A DNA stretch of 64,000 nt, from positions 105,206-169,205 of the forward strand of contig CAYGAC010000044.1 in the NCBI GenBank assembly GCA_964347865.1, written 5' to 3'. Origin of the DNA: an uncultured Thermoplasmatales archaeon. GTDB taxonomy: Archaea; Thermoplasmatota; E2; DHVEG-1. Both the position numbers and the translations under genes were made by a program. Position 1 is the stretch's first letter. Every line of letters begins with the position of its first letter. The notes under the pieces are model-generated. The model was not told where the DNA came from, ran no database searches, and worked only from the letters and a program-made list of their open reading frames with translations. This document shows positions 1 through 64,000 of this stretch, one piece after another.

Positions 1-1
1 A

Positions 2-274
2 ACAATAAAAGATTTTTTTAAGGATGAAGGGGAGCTATTGGTGGGAATGAAAGAAGCTCTTAGTGGAAAAGATTTTTCACAAGATATAGATTTTACAGAA
101 AAAGGTAGAGAGTTATACTTTAAAATCAAGATAATTCCTACAACGTTTGAAGATGGGAGATGTGGTGCAACTATTATTTTGAAGAATAATACAGACAGAA
201 AAATTGTTGAAATTGCTCTTCATGAAAGCGAAAAAAATTTTCAAAATCTTCTTAAAAAAATGAAGAAAAAGTAA
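2..274 (+). CDS. C-terminal fragment of a PAS-domain-like sensor protein (5' end lies outside the window)
   Basis: The reading frame is open from the window edge, ahead of the listed Met at 38. The sequence resembles the C-terminal beta-strands of a PAS fold. Stop at 272-274. Confidence 0.3.
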   Translation, partial: TIKDFFKDEGELLVGMKEALSGKDFSQDIDFTEKGRELYFKIKIIPTTFEDGRCGATIILKNNTDRKIVEIALHESEKNFQNLLKKMKKK

Positions 275-275
275 A

Positions 276-563
276 TTATAAGTTAGAGTTGGTTAATAAA
301 AAAATAGTTAAATTAATCATAAACGCTGTTAGTACAATCAGTGTTAGAATAGCATTTGTTTTTAGATCAAAAATATTGATCCATTCTAGTATAGCTATTA
401 TAACATATGCAAGGACAAGCATTACTATAAACAGTAATATAATAATTCCTATTGCATCTAAAATAATGGGATAATTTTTTACAAATTCATATAATAAAAT
501 CCAAACACTCGCAAAGAATGCCAGTAGCCCAACTGTTATTTGTGCTTTTGTTCTCTCCTGCAT
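276..563 (-). CDS. small hypothetical membrane protein (2-3 TM)
   Basis: 95-aa ORF that is strongly hydrophobic. The overlapping plus-strand ORF 289..474 is low-complexity and probably spurious. Confidence 0.3.
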   Translation of the reverse strand: MQERTKAQITVGLLAFFASVWILLYEFVKNYPIILDAIGIIILLFIVMLVLAYVIIAILEWINIFDLKTNAILTLIVLTAFMINLTIFLLTNSNL

Positions 564-636
564 AGTTTTTGGCAGTAGTTTTTTCTTTATAAAACTTTTT
601 AAAGGTAGTTAAATCTTAAATTAAAACAAGACATTA

Positions 637-1341
637 TTATAAACTTATTTTAATTGCTAATTTAACTGCCGAAATCATTGTTTCCAAATCCATACCATCA
701 GGATGCTGGGAAGATAAAAATGGAACGTGTATAAATCCTGCTTTTGTTGGTATTTTATTTTCTTTTATATAATCTAATGTACCATATAATACGGCGTTAC
801 AAACATAAAAACCCGCATGAAAACTTTGACGGGATGGGATTTCTACTTTTTTCAGTTCTAAAACTATCCTTTTTGTATGAAGTGGCGATATACGTATAAG
901 AGGACCACAAGGATTTAATCTTTTAGGTATGGGGAAACTATTATTATTTCGATACAACCATCTTAGATTTATTCCACATTTTTCTACATCGATTTTATGT
1001 GTAACTGGAGATAAACCTAAACTTATTACAAGTAATGGATTGTAATCAGTAATAGCTTGTATAACACATTCAATCGATGTGGTAAAATTTACCGGTAAAA
1101 CTATTCCAATAATTTCTGCACCTTCAATATTTTGTCCATTTAGTGTTTCGACAATCAACTGAGAAGGATTAATCTTATATCCATTAAAAGGTTCAAAACC
1201 TGTGATTAAAACAATTGGTATGCAGGAAACGAATTCATTATCGGTTTGTAAATCTAAAAAAGTAATATCATAGGCTATAGAGGATGAAATTGTAAGAAAA
1301 ATTGATACCAAGATAATTAAATTTTTAATTAACTTCATCAA
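637..1341 (-). CDS. pcp: pyroglutamyl-peptidase I (pyrrolidone-carboxylate peptidase)-like protein with an N-terminal signal peptide
   Basis: LITGFEPF motif near the N-terminus of the mature protein (PCP: VLVTGFEPF). Catalytic Cys context GFYVCNAVLY (PCP: GTFVCNHxxY). A hydrophobic N-terminal signal (MMKLIKNLIILVSIFLTISSSIA) precedes both. Confidence 0.55.
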   Translation of the reverse strand: MMKLIKNLIILVSIFLTISSSIAYDITFLDLQTDNEFVSCIPIVLITGFEPFNGYKINPSQLIVETLNGQNIEGAEIIGIVLPVNFTTSIECVIQAITDYNPLLVISLGLSPVTHKIDVEKCGINLRWLYRNNNSFPIPKRLNPCGPLIRISPLHTKRIVLELKKVEIPSRQSFHAGFYVCNAVLYGTLDYIKENKIPTKAGFIHVPFLSSQHPDGMDLETMISAVKLAIKISL

Positions 1342-1378
1342 TGTTTTTATATGCTTTAATAGTATAAAACTATTATTC

Positions 1379-1876
1379 TTAATACATATTAAATGTGACA
1401 GATATCCAAATTCCTACATAATGTGTAATAATTATTACTAATAATGCAATAACAAGATGTTCAAGAATTGCTTTCCAAGGTTTTGCTTTTCTTAATTTTG
1501 CAGTAGTGTAACTAAAAATCGTAATAAGAGAAAGACCCCAGATTAAGCTTATAATTATCGCTGTATTTAGCGGGAGTAATAAAATAGGGATAATAAATGA
1601 TATTGAAAAAATAAATTTTGATAAAAAAGTAGACGCTGTTGATTCCCATATCTCTTTATTATCATGTTTACATTCAGATTCTTCACTAATATGAATACCT
1701 ATTGAATCAGAAAATGCATCTGCTATTGCTATTGTAATTATTCCACCAATAATTGCAATCCTTGAGTTTGTTCCAGAATATAAACCTACAATAAGGCCAA
1801 GTGTTGTGATTATTCCTGAAGTAAGGCCAAAACTGAATCCTGTTTTTATAGAATGTCTCATAAAACAGATTAACAA
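1379..1876 (-). CDS. VIT1/CCC1-family (vacuolar iron transporter-like) membrane protein
   Basis: TM segments of the form GFSFGLTSGIITTLGLIVGL and IIGGIITIAIADAFSDSIG are typical of the VIT family. 165 aa. Confidence 0.45.
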   Translation of the reverse strand: MLICFMRHSIKTGFSFGLTSGIITTLGLIVGLYSGTNSRIAIIGGIITIAIADAFSDSIGIHISEESECKHDNKEIWESTASTFLSKFIFSISFIIPILLLPLNTAIIISLIWGLSLITIFSYTTAKLRKAKPWKAILEHLVIALLVIIITHYVGIWISVTFNMY

Positions 1877-2046
1877 AATTAAATTAAAAAAGCTTTGTTA
1901 ATAATTATATATAAAATTGAAAAGCAATTTTAATTTTTTTATTCTATTAGACAAAAGATTAACCAAGCTTATTAAATAATTAGATTATTAACGATTCGTA
2001 AATTTAGAAGGGAAAATACCAAAAAAATAGGATTGGCTGGAAAAAC

Positions 2047-3501
2047 TTGAATGAAGATAATGAAAAAAAAGATAAAGAATACAAATTAATTATAGGAAAG
2101 GTACCTACTCTTACAAAAAGAAATGTATTTTTTATTTTATTAGCATTTTTTTTGCTTGCATTACTTTATTTAATTCCTACTCCAGAAGGATTATCAAATA
2201 ATGGTAAGATTATGATTGGTATTTTATTTATGGGAGGGGTTTTGTGGGTTACTGAGCCAATTCCATTAGCTGTTACTGGTTTGTTAATAATAATCATTCA
2301 ACCTATATTAGGTGTTATTCCTGCAAAGGATGTTTTTTCATCATTTGGGAACCAAGCTGTTTTTTTCTTGATAGGTGCATTTATATTAGCTGGTGCAATA
2401 GAAAAACATGGGTTGCATAAAAGAATTGCATTGAGATTACTCAGTTATTTTGAAAAAAATCCAAAAATTTTTACTTTTGGAGTAATGGCATCCTGTGCAT
2501 TTTTATCTTTTATAATGCCTGAACATGGAGTAGCTGCTCTATTTTTACCTATTGTGGCATCAATTTTAATAGCCATGAAAATTACCCCAAGAAAAAGTAA
2601 TTTTGGAAAAATATGCATGTTATCCATTGCATATGGCTGTTCCATTGGTAGTTTGGGTACGCTTGTGGGTGGTGCTAGGAATCCATTGACAATTGGAGTG
2701 CTATCTGATTTAAATCCTCCAATAATAGTGACCTTTTTCGATTGGATGACCTATTCAATGCCTGTAGTTTTTTTTTCCTTACCCTTAGTTTGGCTTGTTC
2801 TCCAAATATCGTTCCCTATAGAAATAAAAAACATTACGACTGCAAAAAAGGAGATTAATAATCAAGTGAGCATGGCTGGAAAAATGAGCAATAATGAAAT
2901 AATTGTATCTTTAATTTTAATTTTAACAATTTTTCTATGGACTTTCTTTTCATCACCAGAGTATTTTGGACTAGCGGTTATTTCAATATTAGGAAGTATT
3001 TTATTGTTTCTTACAGGAAGTATTACATGGAAAGATGTTGAAAAAAGAGTTCCTTGGGGAATAATATTGCTATATGGAGGAGCAATAACACTTGGTGTTG
3101 GTATGCAAGAAACAGGGGCTGGTGCTTGGATGGTACATCGTATATTTGATGTAACAGGTGGAAATATGTTTTTAATAATTTTAGGATTAATTATTTTTAC
3201 AATTTTATTGACAAACATTATGTCAAATGTAGGAGCAGTAGCAATACTACTACCCATAGGACTTGCCGTAGCAACTGAAATTCCAGGATTAAGTCCTCTG
3301 CTCGCTTCATTAATAATTGCTCTAAGTGGGGGATTAGCATTTATGTTTATTATTGCTACACCAGGTAATGCAATTACCTATTCTTCTGGGTATTTTTCAA
3401 GCAGAGATTTGCTTAGAGCAGGAGTTGTCGCAAATATTATTTGTATTGGAATTATATTTTTAATAGCAATTTTTTATTGGAAGGGTGTATTAGGAATATG
3501 A
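2047..3501 (+). CDS. anion permease of the ArsB/NhaD superfamily (CitMHS / DASS-like)
   Basis: 484-aa polytopic membrane protein with two internal repeats. Re-entrant-loop-like motifs GGARNPLTIG and ATPGNAITYSSG. A tandem Usp gene follows, which is common for such transporters. Confidence 0.5.
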   Translation: MNEDNEKKDKEYKLIIGKVPTLTKRNVFFILLAFFLLALLYLIPTPEGLSNNGKIMIGILFMGGVLWVTEPIPLAVTGLLIIIIQPILGVIPAKDVFSSFGNQAVFFLIGAFILAGAIEKHGLHKRIALRLLSYFEKNPKIFTFGVMASCAFLSFIMPEHGVAALFLPIVASILIAMKITPRKSNFGKICMLSIAYGCSIGSLGTLVGGARNPLTIGVLSDLNPPIIVTFFDWMTYSMPVVFFSLPLVWLVLQISFPIEIKNITTAKKEINNQVSMAGKMSNNEIIVSLILILTIFLWTFFSSPEYFGLAVISILGSILLFLTGSITWKDVEKRVPWGIILLYGGAITLGVGMQETGAGAWMVHRIFDVTGGNMFLIILGLIIFTILLTNIMSNVGAVAILLPIGLAVATEIPGLSPLLASLIIALSGGLAFMFIIATPGNAITYSSGYFSSRDLLRAGVVANIICIGIIFLIAIFYWKGVLGI

Positions 3502-3543
3502 TAAGTACAATTAATTTTAGGAGAAGGGGGATGATTAATTACT

Positions 3544-4401
3544 ATGTTTAAAAATATTTTAATTCCAATCTCTTCGGAATTTTATCAGAAAGAAATATTT
3601 CAGATAGGAGCTTTTATTGCTGAAAAATTTGATAGCACGATAACATTACTATATATTATTGAAGAAAAAACCTTAAATCAAACAGATAAACTTACAGATG
3701 TTTATAGAACTACACATGAAATAGAAGAAACAAAGGAAGATATTATTAGAAAATATATAGAATCAGCAGATAAGATTGTTTTTCATGATGCGAATCTTTT
3801 TTTCAAGAGTAAGAATATTGCATTTAAAGAAGAAATAATTGAAGGGGAATTTAGTACAGTTATAAAAGGGCAGTTGAATAAAAATCAATACGATTTAATT
3901 CTAACTGGTTTTGAAAAAGAATGTTTGTTAAATTACCGATTATTGGATGAAGTAAATATTCCCGTATGGATAGAAGCGGGCCATAGAGATAAGTCCATAC
4001 TTGCAGTTTGTTCCAATCTCGCACCTAATCAAAAAGTTCCTGATTTTAGTATTAATATTTCTAAAACCTTAGGATGGGATTTAAATTTGTTATATGTAAT
4101 CGATGTTCAAGATAATGTAGTAGTAGATGAGATGGGCAAAAGATCAGGCAAAAAGTCAGAAAAAATATTGATTGAAAAAGGTGAACAATTTATTCAAACC
4201 ATGAAAAAAAAAGGAATAGATGGACAATTAGTACAAGGTAATTTGGAAAAAGAAATTGAAAGTGCTGCTGAAAATCTTGGTGCCAAACTTGTTATAATAG
4301 GGAGAGAACAAAAAAAGAAAAATATGCTAGGTTTTCCGATAAAAAGTGTTAAAAGGAAAATGGCAGAAAGATGTAAATATTCTTTATTATTCATTAATTA
4401 A
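3544..4401 (+). CDS. universal stress protein, tandem UspA domains
   Basis: Two Usp-like halves. An N-terminal Usp start (NILIPISSEFYQKEIFQIGAFIAEKFDSTITLLYIIEE) and a C-terminal half ending in GAKLVIIGREQKK. Confidence 0.55.
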   Translation: MFKNILIPISSEFYQKEIFQIGAFIAEKFDSTITLLYIIEEKTLNQTDKLTDVYRTTHEIEETKEDIIRKYIESADKIVFHDANLFFKSKNIAFKEEIIEGEFSTVIKGQLNKNQYDLILTGFEKECLLNYRLLDEVNIPVWIEAGHRDKSILAVCSNLAPNQKVPDFSINISKTLGWDLNLLYVIDVQDNVVVDEMGKRSGKKSEKILIEKGEQFIQTMKKKGIDGQLVQGNLEKEIESAAENLGAKLVIIGREQKKKNMLGFPIKSVKRKMAERCKYSLLFIN

Positions 4402-4430
4402 TTGTGATATTATAATGTTGTCAGAGGTTA

Positions 4431-5297
4431 TTAGTGTGTTACTGTTGTGGATATAAGTTCTCCTTGAACAATTCCATTTGGCATGGCTATATCCACCTTA
4501 ACGACATTTCCAACCGAAGGAGCATAATAGTATTCAAAGAAATCACCAATTATTGAGGTGATTCTCCATGCATCAAAAGTTCCTGCTTCGACAGTGATAC
4601 TTTCTGTACTCCAGCACCAAAAGGCCAGAGGTGTCCATGAATAATGTGTTTGGAAAGTGATAGGGATATTTATCAGGCCAAATATTCCACCTAACTGTGA
4701 ATTCATTTTAATATCGACTTCTGGTAATGACCAGGTTTTTAATGCATATAATGGGAAATCAAAAATGGGTAATTTGGTACTAAAATCACCGTCTATAGAC
4801 CATTTAAAAGGAATTGGTAATGCTATAGGTAAAGGAGAGATTTTTGCCATGGTAATACCTTTAATTTCTCCAAAAACATCCTCAATTTCCAAGTCGGATT
4901 TTGAAAAATGGATAGATCCTTTTAAACGAGTCAATGCAGGATTAAATGTACCCTCAACATCTAATGTCATAGAAGATGAGGAAAGATAAATATCATAATC
5001 TGCAGTAAGTTTACCTGAAAAGTCCACCTTATAACTACTGCCGCTAGTTTCATCAACTGTCAATTTAAAGTCATCAATTTTTCCACCCATAAACATCTTT
5101 TGTCCACCGACATCATAGTCTACATTAAAATTATTTAATGTAAAAGTCCAACTATCTCCAACAACCCAAGTGGGCACATCATCATCAAAAGAAGTTGAAT
5201 TTTTTGAAATTTGATTATCTTTGATAGCATTTACCATTACTGTAAAATTAAATATTATCATCGTACAAAACATTATTACTAAGATTTTATTCTTCAT
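4431..5297 (-). CDS. secreted hypothetical protein (signal peptide, beta-rich)
   Basis: N-terminal signal MKNKILVIMFCTMIIFNFTVMVNA. The remainder is hydrophilic and Ser/Thr/Asp-rich. No recognisable catalytic motif. Confidence 0.4.
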   Translation of the reverse strand: MKNKILVIMFCTMIIFNFTVMVNAIKDNQISKNSTSFDDDVPTWVVGDSWTFTLNNFNVDYDVGGQKMFMGGKIDDFKLTVDETSGSSYKVDFSGKLTADYDIYLSSSSMTLDVEGTFNPALTRLKGSIHFSKSDLEIEDVFGEIKGITMAKISPLPIALPIPFKWSIDGDFSTKLPIFDFPLYALKTWSLPEVDIKMNSQLGGIFGLINIPITFQTHYSWTPLAFWCWSTESITVEAGTFDAWRITSIIGDFFEYYYAPSVGNVVKVDIAMPNGIVQGELISTTVTH

Positions 5298-5423
5298 ATT
5301 TTTCCCCCATGTTATATTAATATAAAAATGTGTATTTAAATTTAACGTATTTATGATTGTATAATATTAAGTGCTATTAATTTTATAAGTCAGAAAATGT
5401 TATCAATTTGCATATGAAAAGAG

Positions 5424-5810
5424 ATGAGAGATATGAATAAATATATAAAAATAGGTTTGTTTGGTTTTTTAGTTTGGCTAATACCATTCTTAGTGTCGTT
5501 TCTAATATTTGGATTTCATGAAGAATATAGATCTTTATTTGAATCGATCATGGCAGTTACTGTAACATTAGTTGTTGTCATTTTTTCATTACTTTATTTT
5601 AAAACAGTTGATAAGGAGTATAGTAAAGAGGGTATAATCATTGGTATTATATGGATAATTATCTGCCTACTAATCGATCTGATAATTATGGTCCTGCTAG
5701 AAAGTCCCATGCAGATTTCAATAGGAGATTATATGATGGATATTGGATTAACATATTTGATTATTCCTATTATTACTATTAGTCTTGGATTGACTTTAGA
5801 AAAAAGATGA
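5424..5810 (+). CDS. hypothetical membrane protein (4 TM)
   Basis: 128-aa ORF with four hydrophobic segments. Confidence 0.4.
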   Translation: MRDMNKYIKIGLFGFLVWLIPFLVSFLIFGFHEEYRSLFESIMAVTVTLVVVIFSLLYFKTVDKEYSKEGIIIGIIWIIICLLIDLIIMVLLESPMQISIGDYMMDIGLTYLIIPIITISLGLTLEKR

Positions 5811-5878
5811 ATATATCTTTATAAAAACATTTATTCCTCCATAAATTTTATATCTATGAATTCCTATAATATAATGAA

Positions 5879-6445
5879 ATGGCTGCCATTAACAGAAAAA
5901 AATACCTTGATAAACAAAGAACTGAATGGAGAAAGAGTCATAGAACTCTAAATGGAAGAATTATAATCTATCCTGATAAACCACCTGAGCATATAAATGC
6001 TCGAGCAAGTAAATTATATAACTGGTTTTGGAAAAATATACTATTAGAAATCAAACCTCAAGAAATTCCGGCAATAATCTCTGGTATCAAAGGTAGAATT
6101 AAGTCTGAAAATGATATTAAAAAGTTTCAATTTTACAGAACAATGATTGGAATGGCAGAAGATGCATATCAATTCAAGACATTAGAAGATATTAAAGATT
6201 ATGACAGAGAATTACAATTAGGAACAAAATTAATATATAATTCTGGAGAAGGGATTATTTTTCGGTGTGGAAATATATACACCACCGACTATAATGAAGA
6301 TGAAAGTAAAATAATTTTACGAGACATCGAAGGAATAATTGTAGATGCTCTTTTTTCAGAAGATAAAAAACAAAAAGAAATAGTCAGAAATAACATTTAC
6401 AAAAAATGGAATTATATTAATAAAACTGGATTCGCCAATAAATAA
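5879..6445 (+). CDS. hypothetical protein
   Basis: 188-aa ORF with a basic N-terminus and no recognisable motif. Confidence 0.35.
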   Translation: MAAINRKKYLDKQRTEWRKSHRTLNGRIIIYPDKPPEHINARASKLYNWFWKNILLEIKPQEIPAIISGIKGRIKSENDIKKFQFYRTMIGMAEDAYQFKTLEDIKDYDRELQLGTKLIYNSGEGIIFRCGNIYTTDYNEDESKIILRDIEGIIVDALFSEDKKQKEIVRNNIYKKWNYINKTGFANK

Positions 6446-6478
6446 TATAATGAGGAGGAGTTTTTTTAGGTACTTTTT

Positions 6479-6913
6479 TTATTGATGTGAATTCTGTTGG
6501 ATAGACTTGGAATTTTCGATTTCTCTAGTTAAAGCAGTTGCGAAATTTGGTATTGCATTTGCAATATCAGTAATAGTCACAATTCCAAATATTTCGTTGT
6601 TTAATATAACTGGTAATTTTTTTATTTTATTTTCCCTCATCACTTCAACTGCTTTTTCTACACTTGTTGAAGCGTGTATTGTTTTAATATTTTTAGACAT
6701 TATGTCTTTAACCTTTGTTATATCTGGATTTTTTCCATCAATAATAACTCGTTCTATAATATCTCTCTCAGTGAGGATTCCTAGAACTAGTCCTTCCTTC
6801 ATTACAACAAGACAACCTACACCCTGTTCTTTATAAATTTTACATGCCTCTAAAACTGATTCTTCACTTTCCACTGTAACAACATTTTTGGACATTACTT
6901 CACTTACTAGCAT
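6479..6913 (-). CDS. CBS-domain pair protein
   Basis: Two CBS repeats (VMSKNVVTVESEESVLEACKIY..GVGCLVV and KDIMSKNIKTIHASTSVEKAVEVM..KKLPVI). Confidence 0.7.
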   Translation of the reverse strand: MLVSEVMSKNVVTVESEESVLEACKIYKEQGVGCLVVMKEGLVLGILTERDIIERVIIDGKNPDITKVKDIMSKNIKTIHASTSVEKAVEVMRENKIKKLPVILNNEIFGIVTITDIANAIPNFATALTREIENSKSIQQNSHQ

Positions 6914-7160
6914 ATAACTATCACTAAATTCAATAAACTGAAATTTATTTATAAATACCTCCTATTTACATTAAATTTAATATTCTTTTATGATATGTTG
7001 AAATAACAAAAAGCATTCACCAAAAAAGAAAAATTAAAGTATTAAATTACAAATGTTGTAAAAAGTAAGAATTAAGTTCAAAGTAATAGAATTTATAAGT
7101 AACATTTAAATCATTTGCGAAAACCTTATATTACCTTTACTTTTTGCTAACTTGGGGGCT

Positions 7161-7243
7161 GTAGAGCTTTAAAGAGAGTTGTTCATTTTTCATTCAATCT
7201 CACTTTACCATCCTTTCCTCCTCTCCTCATAGAAAAGCTCTAC
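7161..7243. repeat. stem-enclosed pyrimidine-core element, copy A (10-bp stem GTAGAGCTTT/AAAGCTCTAC enclosing CATCCTTTCCTCCTCTCC)
   Basis: A perfect inverted repeat at 7161-7170 and 7234-7243. The enclosed loop carries the core shared with copies at 9869-9930 and 51206-51266. Confidence 0.5.
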
Positions 7244-7320
7244 CACTCTAAAAATTTATTATTATTTCGTCTCTTATTAAAATTATAATAATGAGTTTTT
7301 AAAAATTGATATATAATGTA

Positions 7321-7385
7321 AATGGGGAAGAAGGGGGAGGTAAATAGAATGAGTATTCTAAAAAATTTAGTTCTTTCCCCATTCT
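7321..7385. other. hairpin with Shine-Dalgarno-like GGGGGAGG in the loop, followed by a 12-codon ORF
   Basis: Arms AATGGGGAAGAA and TTCTTTCCCCATT (about 11 bp, one mismatch) enclose GGGGGAGGTAAATAGAATG...TAA. Confidence 0.35.
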
Positions 7386-7451
7386 AACTTATTTAGTTTG
7401 ATAGTGCATATAGATTCATTATATAAATTTTTCCATATATATTTTATATAT

Positions 7452-7925
7452 TCAAAACTGAAAATCTTTATTAAAAATTTTATTCAAAATTATTTTTCTA
7501 ACAGTTTTTAGATCTGAATCTAAATAAATTGCTCCAATTAATGCCTCTAACGAATTAGCAAGATTTGTACGATTTTTCGCTCCATTTTGTTTTATTTCAC
7601 CTTTCCCCAGTAATATGAATTTTCCTATACCTAATTTCTTTGCTATATCAGCTAAAAAATTATTATTAACCCCAATAGATCTTCTACGAGTAAGTTCGCC
7701 CTCAGAAAAATATCTATTGCTTTTATATAATTGCTCTGCTACAATAAAATTAAGAATGCTATCCCCTAAAAATTCTAAACGTTCGTTATATTCGAGAGGC
7801 GTTTTTGCTTCAAAAGCATAGGTTTTATGCGTTAATGATTCTTCTAGCAATTTCTTATTTTCAAATTTGTAACCGATTTTTTCTTCAAGAATTTTAAAAT
7901 TATTAACTTTCATAATAAAACACAT
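7452..7925 (-). CDS. rnc: mini-ribonuclease III (RNase III catalytic domain only, no dsRBD)
   Basis: RNase III signature ERLEFLGDSILNFIVAEQLY plus the second acidic cluster (EALIGAIYLDSD). At 157 aa there is no room for a dsRBD. Confidence 0.7.
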   Translation of the reverse strand: MCFIMKVNNFKILEEKIGYKFENKKLLEESLTHKTYAFEAKTPLEYNERLEFLGDSILNFIVAEQLYKSNRYFSEGELTRRRSIGVNNNFLADIAKKLGIGKFILLGKGEIKQNGAKNRTNLANSLEALIGAIYLDSDLKTVRKIILNKIFNKDFQF

Positions 7926-7949
7926 ATATAATAATCCTAAATTAATGTA

Positions 7950-9665
7950 TCATAAAAAATTGATATATCTCAATAATTCTCTAGCGATTTCTTTATCATC
8001 AATCGAATTAATAAATCTCTCTTTTGTTTTATACGGTCTATTTGACAAAATTCTAGTAGCCCTTTTTTTACCAACACCGGGAATTGCCTCAAGAGTTGTT
8101 CTCGACACAGTGTTTATATGAATTGGAAATGGAATTGCTGTAATAGATCTGTACCCATAGTCTATCAATTTTACATTAAAAAATTTGTGTAAAGGGAAAA
8201 TACCTGGTATTCCAACAAGCAATGGATAGCTTCCGATTTGTCTACCAAAAGTTAATTTACCATCATAAATTTCTGTAAAAACATCTGTTAAAATTGTGCC
8301 TTTTGGAACGATTTTTTCAAGCATAGGTCGTTCAATATTTTCTCTTATTTTCTTTTTAAAACGGCGAAATTCAGTTTTATATTTTTTTACATTCTTATTT
8401 CCAAATGTAAATATTTTTGTACCTGGAATTGGTATAACCTGACGAAGATTGATTCTACGGATTTGAAGATTTTTATCACATATTTCCTTTAAAAAATTAT
8501 AATCAAATTCAAATGTTTTTTTTGTTTCTCCTTCTAATCCATAGACAAAATTCAAGCCGGGTAACAATTCAGGTAAACCATTGGCACCTCTTTTTGTGCC
8601 AATCTCATTTAAAAGTTTTATAGCTTTCATAACCTCGGCTGGTGATGCTTTGAGGTTATTTTTTTTAATAACTATAGGATCAGTACTTTCAACTCCTAAT
8701 GCAGCAACGTCACCAGAAGTGTGATACTTGATAATACTTTTGGCAATTTGTTTACATTCTTTTTGATATCTGGCAATTATTCCAGGGTTTGCATTATCAA
8801 TATGGAGAGTTTTTAAATTAGGAGCGTTATTTCTAATTCCCTTAAACAACTTTTCAATTGCAACAGGATTTGGTTTTGGAAATTCATTATCATCTGCATC
8901 TTTTGACATATATGAAAAAATACACGGTTGATTGCCAATTCGAAAATGTTGAATTGCCGATTTATAAAGTGAACTTATTTCATCTAGAATATCTTTAATA
9001 GCTCTAAATCTTGGTGGACCTTTACTCGGTTCACGACAAAAAGAGCAACCTCCAACAATACTTCTTGGACATCCTCTGTATGTTTCAATCTCTGCAATTA
9101 AATAATCAGGATAAAAGGGATGTTGATTTACTATATTTGAACCGAATATTGCATAATTCCTAATTGCATTGGGTTTCGATCTACATTTGGATGGATCTAT
9201 ATCACTAATTTTAAGATTGTTTCTTAATAAATCCACTATTACAATTTCCCCATCGCCATTTGCAATTATGTCAAAAACGTGCTTAACAACTTTCGTTTCT
9301 CTAACTTGCTTACCCCCAGATATTCCAAACCCGTATCGTGCAGCAGGTCCGGTTAATACCTTAATTGGTTTATTTAAACCATGTAAAATCGATATAATCT
9401 CATTAGGGCTTATTGGATAACCAGATAAGTATCTCCCAGGTACAGACATACCAGCAATCACAATAAGTAAATTAGAGTTAGACAGAATTTTTGAAAGAGA
9501 AATGTCTTTGCGAATTTGATCTATTGTATAGTAAAAAATCTGAGCATTTTTATAATGTTTCCAAATTGCACCGGCAATATAACGCGGATATGGACTAATA
9601 TAAGGTGGAACGCCAAGACATGTGGGCTCATCTACATATCCATCAATTATTATTGCTTTTAACAT
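7950..9665 (-). CDS. radical-SAM-superfamily Fe-S enzyme with C-terminal helix-hairpin-helix (COG1031-like)
   Basis: Cys cluster ETYRGCPRSIVGGCSFC, which is a non-canonical Cx7Cx2C spacing. TIM-barrel-like middle region. C-terminal HhH LEAIPGVGKKRATRIL. Confidence 0.5.
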   Translation of the reverse strand: MLKAIIIDGYVDEPTCLGVPPYISPYPRYIAGAIWKHYKNAQIFYYTIDQIRKDISLSKILSNSNLLIVIAGMSVPGRYLSGYPISPNEIISILHGLNKPIKVLTGPAARYGFGISGGKQVRETKVVKHVFDIIANGDGEIVIVDLLRNNLKISDIDPSKCRSKPNAIRNYAIFGSNIVNQHPFYPDYLIAEIETYRGCPRSIVGGCSFCREPSKGPPRFRAIKDILDEISSLYKSAIQHFRIGNQPCIFSYMSKDADDNEFPKPNPVAIEKLFKGIRNNAPNLKTLHIDNANPGIIARYQKECKQIAKSIIKYHTSGDVAALGVESTDPIVIKKNNLKASPAEVMKAIKLLNEIGTKRGANGLPELLPGLNFVYGLEGETKKTFEFDYNFLKEICDKNLQIRRINLRQVIPIPGTKIFTFGNKNVKKYKTEFRRFKKKIRENIERPMLEKIVPKGTILTDVFTEIYDGKLTFGRQIGSYPLLVGIPGIFPLHKFFNVKLIDYGYRSITAIPFPIHINTVSRTTLEAIPGVGKKRATRILSNRPYKTKERFINSIDDKEIARELLRYINFL

Positions 9666-9868
9666 TTTTTATTATAACATATCATTCACTAAAAAATTTA
9701 TTGTTTTAATACCTTCGATGAAATAATTAAAATTAAAAAGTTAATAAATATAATTTAACTTAATAATATAATTAATGGAATTTCTCCATGATATTAAAGA
9801 ATTTTTATCAGTTATAAATAACGAATGTTGCAAAAAATTTATATACTATTTATGTATATTTTCATAAT

Positions 9869-9930
9869 AAGGGGGTCAATTTTTTTGAAAATGATTCCTA
9901 TTACATCATTTTCCTCCCTTCTGACCCCTT
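9869..9930. repeat. stem-enclosed pyrimidine-core element, copy B (AAGGGGGTCA ... TGACCCCTT enclosing CATCATTTTCCTCCCTTC)
   Basis: Inverted repeat with a one-base bulge. Same loop core as copies A and C. Lies in a divergent intergenic region. Confidence 0.45.
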
Positions 9931-10126
9931 TATATATTCAAATTTTTTTAATATAAAAAAGGATTTAACAGATTTTTAAGAACAATATATTCACACATTT
10001 TAAATTTCGCTATTTTGTTAATTAGAATAATTTACCTTTTACTAATTAAACGAACTCTGATTTGCTCTTTGACCATGGTATTTAAATAGATAACTTTATA
10101 ACAGGGACTCTGATACGGCGTGAGAA

Positions 10127-10378
10127 TTGGGTGTAAATATGATTAACGCGTACATTTTATTAATGATGCAAACAGGAAGTTCGGAAAAAGCTATATCGGA
10201 GATGAGAAAAATTGAAAATGTAGAAAAAATCTCGGTTGTTGCAGGAGAATATGATATAGTTGTAAGGGTACGTGTAAAAAGTCTAGAAAAACTATTGAAG
10301 GTAACAAATAAGCTTCAAATGATAAATGGTGTGAAAAAAACAACAACTCAAGTAATAGAAAAAGAAATATCACTATGA
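10127..10378 (+). CDS. stand-alone Lrp/AsnC-type ligand-binding (RAM) domain protein
   Basis: 83 aa, INAYILLMMQTGSSEKAISEMRKIENVEKISVVAGEYDIVVRVRVKS, which is a typical RAM fold. Its stop overlaps the next start, implying translational coupling. Confidence 0.6.
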   Translation: MGVNMINAYILLMMQTGSSEKAISEMRKIENVEKISVVAGEYDIVVRVRVKSLEKLLKVTNKLQMINGVKKTTTQVIEKEISL

Positions 10379-11616
10379 AAATAAGAAGAAAATATCTCTT
10401 TTATGTATTAGCATTTTCATCCTCAATAATTATTGCCTTAGTTTCGACAATAGATGCAGGAATTAGTCAACTTTACATACCAGATGCATTAGCATTTGGT
10501 TTTTCATCTTTTCTAGTTGGAATAATTATTACCTTAGTCCTTGTATGTGCATTTTCAATACCTGTTAAGGGGAGAAGTCTTGGCTCTAGACTTATCGATC
10601 CATCTTTCAAAAGATTACGTTTCGTAAGAAAGGAAGAATTAAAGTATCATATAATAGCATCCTTAGGAAATTCTATACTAACCATTGGTTATCTCTTCTT
10701 ACTATCTATGTTCAAAGATCCTTCTACTGTGCTCCCCTTTTCACAAATTGTTATTTTGTATCTTATTCTCATTGAATCAATTACTGAAAAAAATATACCG
10801 ACACTTTCAGAAATTCAGTCATCTCTAATTGTTACGTTTGGAGCTATACTTGGCTCAATATCCTTAACAGGAACTATTAAACTTGAATCACTAGCAATAG
10901 TGTTTCTAGTAATAAATCCTGCATGGATTTTATTTTCCATTTATCAAAGAAAATTAAAAATTATGAAAATCAATAATAGGCCAAATGATTCTCTAAATAT
11001 TCGTTTTTGGAATGTTGTATTTGCATGTATGTTTACCGTATTAATTGTAATTATTTATGACATCATTTATAGAACGAATCATTTTTTAGGGGGTATAACG
11101 GCATCAATAGAATATTTTAATTGGGTCGCATTATCAATGGGAATTACCTTTTTTTCATATGTATTTTATATTCGCGCATTAGGGATTGGAAAAGCAAGTG
11201 TAACACAAGCAGTTAGAGCATCAACTGTTTTCTTCGCTATTCCTTTTTCCATTATATTATCATACTTCAATATCATTCCGCCATTTTCAACAGATCCGAC
11301 AATGATTTTAATAAAAATTATTGGAACGATTTTAGTCATTCTTGGTATAACTTCATTTGCACTAACTCTAGTAAAAGCATATATTTTCATTAATGTCAAA
11401 CCCGGATACTCTATAGATGAAACAATGAAAAAATTATGGAATATCAATGGTGTAACACGAGTAACTGCGATTGCAGGTTCTTATGATTTTATTGTGAAGA
11501 TTAGAATACGTACCTTAGTAAAAGGATATGAAAGAATAATCCGCAAATTAGAACAAATTGAAGCAATAAAAAAATACAAATGGGAGTCAGTTCTTAAAGA
11601 ATGGGAAAACATATAA
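10375..11616 (+). CDS. polytopic membrane protein (about 10 TM, DMT/EamA-like topology) fused to a C-terminal RAM domain
   Basis: The first roughly 330 aa are TM-rich. The last roughly 80 aa (NINGVTRVTAIAGSYDFIVKIRIRTLVKGYERIIRKLEQIE) resemble an Lrp-type ligand-binding domain. Confidence 0.5.
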   Translation: MKIRRKYLFYVLAFSSSIIIALVSTIDAGISQLYIPDALAFGFSSFLVGIIITLVLVCAFSIPVKGRSLGSRLIDPSFKRLRFVRKEELKYHIIASLGNSILTIGYLFLLSMFKDPSTVLPFSQIVILYLILIESITEKNIPTLSEIQSSLIVTFGAILGSISLTGTIKLESLAIVFLVINPAWILFSIYQRKLKIMKINNRPNDSLNIRFWNVVFACMFTVLIVIIYDIIYRTNHFLGGITASIEYFNWVALSMGITFFSYVFYIRALGIGKASVTQAVRASTVFFAIPFSIILSYFNIIPPFSTDPTMILIKIIGTILVILGITSFALTLVKAYIFINVKPGYSIDETMKKLWNINGVTRVTAIAGSYDFIVKIRIRTLVKGYERIIRKLEQIEAIKKYKWESVLKEWENI

Positions 11617-11676
11617 TTCAACACTTAGGAAAACTATTTCATTATTTTCTTTATTCTTCCTCTCTAAGGTTTAAAT

Positions 11677-12783
11677 ATGATTGATAAAAGATTGGAAAAA
11701 TTAGCATATATATTGGTAAATCATTCATTGAAACTAAAGAAAGATGATTTGTTTGTTATATCAGGTGGTATTATTGCAGCTCCTCTTATAAAAGAAGTAT
11801 ATAAGCAAGCGATAAAAGCTGGTGCACATCCATATATCAGAATAGGAATTGATGGTCTAGCTGAGATATATTATAAAAATGCTTCAGAGAGACAACTCAA
11901 ATTCATGTCACCTATAGATAAGTTTGAAACAGAACGTATTGATGCGCGACTTGGTATAATAAGTTCAGAAAATACAAGAAGTCTTACAAATATTGATCCT
12001 GAAAAACAGGCAATGGCTAGTGTTGCCCATAAGGAAATTCATGAAATATTTCTTGAGCGAGCGGCTAAAAAAGAGTTACGATGGTGTGTTACGCAATATC
12101 CAACCAACGCAGCTGCTCAAGATTCTGATATGTCACTTGAAGAATATGAAGATTTTATATTTAAAGCAGCTCATGTAGGGAAAAAAGATCCTATACGCTA
12201 TTGGAAAAATGTATTCAAAGAACAAGAAAAAATTAGAAAGCTACTTGAACCTAAGAAAAAATTGCATATATTAGCTAAAGATACTGATTTAACAATTACT
12301 GTTACAGGTAGAAAATGGATTAACTGTTATGGAAAAGAGAATTTTCCTGATGGTGAAATATTTACTGGTCCCATAGAAGATTCAGCAGAAGGACAGATCA
12401 GCTATTCTTTCCCTGCTTCTCATGGTGGAAGAGAGGTTAATGACATTCAGCTATGGTTCAAAAAGGGCAAGGCTGTCAAAGCAAAAGCTTCTAAAGGTGA
12501 GAAATTTCTAAATTCTATGCTTAATATGGACAAAGGATCAAGAAAAATTGGAGAATTTTCCTTTGGTACAAATTATGGTATTAAAAAGTATACAAAAAAT
12601 ACGTTATTTGATGAAAAAATCGGAGGTACAATTCACGTTGCAGTTGGTAGTGGATATCCTGAAACTGGAGGTAAAAATAAATCAAGTTTACATTGGGATA
12701 TGATGTGTGATTTACGGAAAAACGGCGAAGTTTATGCAGATGGCAAACTTATTTATAAAAATGGTAAGTTTTTAAATTTGTAG
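11677..12783 (+). CDS. aminopeptidase, M29 family (aminopeptidase T/S-like)
   Basis: Overall architecture and N-terminal region (EKLAYILVNHSLKLKKDDLFVISG) resemble AmpS/PepS thermophilic metallo-aminopeptidases. 368 aa. Confidence 0.55.
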   Translation: MIDKRLEKLAYILVNHSLKLKKDDLFVISGGIIAAPLIKEVYKQAIKAGAHPYIRIGIDGLAEIYYKNASERQLKFMSPIDKFETERIDARLGIISSENTRSLTNIDPEKQAMASVAHKEIHEIFLERAAKKELRWCVTQYPTNAAAQDSDMSLEEYEDFIFKAAHVGKKDPIRYWKNVFKEQEKIRKLLEPKKKLHILAKDTDLTITVTGRKWINCYGKENFPDGEIFTGPIEDSAEGQISYSFPASHGGREVNDIQLWFKKGKAVKAKASKGEKFLNSMLNMDKGSRKIGEFSFGTNYGIKKYTKNTLFDEKIGGTIHVAVGSGYPETGGKNKSSLHWDMMCDLRKNGEVYADGKLIYKNGKFLNL

Positions 12784-12866
12784 CTTAAAATCAAAATTTT
12801 ATCAAATTAACTCAGATTTGATTATAAAAAATCTATAAATAAGATATCTTCATTCCTTGTTTTACA

Positions 12867-14300
12867 ATGTGCGGAATAATTGGTATTATTGGGGGAAAAC
12901 CAGTTTCTCGTCTTATCTATCATGGTTTATTTTCTGTACAGCATCGTGGCCAGTCTTCTGCTGGAAAATTAACGTATGATGGAAATATCCATGTAACAAA
13001 AGAGGTGGGATTAGTACGGGATGTTTTTAATGACGAAAAAAAGATAGATACTCCAGGTAATATCGGAATTGGTCATACCCGATATTCTACTGCAGGAATG
13101 GACGATATTGAATCATTAAAAACAAATGCACAGCCCGAATATTTAGTAAATCCTTTTTTAGCAGTAGTCCATAATGGCAATATTTACAATTGTTCTGAAA
13201 TGGCAAAAAAAACAAAGAGAAAACCACGAACAGATTGTGATATTCAGTGGTTATTATTAACTATGGCAGACTATCTATACAAAAAAGAGTTAGATGCAAA
13301 TGTAATTTTTGATGCTTGTGAAAAACTCATGCATCAACTGAAAGGAAGTTACTCTGCATTATATGTCGCCGATTCTGGAGATAACCCTTTTCTTTTTGCC
13401 ATGACTGATCCTCGAAAAATTAGACCATTAGTCTTAGGTAAATCAGATGATTTATATTGTCTTACTTCAGAAACACGAGTTTTTAAAAAAATTAATTTTG
13501 AATATATAAAAGATATTGCTGGAGGTTCAGTAGTTGTAATTGATAAGTTTGGAAATGTTCATGAAAAACAAATAATAAAAAAACAAGAGCTGCCATGTAT
13601 GTTTGAATTTGTTTATTTTGCAAAACCTGATTCACGGATTAATAAAAAATCAATACACTTAGTACGTGATGAGATTGGTAAATTACTTGCTAAAGAACAT
13701 CCTGTTGAAGCTGATATTGTAGTTCCAGTTCCAGAATCTGGAAGAAGATATGCTCATGGTTTTTCCAGAGAATCAGGAATATCCATAGATGAGGGAATAA
13801 TGAAGGATAAGGATGAACGTTCTTTTATACATCAAACCCAGGAAACTAGAGATAAAGTAGTTGAAGAAGGATTATCATTTCTTCGTTCGGTTGTGAAAGG
13901 AAAACGAGTTGTTTTGTTGGATGATTCGATTGTCAGGGGAACGAATATTAGGAAAATTGTTCGCGGGATAAAAAATGCCGGTGCAACAGATGTTCATGTG
14001 AGAATTGGTTGCCCACCTCTCGTTGCTCCATGTTTTCTTGGAATAGATATGAGAAGTAAAAAGGAATTTATTGCTCGTGATAAAAATGGTGAAATTAGAA
14101 AATTAAATGATATTGCTAAAGAAATTGGTGCTGATTCTTTGGCTTATATAAGTATACCTAATTTAGAGAAGGCCATTGGATCCCATATTTGTAAAGGTTG
14201 CATAGACTTTCCTGATGGATACCCTCCAGAAATGCAAAATGATGTAAAAAATCTTATTAAAAATGATGCTATATTTGGAAGAGCATATGAATGTATCTAG
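12867..14300 (+). CDS. purF: amidophosphoribosyltransferase
   Basis: MCGIIGIIG N-terminal nucleophile Cys (class II glutamine amidotransferase). PRTase motif VVLLDDSIVRGTN. Phosphoribosyl-binding VVPVPESGRRYAHGFS. Confidence 0.85.
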   Translation: MCGIIGIIGGKPVSRLIYHGLFSVQHRGQSSAGKLTYDGNIHVTKEVGLVRDVFNDEKKIDTPGNIGIGHTRYSTAGMDDIESLKTNAQPEYLVNPFLAVVHNGNIYNCSEMAKKTKRKPRTDCDIQWLLLTMADYLYKKELDANVIFDACEKLMHQLKGSYSALYVADSGDNPFLFAMTDPRKIRPLVLGKSDDLYCLTSETRVFKKINFEYIKDIAGGSVVVIDKFGNVHEKQIIKKQELPCMFEFVYFAKPDSRINKKSIHLVRDEIGKLLAKEHPVEADIVVPVPESGRRYAHGFSRESGISIDEGIMKDKDERSFIHQTQETRDKVVEEGLSFLRSVVKGKRVVLLDDSIVRGTNIRKIVRGIKNAGATDVHVRIGCPPLVAPCFLGIDMRSKKEFIARDKNGEIRKLNDIAKEIGADSLAYISIPNLEKAIGSHICKGCIDFPDGYPPEMQNDVKNLIKNDAIFGRAYECI

Positions 14301-14327
14301 GAGTTAAACATTTATATCGGTAATATT

Positions 14328-14636
14328 ATGATTGAAATTGTTAATGGTACCCTAGAAGAACAGATTATAAAAATTTTACAAAAATTATATCCAATAACTG
14401 TGCAGGACATTGAAGAAAAACTTCATGTGTCAAGAAGAATGATTTTAAGAGTTTTACAAAAATTACAAGTTAAAGGTATAGTACAGCTTGAGCCCCTCAG
14501 TGATAAAACATATATTAGATTATTACGAAACGATTTTAGTTTTGTAGGAAAAAGAAGACAACGGAAATTTATAAAGCATTATAAAGGGAAGAAAAAACAA
14601 GAACCAGAAGAATATGAAGGCATAATGTATTCTTAG
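14328..14636 (+). CDS. small winged-helix DNA-binding protein
   Basis: 102 aa. A wHTH-like segment (QDIEEKLHVSRRMILRVLQKLQVKGIVQ) and a basic C-terminal tail. Confidence 0.35.
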   Translation: MIEIVNGTLEEQIIKILQKLYPITVQDIEEKLHVSRRMILRVLQKLQVKGIVQLEPLSDKTYIRLLRNDFSFVGKRRQRKFIKHYKGKKKQEPEEYEGIMYS

Positions 14637-14745
14637 ATTGTTATAATTAAAAAATAGGAAAAAAGATAAACTAATATATTGTTTTGCAATGCAACTGAAT
14701 TAAACAATTTTTTAAACGAATTTCATATTACTGTGGAGTAGAGAG

Positions 14746-16461
14746 ATGGAAGCGTCAGTTATTGAACTTAAAGAAAAAATAGATAGTGAAAAGTATCTTA
14801 ATACAATTGGAAAACCAAAAATTGCATATTTTTCAATGGAGATTGGTTTAGATAAACGCATCCCAACGTATAGTGGCGGACTTGGCATTTTAGCTGGCGA
14901 TACATTAAAATCTTGTGCAGATCTAAATGTACCTATAGTTGGTGTTACACTGCTTTGTGAAAATGGATATTTCTATCAAAAAATTGATGAAGAGGGAAAC
15001 CAAATCGAGTTGCCAATTAATTTTAATATCAATGATTTTCTTACTCTTCTCCCTAGTAAAACAAATGTGACAATCGAGGATAGAATTGTTGGTATACGAA
15101 TTTGGCTTTACTTAATTAAAGGATTAACAGGATATTTAGTTCCAGTTTTTTACCTTGACACCAATGTTAAAAGTAACAATGAAGTGGATAGAGAAATAAC
15201 AAAACAACTTTATGGCGGAGATGATAAATATCGTCTTGCTCAAGAGATTGTTTTAGGTATTGGTGGAATTAGAGCATTGCGGGCGCTTGGTTATAAAACA
15301 ATTGACAAATATCATATGAATGAAGGTCATGCCGCACTTGGTACATTAGAACTTTATCGAGAATTAGAAAATATTGAAAAGGTAAGAGAACAATGTGTAT
15401 TTACAACACATACCCCCGTTGCCGCAGGTCATGATCAATTTGATCTTACTTTTGTAAAACCTATGGTAGGAGCGATTTTACCGGAATCTATTATCAACGA
15501 GATTACATTTGAAAATAAACTAAATATGACTAGACTTGCTCTTTTTTTCAGTCATTATGTTAATGGTGTTGCAAAAAAACATGGCGAGATTTCGAGATCG
15601 ATGTTTCCAGGTTATTCAATTGACTCTATTACAAATGGTGTTCATACGCCTACATGGGTTTCTGAACCATTTCAAAATTTATTTGACAAGCATATGCCTG
15701 GTTGGCGATCTGATCCATATATTCTTAGATCGACATTTAGTATAGATAAAAGTGAGATTTGGGCTGCCCATGTAGAAGCTAAGAAAAAACTTATAGATTT
15801 TGTCAACACAAGATATAATGTTGGTATGAACTATGATGATTTCACTATCGGTTTTGCTCGAAGACAAACTGCATACAAAAGACCTGATCTTTTACTATCT
15901 GATCCAGAAAGACTCGGAAAAATTGCTGAAAAAATAGGATCAATACAAATCATTTATGCTGGAAAAGCACATCCAAAGGATGGGTCTGGTAAAGAAGCCA
16001 TAAAAAAAATTTATAATGTTATGCATACAATAAATGGAAAAATAAAAATTGTCTATATACACAATTATGATATATCTATTGGAAAATTAATGACTGCAGG
16101 TGTGGATCTATGGTTGAATACTCCTCGTAGACCAAAGGAAGCCTCAGGAACTTCTGGGATGAAAGCTGCACATAATGGAGTTCCACAATTCAGTACATTA
16201 GATGGTTGGTGGCTAGAAGGATGTGTTGAAAACATCACAGGATGGGCTATAGGCCCAGAAAAAACACATGAAAAAGAATCTGATGATGAAGTCGATAGAA
16301 ATGATCTTTATAATAAACTTGAAAATTGGATAATTCCAAAGTTTTACAACGATAGGGACAACTGGATAAGAACAATGAGAAGTTGTATTGCTATAAATGC
16401 ATCGTTCTTTAATACAAACAGAATGATTCAACAATATGTTTTAAATGCCTATTTTATGTAG
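14746..16461 (+). CDS. glgP: alpha-glucan (glycogen/maltodextrin) phosphorylase, GT35
   Basis: PLP-lysine region EASGTSGMKAAHNG (consensus EASGTSNMK). N-terminal GGLGILAGD. 571 aa, short-type phosphorylase. Confidence 0.75.
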   Translation: MEASVIELKEKIDSEKYLNTIGKPKIAYFSMEIGLDKRIPTYSGGLGILAGDTLKSCADLNVPIVGVTLLCENGYFYQKIDEEGNQIELPINFNINDFLTLLPSKTNVTIEDRIVGIRIWLYLIKGLTGYLVPVFYLDTNVKSNNEVDREITKQLYGGDDKYRLAQEIVLGIGGIRALRALGYKTIDKYHMNEGHAALGTLELYRELENIEKVREQCVFTTHTPVAAGHDQFDLTFVKPMVGAILPESIINEITFENKLNMTRLALFFSHYVNGVAKKHGEISRSMFPGYSIDSITNGVHTPTWVSEPFQNLFDKHMPGWRSDPYILRSTFSIDKSEIWAAHVEAKKKLIDFVNTRYNVGMNYDDFTIGFARRQTAYKRPDLLLSDPERLGKIAEKIGSIQIIYAGKAHPKDGSGKEAIKKIYNVMHTINGKIKIVYIHNYDISIGKLMTAGVDLWLNTPRRPKEASGTSGMKAAHNGVPQFSTLDGWWLEGCVENITGWAIGPEKTHEKESDDEVDRNDLYNKLENWIIPKFYNDRDNWIRTMRSCIAINASFFNTNRMIQQYVLNAYFM

Positions 16462-18309
16462 TAAAATATTCTCATATTTTGGAGTTATGTTTTCAATATC
16501 TTCTACCCATGAACGGAGTATTTCTGCTACGCTCCAAGCTTGTGTAATACAACCGCGAGGAAGGTATGGAGAATCTCCATCAAATATTTCATAAATAGAA
16601 CCATCCCAATTATCACCAAAAATATCAAACATAGGTTTTAAAAAATTCTGAAATGCATATTCTCTCCATATTGGTTCGTGGTTCTTTATTTTAATGAATG
16701 CTTTAATAAATGGGCCTAAAAGCCAGGGCCATATCGTACCGTTATGATATGCAATATCCTTATTGTAATCACCAATATATGTTCCTATATATCTTGAATC
16801 GTCTTTTGATAGGGTTCGTAAACCAAATAATGTAAGTAAATTTTTTTGAACATCATTTACTATCTTTTCTTTTCGATCTTTATCTAACATAGAAAAATCA
16901 AGGGAAACAAGAAAAATTTGATTAGGTCTAAACGACAGATCTTTTGAATCTATGACATCATATTGCTGTACAAATTGTATATTAAAACTTTCTTTTACTT
17001 TTTCTGCTAAATCAGAATAGATGTCTTCCTTATTCAATAATCCAGCAAAATTACTCATTATTTTTAGGGCGTTAAACCACAAAGCCTGAATCTCAACTGC
17101 TTTTTGTGAGCGGGGTGTTGGGTAATAATCTCCAATTTTTACATCCATCCAAGTTAGTCCTTCTTTATGACTAATTAAGTAATCTTCATCCATATGAATG
17201 TTGTAGTCTGTTCCATTTCTATAATTATCAATTATAGAATGTAATACCTCCCATACCTTTTCTATAAAATTTAGATCATTTGTGTATTTCATATATTGAT
17301 ATATTCTATCTATATACCATAATGAAGCATCAGCTGTATTATATACAGCTTTGGAATCTCTATCCATAAATGCATTTGGAATTAAACCCTTTCTACAATA
17401 CCTGCTAAAACTTAAAAGTATATTTTTTCCATCATCAAACCTTTTTGTAATAAAAGCAATTCCTGGAAGAGATATCAGTGTGTCTCTTCCCCAATCACTA
17501 AACCAATGATAACCAGCTATAATCGATTTATTATTATCTTTTTTTACAATGAAATTATCAGTTGACAAAACAAGTTTGTAAAATTTTTTAGGAAGTTCTG
17601 TTCGTTCTAGTAATCTTTTCTTTCTTTGAATTTCCTGTAAATATATATCTAAAGGATTTTCATATAAATTATTTTCAAGTGTGAAAATGACATGGTATTC
17701 ACAAGAACTTTTGATAGTTTTATAGAAATTTCCAATATGAACACAATTATCTATCCACGAATCATTTCTTTCGCGATCCTTTTCGTAATGATATTCTATC
17801 CAATTTTCTTTTGGTTTATACAAACAATCTCTCAATATAATTTTAAGCGTTATGTCTACGTTACTAGGTTTTATACTGACTCCATGTTTGAATAAATTTT
17901 GATCATAAGTAACATTGTGTTGTTCATTTGTATCATAAAAATGTCGGGAGTTTATTACAGGTTCATGTGTAATTAAAATTGGTTTATCTGTTTGAATTTC
18001 ATATTTTATAACTGTCGTATTTTTTTGATATTCCATAAAAATTGTTTTTTTTAATTTTACATCTTCAATCTCATAGAGAAATGATGGATATATATTAAAA
18101 TTAAAATTACTTTTATAATCCCGTAAAAAATAAACTTTACCCTTTATATTGATAATATCATACATATTTGATACAAACATCCACCTATTTGTTGGTGGAT
18201 TCAAACTTGCCACTAATAAACCATTATATTTTCTGACGTTATCATTAGAATAAGCTAAAGAAGCATAGCTTCCAAGACCATTTGTAACTATCCATTCTCT
18301 CATAATCAA
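16441..18309 (-). CDS. glycogen debranching enzyme (amylo-alpha-1,6-glucosidase, GDE-type)
   Basis: GDE C-terminal catalytic motif GYHWFSDWGRDTLISLPG. 622 aa with an N-terminal GDE_N-like region. Convergently overlaps the glgP 3' end by 21 nt. Confidence 0.7.
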   Translation of the reverse strand: MIMREWIVTNGLGSYASLAYSNDNVRKYNGLLVASLNPPTNRWMFVSNMYDIINIKGKVYFLRDYKSNFNFNIYPSFLYEIEDVKLKKTIFMEYQKNTTVIKYEIQTDKPILITHEPVINSRHFYDTNEQHNVTYDQNLFKHGVSIKPSNVDITLKIILRDCLYKPKENWIEYHYEKDRERNDSWIDNCVHIGNFYKTIKSSCEYHVIFTLENNLYENPLDIYLQEIQRKKRLLERTELPKKFYKLVLSTDNFIVKKDNNKSIIAGYHWFSDWGRDTLISLPGIAFITKRFDDGKNILLSFSRYCRKGLIPNAFMDRDSKAVYNTADASLWYIDRIYQYMKYTNDLNFIEKVWEVLHSIIDNYRNGTDYNIHMDEDYLISHKEGLTWMDVKIGDYYPTPRSQKAVEIQALWFNALKIMSNFAGLLNKEDIYSDLAEKVKESFNIQFVQQYDVIDSKDLSFRPNQIFLVSLDFSMLDKDRKEKIVNDVQKNLLTLFGLRTLSKDDSRYIGTYIGDYNKDIAYHNGTIWPWLLGPFIKAFIKIKNHEPIWREYAFQNFLKPMFDIFGDNWDGSIYEIFDGDSPYLPRGCITQAWSVAEILRSWVEDIENITPKYENILLHKIGI

Positions 18310-18327
18310 CTTAAGAATTCCAGTTTA

Positions 18328-19512
18328 TCACATTACTTTATGTTTAAAATCTTGTAGAATATTCATAAAATTTATAAATCCATCATAAGGAGCGTCATAG
18401 GGGCTAAAATATGCATGAACATTACCATCTTCATATCCTTTAGTAGAAACATAATATAGATGGTCAGACGTTTGAAGTAACCGCCAAGCATGTAATAAAT
18501 CCTCATTGCCATGGTCTCTTAATTTTTGTCCAATATTTTTTAATTCATTGAAGCATGCAATTTGCATATCATTGCCAAGCCAAGTAGATACATCACGATC
18601 TTCATCGGCCCATGAAATTGCCCAAGGGACATCAATATCACCGACTGTTTCATGTCTTTCAATTGCTTCATCCACAGTGACAAAATCAAGATTTCCTTGA
18701 CGTAAAACTTCCTTAGGGAGATTCTTGATAAAATCAAAAATACCTGTTTCAGTCCATTGATGTTCTCCAAATGTTTCATAATCCATAAATAAATTGATTA
18801 TTTCTCCTTCACAATGGGACATCCAATGAGCATATTTATCAGCTGTTAATGGGAATCCTGGCCAATCACGTGCTGAAAATCTGAATCCTACGTCATCACT
18901 TAATTTATAATTTCGTAATAGAACCTTAAGGTCAGCATTAATTGGTTTGTATAAAAAATTTGGTGAACGCCATCCTAAAATCTTTTCTGTTCCCTCAGTA
19001 ATAATTCCCTTATATCCTAAATCTTCTATTTTTTTTGCAATACGATTATCGTAAATTGCTTCAGTGTTTCTAAAAACTTTAGGTTTACAACCAAATATTC
19101 TTTTAATCATTCGGTTATGCATTTTTACCTGATCTTCAAATTCATCTAAACTTTCAAATAATGAAGATAATGAATGAAAGTAAGTTTCTTCAATTAAATC
19201 AACAGCACCTGTGTTATGCAAGTCTTTAAAACTATCAAGAACTTCTGGTACAAATCGTTCACAATATTCAACAAATGTTCCAGTTATACTAAAAGATATT
19301 CTAAATTTACCATCAAATTCACGTATCAAATCAAGTAATAAATTGTTTGTAGGAAGGTAGCATTTCTTTGCTACTTTTTCAAAAATCTGCTGGTTTAGTT
19401 TGTCATTAAAATAGGTAGAAAAAGATTCGTTTTTTTCTCCAATATTAAAAACAGAAAAACGGTTTAATCTCATCGGTTGATGAACTTCAAAATAGAAACA
19501 TACTGATGTCAT
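18328..19512 (-). CDS. GH57-family alpha-glucan-active enzyme (alpha-amylase / branching-like)
   Basis: GH57 N-terminal signature CFYFEVHQP. Short form at 394 aa. Sits within the glycogen locus. Confidence 0.65.
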   Translation of the reverse strand: MTSVCFYFEVHQPMRLNRFSVFNIGEKNESFSTYFNDKLNQQIFEKVAKKCYLPTNNLLLDLIREFDGKFRISFSITGTFVEYCERFVPEVLDSFKDLHNTGAVDLIEETYFHSLSSLFESLDEFEDQVKMHNRMIKRIFGCKPKVFRNTEAIYDNRIAKKIEDLGYKGIITEGTEKILGWRSPNFLYKPINADLKVLLRNYKLSDDVGFRFSARDWPGFPLTADKYAHWMSHCEGEIINLFMDYETFGEHQWTETGIFDFIKNLPKEVLRQGNLDFVTVDEAIERHETVGDIDVPWAISWADEDRDVSTWLGNDMQIACFNELKNIGQKLRDHGNEDLLHAWRLLQTSDHLYYVSTKGYEDGNVHAYFSPYDAPYDGFINFMNILQDFKHKVM

Positions 19513-20621
19513 TATGTAATTCCTCTATAAACATCAATTGTCTTTTCTGCAACTCGATCCCATGTAAATAATTCAATCTCTTGTTTTGATTGTTTACTCA
19601 TTGTTTTTCTCAATGAATCATATCTTAACAAAGCTATAACCTTATTTGCCATTTCATCTGTATCCCAAAAATCAACTTTTAAACAATTACGAAATACCTC
19701 AGATACACCTGCAGTTTTTGAAACGATCGTTGGAGTACCAGCAGAAATAGCTTCTAGTGCCGTTATCCCAAATGGTTCACTCACAGATGGCATAATATAG
19801 ACACTTGAAATTTTGTATATATGCTTGACTTCTTCTTCAGTAAGTTTGCCAGTAAAAATAACTTTATTCGAGATTCCAAGGTTAATTGCTTGACTTATTA
19901 GATCTGGGAGCATATCTCCGATTCCTGCAACAACAAATCGAGTGTCCTCATGTTCTAAAATTTTTTTTGCTGCTTTTAGGAAAAATTCTGGTCCTTTTTG
20001 AATAGTTAGTCTGCCTAAAAATAAAACAAGATTCTTTTTTTCACTTTCTCCAATTGGATATACAGCGTTATGTACAACAGTAATTTTATTAGGATTTATA
20101 CCATATTTTTCAATGATTACTCTTTCTGTGAAATGACTGACTGCAATTATTTTATCAGCTTTTTTCATACCTTCTTTTTCAATGTTTATAAACCAATCAT
20201 TTGGATACAACCAACCGGATCTATCATATTCAGTTGAATGTACGGTAAGAACAAGAGGGATGCCCATTTTTTCTTTAAGTGCAACTCCTGCTTTCATTGT
20301 TAACCAATCATGGCAATGTATAAGATCATACTTTCCTTTTACCTTTTGTACCAGAAGATCGTTATATCTGTAAACACTTTCAAAAAATTGACCTGCTAAT
20401 TCTTTATTTCCTGGACGATCGTAAGGGAATATTTCAGTTTCTCCAACTTCTTTGATTACTAAATTATCCTTATCACTACTTGGTTTATGTTTAGTTTTAG
20501 GCATGTAGAAATCTATAGATATGTTTTTATCTGCAAGACTTCGGGTAAGTCCATAACAATGGGTTCCCAAGCCACCCACTTTAAAAGGTGGGTATTCCCA
20601 TCCAATCATCGCGATTTTCAT
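19512..20621 (-). CDS. glgA: glycogen synthase-like glycosyltransferase (GT5/GT4)
   Basis: N-terminal MKIAMIGWEYPPFKVGGLG (K-x-GGL motif of starch/glycogen synthases). GT-B C-terminal domain. Upstream SD TTGGTGAGGAAAT. Confidence 0.6.
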   Translation of the reverse strand: MKIAMIGWEYPPFKVGGLGTHCYGLTRSLADKNISIDFYMPKTKHKPSSDKDNLVIKEVGETEIFPYDRPGNKELAGQFFESVYRYNDLLVQKVKGKYDLIHCHDWLTMKAGVALKEKMGIPLVLTVHSTEYDRSGWLYPNDWFINIEKEGMKKADKIIAVSHFTERVIIEKYGINPNKITVVHNAVYPIGESEKKNLVLFLGRLTIQKGPEFFLKAAKKILEHEDTRFVVAGIGDMLPDLISQAINLGISNKVIFTGKLTEEEVKHIYKISSVYIMPSVSEPFGITALEAISAGTPTIVSKTAGVSEVFRNCLKVDFWDTDEMANKVIALLRYDSLRKTMSKQSKQEIELFTWDRVAEKTIDVYRGIT

Positions 20622-20939
20622 TATTTTATTTCCTCACCAATTATCAGAGATTTTAACTGATACTTCGAATTATTATGCTAATATCATCTCTCCTTTTTAT
20701 TCTAATTCAAACTAGCATCAATTTTATTGCTATAGTTAGGCAACCCATTACGGGTAAAGCTTACTTCAATCTATAAGCTTTTCGTTTTTTTATACTATTA
20801 ACTCTAAATAACTAGGTCAAAGTTCACTTGAATGTATATTTTATAATTATGGAATATTTTTACTTATTATTTATGATATACTTTTTTAGAATATAATTTT
20901 ATCTCAAAACTAATACATAACTATCTAGTTATAAAAAAT

Positions 20940-21200
20940 TATATGTCGCTGTCACCCAACAAGATAACTTGGTTGGGTGTGATTACAAAACCATTCTAAC
21001 AATGCAGCAGTAGAGTAGTAATGTAATTCATATCGCGACAGGTGTTTGATACCGTGGTTGTCCTCTTTTTCATTTCTTGACATTTCGTCTATTTGATCTG
21101 AGAGGGACCCTAACCGATATCAATTGTCGCCTTGACCTTGCTTCTCCAATCACAAATCATGGAGCTCTTCGAATCAAGGCAATTAAAATCATGATATTAG
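20940..21200. ncRNA. candidate structured non-coding RNA (unclassified)
   Basis: Lies in a 600-nt ORF-free gap. Local GC is about 40-45% against a genome background of about 30%. Inverted repeats CACCCAAC/GTTGGGTG and GCCTTGA/TCAAGGC. No protein-like frame on either strand. Confidence 0.25.
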
Positions 21201-21225
21201 TTCTTAATTAAAGTTTCGCTCTTTT

Positions 21226-22038
21226 TTATTTATACTTGTTTATTTCGTTTCGAAGTAATAATGCTTCTTCCCTGGATTTTTCTGAAAAATTCTCTTCTTT
21301 ACCAGCATAGATTATTCCACGAGAGGAATTAATAATTGCCATTTCACCTTTGGCATTAGTCCCATTTTTTACAGTTTTTTCAACATCTCCACCTTGTTTA
21401 CCTATACCTGGAATGAGTAGAGGAATTTCTTCTCCTAAAATATTACGAATTATTTTTAATTCAGAAGGATATGTTGCACCGACGACTGCCCCACAATTAT
21501 TGTTTTTATTCCATTCTTTAATTTTTTTCGCGACAATTTGATAAAGTGGAGTTGATGATACAATTAGATCTTGAAAATCACTTGCTGAATCATTGGATGT
21601 TCTACAAAGAATAAAAGTACATTTATCTTTATATGATAGAAATGGAGTTACTCCATCTATACCTAAATAAGGATTAATAGTTACTGCGTCAGCATTAAAT
21701 GTTTCGTATAAAGTTTGAGCATATTTGTTTGCAGTATTACCGATATCATTACGTTTTCCATCTAGCACCACAATGATATCCTTTGGGATATATTCAATTG
21801 TTTTTTCTAAAAGAATTAAACCATCCGATCCAAAAACTTCATAAAACGCCATATTCAACTTATAAGCACAAACAATATCTTTTGTAGCGTCGATAATCGA
21901 TTTGTTAAAATCTAAATATGGTTGCTTACTTGATTCAATTAAAAATTGAGGCATTTTTTCTTTATCAATATCTAGACCAACGCAAAGTAAGCTACTGTTT
22001 TTATGGGAGATACCTAATAATCTTTCTTTAAAGTTCAT
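21226..22038 (-). CDS. pyrF: orotidine-5'-phosphate decarboxylase, type 2
   Basis: LCVGLDID, DGKRNDIGNT and LLIPGIGKQGGD motifs. The start was moved to the internal Met (MNFKERLLG). The longer ORF reaching 22113 would leave only 7 nt before the divergent neighbour, and its extra 25 aa are hydrophobic junk. Confidence 0.65.
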   Translation of the reverse strand: MNFKERLLGISHKNSSLLCVGLDIDKEKMPQFLIESSKQPYLDFNKSIIDATKDIVCAYKLNMAFYEVFGSDGLILLEKTIEYIPKDIIVVLDGKRNDIGNTANKYAQTLYETFNADAVTINPYLGIDGVTPFLSYKDKCTFILCRTSNDSASDFQDLIVSSTPLYQIVAKKIKEWNKNNNCGAVVGATYPSELKIIRNILGEEIPLLIPGIGKQGGDVEKTVKNGTNAKGEMAIINSSRGIIYAGKEENFSEKSREEALLLRNEINKYK

Positions 22039-22120
22039 ACAATAAAGACAAATATAAATTCCAATATAAAAAGATGCCATCCAGTTAGTTATATAATGTC
22101 TTTTCAAATACAAAATCTAA

Positions 22121-23194
22121 ATGGAAATTATTTATGGCATTTGCTCTTGGGGACTTGGTCATTCAACTAGATCTTTACCAATATTAAGAAAACTAATAAA
22201 AGAAAACAACAATCTGACTATTGTATCCCATGGGAGATCCTTAGAATTATTGAAAAAAGAATTAGGGAAAACTGCTAACTACAAGGACATACCTGATTAT
22301 CCGATGTTACTTTCAGAGAATTCTAGACAGTTTATGGCGAAAAGCGTAATTTACTGGCCTTTATTTATTAAAAGGATAGAATCAGGTTTAGTTCAACTCT
22401 CGAAAATACTTAATAAAAAAAAATATAACCTAATTATTTCTGATGCTCGATACGATATATATAGCAAGGAAATTCCTTCTTTTTTTATCTCTCATCAAAT
22501 GCGAATTATGAATCCTCTTCGTATAAAAATGTTTGAAACTGGAAGCGAGCTATTTAATCTCTTTTTTTTCAAAAGATTCTCAGGTATTATCATACCAGAT
22601 TATAGAGAAAATAGTTTATCGGGAGATTTATCACATAATTTAAAAAAAATTGATGAAAATAAACTTCATTATGTTGGTGTTCTTTCTGATTTTAAAAAGA
22701 GAAGAAAAAAGAAAGATATCGATTATTTTGTATCAATTTCTGGTCCCGAACCTCAGAGAAGTATTTTAGAAGAAAGATTAGCGGGGCAAATTCAAGATTT
22801 AGATGGAAATATTGTAATGACTCTGGGAAAAGTTGAAAAGTACTCAAAAATAAAGAATGAAAATATAACTACCTATTCATTTCTAACAAAAGAAAAAAGA
22901 GAGGGACTTTTAAATAAAGCGAAAATTGTTGTTTCAAGATCGGGATATTCGACAATAATGGATTTAGGAATTATTGAAACAAAAGCTTTGATGATCCCAA
23001 CACCTGGTCAAATAGAACAAGAATATCTGGGAACTTATCATAATGAGTTAGGTACTTTTTATTCTGTAAATCAAAGTAAAATTAAGCTGAGAAGAGATAT
23101 TGAAATTGCGAAAAAAACTACAGGAATAAAAAGAAAATACGATGTAAATAAAACTGTTGATAATGTTATTGATGTGATTTATTCTAATATGTAA
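22121..23194 (+). CDS. glycosyltransferase, GT1/GT28 (MurG/MGT-like) family
   Basis: N-terminal G-x-GHxxR motif (ICSWGLGHSTRSLPI). GT-B C-terminal half. Confidence 0.45.
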   Translation: MEIIYGICSWGLGHSTRSLPILRKLIKENNNLTIVSHGRSLELLKKELGKTANYKDIPDYPMLLSENSRQFMAKSVIYWPLFIKRIESGLVQLSKILNKKKYNLIISDARYDIYSKEIPSFFISHQMRIMNPLRIKMFETGSELFNLFFFKRFSGIIIPDYRENSLSGDLSHNLKKIDENKLHYVGVLSDFKKRRKKKDIDYFVSISGPEPQRSILEERLAGQIQDLDGNIVMTLGKVEKYSKIKNENITTYSFLTKEKREGLLNKAKIVVSRSGYSTIMDLGIIETKALMIPTPGQIEQEYLGTYHNELGTFYSVNQSKIKLRRDIEIAKKTTGIKRKYDVNKTVDNVIDVIYSNM

Positions 23195-23237
23195 CTCCTA
23201 ATGACTTTATATATCATAACTAATATACACAAGAGAG

Positions 23238-25097
23238 ATGCTGTTGATGACTATGCCAAAATCCAACGAGCTAACAAAAAACTGGTTTTTCTGGTTGATT
23301 GTAATAACAATAATAGCTATTATTTTAAGATCAATACCTGCTTGGACAAACGCTGCTTGGGGATGTGATTTCGGAATTTATTATGGTCTTACAAACTCTT
23401 TTGTGAAGAATCAGGAATTGTTTAATCCATATTACGGTTGGGGTGGATCATATCAATATTTCCCTGTTCTATATGCAGTAACAGGTGCTGCCCATTGGAT
23501 TACAGGTATCGATGTTTTAACTATTATGCCAAAAATCGCACCGATTTTTGGTGGTCTTTCGGTATTGTTGTTTTATTTTGTTGTGTATAAATTATTGGGG
23601 GATAGAAAGAAGGCTCTTCTGTCTAGTCTTTTCCTAGCAGTCATGCCATTTCATGTGTATCAAACAAGCCATGCCTCTCCATTAACTCTCGGTCACTTTT
23701 TTATGATGTTTTCCATTTATCTTTTCATAAAATTTAGAGAGGATATAAGATTCATAATTCCTCTTTTTATCTCAACAATTCTACTAATTATGTCTCATCA
23801 CCTTACAACATATATTTACTTGATTTCCTTAATATTCATTGTATTTGTTGAAAATACAAGCCAAAAGGATTGGACACCTTTTCTAAAAAAGGATATTAGT
23901 TATATATTGGTTACAAGTAGTCTGATTTTTTCATATTGGATATTAATTGCCACACCAGTCTATACTAATTTTATGAGTGGGGGATTAAAAATAGGAATCA
24001 TTAGTGTAAGTTCCAATTACACCATTATTTTGTTTTATCTACTGTTTTTTTTAATGTTTGGAATTGTTTGGTTAAAGAGAAAATTAAATATTTTCATTAT
24101 AAGAGAAAAGCCTACTTCAAAGTCAGTCTTAGCAAAATTTTCTATTACAATGATTATAATTTTAATTGTTATGAGCATCTTTTCTGTAATAAAAATACCT
24201 TGGACAAACTTTAGTTTTACACCATTATCGATTATTTATTCAATACCATTAATTCTTATCTTTGCATTTGGTTTGGCAGGTTTTAGATATACTCGATTCA
24301 TAAAAAATGGAAGTTTTATTCGAGGATGGTTATTAGCAATATTTGTCTCTTTTGGATTTGGAATTATCACCAACAGTTCAACAATACTGCCACATAGACA
24401 TTTTGAATATTTGATGGCTCCCCTTAGTATTATTTCTATATTCGGAATAAGGGGAATTTTCCTCAAACTGAATTATGAAAAATTATCTAAGATAACTGAA
24501 AAGTTAAGTTATATGAAAAAACCATCATTTTATTTCTCTAATAAACCAAATATATTACAAAAGAGGCAATTTCTATATATTGCTATAATCTTATCTCTCG
24601 TTACTGCAAATGCCGTATCTGTTTATCCGTCTCATGTAGCTTTAAATGCATCATATGAAGCTATATCAAACGAAGATTTTGCAGTCATAGAATGGATGAA
24701 CGGTAACTGTACAAAAAACGGAACTGTAATAGCTTCAGATCATCGTCTTGCAAGAGTTACAGAAGCTATAGGATTTAATACAACTTTAGACGATGCAAGC
24801 ATTATCTGGATATCTGAAAATGTTACTGATTATTTGGATGAATTGAAAGGAATTGGTAAAAATTATAGCAAAATCACTCATATAATAATTGACGATGTAA
24901 TGAAGGATATAGTAGTCCACGTTGGTTTTGGTAAAATATTCTATATGACGAATGAATCGTATGAAAAATTTTCTTATCAACCTTTTGAACTTGCCTATAG
25001 AAATGCGACTTTAAACCAAGATATGGAGGAAGTGCAATGGACGGAGGTTTATCTTGTTAACTGGACATATATAGAAGAATTTTTGGATGGCCCCTAA
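23238..25097 (+). CDS. large polytopic membrane protein, GT-C-like glycosyltransferase candidate
   Basis: 619 aa with 12 or more TM segments, followed by a C-terminal soluble domain of about 200 aa. This is the GT-C/ArnT-like topology. No WWDYG motif. Confidence 0.3.
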   Translation: MLLMTMPKSNELTKNWFFWLIVITIIAIILRSIPAWTNAAWGCDFGIYYGLTNSFVKNQELFNPYYGWGGSYQYFPVLYAVTGAAHWITGIDVLTIMPKIAPIFGGLSVLLFYFVVYKLLGDRKKALLSSLFLAVMPFHVYQTSHASPLTLGHFFMMFSIYLFIKFREDIRFIIPLFISTILLIMSHHLTTYIYLISLIFIVFVENTSQKDWTPFLKKDISYILVTSSLIFSYWILIATPVYTNFMSGGLKIGIISVSSNYTIILFYLLFFLMFGIVWLKRKLNIFIIREKPTSKSVLAKFSITMIIILIVMSIFSVIKIPWTNFSFTPLSIIYSIPLILIFAFGLAGFRYTRFIKNGSFIRGWLLAIFVSFGFGIITNSSTILPHRHFEYLMAPLSIISIFGIRGIFLKLNYEKLSKITEKLSYMKKPSFYFSNKPNILQKRQFLYIAIILSLVTANAVSVYPSHVALNASYEAISNEDFAVIEWMNGNCTKNGTVIASDHRLARVTEAIGFNTTLDDASIIWISENVTDYLDELKGIGKNYSKITHIIIDDVMKDIVVHVGFGKIFYMTNESYEKFSYQPFELAYRNATLNQDMEEVQWTEVYLVNWTYIEEFLDGP

Positions 25098-26275
25098 ATT
25101 AATTTGTTTTTATGAAGTTCGATTACCTTTTTGTATACTTTTTCATATTGACTGCCTACATAGTTCATTGAATGCTTTTGGATGAGCTTTAAACTATTTT
25201 TACTCATCTTATTTTTAAGTTTTGTATCTGATAGTATATTTACAATGTTTTTTGCTAATTGTTTACTGTTTCTTGGATCAAATAAAAGACCATTTTCTGA
25301 ACTTACAAGTTCATGTACTGCACCTATATTTACAACAACGGCTGGCAATCCTGAAGCAATTGCTTCCATTGTCACGATACTTTGAAGTTCAGCTTCTGCA
25401 GGCATCACAAATAAATCAGCCAACGAATAAATGTTGATATAATCCTCCCATGCTAAAAAATCTATGAATGTTGTTTTATCAGATATGTGCAATGTTTCTG
25501 TTAATTTTTTCATTTTTTGTTTATATCCGCCCCCTGACCCACATAAAAGAAAATGAGCGTCTATTTTTTTCAACACGTGAGGTATTGCTTCTATAAGAAC
25601 ATCTAGATTCTTCTCACTGCTCATTCTTCCTGTATATAAAACAACATTTTCTTTTGGTATATTGAATTTTTTTCTCAGATATTCACCATCGTTATTCGGA
25701 TTGAAAATCTCTATATTTACTCCATTTGATATAGGAGTTATTTTTGTCTGGAGTCCTTTTTCAATATACATGTCTGCTCCTGTTTGTGTGGGTACTGTTG
25801 CCCAATTTACTAAATTGAAAAAATAAACGAGATATGCCCAAGAATATTTTTTAATAAGATTATAATATCTGGAGTTTATAAAAGGAGAGAGCATATTTTC
25901 TGGTAAAATATGAATGGATCCAACCACAGGTATACCAAACTTTTTGGCATAAAGGAGGGTACTTATACCAATCGGATATGGTGAGCAAATATTTACAATA
26001 TCAGGTTTGAAAGATTTAATGATTCTATTTAATTGAAATAGTGGAAATGGTGAAAAATGATACTTATTGTTCATATAAAATGGTAATATTAATCCCCGTG
26101 TTCTGAATATTGTTGATCCTTTATCTTGTTCAATATTTTTTTTATAGGAAAGACCTGGTGCTATGACGCCAACTTCATTTCCATGTTTTACTAGTTCATG
26201 CACGAGACGATGCTGTGCAATTGCTCCACCATCAATATTGGGATAATATGATTCAGTTGCAAATAATATTCTCAT
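25094..26275 (-). CDS. glycosyltransferase family 4
   Basis: MRILFATESYYPNIDGGA N-terminus. E-x7-E motif region EAELQSIVTMEAIASGLPAVV. Confidence 0.7.
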   Translation of the reverse strand: MRILFATESYYPNIDGGAIAQHRLVHELVKHGNEVGVIAPGLSYKKNIEQDKGSTIFRTRGLILPFYMNNKYHFSPFPLFQLNRIIKSFKPDIVNICSPYPIGISTLLYAKKFGIPVVGSIHILPENMLSPFINSRYYNLIKKYSWAYLVYFFNLVNWATVPTQTGADMYIEKGLQTKITPISNGVNIEIFNPNNDGEYLRKKFNIPKENVVLYTGRMSSEKNLDVLIEAIPHVLKKIDAHFLLCGSGGGYKQKMKKLTETLHISDKTTFIDFLAWEDYINIYSLADLFVMPAEAELQSIVTMEAIASGLPAVVVNIGAVHELVSSENGLLFDPRNSKQLAKNIVNILSDTKLKNKMSKNSLKLIQKHSMNYVGSQYEKVYKKVIELHKNKLI

Positions 26276-26348
26276 AACAATCTATATTCCACTTTAATTT
26301 GTAATCACACAGTTAATAAATAACAATTACTAAAAGGAAATTAGTGGA

Positions 26349-27395
26349 CTATTTAAAAATATAAGGACTCAGCGAAGATGCAATTGAGGGGGGAGATGCA
26401 AAAACATCAGTTGCAAAATACTGATACCAACCACACATTCGTTCGCATTTTTTCATATCATGTCTCGCTTGTTTAGCCCCTGGTGTTTTTAAAAACTCCA
26501 TAAAAGATCCGTCAGTAAAATTATAGATTCTTTCACCAACAGTTCTGCATGGGTAAAAAAGACCCCCATCAGAATCGATTATTATTGAGGATGTTGAACA
26601 TCCATGTGGTTTATTGATATTATTTAAAAATCCATTTGGGGTAGTAATGGTATTTTTATATATTTTTTTTAAACGGATAATTTCACTCCTGAATTTCTCA
26701 GGATCGGGATAATAATCATCTGTTCCATCTAGATGACATGCTGGCATAATCACAGTTCTTGCTCCCGCTTCATATATTCTTTTTACTTTCTCCTCAATAG
26801 ACATTATTGTGTCTTTTGTTACCACAATCTGTATACATATTTCTGGTCCATAGCTTTGAAATTCTTCTAATCTATCAAAAAATTCTAGATTCGCATGCCC
26901 TTCGTCGATACTTATGTGAAGATAGTCAATATGTTTACCGTATTCTTCCATTGGTCTTTTATCGAGTAAATGTCCATTTGTTGTGAAAAATAAATAATAA
27001 GGTTTTTTGTACGCATATTCTAGAATCTCGCCAAGATCTTTTCTTACTAGAGGATCTCCTCCTTCAATGCTTAAGACTATGATACTAGAATTGCCAATAT
27101 TGTCTAATAAGTTAAAAACTTCTTCTTTAGGAAGATCCGGGGTTTTTTCCATCCATACATTACAGAAATGGCATTTTAATGAACACTTATGAGTAACCTT
27201 AAATGAAGCGTAAAATGGATAAATATTTTCTCCAGATAAAAAGTTTGTAAAGGCATATCTCATTGTTTTTAGATATTTATCAAATGGTAATTTTTTCATA
27301 ATTACACAATAACCGTGTAGTAATATCTTATCGCACATAAGTTTTTTTATTAAGACTTCAATTTCAGAACCACAAGAATCATAAACTGTTTTCAA
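26349..27395 (-). CDS. radical SAM enzyme with SPASM/twitch-type auxiliary Cys cluster
   Basis: Canonical CSLKCHFCNVW (Cx3Cx2C). Additional C-terminal cysteines: CHLDG, CSTSS..YPCRTVG, CERMCGWY. Confidence 0.6.
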   Translation of the reverse strand: MKTVYDSCGSEIEVLIKKLMCDKILLHGYCVIMKKLPFDKYLKTMRYAFTNFLSGENIYPFYASFKVTHKCSLKCHFCNVWMEKTPDLPKEEVFNLLDNIGNSSIIVLSIEGGDPLVRKDLGEILEYAYKKPYYLFFTTNGHLLDKRPMEEYGKHIDYLHISIDEGHANLEFFDRLEEFQSYGPEICIQIVVTKDTIMSIEEKVKRIYEAGARTVIMPACHLDGTDDYYPDPEKFRSEIIRLKKIYKNTITTPNGFLNNINKPHGCSTSSIIIDSDGGLFYPCRTVGERIYNFTDGSFMEFLKTPGAKQARHDMKKCERMCGWYQYFATDVFASPPSIASSLSPYIFK

Positions 27396-27406
27396 AATAA
27401 AGGCTT

Positions 27407-28474
27407 GTGAATCTTAAAGAGAATAAGCCAAAAACAATGAAACTTTCAATAATAATTAGTCTTGTTTTAAGTATTGCAATCATTATACTAATTTTGTACT
27501 TAACAATTGATACAAACACTTTGACATATTTATCAACTCATCAGATACGTTATGAATTCTTTTTTGCCGCAATAGTGGTAAATATTATTTATTGGATATT
27601 GTGGGGTGTCAGATTAAGAATTCTGAGCAATGCCATCGATGAAAATGTTAATATTAGCATCTGGGAATCAACAAAAATAATTATTGCAAATCTCTTTTTA
27701 GCTAACATTACACCTTCAATGGCAGGAGGAGAACCAGTACGAATTTATCTTTTAAACAAGAATGGTTTAAGCGTTGGCAGTGCTACTGCATCAGTCCTGA
27801 GTGAGCGATTGCTCGATGCAATATTTCTTCTCTTATGTGTCCCATTTGCATTTTTAATTTTTAGAGGGCGCATAGAGATAGGGGTTTTGAGAATTGGACT
27901 TACAATAGCAGTAGTTATTTTTATAATGGCACTAGTGGTTTTTGCTTATGCATTAAAAAACCCAAATAAAACTAAATCCTTTTTAATTTTTTTAAGTGAT
28001 AAAATAAGTAGATTTTCTAAAAAAAAGGATAGTAAAAATGTACGTATAGAGAGGATAAAAAATGAGGTAGATAACTTTCATAACAGTATGATATTTTTCA
28101 TTTCTACAGGAAAAAAAGCTTTTATGAAAGCTGGTATATTTACCGCGATATTTTGGATTACGGGGTGGATGATTCCTCCGCTAATTCTTATGGGTTTAGG
28201 ATTAAAACCGTTTATTATTGAATCGACAGCAGCTCAAGTACTATTAATAATAATTGTAATGATGCCCACAACACCAGGAGGTGCAGGTGTTACCGAAGGT
28301 AGTGCTGCAGTTTTATACAGTGTATTTATCAGTTCATCTCTTGTTGGTATATTCATTATTTTGTTTAGATTTATAACTTACCACATGGGCCTTATAGCCG
28401 GAGCTATATTTCAGTATAGAATATTCAAATCTGTTGCATCATTTTCATTAGATGCGATAAAAAAACAAACATAA
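27407..28474 (+). CDS. flippase-like membrane protein (lysyl-phosphatidylglycerol synthase TM-region family, UPF0104)
   Basis: 8 TM. Conserved motif ANITPSMAGGEPVRIYLL. Confidence 0.55.
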   Translation: MNLKENKPKTMKLSIIISLVLSIAIIILILYLTIDTNTLTYLSTHQIRYEFFFAAIVVNIIYWILWGVRLRILSNAIDENVNISIWESTKIIIANLFLANITPSMAGGEPVRIYLLNKNGLSVGSATASVLSERLLDAIFLLLCVPFAFLIFRGRIEIGVLRIGLTIAVVIFIMALVVFAYALKNPNKTKSFLIFLSDKISRFSKKKDSKNVRIERIKNEVDNFHNSMIFFISTGKKAFMKAGIFTAIFWITGWMIPPLILMGLGLKPFIIESTAAQVLLIIIVMMPTTPGGAGVTEGSAAVLYSVFISSSLVGIFIILFRFITYHMGLIAGAIFQYRIFKSVASFSLDAIKKQT

Positions 28475-28537
28475 AGAGTTATAATCAGATATAGCGACGT
28501 CACATTTTAATAATAGAGATGATATTCAGCTCATCCT

Positions 28538-28702
28538 ATGAAAAAAGCTGAGAAATGCATAACTTGCGGTAAAGGACTTCTTGAACGGGGAAGTACAACA
28601 TTTCAATGCCCAACGTGTGATTTAATTATAGGGAGATGCAATAGTTGTAGAGAGCAAAGCATAGAATATGTCTGTCCAAAGTGCGGATTCAAAGGTCCAT
28701 AG
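28538..28702 (+). CDS. Zn-ribbon protein (COG2888-like), the usual upstream partner of aEF-1beta
   Basis: 54 aa and not in the ORF track. MKKAEKCITCGKGLLERGSTTFQCPTCDLIIGRCNSCREQSIEYVCPKCGFKGP*, which has four CxxC pairs. Confidence 0.6.
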   Translation: MKKAEKCITCGKGLLERGSTTFQCPTCDLIIGRCNSCREQSIEYVCPKCGFKGP

Positions 28703-28711
28703 GGGGTTTAT

Positions 28712-28984
28712 ATGGGGGAAGTAATAGCACTCATTCGTCTTATGCCAGAGGGAGTATTAAGCGATGATGAAATACAATCAATTATTGATGAAGTAAAAAA
28801 TGTAATTAAAGAACCTATAAAACTAGGAAAGGTTGAAGTTAAAGATATTGCTTTTGGTTTGAGAGGTTTGAATGTGACCGTGTCTGTCCCGGATTCAGAG
28901 GGTGGACTAGACCCAGTAGTTGAGATTTTTTCAAAAATTAATAAGGTTGATAATGTTGAAGTAGTTGATGTAGGTAGGATCTAG
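28712..28984 (+). CDS. ef1b: translation elongation factor aEF-1 beta
   Basis: 90 aa. IALIRLMPEGVLSDDEIQSII...IAFGLRGLNVTVSVPDSEGG...VEVVDVGRI matches the archaeal EF-1beta fold and length. Confidence 0.8.
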   Translation: MGEVIALIRLMPEGVLSDDEIQSIIDEVKNVIKEPIKLGKVEVKDIAFGLRGLNVTVSVPDSEGGLDPVVEIFSKINKVDNVEVVDVGRI

Positions 28985-29664
28985 GTTGCTGGTTTATTAG
29001 TATAATCGATAAAATTATCTAAAGCTGCTTCGCCAATTTCTGTTGGGTAGTAAACAGGGTATGCAGAATTACTAGTGTCCCCATCAATTAATTCTGCCAT
29101 AAACATTTTATTAATATGCCATTTTACTACGTGATGATTTAGTTTTAGTGCATGTGCAATTTCAAGGAGATGTTTTCCTGGATTTTCCTGAAGGTATCGC
29201 ATTATTTCTAAAGCGTTTTTATTTCTAAGTATTGCTTCTGCAATTGCTTGTTTTCTTGATTCTATACCACCCTCAACAAGATAATAAACCTTTTTTCCCC
29301 CTATGTATCTACTACGAACTAGATTTGTCTGCTCCAATTTACGTAGATGCCATGCAGCGTTACTTGGTTTTAAATCAAGTTCTCTAGCAATTTCTCTAAG
29401 ATGTGAACCTGGACACTCATCAATATATTCATAGAGATTTTTTCTAATCTCCGTGTCAAGTACGTTTTCAGGTGTTACATATTTTACTCCACTTGCTAAG
29501 AAAAAGAAACCAGCAATAATTGCAATAGCAGCTATAATAACAGCTAATGTAATCATAATTGAGCTGCTACCATCTGGTCTTAGTAGTGAAGCATTAACAC
29601 TTTCTACCGCAATAAAGAGAGATAAAATAAATAAAACTGAAATAAATTTATTTTTAAAACACAT
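28981..29664 (-). CDS. membrane-anchored transcriptional regulator with two ArsR/wHTH-like domains
   Basis: N-terminal signal/TM segments. The first wHTH-like segment is LYEYIDECPGSHLREIARELDLKPSNAAWHLRKLEQTNLV. The second is LEIMRYLQENPGKHLLEIAHALKL. Confidence 0.45.
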   Translation of the reverse strand: MCFKNKFISVLFILSLFIAVESVNASLLRPDGSSSIMITLAVIIAAIAIIAGFFFLASGVKYVTPENVLDTEIRKNLYEYIDECPGSHLREIARELDLKPSNAAWHLRKLEQTNLVRSRYIGGKKVYYLVEGGIESRKQAIAEAILRNKNALEIMRYLQENPGKHLLEIAHALKLNHHVVKWHINKMFMAELIDGDTSNSAYPVYYPTEIGEAALDNFIDYTNKPAT

Positions 29665-29726
29665 TGATTATCCCATCCTTTTTTTGCACCCTAACTTTTA
29701 TATAAATATTAAAAAGCTTAAAAAGT

Positions 29727-31442
29727 TTACTTATGAGTAAAATAACCAATTATAGCATTTTTTTGTTTTTCGATTCTTACAAAACCAAATCGTTCAAACT
29801 GTACAATTTCACCTGTTTTTAATTTTGCAATCGCTTCTTCTGCAAAACCTTCAATTTTTTCAAGACTATCTTTGTTATAATTGCCATTCAAATAAAGGAG
29901 TCCCGGGATAAAAATACTCATTTTTACAAAGTTTTCAGTTGTCCATTGAATCTTTGCTGAATCAGTTAATAGCTCATCACCAGCAAATTCCGTTAAAATT
30001 TTATCTTTTTTTTCTTTTATTTTAACATTATACAGATCTTTTAATCTAAAGGTATCTCCTATGTTTATTTTTTCGATATCTTCTTTTGGAACATAAAAGT
30101 TGGATCTGGTTTTAATTGTTCTGCTTCCAAGTTTTTCATTAGTAGGATGTAATCGTATTTTTCTCACACCAACTTGTGCACCTTCAACATTGAGTTTGAT
30201 GGGATTTTTTACAAAGAAATATCTTTTAGCAATAGGATCAATTATCTTTCTATTGAATGCTTCTAAAATACCAAATGTTACAGATGATTCAACTTTTGAG
30301 ATCCCTTGAGATAGGATAAATTGTTTGATTGCTTCTGGCAAGATACCTCTTTTTTTTAATCCTCTTAATGTAGGTAATCTAATATCATCAAATCCTGAAA
30401 CCATTCCTTTATCAATCAATGGTTTTATTTTCCGTTTGGAAACTGGCATACCTTCGATAGAAAGACGAGAGAATTCCATGAGATGTGGTTTTCTTAGATT
30501 AAGAAGTTCAAGTAGACGAAAATAACATTCGTCTCGGAGTTCATATTCCTTTGTTCGGAAGGGATGGGTTACTCCACTTAAACTATCCTCAACTGCTCCA
30601 GTGAAATCATATGTGGGCCAAACTCGATATTTATCCCCATGTAATGGATGCTTTTTTTCAATAATTCGAAACAAAGTTGGATCGCGCATTGCAGTATTTG
30701 TAGAACTTAAATCTCCTTTAAATCTAAGAATTACACCATCTATATTGGAATTAATCATACTTCTCCAACGTTCAATATTTTTCCCACTAGTGTTAGTTCT
30801 ACAGTTACATTCTTTACCAAGAAAGCGATTATTTTTAATAATATCAGGAGCGCAGTTACAAACATATGCATCCCCTTGATTAATTAATTGCTTTGCTAAT
30901 TTATAGTGTTTTTCAAGATGATCTGATGTGTGATATTCTTCATCCCATTCTAAATCTAGCCATTTTAGATCTTCTTTTTGTGCATTATAAAATTCAATCT
31001 CAGCATTCTCTGGATTTGTATCATCAAAACGTAGGATAAATTTTCCATCATACATGTGTGCATATTCATAATCAACTATAGCCGCTTTAGCATGACCAAT
31101 ATGAAGATATCCGTTTGGTTCTGGTGGAAACCGAGTAACAACCTTTCCCATTTTTGCATCTGGGAGCTTAGGTAATGAGAAATCTCTTTCTTTTCTTTCT
31201 TTCTTTAAAAGTTCGGGAGCAAGTTTTTCTAGCTCAGTTATCTGCTGTTCAATAGGTACCTTATTAATTTCCGAGCAAATCATACTTGAAATCTTATAAA
31301 TTTCATTTGGAGAGAGATCTTTATCTTTAAAATCAGCAATTACTTTTCCTGCAACAGCTTTGGGATTTGCCGTTCCATTAAATTGTACAGCATTTTGAAG
31401 AGCGTATTTTCGTGCGGATTTTCTTATTTTCTCAACTGACAT
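29727..31442 (-). CDS. gltX: glutamyl-tRNA synthetase, archaeal/eukaryal class I type
   Basis: RFPPEPNGYLHIGHAKAA (HIGH motif). VSKRK (KMSKS-like). Length 571 aa is typical. Confidence 0.85.
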   Translation of the reverse strand: MSVEKIRKSARKYALQNAVQFNGTANPKAVAGKVIADFKDKDLSPNEIYKISSMICSEINKVPIEQQITELEKLAPELLKKERKERDFSLPKLPDAKMGKVVTRFPPEPNGYLHIGHAKAAIVDYEYAHMYDGKFILRFDDTNPENAEIEFYNAQKEDLKWLDLEWDEEYHTSDHLEKHYKLAKQLINQGDAYVCNCAPDIIKNNRFLGKECNCRTNTSGKNIERWRSMINSNIDGVILRFKGDLSSTNTAMRDPTLFRIIEKKHPLHGDKYRVWPTYDFTGAVEDSLSGVTHPFRTKEYELRDECYFRLLELLNLRKPHLMEFSRLSIEGMPVSKRKIKPLIDKGMVSGFDDIRLPTLRGLKKRGILPEAIKQFILSQGISKVESSVTFGILEAFNRKIIDPIAKRYFFVKNPIKLNVEGAQVGVRKIRLHPTNEKLGSRTIKTRSNFYVPKEDIEKINIGDTFRLKDLYNVKIKEKKDKILTEFAGDELLTDSAKIQWTTENFVKMSIFIPGLLYLNGNYNKDSLEKIEGFAEEAIAKLKTGEIVQFERFGFVRIEKQKNAIIGYFTHK

Positions 31443-31443
31443 A

Positions 31444-32460
31444 CTATTTTTCTCTTTGTATCGAATAATCAGCTAACCTCTCCAAAATATTTTTAGCTTC
31501 TGAATCTTCAAGAAGCTCTAAAGCATCTTTTGCTTTTTTATTATAATTTAGTGCAGTATTCCGTGCATAATCTATAGATCCCATCTCTTTAAAAAGAGTG
31601 AAAATTCGTGTTATATCATCATCCGAGGCTTTTTTATTTCCAAACACTTCATCCAATAGTTTCCTGTTTTCGGCAGTTGCATTTTGTAACGTATGGACTG
31701 CTATGAGGGTTTTTTTACCATTTCTAATATCATTTCCAATATCTTTTCCTAAAGTTTTTTCATCACTACTGATATCAAGATAATCATCCCATATTTGAAA
31801 TGATAAACCTAATTGCAATCCATATTCTGTTAAAGCATTGATCTCTCTCTGGTTTCCCCCACCAATTATTGCCCCTCCTCTTGCTGAAAGTTCGAATAAT
31901 ACTGCTGTTTTTTTCTGAACCATATTAAAATATTCTTCTTCTGAAATCATTTTTCTTTTTTCAAATTGTATATCAAGTTGTTGTCCTTCACATATATCTA
32001 ATACGCATTTAACAAGGCTATAATCAAGCTCTTTAAACATGGATAAATCTACTGACAAGTCATGAATAGCCTCAAAAGATTTGGCAAAAAGAAAATCTCC
32101 AGTGAGTATTGCTGTAGGTTCTCCAAATTTAACATGAACTGTTGGTAGATTTCTTCTCATATCTGATTTATCCATTATGTCATCATGTACCAACGTAAAA
32201 TTATGAATTATTTCTAACGCTGATGCGAATGGTAGGACATTTTCTACATCTCCAGAGACACTTTCACATGCAAGCATAGCTATACATGGTCTAAGTCTCT
32301 TTCCACTACCTAATGCAATATGTCTAGCTGCATCATAAAGCTCTGCTGGTATGCCCTCTGGCAGATATTTTTTCCAATGCTTGTTAAAAGCCATACATCT
32401 TTTTTCTATTTCAGCATTAAAGTCCATACTCCACTTCCGCATCAGATAATTTTTCAACAT
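31444..32460 (-). CDS. idsA: geranylgeranyl diphosphate synthase (trans-polyprenyl synthase)
   Basis: FARM LVHDDIMD and SARM QIWDDYLD motifs. The true start is probably an internal Met (MDFNAEIEK), which removes the 44-nt overlap with fni. Confidence 0.75.
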   Translation of the reverse strand: MLKNYLMRKWSMDFNAEIEKRCMAFNKHWKKYLPEGIPAELYDAARHIALGSGKRLRPCIAMLACESVSGDVENVLPFASALEIIHNFTLVHDDIMDKSDMRRNLPTVHVKFGEPTAILTGDFLFAKSFEAIHDLSVDLSMFKELDYSLVKCVLDICEGQQLDIQFEKRKMISEEEYFNMVQKKTAVLFELSARGGAIIGGGNQREINALTEYGLQLGLSFQIWDDYLDISSDEKTLGKDIGNDIRNGKKTLIAVHTLQNATAENRKLLDEVFGNKKASDDDITRIFTLFKEMGSIDYARNTALNYNKKAKDALELLEDSEAKNILERLADYSIQREK

Positions 32461-33457
32461 TTTCCGCTCCTATTAAAAACATAGCAGTTCTCAACTCTTT
32501 AATGATTACTTCTAGTTCAAAAATTGTAGATTGTTGATCTTGGGTTGCTGGTTTTAAAAGAGAATGAGCAATACCTGCGGCATTTGCTCCTAATGCTAGG
32601 GCTTTTGTTACATCCAGTCCATTTCGAATACCGCCAGTTGCAATAATTGGTAGCTCCCAATTAGTAGCTTCTCCAACCTCAAGGATTGATGTTGGTGTTG
32701 GTATTCCCCAATCCCAAAAGGTTTGTCCTTCTCTCATATTATGCTTATCTCCTTTAATTTTAGCACGATAATATTCTACTGCTGAGAAAGAAGTACCACC
32801 GGCACCACCTACATCAATACCTGCAATATTTGTTTTTTTAAGGCGTTCAGCGACGTTATACGAAATACCTGCTCCACTCTCTTTTACTAATATTGGTATA
32901 CCTAATTCTTTCGAAAGCATACCTATAGTTTTTAAACAATCCTTCGCATGAGCTTCTCCTTCAGGTTGAATGACCTCCTGTAAAAAATTTAGACAGACTG
33001 CAAGAATATCTGCATTTATCATATCAACTATTTTACCAGCATTTTCTAAAATTTTTTTCTTATCCCATAACACTATCTGAGATGCTCCAATGTTTGCGAT
33101 TTTTAAAGGAATATTATAATTGTTTATTATGCTATAAGTATCTTTTAATTCATAATTTTCAAGAGCGGCTCTTTGGGAACCAACTCCCATTGCAATGTGA
33201 AATTTTTCTGCAGCGGCAGCAAGATTTTCATTAATTTTTTTACCCTCTGAATAACCACCCGTCATTGCAGATATTACCAAGGGTGCTCCCAGCTTTTTTC
33301 CAAATAATTCAATTGATAAATCAATTTCATCCTCGTTTATTTCAGGTAATGCATTATGAATGAGTATAACATCATCCCAGTAATTATGATGCGCGGATAC
33401 ATTTTCTTTTAATGATATATCGATATGCTCACGTTTCCTCTCTTCTGTTTGGTTCAT
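32417..33457 (-). CDS. fni: isopentenyl-diphosphate delta-isomerase, type 2 (FMN-dependent)
   Basis: N-terminal RKREHIDISL. FMN/TIM-barrel motifs IIATGGIRNGLD and GGAGGTSFSAVE. Confidence 0.8.
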   Translation of the reverse strand: MNQTEERKREHIDISLKENVSAHHNYWDDVILIHNALPEINEDEIDLSIELFGKKLGAPLVISAMTGGYSEGKKINENLAAAAEKFHIAMGVGSQRAALENYELKDTYSIINNYNIPLKIANIGASQIVLWDKKKILENAGKIVDMINADILAVCLNFLQEVIQPEGEAHAKDCLKTIGMLSKELGIPILVKESGAGISYNVAERLKKTNIAGIDVGGAGGTSFSAVEYYRAKIKGDKHNMREGQTFWDWGIPTPTSILEVGEATNWELPIIATGGIRNGLDVTKALALGANAAGIAHSLLKPATQDQQSTIFELEVIIKELRTAMFLIGAENVEKLSDAEVEYGL

Positions 33458-34236
33458 TTCTTTTCACCTAAAATTAACGTGTGTTTTGTTCCTTTTCCAA
33501 TCAATGTATAATATAATCTGTTATCTATATTGCCATTCAACATAACAACATCAATTCCTAAATTAGCAATGTTTTTAATAGTTGCAATTTTACCTTCCAT
33601 TCCTTTGGTTACATCAGCATGACTATCAGAAGAGGTAATTAGGTTTTCTAATTCATCTATTGTAGATTTTTCAATAAATTCTGCATTTTTATTTATCTTT
33701 GGATTTGAGTTATATAATCCATCTTCATCTAAAACGAAGATTACTTTTTCAGGTTTAAAATGTTCTGCAAGCATTTGTATCAAAAGATCACCTGAACAGA
33801 TAGAAAAACCTAGTTTCTCATCTAATACTACATCTCCAAAGGTTACTGGAGTGAAACCCTTTTCTAGATATTCTCTGAATACATAATAATCCATCTTCAC
33901 TGGTTTATGATTATTGAGTTTTAATATAACATGTGGAGGTATTGATACAGCTATAATACCATTTTCATGTAATGAGTTTAGTACCAATGAATTTAATTTT
34001 TGAACCATAGCATGGGTAAGTGAAAAACCTTTTAGCTGATCTTCGTTTTTGTGTCCCTCGTTCAACATATACTCTTTTGCAAGAATATGTCCGAATGATC
34101 CTGCTCCATGAACTAATATAACTTCCTTATTTGCCTTATTTACTTCGAGAGATAGTTTATCCATTATTTCTTTCTTGAACTCGGATTTCTTCGATTTGTC
34201 CGTTATTACACTACCACCAAGTTTTACAACAAACAT
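33454..34236 (-). CDS. ipk: isopentenyl phosphate kinase
   Basis: Amino-acid-kinase fold. VKLGGSVITDK and ILVHGAGSFGH (IPK: VHGGGSFGH). Confidence 0.7.
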   Translation of the reverse strand: MFVVKLGGSVITDKSKKSEFKKEIMDKLSLEVNKANKEVILVHGAGSFGHILAKEYMLNEGHKNEDQLKGFSLTHAMVQKLNSLVLNSLHENGIIAVSIPPHVILKLNNHKPVKMDYYVFREYLEKGFTPVTFGDVVLDEKLGFSICSGDLLIQMLAEHFKPEKVIFVLDEDGLYNSNPKINKNAEFIEKSTIDELENLITSSDSHADVTKGMEGKIATIKNIANLGIDVVMLNGNIDNRLYYTLIGKGTKHTLILGEKK

Positions 34237-34285
34237 CTTCTCCTACATTCAACTAGCAATAAAAAAGGATTTTGATATAGTATTA

Positions 34286-37200
34286 TTATTTTTCCTCTTT
34301 ATTCATTGCTTTTTTCTTTAAAACAGCAATAGCACCTATAATGATAATTAATATGATTAATACCAGTAATAACCAAGATATTCTTTCTGTAAAGGTGATT
34401 TGGACTATTTTGTGTGGATAATTAGTCGCTCCAAAGGGCATATGGCCATCAAGTTCAATATCAGCATCATATCTTAATGTTTGTGGTTTTTCCCAAGTAT
34501 TGGCTTTACTGAAATCGTTATTTGGTACATACATTCTTAGATTGGGATCCCCAAAGTAAACAACATTTTCAGCTGAATCCCACCACCACTGTGGAGGGCC
34601 TCCGTTGTCTCCAATATATAAGATGCCAGTATGCTTCATCCCCTTAACGTATGCCTCACCTACCGTATTACCCAAAATAATATCTCTAGGTATCGATTGG
34701 CGCCATATTGCTCCATACCACGAGGTCGGCCAGGGATCTTGGACTTGAAATACAGAACCATGTCGTATCATCATCAGATGTAAGTAAGTAGTTGATGTTT
34801 GACAAATACTTGTAATGAAACCTACTGAATGAAGATTATCCATTAAAATTTCCATGTCTGATGCATTTTTATCAGCAAGGGGGTATTTTGAAAAGGCAAT
34901 TGTTCCAGTTAGACCATCGTATAAATTTTCAGTGTTTAATCTGAAGGGTATTATTCTAATAATATCTAATAATGTGTTAATTCTTTCTCTAATCGGTTTT
35001 CGAGCAAGTACATAGTCCATTCCAGTTGCCGGGAAAAATAATCCATTAATATTTGTAAAGGGCAAAATTCCTTCGAAGTCCATAGACATAGTATCTGGTT
35101 CTTTTGTTGAATCAAGAAGCCAATCATATCCTCTCCAGGGATTATCTTCTTTTGTTGCCCCGGCAAATATTCCTAAAATTCTGTTTTTCTTAAATCCTTC
35201 CTTAGGGTCCCAAAAAAGAGTAGAGCCACATTGATACTGCATACCATGTGATGCATGTATCCAAAGTATAACCCCCTGATTTAGATTATCCATAACTGAT
35301 TCAAGTTTTGTAGAAAAAACAGCATCAAAACCTCCTTTATTAAGATAAAAAGGGATGACTTCTGATTCTGTCATATCTGGAAAATAACTGCCATCTTGAT
35401 TGTAATACTTTTTATTTATTCCTTGATCAATAGAATTCATGGTAGTATCCACTCCAGGAGTTAAACCGTCAGCACATTGATACTTTGAACCATAATACTT
35501 ACTAGCTCTTTCATTAAATCGATATTTATGAGTTACAAATGAACACAAAACTGGGTACTCAAAATTTTCTTTTTTTGATTCACGCTGTATGCCAAGTGTA
35601 TTAAAAAGTGGATTTCTCAATAATCCTCTAATACCGGATCTAACACTGATACTTCCATTAATTAGCTCTACTGTATGATCAGACCCAACTGCTGGATTTA
35701 CAAAAATTAATCCCGGGTAAAAAACGGAACGGCTGATCCAATATGCTGCATCAATTGGGGTACCCCATATCCTACCAGTTTTTGCTTCTCCTACAAAAAC
35801 ACGATCCCATGGTATACCAATATCATATTGACCTGCTATTGTAATAATTGTTTCTCTTCCTTCCTTATCGAAACCATAATCCTTTAAAAAATTATATGCT
35901 CTTCTTCCAGTCAATACCATATCAGCAACAGAAGGAATATGAGCGTAACGCCCAGCTACATAATTTCTCCAAAATTCAGTATGTCATACCACCGCTGATG
36001 AAAGCTCTGGATGCGTATCAACAATTAAGATTGGGCAACAATGGTGAGCAGCTAGATATGCAGCAGGTCCTAAAAATAGTGCAGCTTCAGTTTCACCTGA
36101 AGGTTGTAATTCTCCCATGTACCAATAAGTCCATGGATCAATAGTTGCAAAAATTAAATCATTACTTTCATTAATAGAATCGTCAACGTTCATTTTTTTT
36201 ATCGAGCGGATATAATCATAAATTTGTCTTAAATCAACAAAATGCTCTGTTATTTTAAATGAATTTTTTATCTTTTTAATTACTTGAGTTGATAATTCTT
36301 TTCCTATGTCTATTAAATGGATATTTTTGATTCCTAATTTTAACAATGCTTGTTCAGTTATTTTTGGAAAATTATCATGGGAAATATAAAGCAGCGGAGC
36401 ATTCATGGTGCTAGCAAGTATTGCTCCTTCAGTTGCTGAAGTAAGTGCATTTCCTTCGGTTTCGGAAAATTTCTGTTTCCATTCATATTCAATTTCAAAA
36501 TCAATAGAACTTCTTACTTCATCCAAAGTAAAAACGGATATAGAATAATTTTCTCCTGGATTACATTCTCCAAGTTGATTTATGTGCATTTCTTGCATCT
36601 TCGTCCTGCTTTTATTTATTGAGGTAAAAATTACTTCTCCGCATGGACCAATTAGTGAAAAACCGAGGCATACATCAGGATTATCCCACATTAGTTTAAA
36701 GGTGGCATCCCTGCAACCAAATGGTGGGGTATCTGGTATAATAAATTCTACACCAGAATATAAAGTGACATCTACATGATAATTTACCTTTGGACTTAGT
36801 GCTTTCAATATTGATCCTTGGACAACAAATATTCCTCCCAATCTACTTTTTCTTGGAGCTTCACCTTCTGTTGGAAAATCTGTTATGCCAATTCTCCATG
36901 AACCAGAATTATAAACATGACCATACGTATATTCATGACCTTTTGGAGAGTATATATTCCAATTAGCGATTGCTGCAGATTGCATCCATTCTCCTTTCTC
37001 TTGACAGAATAATTGTATATCCGGATCTCCTGTGGGAATCATTACTAAATCTCCAAAAAATATTCCATCCCACCACACTTCTGCCTTGATATATTTATAT
37101 TTACTATCTACAGTAAAATCATGATAAATAGGATTTAAAGAATTTGTTTGTTTTAACTCAAAGGTGGGAAGATCGTATACATTTTCCGTTGGGAATTTTC

Positions 37201-37795
37201 CTTTTAAAGTATTTGAAAAAATATAATCAGGTTCTTCAAATTCTTCTTCAATTACTGCAATGACTGCGTTATCTGAATATGACCAATCATGGAGAGCGAT
37301 TTAAGAGGCAATCTCAAAGGGAGTTTTACCTTCAATTGTAATATATTCTGCGGCTGACCATTCTTTTAATTTTTCGTTTTCAACATTTATACAAATTATT
37401 TGATCTAGATTACCACCACAGAAAGAAGACCAATCCACCATAAAATAATCAATTCCAAGATTTGCATTCAATATCTTCTTCTTTTGTTCTTTGAATGTCA
37501 CGTCTTCTTGATAAAATAAAAAAGTGCTTGATAACAATTGGTTTCCATCATTAAAAACAGTAGTCGGAACAGATGCAAGGTATGCATAATCATCTAAATA
37601 GTTTTTATCTTCATAGTTCACAAACGTTGCTTTTTTTAAAGGAACTACTGATTTATAGGAAACACCTTTGGAGTAACCTTCTGTACGAATACTTTCTCGT
37701 AGGGTACTGCTTGCAGGAATAACTAAACTTGCAAGGATGATAAATAAAATAAAAATAATAAAAAATATATTAAGCTTTGAAATCACCGTATTCAC
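34286..37795 (-). pseudogene. large exported, C-terminally membrane-anchored protein (about 1170 codons) interrupted by two in-frame stops
   Basis: ORFs 37301..37795, 35984..37078 and 34286..35920 share one frame, checked codon by codon. An in-frame TAA sits at 37301-37303 and an in-frame TGA at 35984-35986. There are no frameshifts. Signal peptide at the N-terminus, TM anchor at the C-terminus. Confidence 0.5.
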
Positions 37796-37913
37796 AATGT
37801 ATTCCTCCCGAATATTTAGCAGATAATTAAATAAAAATATAAATTTATTATAAATAATTTTTTATGATAAAATATCATCAGATAATAAGAGAATAAAATA
37901 ACGTCTTAGAAGA

Positions 37914-38153
37914 TTATTTTCGTTTTGAAAATAGTGGTTTATCTTTATTTTGTTCGTGTATTAACCAAAGAGCTATAGGCATACCAAATCCAGGATCTTG
38001 CATGACACTTCTTGACCATTCCATCATGTCATTTTCTGATGTATTTTTAGAGCAATCTTCACAAACAAAAACTTTATTATCAAATACAAATCCTGATTGA
38101 TGTTCGTGTAAATGAAATTTATTTCGGCATATTCCACAAATTTTTTCAGGCAT
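37914..38153 (-). CDS. small Zn-ribbon protein
   Basis: 79 aa. CGICRNK...H.HEH...CEDC cysteine/histidine pairs. Confidence 0.35.
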   Translation of the reverse strand: MPEKICGICRNKFHLHEHQSGFVFDNKVFVCEDCSKNTSENDMMEWSRSVMQDPGFGMPIALWLIHEQNKDKPLFSKRK

Positions 38154-38283
38154 ATAAACTCCTCGTTAACACGCTCTAAATATTGCTTATTTAAATCTTC
38201 AATGAATTTAGAGATTAAAATCTTTTGGATGAATAAAAAAAGAAAGAGAGGATGGGATGAATCTGAAAGTTTAATTGGCAGAA

Positions 38284-38309
38284 ATGCCAGCTTAGGAGGA
38301 GGCTGGCAT
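38284..38309. other. perfect 8-bp hairpin ATGCCAGC/GCTGGCAT with loop TTAGGAGGAG, followed by an ATG and an 11-codon ORF
   Basis: Seen directly in the sequence. The SD-like GGAGGAGG sits in the loop. Confidence 0.3.
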
Positions 38310-38484
38310 GTCCCCCGTATCTTACGTCTTATTGAATCCGTAAAGTCTTTTCTTGTTTATATATATGAGAAGGGGTTAACTGAAAGTATTTACTGGCATG
38401 GATTGCATATTATAGAATAAATTTAACAGATTTTAACCAAATAGAATTAATTTCTTAAAACTAAGAAATAACATATAGTTTATA

Positions 38485-40086
38485 TTAACTAATCAAAGAA
38501 AAGATGAATATTTGAATACCCTTAGCATAATCTATTTCGTATAATCCTTCATCACATTCTACTGTCACTGTTATAGCTATTGGTCCCAACCCAAGTATCA
38601 ATCCATAATTTGCATAAATTTTACAATTAATAGCAAGAGTTTCTACTGTACCGGTCGAATTTTTATTTATTTTACTCAAGATTCCACCAATTACAGTCAT
38701 TGTCCATTTTACATTTGTCGCTTCAGCATTTCCAATATTTTCAATAGTTGCAATAATACCAACTGGACGACCTTTTATCGATATTATATCAATTTCTGGT
38801 TTTGTTTCATCATATGCTTGTCCGAAGTAGATATCTCTATCATCACCTCGGTTGTCTTCCCAAACTGCATATATTCCATCTTTTCCTTTTCCAAGATCAT
38901 GAGAACCAAATTCAGAAACTGCTTGACTGTCTTGCACTTTTTGTTCTTCTATCCAATTAGCACCGCCATTTTCAGATTTTTTACAATAAACAGCACCATC
39001 TTTCACATAAGAACAAACAAATACATTTCCATCAAATGTAACCTTTACCTCTGGAAATTTGGCTGAATTAACTACTGTATTTTTTTGAATAGATGAAAAT
39101 CCGTTATCTGAATAGAAACAAACAATGTTATCTTCTTCCTCGCAAACAATGATAATAGCATTATTATGTGCTTCAATCGATGGATTTGAGAGGTTCGTAA
39201 TACCATCACCAATAGACCAACTTCCAATATGTGGATGATGATTTTGGGCATCCCATTCTCCAAAATTATCCTTTCTCACCAGTAGGTTTGCATCCACTTC
39301 ATTGTCCCACACAGCATAAGACATTTCTGTTACTTCATTAATTGCTATATCTGAATTAAGAAAATTATCACTCCATATATATGTCAACACACCACCATAT
39401 TCCCCATTCTCATAATAAATACATGGACAGGTAGGTGAATACCAGGGAGATAATATATCACATACAAAGGATATACCTCCAAAATTCCATGATTCACCTA
39501 CTCTAGTATAACATGAAATAGCAGGAATCAAAAAATTCTCACATTCACGAAAAGGATACCATTCATCCAAAATTCCCCTATAATCTATATAATGAGGTAG
39601 ATCATCTGAATATATAAGCCATATCTCATTATCCCATTGTCCATAATCTTTTAAAACTGTAGCGTAGAAACCATTATCATTTGAATCTGCATCCGGAAAT
39701 TCACATCCTACTGATTCAGAGAAATATCCAATTTCTTCCCAACTCACGCCATTATCTAGTGAACACCAAAAATCTGGATAATAGTCAACACCATCCCATG
39801 TACGCTCAAAACATGTAAAAAATCTACCTCTATTGTCTCCAGCTAGGATTGGGTGAAAATCATCATATTCCGAATCATTTATAATAGTGCTATCGCTTTG
39901 AGTGCCAGAAGTTTTTAAAGCTTTCTCTAAAGTATCTGATCTTGATTTCTCACAATACAAAAAATATACCTTTGTATCAATTTCTCTAGTCTGTAATGAG
40001 GTTTCTTCTATATCATTTGAAACTCCTACGAAAGATGATAATAAAAAAATCAAAAGTACAATTATCGGAATGAAGTTTATTTTCAA
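38485..40086 (-). CDS. secreted Asp-box/BNR-repeat protein (sialidase-like beta-propeller) with a C-terminal Ig/CARDB-like domain
   Basis: Signal peptide. Asp-box motifs SLDNGVSW and SENGGANW. Trp/Asp-rich. C-terminal beta-sandwich-like region. Confidence 0.45.
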   Translation of the reverse strand: MKINFIPIIVLLIFLLSSFVGVSNDIEETSLQTREIDTKVYFLYCEKSRSDTLEKALKTSGTQSDSTIINDSEYDDFHPILAGDNRGRFFTCFERTWDGVDYYPDFWCSLDNGVSWEEIGYFSESVGCEFPDADSNDNGFYATVLKDYGQWDNEIWLIYSDDLPHYIDYRGILDEWYPFRECENFLIPAISCYTRVGESWNFGGISFVCDILSPWYSPTCPCIYYENGEYGGVLTYIWSDNFLNSDIAINEVTEMSYAVWDNEVDANLLVRKDNFGEWDAQNHHPHIGSWSIGDGITNLSNPSIEAHNNAIIIVCEEEDNIVCFYSDNGFSSIQKNTVVNSAKFPEVKVTFDGNVFVCSYVKDGAVYCKKSENGGANWIEEQKVQDSQAVSEFGSHDLGKGKDGIYAVWEDNRGDDRDIYFGQAYDETKPEIDIISIKGRPVGIIATIENIGNAEATNVKWTMTVIGGILSKINKNSTGTVETLAINCKIYANYGLILGLGPIAITVTVECDEGLYEIDYAKGIQIFIFSLIS

Positions 40087-40234
40087 TTTTAATTCCTCCC
40101 TTCCATTTCTATAGGTCCTTTACTATATAAAACTTCGTAATATCTTTTATCTTTTTAAATAAGTAAGAAAATAAAACGTTTATAAAAAACAATCTGATTT
40201 AATATCATTATAATCAGTAAAATAAGTGAAATAG

Positions 40235-40999
40235 ATGAAAATTCTATCATGGAATGTAAATGGAATAAGGGCCGCTGAAAAAAAAGGTTTATTTGACTGG
40301 TTTAAAAAAGAGACACCAGATATTATGTGTTTACAAGAAATAAAAGCTATACCAAATCAAGTACCTTTACATCTACGTAATACTCCTGGTTATTATTCTT
40401 ATTGGAATCCCGCTGCTAGGAAAGGATACAGTGGTGTAGTGACATATACAAAAGAAAAACCAAAAGGGGTAATAAATGGATTTGGCTTTGAAAAATTTGA
40501 TACTGAGGGGCGTATTGTCATAACAATATATTCCTCATTCATATTATTCAATATCTATTTCCCTAATGGAAAAAAGAATCAAGAAAGATTAGATTTCAAA
40601 CTAGACTTTTATGATACATTTCTTGCTTTCACTGACAATCTAAAAGCAAAAGGAAATAATATCGTAGTTTGTGGTGATTTTAATACAGCACATAATGAAA
40701 TTGATCTTGCCAGGCCTAAAGAGAATTCAAAAATCTCGGGCTTTCTACCCATTGAACGTGCTTGGATAGACACTTTTATTGACCACGGTTATATTGATAC
40801 TTTTAGACATTTCAATAAGGAACCTGATCAATATACGTGGTGGGATTTTAAAACTCGAGCTCGAGATAGAAATATCGGATGGAGAATTGACTATTTTTTT
40901 GTCAATAAGGAATTTTTACCACATGTGAAAAAAGCATTTATCCAACAGGATGTTTTAGGTTCTGATCATTGTCCAATTGGTATTGAAATTTCAATTTAA
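40235..40999 (+). CDS. xthA: exodeoxyribonuclease III (AP endonuclease, Xth family)
   Basis: [20 protein letters not shown], and C-terminal SDHCPI. Confidence 0.85.
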
Positions 41000-41014
41000 A
41001 ATGCTGGAGATAAT

Positions 41015-42523
41015 ATGAAAGAGTCGCTTGATTTTATTTACAAAATTCAAAAAGAACTTTCAATTTTTGGTGGCATTGGGGCATTACTTGGATGGGATCA
41101 AATGACCTATATGCCGCAAAAGGGATTCGCCGAACGATCAGATCAATTATCTCTTATCTCAAGATTAGTACACGAACGTGTAATTTCTGATAAATTATGG
41201 AATCACATACAAATTCTAACAAAACCAAATAATTTTTCTATGCTTAAAATCAATGATCAAATTGTTGTAAAACGGTTAAAAAAAGACGTTGAAAAAGCTC
41301 GTAAAATTCCATCTACTTTCATCAAAAAAATGGCTAAGACTACCAGTCTTGCATATGAAGCTTGGGAAAAAGCTAGAAAACAAAACAAGTTTAGTATTTT
41401 TTCTTCTCATCTTGAAAAGATATTGAATTTAGAAAAGCAATATTGTAATTATATTAATTTACCTGGTCATCCCTATAAAAATCTTCTTAATGACTACGAA
41501 GAAGGCATGACGGTAAAAAAACTCAAACGAGAATTTTTACATTTAAAGTCTCAATTAAACAATATCCTTTCAAAAATAAAAGTAAGTGATCAATTTGTAA
41601 AACAACAAGAATTTAATATCAGGTTTGATCAAGAAAACCAAGAGAAACTTTCAGGATTTATTATTAAAAAAATGTTGCTTCCAAAAAATAAAACAAGAAT
41701 TGATGTATCAACACATCCCTTTACAACCTCTATGAGTAATAATGATGTTCGCATTACGACTAATTTTAGTCGAAAACAACCATTATTTGCATTTTTATCA
41801 ACAGTTCATGAAACTGGTCATGCATTGTATGAACTAGGAATGCCTAAAGGCATTTACAAAGATACAGTTATATCAGATTCACCCTCATTAGGACTACATG
41901 AATCGCAATCTCGATTTTGGGAGAATATGATTGCAAAAAATATCCATTTTTGGAAATATTTCTATCCGATTTTCAAACGAACTTTTCCTAAACAATTCAA
42001 GCACATTAATTTTGATGCTTGGTATTTCTATATAAATCAAGTTAGACCATCCTTGATTAGAATCGAAGCTGATGAGCTAACCTATTGTTTGCATATAATT
42101 CTGCGTTTTGAACTAGAACTGGATTTAATAGATGAAAAAATAACTGTTGAAGAGCTGCCAGAAATATGGAATGATAAGATGAATGAACTACTTGGAATTA
42201 CTCCAAAAAATGATAAGGATGGAGTACTACAAGATATGCATTGGAGTGGTGGTGAAATTGGTTATTTTCCAACCTATGCAATTGGTACCATATATGCATC
42301 CCAAATATTTAATCAACTTATAAAAGACCATCCGGAAACGATTGAAAATATTGAACGAAGTAATTTTAAACATATTCTAGTATGGTTAAGAAAAAATATA
42401 CATAACTATGGTCGAAGTTTAAATGCTGATGATATCATCAAAAAAGCATGTGGAACAGGTTTAAATTCAAAAGTTTTTGTAGAATATCTAAAAAATAAAT
42501 ATTTTACTCTATACGAAATATAA
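41015..42523 (+). CDS. carboxypeptidase Taq-type metallocarboxypeptidase (M32)
   Basis: HETGHALYE (HExxH), HESQSRFWEN and DVRITT motifs of M32. 502 aa. Confidence 0.8.
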   Translation: MKESLDFIYKIQKELSIFGGIGALLGWDQMTYMPQKGFAERSDQLSLISRLVHERVISDKLWNHIQILTKPNNFSMLKINDQIVVKRLKKDVEKARKIPSTFIKKMAKTTSLAYEAWEKARKQNKFSIFSSHLEKILNLEKQYCNYINLPGHPYKNLLNDYEEGMTVKKLKREFLHLKSQLNNILSKIKVSDQFVKQQEFNIRFDQENQEKLSGFIIKKMLLPKNKTRIDVSTHPFTTSMSNNDVRITTNFSRKQPLFAFLSTVHETGHALYELGMPKGIYKDTVISDSPSLGLHESQSRFWENMIAKNIHFWKYFYPIFKRTFPKQFKHINFDAWYFYINQVRPSLIRIEADELTYCLHIILRFELELDLIDEKITVEELPEIWNDKMNELLGITPKNDKDGVLQDMHWSGGEIGYFPTYAIGTIYASQIFNQLIKDHPETIENIERSNFKHILVWLRKNIHNYGRSLNADDIIKKACGTGLNSKVFVEYLKNKYFTLYEI

Positions 42524-42532
42524 TTTTCTCCT

Positions 42533-43738
42533 TTATGCTCCGAATTTTTTCAAACGCATAGCATTTGCTAATGCAACAGGCATAATATCCACTGCTGGGA
42601 ACCGTGGTCCGAGTCCACCAGTCATGCATGCGCGCTCACCAAACTGATCCACATTATCAGTCCGACAAAATTTAGACCAAAGTAAAATAGGTACAGGGTG
42701 CCAACTGTGTGATTTTAATAGAGATGGTGTTGAATGATCACCAGTTACAACAATAACATCGGGATTTAAGTCTATTAATTTCGATATCTGAACATCTATC
42801 TCCTCGATTGTTGCTACTTTACGATTAAAATCACCATCCTCTCCTGCACTATCACTTCTTTTTACATGCAAATAGAAGAAATCAAATTTATTCCAATTGT
42901 CAATCAAGGTATTAAATTCATCTTCTACTGTTTGACCCGTTTGTAATATTTGCAATCCTAATAATTTTGCAATACCTCGATACATAGGATAAGATGCGAT
43001 TGCTGCACCTTTAATGCCAAAAACATCTTTTATTGAGGGAAAATCTGGTTTTTTAGAAAAACCTCGTAATAATATCATATTAGCTGGATGATGATCTGAT
43101 AAAATTTCTTCTGCTTTATTTAAAAATTGATTAATTAGGCTAACTGTCTTTTCTGCATCTGGTGATAAAGATATAGGTACCAGAGGTTTTTTCCCGATCC
43201 TCTGAGGATCGGTATCAATAATGTGATCAGAAAGCCCTTCTCCTCTCAATATTAATAGTAAACGATATTCTTTAACTGTTTCAACAAATATTTCAACATC
43301 TGGTAACTCAATATCCCGTAATAATTCACATAATTCTTTGTTTTTTTCAGTTGGAATTCTTCCTGCTCGTCGATCTGTTACTAAACCATTCATATCAAGA
43401 GTGCAAAAATTACCACGAGCTGCAATATCTTGAGGTTTAAGTTCGAAGTCTATTCCTAACGCGGACAATACTCCTCTTCCAACTTGGTATTTAATCGGAT
43501 CATAACCAAATAATGAAAGGTGTCCAGGTCCACTTCCTGGAGTGATTCCAGATTTTACAGGTTGTTGTAATCCACATATTCCTTTTGATGCTAATATGTC
43601 TAAATTTGGTGTATTAGCTGTTTCTAATTCTGTTAGATTATCTGTTTCTCTTGGAAGTCCACCTAATCCGTCAATAACTAATAATACAATCTTTGTTTCG
43701 GATGGTTTTATTAAGTTTTGAATAAAATCTAAATCCAT
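42533..43738 (-). CDS. apgM: 2,3-bisphosphoglycerate-independent phosphoglycerate mutase, archaeal type
   Basis: N-terminal IVLLVIDGLGGLP. Alkaline-phosphatase superfamily core. 401 aa. Confidence 0.75.
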   Translation of the reverse strand: MDLDFIQNLIKPSETKIVLLVIDGLGGLPRETDNLTELETANTPNLDILASKGICGLQQPVKSGITPGSGPGHLSLFGYDPIKYQVGRGVLSALGIDFELKPQDIAARGNFCTLDMNGLVTDRRAGRIPTEKNKELCELLRDIELPDVEIFVETVKEYRLLLILRGEGLSDHIIDTDPQRIGKKPLVPISLSPDAEKTVSLINQFLNKAEEILSDHHPANMILLRGFSKKPDFPSIKDVFGIKGAAIASYPMYRGIAKLLGLQILQTGQTVEDEFNTLIDNWNKFDFFYLHVKRSDSAGEDGDFNRKVATIEEIDVQISKLIDLNPDVIVVTGDHSTPSLLKSHSWHPVPILLWSKFCRTDNVDQFGERACMTGGLGPRFPAVDIMPVALANAMRLKKFGA

Positions 43739-43957
43739 ATCAGAGTCACTTCTCTCCTCAAAATTAATCTGTTTTTTTTATTATTGAATACTTGTGCTCA
43801 ATCATTAATTTTCTTAATAAATGTTATCATAATTATTTAAAACTGATTAACGGTGGTGTTATTTCTATTTTTGATAAGAAACAAAAATTTTTGAAACCTG
43901 GTAAACCATAAATACTATTTTTTATATTAGCCTATTTATTTTAAGAGATTTGATAAT

Positions 43958-45034
43958 GTGATCGAGAAGAACGTTCGTTGTCCAAAGTGTCATGAAATTG
44001 TTTCAATTTCTGGTGAACCTGGAGTTATTCTTTCAGTTATTTGCCCAAAATGTGGCAGTCATGGAAAAGTCACTTTTAAAAAACCAAGCATGTATCGAGA
44101 CTATGCAATAGAAGTATCAAATCTAAAAAAGGTTTATAGTGACCTAATTGCAGTTAATAATATATCATTTTCAGTAAAAAAAGGTGAAATCTTTGCGTTT
44201 CTTGGTCCTAATGGTGCTGGTAAGACAACAACTGTAGAAATTATTGAATCAATACGTGAACCCACTGCAGGTAATATAAAGATATTTGGTAAAGATATAA
44301 AGACATCATTTGATCAAGTTAAAGAAATAATTGGTGTTCTTCCCCAAGAATTTTATTCTTTTGAAAGACTTACTGTTCGTGAGACACTTATATATTTTTC
44401 ATCCCTCTATATGAAGCATGCAGATATTGATGAAATAATTAAATCCATGGATCTTAAATCTAGCGAAAAAATGTTATATAAAAATTTATCAGGTGGATTG
44501 AAACAAAGAGTTGGTGTGGCTATTGCACTTGTAAATGATCCTGATATTGTATTTCTTGATGAGCCCACCACAGGTCTAGATCCAAAAGCTCGTAGAGAAG
44601 TTTGGAAGGTTATTGCGGGATTAAGAAATCGAGGAAAAACTGTATTTCTTACCACACATTACATGGAAGAAGCAGAGTATCTTGCAGATCATATTGGAAT
44701 AATTCACAAAGGGATAATAATAGCTGAGGGATCTTTGGAAGAACTTGTTAATAAATATGGAAATGAAAGCATTTTAAGGATAAAAAATTGCAAATCTAAA
44801 GATATTATTGATGTTTTAAAAGGTCATAGATTTGAAGTTAAAACTGAAGGAAATGGTGATATATCTATAAAAATAGAGTATAAAGAACGTATTGTTGAGA
44901 TTCTATCTATTTTAAAACATGAATGCATAGAATATGATACCATCGATATTCAACGATCTAACCTTGAAGAGATATTTTTAAAACTTACTGGTGCAAAACT
45001 ATCGGAGGGAGGGAATGAATCTAAAATTCATTAA
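43958..45034 (+). CDS. ABC transporter ATP-binding protein (ABC-2 type) with an N-terminal Zn-ribbon extension
   Basis: Walker A GPNGAGKTTT. Signature LSGGLKQR. Walker B IVFLDEPTTGLD. N-terminal CPKCH...CPKCG. Confidence 0.85.
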   Translation: MIEKNVRCPKCHEIVSISGEPGVILSVICPKCGSHGKVTFKKPSMYRDYAIEVSNLKKVYSDLIAVNNISFSVKKGEIFAFLGPNGAGKTTTVEIIESIREPTAGNIKIFGKDIKTSFDQVKEIIGVLPQEFYSFERLTVRETLIYFSSLYMKHADIDEIIKSMDLKSSEKMLYKNLSGGLKQRVGVAIALVNDPDIVFLDEPTTGLDPKARREVWKVIAGLRNRGKTVFLTTHYMEEAEYLADHIGIIHKGIIIAEGSLEELVNKYGNESILRIKNCKSKDIIDVLKGHRFEVKTEGNGDISIKIEYKERIVEILSILKHECIEYDTIDIQRSNLEEIFLKLTGAKLSEGGNESKIH

Positions 45035-46126
45035 AACGGATTTAATATTAGGGATTAGATCATGGCTTAGAAGTATTGGAACTGTCTTTTGGACCATATT
45101 ATTTCCAGTTCTTCTGATAATGATGTTTGGTGCAATATTTTCTGGTGTAGATGATGTTGAATATGATTTAATTATCCAAAATCTTGATGAAACTGATTAT
45201 TCAAAAGAGTTTGTTAATTTGTTAAAAAATAATATAACTATTTTTAAAATTGACGAAATAAGTAAAAATAAGGATTTAGCACAATACATGCGTGATAATG
45301 ATAATCTGTCGCTTTACAAATACCAAATGATTTTGGAATAGTTTTGCAACAATATTTTATTGATAAAAATGTGACCGTTAATCTAACATTCTATTTTGAT
45401 CCCACTGATACCAGTACTGTTCCTATTATACGAAGCATTATAACTGGTGTACTTAATGAATTTAACGATGCAATCACGGGAAGTAATAGTTTTATTGGAT
45501 TAGATGAAAAAAGTACAATTGGTGAAGATTATGATTTTATCGATTTCTTTGTACCAGGAATGATTGGTTTTACTATTATGACATCTATGATTTATGGAAG
45601 TATTGAACGAAATACGAAATATCGAAAAGATGGGATTCTAAGGAAACTTTTAACTATGCCGGTGACAAGGGTAGAATGGATTATCTCAAAGATGCTTTTC
45701 ATGCTTTTTTTATCCTTCATATCAACCTTAATAATTATTTTAGTTGGCATTTTAGTTTGGGGTCTTCATATTCATATAAATATCTTTTTCTTTATAATTA
45801 TTATATCTACAAGCTTTATGTTTTCAGGACTAGGAATGATTATTGGTAGGTTTGTAAAGGAGGAAGAAACTGCTGATATGGCTGGGGGTGCTATCACTTT
45901 TCCTATGATGTTTCTTGCTGGAACATTTTTTCCACTCGATCAAATGCCAACATTTTTACAATCATTTGCACAAATTCTACCATTGTATTATGTGAATGAA
46001 GGATTAAGAAATGCAATGATTTATGCTGATTTAGAAAAAACCCTTTACTTCACAGCTTTTGTTGTAACATTTGCCTTAATATTTTTTATTGTGGGTGTTT
46101 TTCTTACAAAATGGAGAGAAGACTGA
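45015..46126 (+). pseudogene. ABC-2 family permease split by a frameshift near 45330
   Basis: ORFs 44991..45341 and 45344..46126 lie in different frames. The first carries TM1 plus the start of the extracellular loop. The second continues the loop and carries five TMs. The downstream frame is open back to about 45310. Confidence 0.5.
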
Positions 46127-46131
46127 TTTAT

Positions 46132-47079
46132 TCAAGGTAATTCAAAATGGGTGTTTTTAAAAAAAGAAAAGTCTAGATTGCTCCAATCATCGAAATCGCC
46201 TTTACCATGGTTGCCATCGGAAAAATCAATAATTGTGTATGTATATTGATAGTTCATACAGCTCTTATAGTTTTTATATTTCCACCATTGCACTGAAAAT
46301 AATCTTGTTGCAATCATATTATCATTTCCCCCATGATCATCAACATTTAATCCAAAAGTATGTCCCAACTCATGTAATGCGCCTCCAATAATATATCGCT
46401 CTCTACTATATATTGATGGATTTGATTGGATCATTTCTGCTGAAATTTGGAAAGAATCAAGATGATTCCATCCAATAAATGCAAAGCCTGGACCTGCTCC
46501 ATAATCGCACACTAAACAATAATGAAAAATTCCTTTTCTTGGATTATTGAGATCATTATGTAAAAAGTATTCCCAGTAAAGATCGCGAAGATCTGCATAT
46601 GAAAAATTCGAAATATATGGAATCTCCTCTCCACCCTCAAGATTACTCCTATCAACGTGGAGTGAAATATTATGTTTTGTAAAAATATCAATAATTTTAT
46701 TCACATAATTCTCTGAAGGTTTATTAGAGGGATTATCTGGATTTTTAACTTCCACCCAATCAAATTCTAAAAATACATCTTTAAAATATGGATTTGAATC
46801 CCATTTATCGGTGTAACATTCTTCGATATTATTCAATCCATCTGCATCAGGATCGAGGATTTTATGATCATTCCAAGAGTTTTTATCATATCCCCATTTT
46901 TCCTCCCACCAATCTGGAACATAATCATTATCACTATCTATTCCAGGAAGTTCAATTTCAACATATCGAGAATGATTAATTTCAATGTTTGCTAGTTCAT
47001 AATCTATTTCCCAATCAGTGCCTGCATTCCCAACTTTATGAAAGAGCCAGGGAAAAAAAGTTATTCGACTAAATTTCAT
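46132..47079 (-). CDS. zinc metalloprotease (HExxH zincin) with Asp-rich Ca-binding repeats
   Basis: GGALHELGHTFGLNVDDH. Upstream TSP3/dockerin-like DxDxDG motifs (DSDNDYVPD, DPDADGLNNIEE). Confidence 0.5.
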   Translation of the reverse strand: MKFSRITFFPWLFHKVGNAGTDWEIDYELANIEINHSRYVEIELPGIDSDNDYVPDWWEEKWGYDKNSWNDHKILDPDADGLNNIEECYTDKWDSNPYFKDVFLEFDWVEVKNPDNPSNKPSENYVNKIIDIFTKHNISLHVDRSNLEGGEEIPYISNFSYADLRDLYWEYFLHNDLNNPRKGIFHYCLVCDYGAGPGFAFIGWNHLDSFQISAEMIQSNPSIYSRERYIIGGALHELGHTFGLNVDDHGGNDNMIATRLFSVQWWKYKNYKSCMNYQYTYTIIDFSDGNHGKGDFDDWSNLDFSFFKNTHFELP

Positions 47080-47210
47080 AATTATTCTATCTTTTGATTG
47101 CCGTTCAAATAATGCTGGTCCAAAACGCGAACCCCACCAGTTATACCTGGCATTACATTGTGAATATTCAGAGTATAATCCGCAAATAGAATTATGAATA
47201 TTGTTGTTTA

Positions 47211-48194
47211 TTAATTGAAAATTGCTTTTTTTGATTGTATTCCATATCTTAAATTTTCAAAAAGTTCACATTTTTCAATAATCACATTTTTCGAATCTTT
47301 ATTTAGATTAACACCAAAGTGTGTATTCCAAAATAAGTTACAATTCAAAATGTAGATATTTGTACTGTTGGAGATTTTTGTACCGACACCATTGTGATAA
47401 ATATTACAATTTGAAATATAGATATCACCACAATTACTCATGAAAAAACCACCTTGATTGTCATTATTGTTGTAAGCAGCACATTTTATTGATTCAATAT
47501 TTGTGGAGTCGCCGAAAAAGAATGCTATACCGTTTGTGTGTGCATAACAACCAATTATTTTTATTGCATCAGAACTTTGAATATTTAGTCCAAGTCCATT
47601 ATTACAAAAATAACAATCTCTTATCTGATTGTCTTGGGATGATTGTATATAGATTCCTTCTCCATTATTGTAAAAAGTGCAGTTATTTATTTCATTATAA
47701 GAACTCCCATTAATATAAATACCAGTTCTTGTCCTATAAAATATACATTTTGCTATTTGATTAAGTTCAGAGTCGATTATTATACCCGCGTTATGCATAT
47801 ATCCCCCAGAATTCATTATTGTAAAATTAATTAAAAATGTAAAATCAGCGGTTATACGCACAACAAATTCTTTATACATTCCATCAATAATTGTTGAGCT
47901 TTTATTTTCACCAATAATTGTAAGAGGTTTGTAAACTTCAATATTTTCATAATATATTCCTTCGAAAACATAGATAATATCTCTCTCAGTTGCATTTTCA
48001 ATTGCATCTTGAATATATCGAAAAGGAAATTCTATGGTTCCATTCCAAGGTCCCTCTTTATTATCATCATCAACGTAAATATTTCCTTTATTTGTATTCT
48101 GCAATTCAACATATCCATCTACACTATCAATAATTAAATAATTAGAGAGAATAAATAAGATTGTTATTAACAATGATACGAATTTTTTTTTCAT
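47211..48194 (-). CDS. secreted right-handed parallel beta-helix (PbH1-repeat, NosD/pectate-lyase-like) protein
   Basis: Signal peptide. Repeated NxxGI(Y)IxxSxxNxIxxCxFxNN units. Paralogous to 57633..58785. Confidence 0.55.
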   Translation of the reverse strand: MKKKFVSLLITILFILSNYLIIDSVDGYVELQNTNKGNIYVDDDNKEGPWNGTIEFPFRYIQDAIENATERDIIYVFEGIYYENIEVYKPLTIIGENKSSTIIDGMYKEFVVRITADFTFLINFTIMNSGGYMHNAGIIIDSELNQIAKCIFYRTRTGIYINGSSYNEINNCTFYNNGEGIYIQSSQDNQIRDCYFCNNGLGLNIQSSDAIKIIGCYAHTNGIAFFFGDSTNIESIKCAAYNNNDNQGGFFMSNCGDIYISNCNIYHNGVGTKISNSTNIYILNCNLFWNTHFGVNLNKDSKNVIIEKCELFENLRYGIQSKKAIFN

Positions 48195-48332
48195 ATTTTT
48201 AGTGATAAATTAAAGTATATTTATTATACATAAATTTATCTATATAAAATTAGAATATCTATAACTCTAACAAGAATATAGAAGGTAAAAGTTATTTTTG
48301 TTAGTAAGAATTATTGAGTATAATCGCTTATA

Positions 48333-48605
48333 TCAAGAATAGCTATCGGTGCTCGTATTTATTTCACCCTTTAAACTATTGGTTCCAATAAGAGTTTTTG
48401 TATCAACTACACCCTTTGTTGCCCGAATTTTATTGATAACTATACTTCCAATTTCATCTATATCATTGCAATTTATTTTCACGAGGATATCATATTCTCC
48501 AAATAGCGGATGTACTTCAACTACTTCTGTTATTGTATTGAGTTTTTCGAATACCTCTTTTTCATTTAAGGGACTTATACTCAATAATGCAAATCCGATT
48601 GCCAT
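48333..48605 (-). CDS. stand-alone Lrp/AsnC-type RAM domain protein
   Basis: 90 aa. VEVHPLFGEYDILVKINCNDIDEIGSIVINKIRATKGVVDTKT. Confidence 0.5.
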   Translation of the reverse strand: MAIGFALLSISPLNEKEVFEKLNTITEVVEVHPLFGEYDILVKINCNDIDEIGSIVINKIRATKGVVDTKTLIGTNSLKGEINTSTDSYS

Positions 48606-48725
48606 GATTCACCTGAATAACATTTCTATATCATATATTTTTCTTTGTTTTTTTACCAAATTATATTTTATAATAAAATTTTAGGATAATTTTAATTTAG
48701 AAAATAAATCTAAATATTAAATTTT

Positions 48726-49526
48726 TTAACCGTACATTGACGATGGAATTGGTGGCATTGAAGGAGCTGTTGGTTTTGATTGTTCTAGGAATTTTCTGAT
48801 ATTGTTTTCTATTTCTTCAGCTTCTTTATATAACGGTTTAGGATCAATTTTTATTCCAGGAAGCATGACATCTAATTTCTCTAATAAATTACCAGCAGCT
48901 CTAGAATCTGGATATGCTGAATGAGCCTCTGCTAAAAGACAGAGTACATCACGATTCATAAGTACGCCTTCATACAATAAAACACCTGAGACTCCTGTAA
49001 TCATTCCTTCTTGAGTTTCCTCGATTTTGTGCATTTTTAAAATATTTTTCATTTTTTGGTTGCTTGCGACTCCAAATACCTTTAATTTTTGTTTTTTAAT
49101 ATCACCTACTGCATGTGTTCCTTCTAGTACAACTACAGTCTCGCATCCTTTTTCACTCGACCATTCAAGAATGGTATCACCTAACAGTTTTATTGTTTCC
49201 ATTGGTGGCATAAATTCAGAAATAATTACGGTAAGTTGTTCACAGGTGCCATCAGGACCACATATCTTTTTTCCAGTGTAAATTCTAACTGGAGGAGAGG
49301 GAATAGATTTGTGAATTACTGTTGCTGGCATAAAATTATTTGAAATAATTGCTCCTATCTCATTGAGTTTTAATGAATCAATAATAAAACGTCCAGCAAT
49401 TGAACTTACCAATCCAACCGTTGGAAATGCAACCACAAGCATTGAATTTGAAAGATCAGCTTCTTTATATTCTACAATAGATATTTCTTCCATGGGTTCA
49501 AAATCTGATATTTTGTATTTAAACAT
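48726..49526 (-). CDS. PAC2-family (proteasome assembly chaperone-like, COG1938) protein
   Basis: MLVVAFPTVGLVSSIAGRFII N-terminal region, and the size, fit the PAC2 family. The call is weak. Confidence 0.4.
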   Translation of the reverse strand: MFKYKISDFEPMEEISIVEYKEADLSNSMLVVAFPTVGLVSSIAGRFIIDSLKLNEIGAIISNNFMPATVIHKSIPSPPVRIYTGKKICGPDGTCEQLTVIISEFMPPMETIKLLGDTILEWSSEKGCETVVVLEGTHAVGDIKKQKLKVFGVASNQKMKNILKMHKIEETQEGMITGVSGVLLYEGVLMNRDVLCLLAEAHSAYPDSRAAGNLLEKLDVMLPGIKIDPKPLYKEAEEIENNIRKFLEQSKPTAPSMPPIPSSMYG

Positions 49527-49594
49527 TGTTTGAAATTTTTGTATTAATATGAAAATAATAACTTTATTCTAAAAATTGTAACTATGATACTGTC

Positions 49595-50230
49595 TTATTC
49601 TACAAGTTCTATTAATTCTGACAATCTTTCAATGGTATAATCTGATTCTATTTTAATACCGACAACAGTACAACCTGCTGCTTTTCCTGCTTGAACATCA
49701 CTTTCTGTATCCCCTATTAAAAGTACATTTTCAGGAGAAGTATGCAAACGTTCACAAGCCGCATAGATAATTTCTGGATCTGGTTTCGCTTTTTGTACTT
49801 CATCACTAGTTATTACAAGGGAAAAATATGTTTCGATATCAAATTTCTTTAATATTTGTTTAGTGCAATCTTTTGGAGTGTTTGTAATTATTGCTTTTAT
49901 ATATTTATTTAATTTTAGTAAAGTGTCTTTAGTATCATTATAGATGTTAACTCTATCTAAATGTTCGCTATATACAAGGTTACAAAAATTGCCAATATTC
50001 GGATTAAGTTTCATTTTTCTTAGATTATCTCTAAGATCGTGTCCCCAATATTTTTTAATAAACTCATTTTTACTAATTTCTTTGTGATTAAAGGCTTTAA
50101 GAGCTTGATTTAGAGCATTCCACCACGAATCTAATGAATCTATTAGAACTCCATCCATATCAAAAAAGATTGCACTTGGTTTTATCTTCATAATATTGCT
50201 TCCAGAAAGAAGTATTATAGAATATAACAA
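49595..50230 (-). CDS. HAD-superfamily hydrolase (phosphatase/beta-PGM subfamily)
   Basis: Motif I IFFDMDGVLIDS. Motif IV LLIGDTESDVQAGKAAG. Confidence 0.75.
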   Translation of the reverse strand: MLYSIILLSGSNIMKIKPSAIFFDMDGVLIDSLDSWWNALNQALKAFNHKEISKNEFIKKYWGHDLRDNLRKMKLNPNIGNFCNLVYSEHLDRVNIYNDTKDTLLKLNKYIKAIITNTPKDCTKQILKKFDIETYFSLVITSDEVQKAKPDPEIIYAACERLHTSPENVLLIGDTESDVQAGKAAGCTVVGIKIESDYTIERLSELIELVE

Positions 50231-50271
50231 AAATCTTTCTTATAGAATATTGTTTAAATATTGTAATTATT

Positions 50272-50685
50272 ATGATTTTTATGCACGAGTTGAACATCCG
50301 CTCTAACGCAAGAAATGAGATGATAGATATAACAGACAATATACAAATGGAAATAGAAAAAGAGGAAATCAAAGACGGTTATGTCATTATTTATGTACCC
50401 CATACAACTGCAGGTATAACAATAAACGAAGGCGCAGATCCTAATGTTCAGCGTGATTTAATTAATCAATTAAAAAAGATTGTACCTGAAACAGGTGATT
50501 ACTCTCATATGGAAGGTAATAGCGATGCACATATAAAGGCGAGTATATTAGGTTCTTCTGCCATAGTTTTAGTTAGAAATAGAAAACTTGTCTTGGGCAC
50601 TTGGCAGCATATATTTTTTTATGAAGGAGATGGACCTCGAAATAGGAAAGTCAACCTAGATATAATATCATATAAACAATCCTGA
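50272..50685 (+). CDS. YjbQ/UPF0047 family protein (secondary thiamine-phosphate synthase-like)
   Basis: GYVIIYVPHTTAGITINEGADPNV and LVLGTWQHIFFYEGDGPRNR are characteristic. 137 aa. Confidence 0.65.
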   Translation: MIFMHELNIRSNARNEMIDITDNIQMEIEKEEIKDGYVIIYVPHTTAGITINEGADPNVQRDLINQLKKIVPETGDYSHMEGNSDAHIKASILGSSAIVLVRNRKLVLGTWQHIFFYEGDGPRNRKVNLDIISYKQS

Positions 50686-50707
50686 GTGAGATGCATATTC
50701 ATCAAAA

Positions 50708-51046
50708 TTATTCCTCATCTGAACATGAATCACATTCGAGTGGAAAAACTCCTCTAGATATAAAAATTTTACAAATTCTGCATGTTTCAGGTACTACAGA
50801 CGATCCTCCATTTTTAATAATTAATTCTGCAGATTTATTGATTTCCGCTAGTATGGATTCATCGACAATCTTTATTTTACCTCGTTTTTTTGATAAATAC
50901 TGACACACTGCTGCCGGAGTTAATCCGAGTTTTATTGCAGTTTCCTTTTGGTTCAATCCATAATTTTTAATCATACTTTCGGCGATTTCTTTTCTGATCA
51001 CCGGTAATCCATTCCACATCATGTATTCGCAAGGGGTATTTTTCAT
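50708..51046 (-). CDS. putative transcriptional regulator (HTH plus C-terminal Cys4 Zn-ribbon)
   Basis: HTH-like QKETAIKLGLTPAAVCQYLSKKRG. C-terminal CRICK...CDSC. Confidence 0.4.
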   Translation of the reverse strand: MKNTPCEYMMWNGLPVIRKEIAESMIKNYGLNQKETAIKLGLTPAAVCQYLSKKRGKIKIVDESILAEINKSAELIIKNGGSSVVPETCRICKIFISRGVFPLECDSCSDEE

Positions 51047-51197
51047 AAGCTTAAAACAATCTTTATATACTTATAATTAACGGCCGTTAATAAACTATAT
51101 ATAATCTATAAAATTTTGATTTAATTAAAGTAAAATTTTGAAAAAAAATACAATAGAAAAGTTTAAATATTGAAGCTGTATTAACAATTGTTAATTG

Positions 51198-51229
51198 GAG
51201 ATGTAAAACAGGGGATTTTTTTACATCTC
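51198..51229. other. perfect 11-bp hairpin GAGATGTAAAA/TTTTACATCTC nested in element copy C
   Basis: Seen directly. The loop is CAGGGGATTT. Confidence 0.4.
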
Positions 51230-51266
51230 ATCCTTTCCTCCCTTCCTCACCAACCTTTACCCCTGT
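51206..51266. repeat. stem-enclosed pyrimidine-core element, copy C (ACAGGGG ... CCCCTGT enclosing CATCTCATCCTTTCCTCCCTTCCTCACC)
   Basis: Inverted repeat at 51208-51214 and 51260-51266. Loop core shared with copies A and B. Lies in a divergent intergenic region. Confidence 0.45.
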
Positions 51267-51378
51267 ATAATTTACGTCTCCATTTATCCAATTTTTGGAT
51301 TGAATTTTAGAATCAGAAAAAACATATTCAAAAATAATTTAATATTTAATATAATATCAAAGTTAGATTTAATACAAG

Positions 51379-52011
51379 TTGATATTTATGGATGATCTGA
51401 TACATAAAATCGAATCTTTAAAAAATAATGAAATAGGAGAATTAGTCAATAAAAGGATAATAGATTTTAAAAATGTAAATAAAGAATCAATGTATGAATT
51501 ATTTAATGAATTGTGTTTTTGTATTCTCATAGCAAATTTTAATGCTGAAAAGAGTATAAATATTCAAAATGAAATTGGGGATTCTTTTTTTACTCTATCT
51601 GAAGGAGATTTAGCAAAAAAGCTTAAAAATCTTGGTTATCGCTTTCCAAACACAAGAGCAAAATATATTTCAGAATCATCATTATATAAAGAGTTGGTGC
51701 AAAAAAATGTTACATCGCTTGAAGGTGAGCGTTTACGAACATGGTTAGTTAACAATATTAAGGGATTTGGCTACAAAGAGGCAAGTCATTTTCTGAGAAA
51801 TATTGGGTTTGATGATTATGCTATAATCGATTTTCACATTATAGATATTCTAGTTAGATATGATTTAATTAAAAAACCAAAAACAATAACCGGAAAAAAA
51901 TATTTAGAGATTGAAAAAATATTAAAAAAAATCGCTAAAAAATCAGATCTAAATTTAGCTGAACTTGACCTTTATTTATGGTATATGAAAACAGGCAAAA
52001 TATTGAAATAA
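51379..52011 (+). CDS. ogg: N-glycosylase/DNA lyase, archaeal Ogg2-type 8-oxoguanine DNA glycosylase (HhH-GPD)
   Basis: HhH motif IKGFGYKEASHFLRNIGFDDYAIID with catalytic Lys/Asp spacing. The size, about 210 aa, matches Ogg2. Confidence 0.6.
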   Translation: MIFMDDLIHKIESLKNNEIGELVNKRIIDFKNVNKESMYELFNELCFCILIANFNAEKSINIQNEIGDSFFTLSEGDLAKKLKNLGYRFPNTRAKYISESSLYKELVQKNVTSLEGERLRTWLVNNIKGFGYKEASHFLRNIGFDDYAIIDFHIIDILVRYDLIKKPKTITGKKYLEIEKILKKIAKKSDLNLAELDLYLWYMKTGKILK

Positions 52012-52033
52012 TCAATTTCTATAAGCCCACTAA

Positions 52034-53197
52034 ATGAATAAAATCGATCCAATTTGCGGGATGAAGGGGACCATCCCAGCACACGGTCATTATTTTTGCA
52101 GTGAGCATTGCATCAGGAAATATGAGGAGCAACACGAAATTCCAGATGAAAAAAAGTATTGCCCAAGTTGTGCAGTAAAAGCAGGTATACCTTGGTATAA
52201 AGAAAAATTATTTATTGTAATATCAATAGCTATAATATTTCTTATATTTGGATATTTTTTAGATCCTGAAAAAAGATATTTCAATGCATTTATTGACTAT
52301 CTTGAATTGATCTGGTGGGCTATTTTAATCGGTTTTTTAATAGGTGGTACTATTGATTACTTTATTCCTAGACAATATATTGAAAAGTACCTATCAAGAC
52401 ACAGAAAACGAACAATCATCTATTCAATCGTATTTGGATTTTTAATGAGTGCATGCTCTCATGGAATTTTAGCTATAGCTATAGAATTGTATAAAAAGGG
52501 AGCAAATACGTCATCAGTGATTGCTTTCCTTCTTGCATCACCGTGGGCAAATCTTCCGATAACGATACTTTTATTCGGATTTTTTGGTGCTAAAGCAGCT
52601 TATATTGTGGTATCATCTCTTATAATTGCTACAATAACTGGTTTAATTTATCAACGACTTGAACGACACGGAATGGTGGAATGTGAACAATGTAAACTAG
52701 GAGAAGATAAACCAGTATTAACTGATTTTTCTATAATAAAAGATATCAAGAAACGTTGGAAGAACTACAAGTTTAATGCGAAAAACAATATTGCTGCACT
52801 AAAAGGGGTTGGAATAGGATCATGGTCTTTATCAAAAATGGTACTCTGGTGGCTTCTTATTGGAATGATAATGGCCTCATTCGCACGTGCATTTATTCCA
52901 CAACATCTTTTTGAACAATATATGGGACCAACAATAATTGGATTACTAGTAACACTATTATTTGCAACGATTATTGAAGTTTGTTCAGAAGGCAGTTCCC
53001 CACTTGCTTTTGAAATATTCAATAAAACGGGTGCGTTTGGGAACAGCTTTACTTTTTTAATGGCTGGAGTTGCCACAGATTATACTGAAATCGGATTAAT
53101 ATGGCACAATATAGGGAGAAAAGCTGCACTCTGGCTTCCAATTATTACAGTACCTCAGATCTTAATTTTAGGTTTTATATTTAATGTACTCCTATAA
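52034..53197 (+). CDS. permease (DUF318/UPF0718-like, two 4-TM halves) with an N-terminal YHS/TRASH metal-binding domain
   Basis: N-terminal DPICGMKGTIPAHGHYFCSEHC (YHS consensus DPVCGM...C..C), then a second CPSC, then 8 TM with an internal CEQCK loop. Confidence 0.5.
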   Translation: MNKIDPICGMKGTIPAHGHYFCSEHCIRKYEEQHEIPDEKKYCPSCAVKAGIPWYKEKLFIVISIAIIFLIFGYFLDPEKRYFNAFIDYLELIWWAILIGFLIGGTIDYFIPRQYIEKYLSRHRKRTIIYSIVFGFLMSACSHGILAIAIELYKKGANTSSVIAFLLASPWANLPITILLFGFFGAKAAYIVVSSLIIATITGLIYQRLERHGMVECEQCKLGEDKPVLTDFSIIKDIKKRWKNYKFNAKNNIAALKGVGIGSWSLSKMVLWWLLIGMIMASFARAFIPQHLFEQYMGPTIIGLLVTLLFATIIEVCSEGSSPLAFEIFNKTGAFGNSFTFLMAGVATDYTEIGLIWHNIGRKAALWLPIITVPQILILGFIFNVLL

Positions 53198-53217
53198 GTT
53201 ATGTTTTAAGGATATAA

Positions 53218-53922
53218 ATGAAATATATAGAGATTATTAATAAACTAAAATCCAAGTCAAATCCTGATGCAGTTGCTGGTATGGCGCGTTATGGTATCAG
53301 TTCTAAAAATAATCTGGGGATATCAATTTATTGGTTTAGAAACTATGCAAAAGACATTGGAATAGATCACAAACTGGCATTGAAACTCTGGGATTCTGGT
53401 ATCCATGACGCTCGATTACTAGCTTGTTTTGTCGACGATCCTACGAAGGTTACTGATGAGCAAATGGATAGTTGGGCAAAAGATTTTGATTCGTGGGATA
53501 TTTGTGATCAAGCATGTACAAGTCTTTTTGACAAAAATTCTCTTTCATGGAAAAAAGTCTTTGAGTGGGCAGAACGTGATGAAGAGTTTGTTAAACGTGG
53601 TGCTTTTTCATTAATTGCTGGTTTATCCGTTCATGATAAAAAAGCTAGTAATGTAAAATTTGAGCAATTTTTTCCACTAATAAAAAAGCATTCAATTGAT
53701 GATCGTAATTACGTTAAGAAAGCTGTTAACTGGGCACTAAGAAATATTGGTAAGCGCAATTTAATACTAAATAAACTGACAATAAAATTATCTCAAGAGA
53801 TTCTTAAAATTGATTCAAAATCTGCTAAGTGGATTGCTTCTGATGCAATGAAAGAATTGAGGAGCGAAAAAATACAGGTTAGACTTCAAAATAAAAATAA
53901 AAAAATAAGGAATTTTTCTTAG
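53218..53922 (+). CDS. DNA alkylation repair protein (AlkD/AlkC-like HEAT-repeat glycosylase family)
   Basis: 234 aa and helical. N-terminal region (KSKSNPDAVAGMARYGI...WFRNYAKDIG) and Trp/Asp spacing resemble the AlkD family. Confidence 0.5.
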   Translation: MKYIEIINKLKSKSNPDAVAGMARYGISSKNNLGISIYWFRNYAKDIGIDHKLALKLWDSGIHDARLLACFVDDPTKVTDEQMDSWAKDFDSWDICDQACTSLFDKNSLSWKKVFEWAERDEEFVKRGAFSLIAGLSVHDKKASNVKFEQFFPLIKKHSIDDRNYVKKAVNWALRNIGKRNLILNKLTIKLSQEILKIDSKSAKWIASDAMKELRSEKIQVRLQNKNKKIRNFS

Positions 53923-53937
53923 ATTAAAATTTTTAAA

Positions 53938-54105
53938 TTATTCGCTTATAGCTTCAGCAGGGCATTCCTCAATACATGTGCCACAGTCAATGCAATTTTC
54001 TTCATCGACTGCTGCTGTTTCATCAACTTTTATTGCTTCGACTGGACAAGCTTCTTCACATGCTCCACATGCTGTACATTTTTCTTTATCTATTGTTACT
54101 GCCAT
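53938..54105 (-). CDS. fdx: 2x[4Fe-4S] ferredoxin (55 aa, absent from the ORF track)
   Basis: Minus-strand translation MAVTIDKEKCTACGACEEACPVEAIKVDETAAVDEENCIDCGTCIEECPAEAISE*. Two CxxCxxCxxxCP motifs. Confidence 0.75.
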   Translation of the reverse strand: MAVTIDKEKCTACGACEEACPVEAIKVDETAAVDEENCIDCGTCIEECPAEAISE

Positions 54106-54184
54106 TTATTATGACCTCTTGGGACCGGATTATGGTTTTCATATTTATTTTTTATTGTTATTGAAAACAAATATACTAATTTAT

Positions 54185-55459
54185 TTACTGTTTTGAAGCA
54201 ATTGCTGACTGAAATGACGGTGTTAACATCTTAAAAGACGCGATAAAAGCTATAAAAATACAACCAGCTGACACTACAAAAGCCAAAACACCAACACTTT
54301 CATATAAAATACCACCTATAACCAACCCAATTATACTCGAAAGACTTCCAAAACTCCCAGCAAATCCTTGAACCGAACCTTGATAACGACGATCTGCAAT
54401 CTTCGAAAGTACCGAAAGTACCGAGGGCCACATCAATCCATTACCTATTGCAAATAGTGTTGCTGCAAAATACAGCAAACGATAATCAAAAAAGATAAAC
54501 AAAAGAAAATTAAACCCTAGAATAAAATTTCCAATTAAAATCAGATAAGGTTCAGATACAAACTTCGATACACGAGATAATACTGGACCCTGAACAATCA
54601 CCATTATAAAACTTAAAACCGCAAAAAAAATTCCTAATTCTGCAATCGACCATCGTAAGGTAAGTGCAGAATGAATTGGAAATGATGTATAGAAAATATT
54701 AAAGGCCAGATAGATAATAAAATATAACATCAAAAAATATGGGATATATTTAAGTGTCAGAATAGTTTTAAATTGGATTTTCTGAACACTTTGATTAATT
54801 GCACAGTCTTTTATTTCCTGACCAAAAATCCTCCGTATTGATCGTCCATTAAATATTCTTTGTTCTACACATGGACGAGACTCTTTTAACCATAAAGCAA
54901 TAACAAGCAATGCTGAAAATGAAATTAAAAAAGCTGCAATAACTGGAATCACTTCTCCATATCTAGTTCCTCCTAATAATCCAGCTAGAGCAGGTCCTAA
55001 AATAAATCCAAGATTTGCTGATACGGCCATCTTTCCATAATTTGCATTTCGATCTGCATCAGAGGTAATATCCGCAATATAAGCATTAGCAACTGAAATA
55101 TTTCCCCCCGTAATACCATCCAATGCACGGGCAATAAATAAAATCAACAATGGAATGGTGATGATAAACATCCCAAATACACTTGAGTTTACCTCGAAAA
55201 GGGCAATAATTGGAATATATAAAGCAATAAGAAAAAGAATCCATGCTGCAGTAGTTCCTGCTTGACTGAGAAATAGTATCTTTTTTCTCCCATATATATC
55301 AGACCATCGGCCAAGAACCGGTGAACCTATTAACTGAAAAAGCGGGTACATTGCTCCCATTAATCCAAAAATGAGAGCGTTTCCACCAAACCGAGTCACT
55401 AGAAATACCAAAAAAGGTAAAACTATGCTGAATCCAAGAGTACCTATGAAATTTATCAA
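54185..55459 (-). CDS. MFS transporter
   Basis: 12 TM. The MFS loop motif is GRWSDIYGRKKIL, after TM2. Confidence 0.75.
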   Translation of the reverse strand: MINFIGTLGFSIVLPFLVFLVTRFGGNALIFGLMGAMYPLFQLIGSPVLGRWSDIYGRKKILFLSQAGTTAAWILFLIALYIPIIALFEVNSSVFGMFIITIPLLILFIARALDGITGGNISVANAYIADITSDADRNANYGKMAVSANLGFILGPALAGLLGGTRYGEVIPVIAAFLISFSALLVIALWLKESRPCVEQRIFNGRSIRRIFGQEIKDCAINQSVQKIQFKTILTLKYIPYFLMLYFIIYLAFNIFYTSFPIHSALTLRWSIAELGIFFAVLSFIMVIVQGPVLSRVSKFVSEPYLILIGNFILGFNFLLFIFFDYRLLYFAATLFAIGNGLMWPSVLSVLSKIADRRYQGSVQGFAGSFGSLSSIIGLVIGGILYESVGVLAFVVSAGCIFIAFIASFKMLTPSFQSAIASKQ

Positions 55460-55916
55460 AAGGATGGGAAATATTGAAATTGACTTCTTTCCACTATCAG
55501 AAATATCTGATAAAACCGTTGGTTTTCACCTGAATTGTATTATAATACAACCCATTATTAAAACTTCGATTTATTGAAGTATCCATTCTACTATTGATTC
55601 TGTCATATCCAACTTATAGAAATTTTATATCGTCGATTGGTAAAAGTATATATAATTATATATATTTGAAGGATTTATTGGTTATGTTTTACATAAGTAC
55701 ATTACTAAGAAAATTATCAGCACGTATAGAAATCATTCCACATAATATTGGCTTTACAACTATTACAAATATCTATTTCATCTGGTTGTAATTCATCACT
55801 ACAAATAACACAGAATCTAGTCATTTTTCTTTTTCTTAATATTTTGAAACCACTCTGTTTCATCCCAAATTTTATATGGAGTTCAAATCTTATTATTCAT
55901 ATCTATCTAAGTTTTT

Positions 55917-57533
55917 TCATGTACTATATAACATCAAAATATCTAGGATCTTTGGTAGTATTTGAAAATTCTTCAATTGCCTTAAGAATAACATATTATA
56001 ACTTTTAACATATGGATAAGGTTCAATAATAGAACCATTTAGTGAGGCAATTGCTACATTTCCTGCTTTGTCAAAATGATAGAACCAAAACGTATGTTTC
56101 CTAAAAGCTTCAGACCATTGAAGTGTAAAAACATAGTCTGGACCTGAACCATTTATGATTTGATGTAATCCATTGTTGAGATACATCTCAACTCGATCCA
56201 TTCCCGATGTTGCATCAGTTGCTGAGGTAGTGAAATCTACATACCAGAATCCTCCCTTCTTATAAGTATCCCATTGAATCTCAGCTATTACCGGTGGTGT
56301 TAAATCTAAATCAAAGAAGAATTCGTTGGTTGATTCTACATTTCCGACATTGTCAACCGCAAGGTATTGAATTATAAGACTTTCAACTAATTCAAATATT
56401 ACTGTCACGTAGTCTCCTAGAATAAAATGTGGACCACCATTTATTCCGTATTGTATCTCCTTTACATCAGATAAAAAATCAATTGCCACAATTGTAATAT
56501 TGATGTAGCTTCCGATACCATAGTTTATCCATTCAGACATGGGGGGATCAAAAAAATGTATGGTAATCGGAGGAGTGTCATCAACTCCAATAAACATAGA
56601 TTTTATATTGTTATTAGGATACTCATCAGTATCAAGTGACACATTAATCTCCAACAGATAAACACTTTCATAAGCAAAATTCCAGTTGTTAAAATAAACA
56701 GTAGTTTCATTGCCAGAATTAAGTTGATTTATGGTGACATTATCATGATAAACTATAGTTTCGTTGTAAAAAATCTTAGCTGTTACAGAAAGATTTGTTT
56801 CATTATATGAACCATAGTTTTTGACAATAGCTTCAACTGCTTGAACTCCAGATTGTAAAAATAAAATATCTTGGTCCTGTGGTTTAATTCCTGCCTTTAT
56901 ACACCAGTTTCGATCTATACCAAGGTCAGTAAGTTCTTTCCAAGATTCCGAAATATTGATCCAATCGCCTTTCCCTTTAATAGCTGATTTTTCATCATTA
57001 CCAACAGGTAATTCAAATATTGAACAATTAGCCTCTACTGAGATCCATACATCTTGTTCTCCATCGAGTGTGATTGGGTTTGACAAGTTTATTTTAAACC
57101 ATCCTTCACCTGTGACATTAAAAGGTTCTAAAGTAATTAATGGCCCAGGTGATGTTGGTTTTCCAGGACCGTAGATTTTAATAAAACCAGTATGTGTCTC
57201 TGAATAGTTAGTATCATGGAAGAATTTTACTGTGGAGAGATTCCAACCCCCGTAATCACCTATTTCCGATTTTGTAATTCTTATTGCTGCTTCAAATTGA
57301 TTTTCATATGTAATACTCCAATTACGCGGATGATAATGACGGTGAAAAAAAACCCAAATATTATCTCCAAAATAACCAGAAGGTTTAGTAATATTTTTGA
57401 TACCAACATCATGATTATATGACATATAATCTAATGCGAAATTATTGTAACTCAACATCATTCCTGTACAAGGAATAACACTTAGTCCTATACACAACAG
57501 CATTATAACAAAGGTTATGATTTTTTTTATCAT
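55917..57533 (-). CDS. secreted protein with CARDB/Ig-like beta-sandwich domains
   Basis: Signal peptide. N-glycosylation-sequon-rich (NxS/T). Repeated beta-sandwich-like segments. Confidence 0.35.
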   Translation of the reverse strand: MIKKIITFVIMLLCIGLSVIPCTGMMLSYNNFALDYMSYNHDVGIKNITKPSGYFGDNIWVFFHRHYHPRNWSITYENQFEAAIRITKSEIGDYGGWNLSTVKFFHDTNYSETHTGFIKIYGPGKPTSPGPLITLEPFNVTGEGWFKINLSNPITLDGEQDVWISVEANCSIFELPVGNDEKSAIKGKGDWINISESWKELTDLGIDRNWCIKAGIKPQDQDILFLQSGVQAVEAIVKNYGSYNETNLSVTAKIFYNETIVYHDNVTINQLNSGNETTVYFNNWNFAYESVYLLEINVSLDTDEYPNNNIKSMFIGVDDTPPITIHFFDPPMSEWINYGIGSYINITIVAIDFLSDVKEIQYGINGGPHFILGDYVTVIFELVESLIIQYLAVDNVGNVESTNEFFFDLDLTPPVIAEIQWDTYKKGGFWYVDFTTSATDATSGMDRVEMYLNNGLHQIINGSGPDYVFTLQWSEAFRKHTFWFYHFDKAGNVAIASLNGSIIEPYPYVKSYNMLFLRQLKNFQILPKILDILMLYST

Positions 57534-57632
57534 CTTTTGCCTCCCTACATTTTCACATATACGTTATAATATATAAATTTTCGTAACAGATAAACAAATA
57601 TATCAGTTCTGCATTATAATTGATGGGGGAAA

Positions 57633-58785
57633 ATGAAAAGAATCCTTGCTATCGGCGTAATCCTTCTGTTTATTGGAATGAGTCTATCGTCATCCACTGG
57701 GTTTAATGTTGTAGAGCAGTCTAATACTACATCTTCTAATGGTAAAACGCTCTATGTTGGTGGTTCAGGTCCAGGGAATTATTCCAAGATACAGGATGCG
57801 ATAGACAATGCATCTTATTGGGATACGGTGTTTGTGTATAATGGAACGTATTATGAGAATATTGAAGTGTATAAATCAATAAACCTTGTTGGAGAAAATA
57901 ATAATAAAACGATTATTGATGGCAGTGATGGTGGACCTGTTGTTAAACTATCATTTGACAAGGTAAATATCAGTGGATACTATCCAGCAATCTTTTTTAG
58001 ATGCAACTTATGGTACAGGGATTGATATTTACTCAAATTATAACACCGTCTTCGGTAATATCATCTCAGAAAATAATGCTGGCATATATTTAGGAGCAGC
58101 TCATCACAACATCATCTCAGGTAATACCATATGCTCAAACAACCACGAAGGTATTCTTGTAGGGAATTCCAATAACAACATTATCACAGGTAACAAAATA
58201 TACTCAAATAAATATTGGGGCATTACCGTTGGATATGGTAGTAAAAACAATACTATAATTGATAACCACATCTCCAACAGCAGTTGTGGTATATATCTAT
58301 TTTCTACATTATATAATAATATTAAGAGTAACACCATTCAACAAAATGGTCATAACGTAGATTATCCCAATTCTGCTCTTTATCTACGCTACGCTAAATA
58401 TAATTACATATCAAAAAATATCATTTGTAATAATAACATTGGAATTTTGCTGGTGGAGAAATGTAAATTCAACATAATTTCTCGTAATCATATTAATAAT
58501 AGTAATTCTAGTATTGATTACGGTTCTGGGTTTATGTTTATTTGGGAATCAATATTCAATATTATTAAAGAAAATAATTTCATTGAAAATAACCATAAAC
58601 CTACCTTTTATTCTGCATTAATGACCTGTTTTATTGCTGTTCTTTGGCGTAATAATTATTGGGATGACTGGAGAGGATATGGACCTTATGTTATAACAGA
58701 AAAAATGTTGATTGGATCCATTCCAATATCTTGGTTTAATTTCGATTGGCATCCTGCATCAGAACCCTATGACATAGAGGTGTGA
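57633..58785 (+). pseudogene. secreted parallel beta-helix protein split by a +1 frameshift near 57975 (paralogue of 47211..48194)
   Basis: ORFs 57633..58025 and 57973..58785 are in different frames. The join KVNISGY|TIQQSF aligns with the paralogue's FLINFTIMNS. PbH1 repeats continue throughout. Confidence 0.5.
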
Positions 58786-58786
58786 T

Positions 58787-59707
58787 ATGAAGAAAGAAAT
58801 CCTTATTGCAATTGGAATAACAATCCTGTTTATTGGTGTAGGTATTCAACCAGCTTGTGCAAATGTTTCATTAGATTTGGATAATTCTGAATTTAAAGAA
58901 ATTATTTTTCAAATATGTAAAACTGATTCTATTACAAATCATTCTATTATGATATCACAGCAACAATCAGATGAATTAGAGTTTCTTATTTATAATTTTA
59001 AAGAAAAAATTGATTCTGCTGATACATTTGAACAAACTATTGAAATTTATCAAGATATGATTGAATCATTAGACAGGATTGATTTATTACCAAAGGACTT
59101 AAGTGTAAAAAAAGCAGAAGAAATAGTAATTGATGGAAATAAAAAGACATTTGATACAATTTTAACTCCTTTAATTCTAAAAGGATTAGATCTTGGTATA
59201 GATAATAATTCGCTTTGTTTACTTTCAGGTGATACGACTGAAACAACAATACTTGGTCCATCAACAATTACATCCGCAATACTCTTTTTTCTTATTGTTG
59301 GATTACTTATCGAAATGGGTTTTAAATTCAAATTATTATTCTTTTTACATTGGTTGGTTGAACCAACAATGGCTATTGGATTAATTATTACAGTTCTTAC
59401 AGTTTTTTTCCCTTTAAAATCGTTTAATTTAATTGGATATGGTCGTTACATAGAACATCCATGGGGCAGTAGTGCTTATTATCCAGCTAAAGGATGGCTT
59501 AATACGTTTGGGATATTAGGAAAAAAAACTTGGAATGGACCCTTTTATGGTCAATATCAACCCTTTCCCTATCCTTTTGAAAATCTGTTTTATACAGGAA
59601 CAATTGGTTTTACAGGATTCAACATACTTAGATTTATTGATGATGATATAAGATGTTTCTCTATTGGAACAGCTATAAGTGTAAAAATTGGAGAACAACA
59701 TCCTTAG
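58787..59707 (+). CDS. signal-anchored membrane protein, tandem paralogue 1 of 4
   Basis: N-terminus MKKEILIAIGITILFIGV. A helical acidic region paralogous to 59717..60553. C-terminal KTWNGP module. Confidence 0.45.
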   Translation: MKKEILIAIGITILFIGVGIQPACANVSLDLDNSEFKEIIFQICKTDSITNHSIMISQQQSDELEFLIYNFKEKIDSADTFEQTIEIYQDMIESLDRIDLLPKDLSVKKAEEIVIDGNKKTFDTILTPLILKGLDLGIDNNSLCLLSGDTTETTILGPSTITSAILFFLIVGLLIEMGFKFKLLFFLHWLVEPTMAIGLIITVLTVFFPLKSFNLIGYGRYIEHPWGSSAYYPAKGWLNTFGILGKKTWNGPFYGQYQPFPYPFENLFYTGTIGFTGFNILRFIDDDIRCFSIGTAISVKIGEQHP

Positions 59708-59716
59708 GAAATTAAA

Positions 59717-60553
59717 ATGAATAAGAAAATCCTAATAAGCATTGGAATATCAATCCTATTTTTTAGTGCTGCTATTGCGCCTTCTATAAATGCCAATATC
59801 AGTAAAGAGAGTGAACTGGTTGAAATTACCACCGAGATATGCGGACTTGATGGTGAAAAGCATAACGTTCAATTAACACAGGAAGAAGCAGAGGAAGTTG
59901 ATAGGTTATTTGATAATATTAAAGAAAAATTAGATAGAGCAGAGACAAGGGAAGAAGCAGATAGAATATTTGAGAAAGCCGTAGTGGAACTGGATAAATA
60001 TGGACTTCTTGGCGGTTTAAGTGTTGAAAAAGCACAAAAATTAGTCACTGGGAAATTAATAGAATCTAAAATAAATGAAAAAATACCACGATTCCTCAAT
60101 AAGAATAATCTTAGTGAGGGGGAAAATATGTATTCCCTTGTTTATGGATGCAGTAGGCCTATGATATTCATAGCTCCTCATATGTGGATTCCTGCTTTTT
60201 TTATTATGAACCATCCAATATTATTGGCGATATTTGACACATTTATTGATATTATACCGTTAATATTACTTGATTCTTTTTGGGGAATTATAATGTTAGC
60301 TGTATTACTTTCAATTGCTGCTACGGCTTTTATCCCTTCATTTAGCCCAATTAACCTTTTTTCATATATACAAGTAGGTAGGCCATTCCCTGCATCTGGT
60401 ACTTTAATTATTTATGGTATAAATGGAAAACAAAATTTTTCTAAGGATTATCATGGATTTATCTGTGGATTCATGGGGATCAAGATATATAATCCTTATT
60501 TCATTGATGTCCCGCTCTTAGGTGTTTCATATTGGTCTAAAATTATAACTTAA
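59717..60553 (+). CDS. signal-anchored membrane protein, tandem paralogue 2 of 4
   Basis: MNKKILISIGISILFFSA. Its region ICGLDGEKHNVQLTQEEAEEVDRLFDNIKEKLD aligns with paralogue 1. Confidence 0.45.
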   Translation: MNKKILISIGISILFFSAAIAPSINANISKESELVEITTEICGLDGEKHNVQLTQEEAEEVDRLFDNIKEKLDRAETREEADRIFEKAVVELDKYGLLGGLSVEKAQKLVTGKLIESKINEKIPRFLNKNNLSEGENMYSLVYGCSRPMIFIAPHMWIPAFFIMNHPILLAIFDTFIDIIPLILLDSFWGIIMLAVLLSIAATAFIPSFSPINLFSYIQVGRPFPASGTLIIYGINGKQNFSKDYHGFICGFMGIKIYNPYFIDVPLLGVSYWSKIIT

Positions 60554-60575
60554 ATTAATTATATGGAGATGTAGA

Positions 60576-61004
60576 ATGAATAAAAAAATACTCATCGGCT
60601 GTGTAATAGCAGTTGTTCTCCTGATAATATTAAATTTTCCAACTGTTATTAGTGAATCTGATGATATTATTAATGGTAAAATAAATATCTATAGGAATGC
60701 GAGAATTCAAACTAAAGGACGGACTAATGGAATGGTTTTTTGTTTTCCTGGAATCGTTAGGTCATTTGTTAGCTCAACTATTTTTCCTAATAGGATATTT
60801 ATCTTTCGACCATTCGTATATTATAGTTATATTTTTGGTTGGATAGGGTGGAATCTTCATATTAATAGCGAATATATCCCAAAAGGACATGGTTTTATAT
60901 TTGGATTTTCTGGTAAAATATGGAATGGTCCTAGGGAACTAATGGAATTTATAGAATTTAATATAGATGGTATTGGTAGACTTATCATACATATATCTGA
61001 ATGA
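60576..61004 (+). CDS. signal-anchored protein, tandem paralogue 3 of 4 (short)
   Basis: MNKKILIGCVIAVVLLIIL. C-terminal GKIWNGP module shared with paralogue 1. Confidence 0.4.
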   Translation: MNKKILIGCVIAVVLLIILNFPTVISESDDIINGKINIYRNARIQTKGRTNGMVFCFPGIVRSFVSSTIFPNRIFIFRPFVYYSYIFGWIGWNLHINSEYIPKGHGFIFGFSGKIWNGPRELMEFIEFNIDGIGRLIIHISE

Positions 61005-61036
61005 TAACTAAGTTGTATTTGATTTGGTAAGATAAA

Positions 61037-61597
61037 ATGAAGAAATATACTTACATCAGCAGTATCATAGTAGTCACTGTGCTTATTGGTATATTATTTA
61101 CCTCTGTTGTTGGACATAGAAGTATAGAATCTGATGTGAAGGCATCACCATTATTCAATATCAGAAGTAGCAGGGCGATAGATGAAGAAAGAAAGGATTT
61201 TAGGCGTGAGTATATTGGGAAGGGAATACCAACTCTGATAACAATTCCTACTAGAGATAGTATTATAGTATTGATTCGGAAGATTTTAGATGGTATAAGT
61301 AAGATGGATGAAGAAACATCCAATAGGTTTGTTAATTTCTTAATAAATCGTCATGGCAAAATGATTAAAGAAGAAAATATACCTATAATATTAAACGTAC
61401 TTCATCACTTAAAGATTAATCCAGATGAGATAAAGATCCATAATATTAATAAGATAGACAATGAACTTTATACCGAAGAAGGATTTTGTGAAACTGTAGG
61501 TTTTATTTGGGTGCCTGGGTGTATAATTGCGTTTATAATTGGTAATTTAATATGGCTGATTCTCTCTTTTGTAACAATACTTTGGGATTGTCTCTAG
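61037..61597 (+). CDS. signal-anchored protein with C-terminal TM, tandem paralogue 4 of 4 (divergent)
   Basis: MKKYTYISSIIVVTVLIGILF N-terminus like the neighbours. C-terminal TM. Confidence 0.35.
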   Translation: MKKYTYISSIIVVTVLIGILFTSVVGHRSIESDVKASPLFNIRSSRAIDEERKDFRREYIGKGIPTLITIPTRDSIIVLIRKILDGISKMDEETSNRFVNFLINRHGKMIKEENIPIILNVLHHLKINPDEIKIHNINKIDNELYTEEGFCETVGFIWVPGCIIAFIIGNLIWLILSFVTILWDCL

Positions 61598-61635
61598 TCA
61601 TGAATTCTTCTGGTTAAAAACAACATTGGTAGGAA

Positions 61636-61884
61636 TTATTTTGGTTTATGCTTCTCTATTTTTTTATTTGCATTCCAATTGATTATGGTAAAATAAAGAT
61701 ACACAATCGCTAGTTCTATTGCAAATATAAGAAGGAAATATCCAAAGGTTCTCCCTATTCTTATTAAATCTTCAAAATCTGAGATGTTTAATCCAAAGGT
61801 TATAAGTATAGATCCTAAAAATGGTATAAACATACCAATCAAAACAAGTATTATCATTTGAATTAAATCTCTATTTTTTCCCAT
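61636..61884 (-). CDS. small membrane protein (2 TM)
   Basis: 82 aa with two hydrophobic segments. Confidence 0.35.
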   Translation of the reverse strand: MGKNRDLIQMIILVLIGMFIPFLGSILITFGLNISDFEDLIRIGRTFGYFLLIFAIELAIVYLYFTIINWNANKKIEKHKPK

Positions 61885-61930
61885 GTCAAATCATCGATAA
61901 ATAATTCATTATTAAAATTATCCTAATAAT

Positions 61931-64000
61931 TTAAGAATTTAGTTTATAGCCAATTATTGCATTTTGACCTACGGAAATTCCACCATCACCATTTGGAACA
62001 CTGTTATGAACAATAAGTTTCAATCCTGCTTTTTTTACTTGATTTTGGATCATTTCTGTTATTGGTATATTATACGAGACTCCTCCCGTCATGCCAATTG
62101 TTTTAATATTTTGATCTAAAGCAGTTTTAATTGCTATATCAGATAAACTATTCATGATCACTTTGACAATTGAAAACGCAATATCTGCCTTTTCTTGTTC
62201 ACTAAAAGGTGGTTTTATCAATTCATCAATTTGATTAAATAAATCTGTTACTTGAACAATATTATTTTTCAGATTAATATCTAAATTATATCTATTTTTA
62301 CCTATTGTCAAATATTTTTCAAGCTTCATAGCAGGTTCACCACTATAAGTCATGGTAGAACAAATATCAAGATAACTTGAAATCGCATCTAAATACCTTC
62401 CCAGACTACATGAAAGAGGAGATTTATCCATTAATTTTGTTAATATTGATGCTTCTTTTCCAGTGAAGAATTTTTCCTTTCCATATTTTTTAAATATTGC
62501 ATAAACTAACCTTTGTGGATTCATTGTTGCCATATCTCCACCTAATAAAGGGATATATTCAAGATGTCCTATTCTATCAAAACTATGAAAATCTGATAGT
62601 AACACTTCTCCACCCCAAAAAGTTCCATCAGTACCATACCCAAGTCCCTCGATTGAAATAACAACTGAATTATCTATATTATTATCAACAAGAAGTGAGG
62701 CAGCATGTGCCCAATCGTGTTGAACGTCGAAAATTGGAACAAAAAATTCAGTTGCAAATTTTTCAGCAATCTTTCTTGAATCATAACCTGGATGAAGATC
62801 TCGTACAACCGCATCAATTGTAGGTTTTTTCATAGTAAGTTTAATCAAATGACGTAAACTATCCTCTAAAAATTCTAAGGATGCATAATACTTGGAATTA
62901 CCGATATATTGTGTGGTAAAAATATTCTTATCATGAGAAATTGCACCCGTTATATTTTCATCAGCACCAACACTCAAAACACGATTATTGTATGAAACTG
63001 GAATTGGTTCGGGAACAAAACCTCGAGATTTTCTGATAAAAAATGTATTACCATTCCACAATCTTACAACTGAATCATCAATCCTGTTTGGGATTTCTCT
63101 ATTATGCAAAAGATAAACATCTGCATTCAAAGAAAAAACTTCTTCATTTTTAATCATCATTGGTTCGCCAGGTATGTTTGCTGATGTCATAACTAGCGTA
63201 TCGGATTTCAAATAGGAAAATAGAATATAATGCAAACCAGTGTATGGTAGAAAAAGACCAATTGTATTTAAACCAGGTGATGCCTCCTCTGCGTCAATCT
63301 TGTTGATAAGTACAATTGGTTTACTTTTCGACAATAATAATTTCCTTTCATCCTCTGTTATTGTGCCATATTTTTCAGCAATTTCAATAGATCTAACCAT
63401 TACGGCAAATGCTTTTTCAGGGCGTCCATACCATTCTCTAAATCTTTCAATTTCATCAATTTTACAGCATAAATGCATCCCACCCCAAGATTTAATAACC
63501 CCAATTTTTCCCTCTTCAATGTATTCTGCAAATTTTTTAACTGCATCTTTTTCACCCAAGTTGTGGTTATTTTTATCATACAATCGGAAATGTGGACCAC
63601 AAATTGGGCATGATATTGTCTGTGCATGGTATCGACGATTCAATGGATCTTTGAACTCTTTTTCGCATTTATCACATAGAGTAAATGCATCCATGGCAGT
63701 GCGATTTCTATCATAGGGAACATCATTTATGAGACTGTACCTTGCTCCACATACTGTACAATTAGTAAATGGAAAGTGATATCTTCTATTTTTTTTATCA
63801 AAAATCTCATTGTAACAGTCGTCGCACATCCCGATATCAGCTGGGATTAGTGATTGTTTCTCCCCTTTTTTGCTATGAAGTATTCGGAAATCATCAAATG
63901 TTCTGTTATCAGGTCTATAATTAATTTCAGAAATCTGAGCTATAGATGGTAAATTTTGCTTAATAAGCTGAATAAACGTATCAACGTTTTTATCGATAAC
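61931..64000 (-). CDS. hypF: [NiFe]-hydrogenase maturation carbamoyltransferase HypF (N-terminal acylphosphatase domain runs past the window end)
   Basis: Two Zn-finger motifs CxxC-x18-CxxC (CDDCYNEI...CTVCGARYS and CDKCEKEF...CPICGPHF). YrdC-like and Kae1/carbamoyltransferase C-terminal domains. The frame is open upstream of 63829 to the window edge. Confidence 0.8.
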   Translation of the reverse strand, partial: VIDKNVDTFIQLIKQNLPSIAQISEINYRPDNRTFDDFRILHSKKGEKQSLIPADIGMCDDCYNEIFDKKNRRYHFPFTNCTVCGARYSLINDVPYDRNRTAMDAFTLCDKCEKEFKDPLNRRYHAQTISCPICGPHFRLYDKNNHNLGEKDAVKKFAEYIEEGKIGVIKSWGGMHLCCKIDEIERFREWYGRPEKAFAVMVRSIEIAEKYGTITEDERKLLLSKSKPIVLINKIDAEEASPGLNTIGLFLPYTGLHYILFSYLKSDTLVMTSANIPGEPMMIKNEEVFSLNADVYLLHNREIPNRIDDSVVRLWNGNTFFIRKSRGFVPEPIPVSYNNRVLSVGADENITGAISHDKNIFTTQYIGNSKYYASLEFLEDSLRHLIKLTMKKPTIDAVVRDLHPGYDSRKIAEKFATEFFVPIFDVQHDWAHAASLLVDNNIDNSVVISIEGLGYGTDGTFWGGEVLLSDFHSFDRIGHLEYIPLLGGDMATMNPQRLVYAIFKKYGKEKFFTGKEASILTKLMDKSPLSCSLGRYLDAISSYLDICSTMTYSGEPAMKLEKYLTIGKNRYNLDINLKNNIVQVTDLFNQIDELIKPPFSEQEKADIAFSIVKVIMNSLSDIAIKTALDQNIKTIGMTGGVSYNIPITEMIQNQVKKAGLKLIVHNSVPNGDGGISVGQNAIIGYKLNS

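Follow-up and report, generated by a model that had tools for sequence, protein, structure and literature searches.

The locus occupies positions 55917–61597 of the window, the 64,000-nucleotide stretch of archaeal DNA that was analyzed. A gene for a 538-aa secreted protein was placed on the minus strand (55917..57533) by the ORF list and is transcribed divergently from a β-helix operon on the plus strand. The two are separated by an intergenic region of 99 nt (57534..57632) which, as read from the sequence, is AT-rich, contains TATA-like runs, and carries a GGGGG upstream of the ATG at 57633. The operon begins with the gene for a NosD-like / CASH-type right-handed β-helix exoprotein (57633..58785), assigned by Pfam and NCBIfam matches, and continues with four consecutive plus-strand genes denoted p1 (58787..59707, 306 aa), p2 (59717..60553, 278 aa), p3 (60576..61004, 142 aa), and p4 (61037..61597, 186 aa). 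These four ORFs, starting at 58787, 59717, 60576, and 61037, were confirmed as previously described, with spacers of 9, 22, and 32 nt between them; the β-helix gene and p1 are separated by 1 nt. Homology, an AlphaFold model, and hydropathy identified p1 as the first copy of a family denoted FAM_A, and p2 was identified as the second copy by BLASTP to p1 and the FAM_A HMM. Two homologues and hydropathy placed p3 in a separate narrow family, and p4 was recognized as a p4-family member by BLASTP and HMM matches to ORFs downstream of FAM_A. Besides FAM_A, p3, and p4, the neighbors of the β-helix gene include an Ig-like protein, an MFS transporter, and HypF. A sigma-70 promoter and terminator scan, whose models are bacterial and not applicable to an archaeon, gave no excess over shuffled sequences.

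All the p1–p4 products were predicted to be exported from their hydropathy. By reading, the N-termini are of the Sec type: each starts basic, continues with a hydrophobic core, and has its small-x-small site behind that core. They end in PACA|N, SINA|N, VIS|E, and VVG|H, which resemble signal-peptidase sites. As far as can be read from the sequence, they are probably cleaved signal peptides rather than the signal anchors assumed earlier. The reported likeness between the N-termini was borne out, as the 5′ ends of p1, p2, and p3 are 73–75% identical over 40–60 nt, and no other repeat was detected in the region. The FAM_A signal-peptide profile matched p1, p2, and the β-helix N-terminus (E = 6e-10 to 7e-8), in agreement with the claim that the upstream β-helix gene possesses the same kind of N-terminus.

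The β-helix gene product was assigned to the β-helix/CASH proteins by a score of 78.1 bits with Pfam NosD PF05048 (gathering score 23.6), together with 66.4 bits with Pfam Beta_helix PF13229 (25.9) and 72.5 bits with TIGR03804 (19.45). The two Pfam scores confirm that a secreted β-helix gene lies directly upstream of the four-gene array. It was not recognized as a canonical NosD, since TIGR04247 NosD_copper_fam, an equivalog-level model with a cut-off of 300 bits, scored the C-terminal ORF at 62.3 and the N-terminal ORF at 33.7; no nosF, nosY, nosL, or nosZ was found among the operon neighbors, and phmmer gave no match to PDB sequences at E ≤ 0.01. The gene is split into the ORFs 57633–58025 and 57973–58785 by a frameshift near 57975–57985, and alignment with 10 homologues placed the frame switch at V.ISG|(F/Y)TIQ.S. 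An exact look-up of the 130-aa fragment, made to check the frameshift in another assembly, returned no record, and the frameshifted copy here may be non-functional. After its signal peptide the protein has an N-terminal cap that is conserved, a helix body that varies, and a conserved tail, FDWHPASEPYDIEV; hydropathy of the β-helix ORFs indicated no hydrophobic segment other than the signal peptide. Among homologues the body is 24–36% identical, versus 45–59% for the cap. The C-terminal tail follows the pattern (F)DW(H/R)PA.EPYDI, and FAM_A is the next gene after 33 of the 43 tailed β-helix genes versus 4 of the 14 without a regex match (Fisher p = 0.003); it is never next after clear non-tail β-helix genes, which end in a TM segment or an ERFP-type tail. 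The tail is also present on at least 10 β-helix genes that have no FAM_A after them, and it may be no more than an end cap typical of the β-helix subfamily concerned. Its last codons double as a Shine-Dalgarno-like GAGGTG for the next gene, and this overlap could account for part of the tail codon conservation.

The sequence-only reading described p1–p4 as four paralogues arising from recent tandem duplication, of which only the p1/p2 relationship was retained. These two proteins are homologous over their full length (BLASTP E = 3e-17, 30% identity over 258 aa), and the FAM_A HMM matched p1 with E = 1.4e-89 (profile positions 1–301) and p2 with E = 1.4e-65 (1–296), giving no match to the other ORFs of the window beyond the signal peptide. 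Membership in FAM_A was defined as a full-length profile match, which comprises the signal peptide, an N-terminal hairpin and helices, an N..CL.aG strand, a hydrophobic hairpin, and a G-rich C-terminal sheet with the pattern G.K.W.G.FYG ... GFTG ... G.A..V. The p2 protein is nearer the family mainstream than p1 (motif ELDKYGLLGGLSVEKAQKLV) and is 33–43% identical to homologues in other Thermoplasmatota genomes, above its 30% to p1, which has orthologues of its own at 70–81% identity. The p1/p2 duplication is hence judged to be old, because the DNA repeat stops at the 5′ ends and p2 resembles the homologues of other genomes more than it does p1. A recent duplication disagrees with the 30% identity of p1 and p2 and with a DNA repeat limited to the signal-peptide codons. 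A proper alignment test had been named beforehand as capable of refuting the four-member family, and p3 and p4 failed in BLASTP, HMM, and profile–profile comparisons. Nor was the (K)xWNGP module claimed for members 1–3 common to them, as p2 has GKQNFSKDYHG and the p3 homologues have IQNWP or IQNWL.

The p3 product is a small, secreted, and probably β-rich protein with a type 2 signal peptide, and hydropathy indicated no TM segment besides its N-terminus. It gave E values of approximately 0.01 to p1 and p2 in single pairwise comparisons, and only two homologues were found (46–47% identity). The assumption that it is a truncated FAM_A C-domain was rejected by a score of 1.0 bit with the C-domain HMM and an hhalign probability of 0.7%. 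A type 2 signal peptide is also present in p4, followed by an invariant SPLF..R motif, a helical domain around MDEE/MDDE, and a C-terminal hydrophobic segment that precedes a terminal Cys. BLASTP of p4 with p1–p3 gave E > 0.2, and nothing is common beyond the signal peptide; a relationship between its helical domain and the N-terminal domain of FAM_A was also rejected (hhalign 12.5%). The hhalign probability of 96.5% between p3 and p4 was confined to the 27-aa signal peptide. On the other hand, p4 is similar to ORFs downstream of FAM_A in the loci L006, L011, L010, and L009 (BLASTP E = 1e-36 to 6e-19), and its family HMM gave 32 matches in the collected loci. These comparisons identify p3 as a lineage-restricted family and p4 as a separate conserved family.

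The AlphaFold model of p1 exhibited a pLDDT of 78.6 overall, above 90 over most of residues 140–306 and 83–89 in the hairpin; it replaced an earlier model constructed from 8 sequences, which was poor in the hairpin. The p1 regions are the signal peptide, a predicted extracellular domain of a hairpin plus helices (residues ~36–135), and a β-sheet domain (140–156 and 210–302) into which a hydrophobic helical hairpin (158–207) is inserted. A hairpin of this kind, hydrophobic and 36 aa or longer, was observed in 101 of 122 FAM_A members. Its average identity is 15% versus 62% for the N-terminal domain, a pattern that a simple lipid anchor bearing a conserved interaction domain should show. Gly, Asn, Leu, and Phe residues and two Cys are invariant in FAM_A, and no catalytic set of the His/Cys/Arg or Ser/Asp type was found among them.

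An exhaustive profile search for FAM_A gave 1,359 representatives clustered at 50% identity (E ≤ 1e-3), including 571 at E ≤ 1e-30, and overturned the tiny family of 7 relatives that a word-indexed search with p1 alone had returned. For the scan of genome contigs, p1 alone matched nothing and a broad 49-sequence alignment had no scannable conserved stretch, and a narrower alignment worked. All 13 of the 13 loci in named genomes belong to Thermoplasmatota or Thermoplasmatales MAGs; FAM_A is often present in several copies per genome, and four loci lie on one chromosome. Searches of Pfam, NCBIfam, PHROG, and PADLOC gave no match for FAM_A or for p1–p4, consistent with the earlier remark that no described family was recognized among them. 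The fold of FAM_A gave no match in PDB or BFVD, its sequence is not similar to PDB sequences, and searches of the published literature found no description of it. By these searches, FAM_A is a widespread family without prior description. Neither Pfam nor NCBIfam related p1–p4 to archaeal type IV pilins or archaellins, whose class III signal peptides are cut ahead of the hydrophobic stretch, behind a charged residue plus Gly or Ala, unlike the Sec-type N-termini read here, and no described S-layer family or solved S-layer fold was matched. A phage or defence origin was also rejected, as the six locus proteins had no match in PADLOC-DB and PHROGs and no FAM_A copy was found in IMG/VR viral contigs.

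Many Thermoplasmatota genomes and sediment metagenomes repeat the gene order of the locus: a β-helix gene, then one FAM_A gene or in some cases two, genes for small membrane proteins, and a p4-family gene. A β-helix gene lies directly upstream of FAM_A on the same strand in 42 of the 101 cases with an assessable upstream neighbor, a count that, like the others given here, is approximate since the loci were chosen for containing FAM_A, several are near-duplicates, and ORFs were crudely called. The gap between the two genes is mostly −8 to +3 nt. A second FAM_A gene is upstream of another 18 of the 101, a p4-family gene is next downstream of approximately 14 FAM_A genes, and Pfam-labeled gene calls made independently show the same β-helix-to-FAM_A order. 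In about 40% of cases FAM_A lacks a β-helix gene directly upstream, and some of these FAM_A genes stand alone or after other secreted proteins. A hydrophobic N-terminus was detected in 78% of the neighbors at −1, 64% at +1, and about 30% at ±4. Other secreted families in these loci are PQQ propellers, FG-GAP/PKD proteins, and Ig-like proteins. The signal-peptide HMM matched 47 of the 82 β-helix ORFs and 41 other ORFs in the loci, and the C-terminal tails DW.PA.EPYDI, ERFP..FP.L..LL, and GYIGRFFI.A.F are recurrent. One cassette adjoins an integrase gene. Judged from homology and gene order, the present locus is one copy of a multi-copy Thermoplasmatota surface-protein cassette in which FAM_A is present twice, and its genes look like distinct subunits or accessories of one module because the same order recurs. 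This recurrence speaks against the free-standing antigenic or adhesin family suggested previously. What holds of the overall reading is that secreted and membrane proteins are clustered after a secreted β-helix gene, not that four recent paralogues are present.

The reading we favor, with a probability of roughly 40%, is that FAM_A docks or anchors the β-helix protein at the membrane and so keeps it on the cell surface, and that p3 and p4 are further components of the module. The β-helix protein is Sec-secreted and anchorless, ending in its conserved tail, and its gene is translationally coupled to one or two FAM_A genes. Following signal-peptide cleavage, FAM_A would be held in the membrane by its hydrophobic helical hairpin, would show the conserved helical domain and the β-sheet domain outside the cell, and would dock the anchorless β-helix protein there, p4 and p3 being additional small membrane or secreted components. 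The data show the gene order with its recurrence, the homology relations, the lack of any known family, and the predicted architecture; from these we infer the topology, the cleavage, the contact between the proteins, and a role of the complex, which may be adhesion or glycan binding. A wider proposal is that these wall-less archaea display surface proteins non-covalently by a system specific to Thermoplasmatota, with FAM_A, perhaps together with the p4 family, as its membrane receptor. A changing repertoire of β-helices, propellers, and Ig-like proteins would be attached to it via the short conserved C-terminal tails and unusually conserved signal peptides. Such a system, which we think rather improbable, would be functionally comparable to sortase, archaeosortase, and cohesin–dockerin, with unrelated parts and a new fold.

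The tight translational coupling fits equally with FAM_A being no permanent anchor but a factor dedicated to the export, folding, or maturation of the β-helix protein, such as a membrane chaperone or a release factor with the C-terminal tail as its target. Unusually conserved signal peptides across unrelated families and the recurrent tails also hint at a specialized sorting route. However, the invariant residues offer no catalytic set, the hypervariable hairpin argues against a channel, and tandem FAM_A genes behind a single β-helix gene are unexpected for a catalytic factor; this role appears doubtful. It is unlikely that the proteins have no physical partnership and are independent surface proteins clustered in co-regulated export islands of Thermoplasmatota. 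Such islands would agree with the enrichment of exported proteins over several positions around FAM_A, with the many different secreted families (PQQ propellers, FG-GAP/PKD, Ig-like), and with the sizeable minority of FAM_A genes lacking a β-helix neighbor, but they leave unexplained the overlapping or 1-nt-spaced stop and start codons and the fixed order across homologues of 25–40% identity.

Not much probability was assigned, either, to a conflict or self-recognition module of the polymorphic-toxin or VARTIG type, in which the β-helix protein is a variable effector or recognition protein and FAM_A, p3, and p4 are its immunity proteins or partners. VARTIG is a lineage-specific system of Thermococcales, function unknown, that places a large secreted protein first and then small, mostly transmembrane proteins (PMC8416519), a layout resembling the present one. 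The β-helix body (24–36%) is far more variable than the cap (45–59%), and the cassette occurs in multiple copies, includes tandem FAM_A arrays, and in one case lies beside an integrase gene. Yet the β-helix protein has no toxin domain and its C-terminus is conserved, not polymorphic; the exposed N-domain is the most conserved part of FAM_A (62%), whereas immunity proteins usually vary with the toxin; and neither PADLOC matches nor copies in IMG/VR viral contigs were found. The first VARTIG protein has Ig domains where a β-helix is present here, the VARTIG C-terminus is hypervariable where that of the β-helix protein is conserved, and the two systems share no protein families and belong to different phyla. 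Four recently duplicated paralogues forming a variable adhesin or antigen family are very improbable, for although p1 and p2 are paralogous, the four N-termini are similar, and all products are predicted to be exported, p3 and p4 are unrelated to p1/p2 or each other beyond the signal peptide, p1 and p2 are 30% identical with no DNA similarity outside the 5′ ends, and homologues of every one of the four were found separately elsewhere, with p1, p2, and p4 recurring in the same gene order.

Docking by FAM_A would parallel canonical NosD of the NosDFY machinery, which delivers copper to nitrous oxide reductase and in which NosY holds NosD at the membrane (summarized in PMC13452462), except that the partner would be non-homologous and an ABC ATPase would be missing. 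The likeness is that a NosD-type β-helix gene stands beside a membrane-protein gene; however, no NosF ATPase, NosY-type ABC-2 permease, NosL, or NosZ is present in this operon, and NosY is a six-TM permease, unlike the two-helix hairpin of FAM_A. NosD-like proteins of sediments that lack the NosY-binding parts were proposed to act at the cell surface or in adhesion (PMC13452462), and like the present protein they have signal peptides, come from anoxic sediment communities, and lack canonical NosD features. That sediment and viral work (PMC13452462) describes no conserved membrane partner, and FAM_A was not found in IMG/VR viral contigs. If FAM_A is an anchor, it would explain how such anchorless "adhesion" proteins of sediment archaea remain on the cell, and it would constitute a new family for Pfam and arCOG to define. 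In Sulfolobales, whose cells have no wall polymer, SlaA and SlaB are encoded in one operon as an outer exposed protein and its membrane-anchored partner, the anchor of SlaB being a C-terminal helix. This is the operon logic proposed here, but the FAM_A hairpin is internal, no sequence or fold match exists, and the cassette is multi-copy and not evidently a lattice former. Mycoplasma Vlp and Vsa are variable surface lipoproteins of wall-less bacteria, and the signal-peptide 5′ ends of their genes are much more conserved than the rest. The present loci similarly contain many surface genes with more conserved 5′ ends, but no lipobox Cys is found and the families are distinct instead of variants of one protein; the locus yielded neither repeat tracts nor phase-variable homopolymers.

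Thermoplasmatota are abundant in anoxic sediments and mostly uncultured. With more than 1,000 clusters at 50% identity, no database name, a confidently predicted fold without a PDB match, and gene-to-gene coupling with secreted β-helix proteins, FAM_A offers a testable handle on how they build and decorate their cell surface. Should the link to the β-helix gene be co-regulation alone, the result would still correct the view of a recently expanded antigen family.

The divergent 538-aa protein was composed of an N-terminal signal peptide, Ig-like or OmpL47-type β-barrel domains, and a C-terminal tail, NMLFLRQLKNFQILPKILDILMLYST. It had been called CARDB-like, but its score of 17.2 bits with Pfam PF07705 is under the gathering cut-off of 22.7, and it passed the NCBIfam OmpL47-type β-barrel domain NF047446 with 52.7 bits (cut-off 40). 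Its 23-aa tail is similar to that of an otherwise unrelated PQQ β-propeller protein (E = 2e-5), which occupies the same position in the locus L006.

The plus strand carries a β-helix gene, read as two overlapping ORFs (57633–58025 and 57973–58785), followed by p1 (58787–59707, 306 aa), p2 (59717–60553, 278 aa), p3 (60576–61004, 142 aa), and p4 (61037–61597, 186 aa), with intergenic spacers of 1, 9, 22, and 32 nt. A divergent spacer of 99 nt separates the β-helix gene from the minus-strand ORF of a 538-aa secreted protein (55917–57533). This protein had been labeled CARDB-like from sequence alone, which was not sustained because CARDB missed its cut-off while an OmpL47-type domain passed; it is a predicted Ig-like surface protein. 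The window has a G+C content of ~30%, and its archaeal content includes an archaeal-type glutamate-tRNA ligase, an archaeal glycogen debranching enzyme, and HypF. The hypF gene (61931–63829, minus) lies downstream of the operon, and a convergent ORF between p4 and hypF (61636–61884, minus) encodes an 82-aa membrane protein with two hydrophobic segments and no family match. Alignment of the HypF ORF to the TIGR00143 profile begins at position 100, and the acylphosphatase-like N-terminal part is absent from the ORF as called.

The secreted β-helix gene noted directly upstream of p1 was confirmed by strong NosD and Beta_helix domain matches. The NosD equivalog model gave 62 bits against a cut-off of 300, and no nos genes occur near the gene. 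Judged by sequence, the product is a typical protein of the right-handed β-helix/CASH superfamily, not a true NosD. Its relatives share a well-conserved N-terminal cap (45–59% identity over ~116 aa), a body strongly variable in length and sequence (24–36% identity), and the C-terminal tail NYWD.W ... (F)DW(H/R)PA.EPYDI(G/E)V; they possess a signal peptide and no further hydrophobic segment. The window gene is split near 57975–57985 by a frameshift in which either 1 nt was inserted or 2 nt were lost. Frame 1 reads ...VNISG followed by YYPAIFF... and terminates at 58025, and frame 2 resumes at (D)TIQQS...; homologues read V.ISGFTIQNS across this point, and the block V.ISG(F/Y)TIQ.S is divided between the two frames. 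The gene may genuinely be a pseudogene, or the shift may stem from the assembly.

The proteins p1 and p2 align with 30% identity across 258 residues (E = 3e-17), covering the helical segment already recognized as common to both, the central hydrophobic stretch, and the glycine-rich C-terminal part. They belong to a predicted membrane-protein family denoted FAM_A. In line with the sequence-only reading, which had recognized no described family, p1–p4 gave zero matches to Pfam, NCBIfam, PHROGs, and PADLOC; FAM_A, p3, and p4 match nothing described, and FAM_A is, on these profile comparisons, an undescribed family. Starting from p1, word-indexed searching recovered 7 proteins; a further indexed search, based on a profile of 49 sequences, recovered 842. 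When 1.84 billion representatives were scanned exhaustively by HMM, 1,359 members were obtained at E ≤ 1e-3 and 571 at E ≤ 1e-30, nearly all matched end to end with lengths of 270–350 aa. The 120 matches listed of the 842 all lacked a Pfam domain and were unnamed or “hypothetical protein”, save one JGI label “YaaR (DUF327 family)” that we took to be spurious; one taxon was named among them, “Candidatus Thermoplasmatota archaeon”. In the species-representative genome collection, 13 of 13 FAM_A loci belonged to Thermoplasmatota or Thermoplasmatales MAGs, and the taxonomy is based on these 13 genome loci and the one named protein. The 1.9-Mb chromosome CP070798 carries four such loci, sediment metagenomes supplied 80 more, and IMG/VR viral contigs contained none.

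A model structure of p1 was constructed with AlphaFold from a 122-sequence alignment, giving a mean pLDDT of 78.6 with low confidence in the signal peptide. It consists of a β-hairpin (36–57) and helices (58–133), both at pLDDT about 60–83, strands (140–156), a helical hairpin (158–207), and further strands (210–302), where the strand–hairpin–strand module exceeds 90 over most of its length and falls to 83–89 in the hairpin. Both p1 and p2 have a strongly hydrophobic helical hairpin, and in 101 of 122 members the hydrophobic stretch at this site extends over 36 residues or more. Mean pairwise identity is 61% in the signal peptide, which is as conserved as the best-conserved mature domain, 62% in the N-terminal domain, 40% in the first strands, 15% in the hairpin, and 35% in the C-terminal sheet. 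The signal peptides terminate in small-x-small sites and are hence read as cleaved, which would leave the N-terminal and β domains extracellular and the hairpin embedded in the membrane. Two cysteines (p1 positions 44 and 144), kept in at least 90% of members, could form a disulfide bond joining the two extracellular parts.

Gene neighborhoods were surveyed at 98 related loci by calling ORFs and sorting them with HMMs for the FAM_A, β-helix, and p4 families; ORF calling was crude, the metagenome loci are partly redundant, and all loci were chosen for containing FAM_A. Among the 101 of 122 FAM_A genes whose upstream neighbor could be assessed, 42 are directly preceded on the same strand by a NosD-like β-helix gene, in most cases at a distance of −8 to +3 nt, and 18 by a second FAM_A gene, tandem pairs and triplets being common. 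About 14 FAM_A genes are directly followed by a p4-family gene. The order NosD/Beta_helix to FAM_A also appears in gene calls made independently, for which Pfam labels had been precomputed. One locus (L006) repeats the whole window arrangement, including a divergent gene for a ~540-aa secreted protein, and the contig of a close relative holds genes of 305, 290, 128, and 174 aa in the order of p1–p4. The synteny with L006, together with the distribution of FAM_A, suggests that the window comes from a Thermoplasmatota archaeon. FAM_A comes next in 33 of 43 non-redundant β-helix genes bearing the tail versus 4 of 14 without a match to its regular expression (p = 0.003), and never after β-helix genes ending in a TM helix or another tail. 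The (F)DW(H/R)PA.EPYDI tail is also present on β-helix genes unlinked to FAM_A, so it may be a mere subfamily end cap. At the junction with p1 (58771–58789), the last β-helix codons, GAG GTG TGA, contain a Shine-Dalgarno-like GAGGTG, and the gene ends one base before the p1 start. This ..IGV/IEV-stop-ATG junction recurs in relatives, indicating that protein-level and translation-signal constraints overlap there. A phage-integrase-family gene (L018/L019, 1868–2422, minus) stands beside three β-helix genes and then a FAM_A gene (2584–6897), which hints that some cassettes lie in mobile or recently acquired islands.

Cells of the Thermoplasmatota often lack a wall. FAM_A may dock the anchorless secreted β-helix protein to the membrane (probability about 0.4), and p4 and p3 would be additional small components of the module. 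This reading is based on the tightly coupled, recurrent gene order, on the absence of an anchor in the β-helix protein, and on the conservation of FAM_A, in which hypervariability is confined to the hydrophobic hairpin and conservation is highest in the predicted exposed domain. At the system level, the window encodes a secreted β-helix protein with a non-homologous, putative membrane partner, the undescribed FAM_A. There is a precedent: canonical NosD, the β-helix protein of nitrous oxide reductase maturation, is held by its membrane partner NosY, and an adhesion role was proposed for sediment-community NosD-like proteins without the NosY-binding parts (PMC13452462). FAM_A would hold its β-helix protein in the same general way but is not homologous to NosY. 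The same gene coupling could accompany a maturation or export factor for the β-helix protein, which we consider unlikely; the conservation pattern inclined us to docking. A conflict module, either polymorphic-toxin-like or resembling VARTIG, a Thermococcales module in which the gene of a large secreted protein precedes small, mostly transmembrane proteins (PMC8416519), is rather improbable; the gene order recalls it, but the PADLOC search was empty. That the genes merely share an island of exported proteins is likewise doubtful. In favor of such an island, hydrophobic N-termini are found in 78% of FAM_A neighbors at −1 and 64% at +1, reaching the ~30% background four genes away, but the order within the module is tightly kept. 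A family of four antigen paralogues, as first proposed, is very improbable, since p1 and p2 are paralogous but p3 and p4 failed pairwise, HMM, and hhalign tests.

In these tests, p3 reached an E of only about 0.01 in one-to-one comparisons with p1 and p2, E = 2.1 with the full FAM_A HMM, 1.0 bit with the HMM of its C-terminal domain, and 0.7% probability by hhalign. No pairwise match to p1, p2, or p3 was obtained for p4, which gave 12.5% against the p1/p2 family by hhalign; the p3 and p4 profiles matched each other at 96.5% probability, confined to a 27-residue signal peptide. DNA likeness among p1, p2, and p3 is limited to the first 40–60 nt (73–75% identity), and 31 nt of the β-helix gene resemble these 5′ ends. 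The proposed WNGP module is missing in p2, and p3's own homologues read IQNWP or IQNWL. Recent tandem duplication is contradicted by p2 being nearer to homologues in other genomes (33–43% identity) than to p1; p1 orthologues share 70–81%. The sequence-only reading was thus partly right, since p1–p4 do resemble one another at the N-terminus and p1 is a paralogue of p2, but the four-member family and the recent duplication are absent.

Two unusually conserved signal-peptide types are common to unrelated families in the window (57633–57710, 58787–58865, 59717–59795, 60576–60655, and 61037–61115) and in many loci. Type 1, KK.LAVGVI.LFIG.A.APSINA, occurs in FAM_A, β-helix, and other proteins, and type 2, MNKKILIGSIIAV..L.LVSF..VVGY, in the p4 family, p3, and some FAM_A members. 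The p4 family, found repeatedly downstream of FAM_A (E as low as 1e-36; 32 HMM matches), further has SPLF..R as an invariant motif, is helical around MDDE, and carries a C-terminal hydrophobic stretch, usually with a Cys near the end. Apart from its signal peptide, p3 belongs to a narrow family in which just two homologues were found (46–47% identity), and it is hydrophobic at the N-terminus only. Adjacent p4-like gene pairs (L006:4242–4607 and 4632–5225; L009:9030–9503 and 9528–10130) are nearly identical over ~60 N-terminal residues, comprising the signal peptide and ASPLF.VRSSRAIDEE, and diverge completely thereafter, which suggests reuse of an N-terminal module or gene conversion. The 538-aa protein ends in the tail (F)L(E/D)RFP..FP.L..LL.L (55917–55994), also found in L006 (171–1817, minus), L005, L010, L015, and L016 on otherwise unrelated secreted proteins of Ig-like, PQQ β-propeller, FG-GAP/PKD, and β-helix types; the tail alone aligns with that of the L006 propeller at E = 2e-5. 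It looks like a C-terminal sorting or anchoring signal, apparently undescribed; the NCBIfam sorting-signal models gave no match. Other secreted proteins encoded beside FAM_A genes (L007:3575–4426, L018:848–1711 on the minus strand, L040, L052, L054, and L055) end in a third recurring motif, G(Y/F)(I/L)G.FFI.A.F, to which the p3 end, GIGRLIIHISE, is loosely similar.
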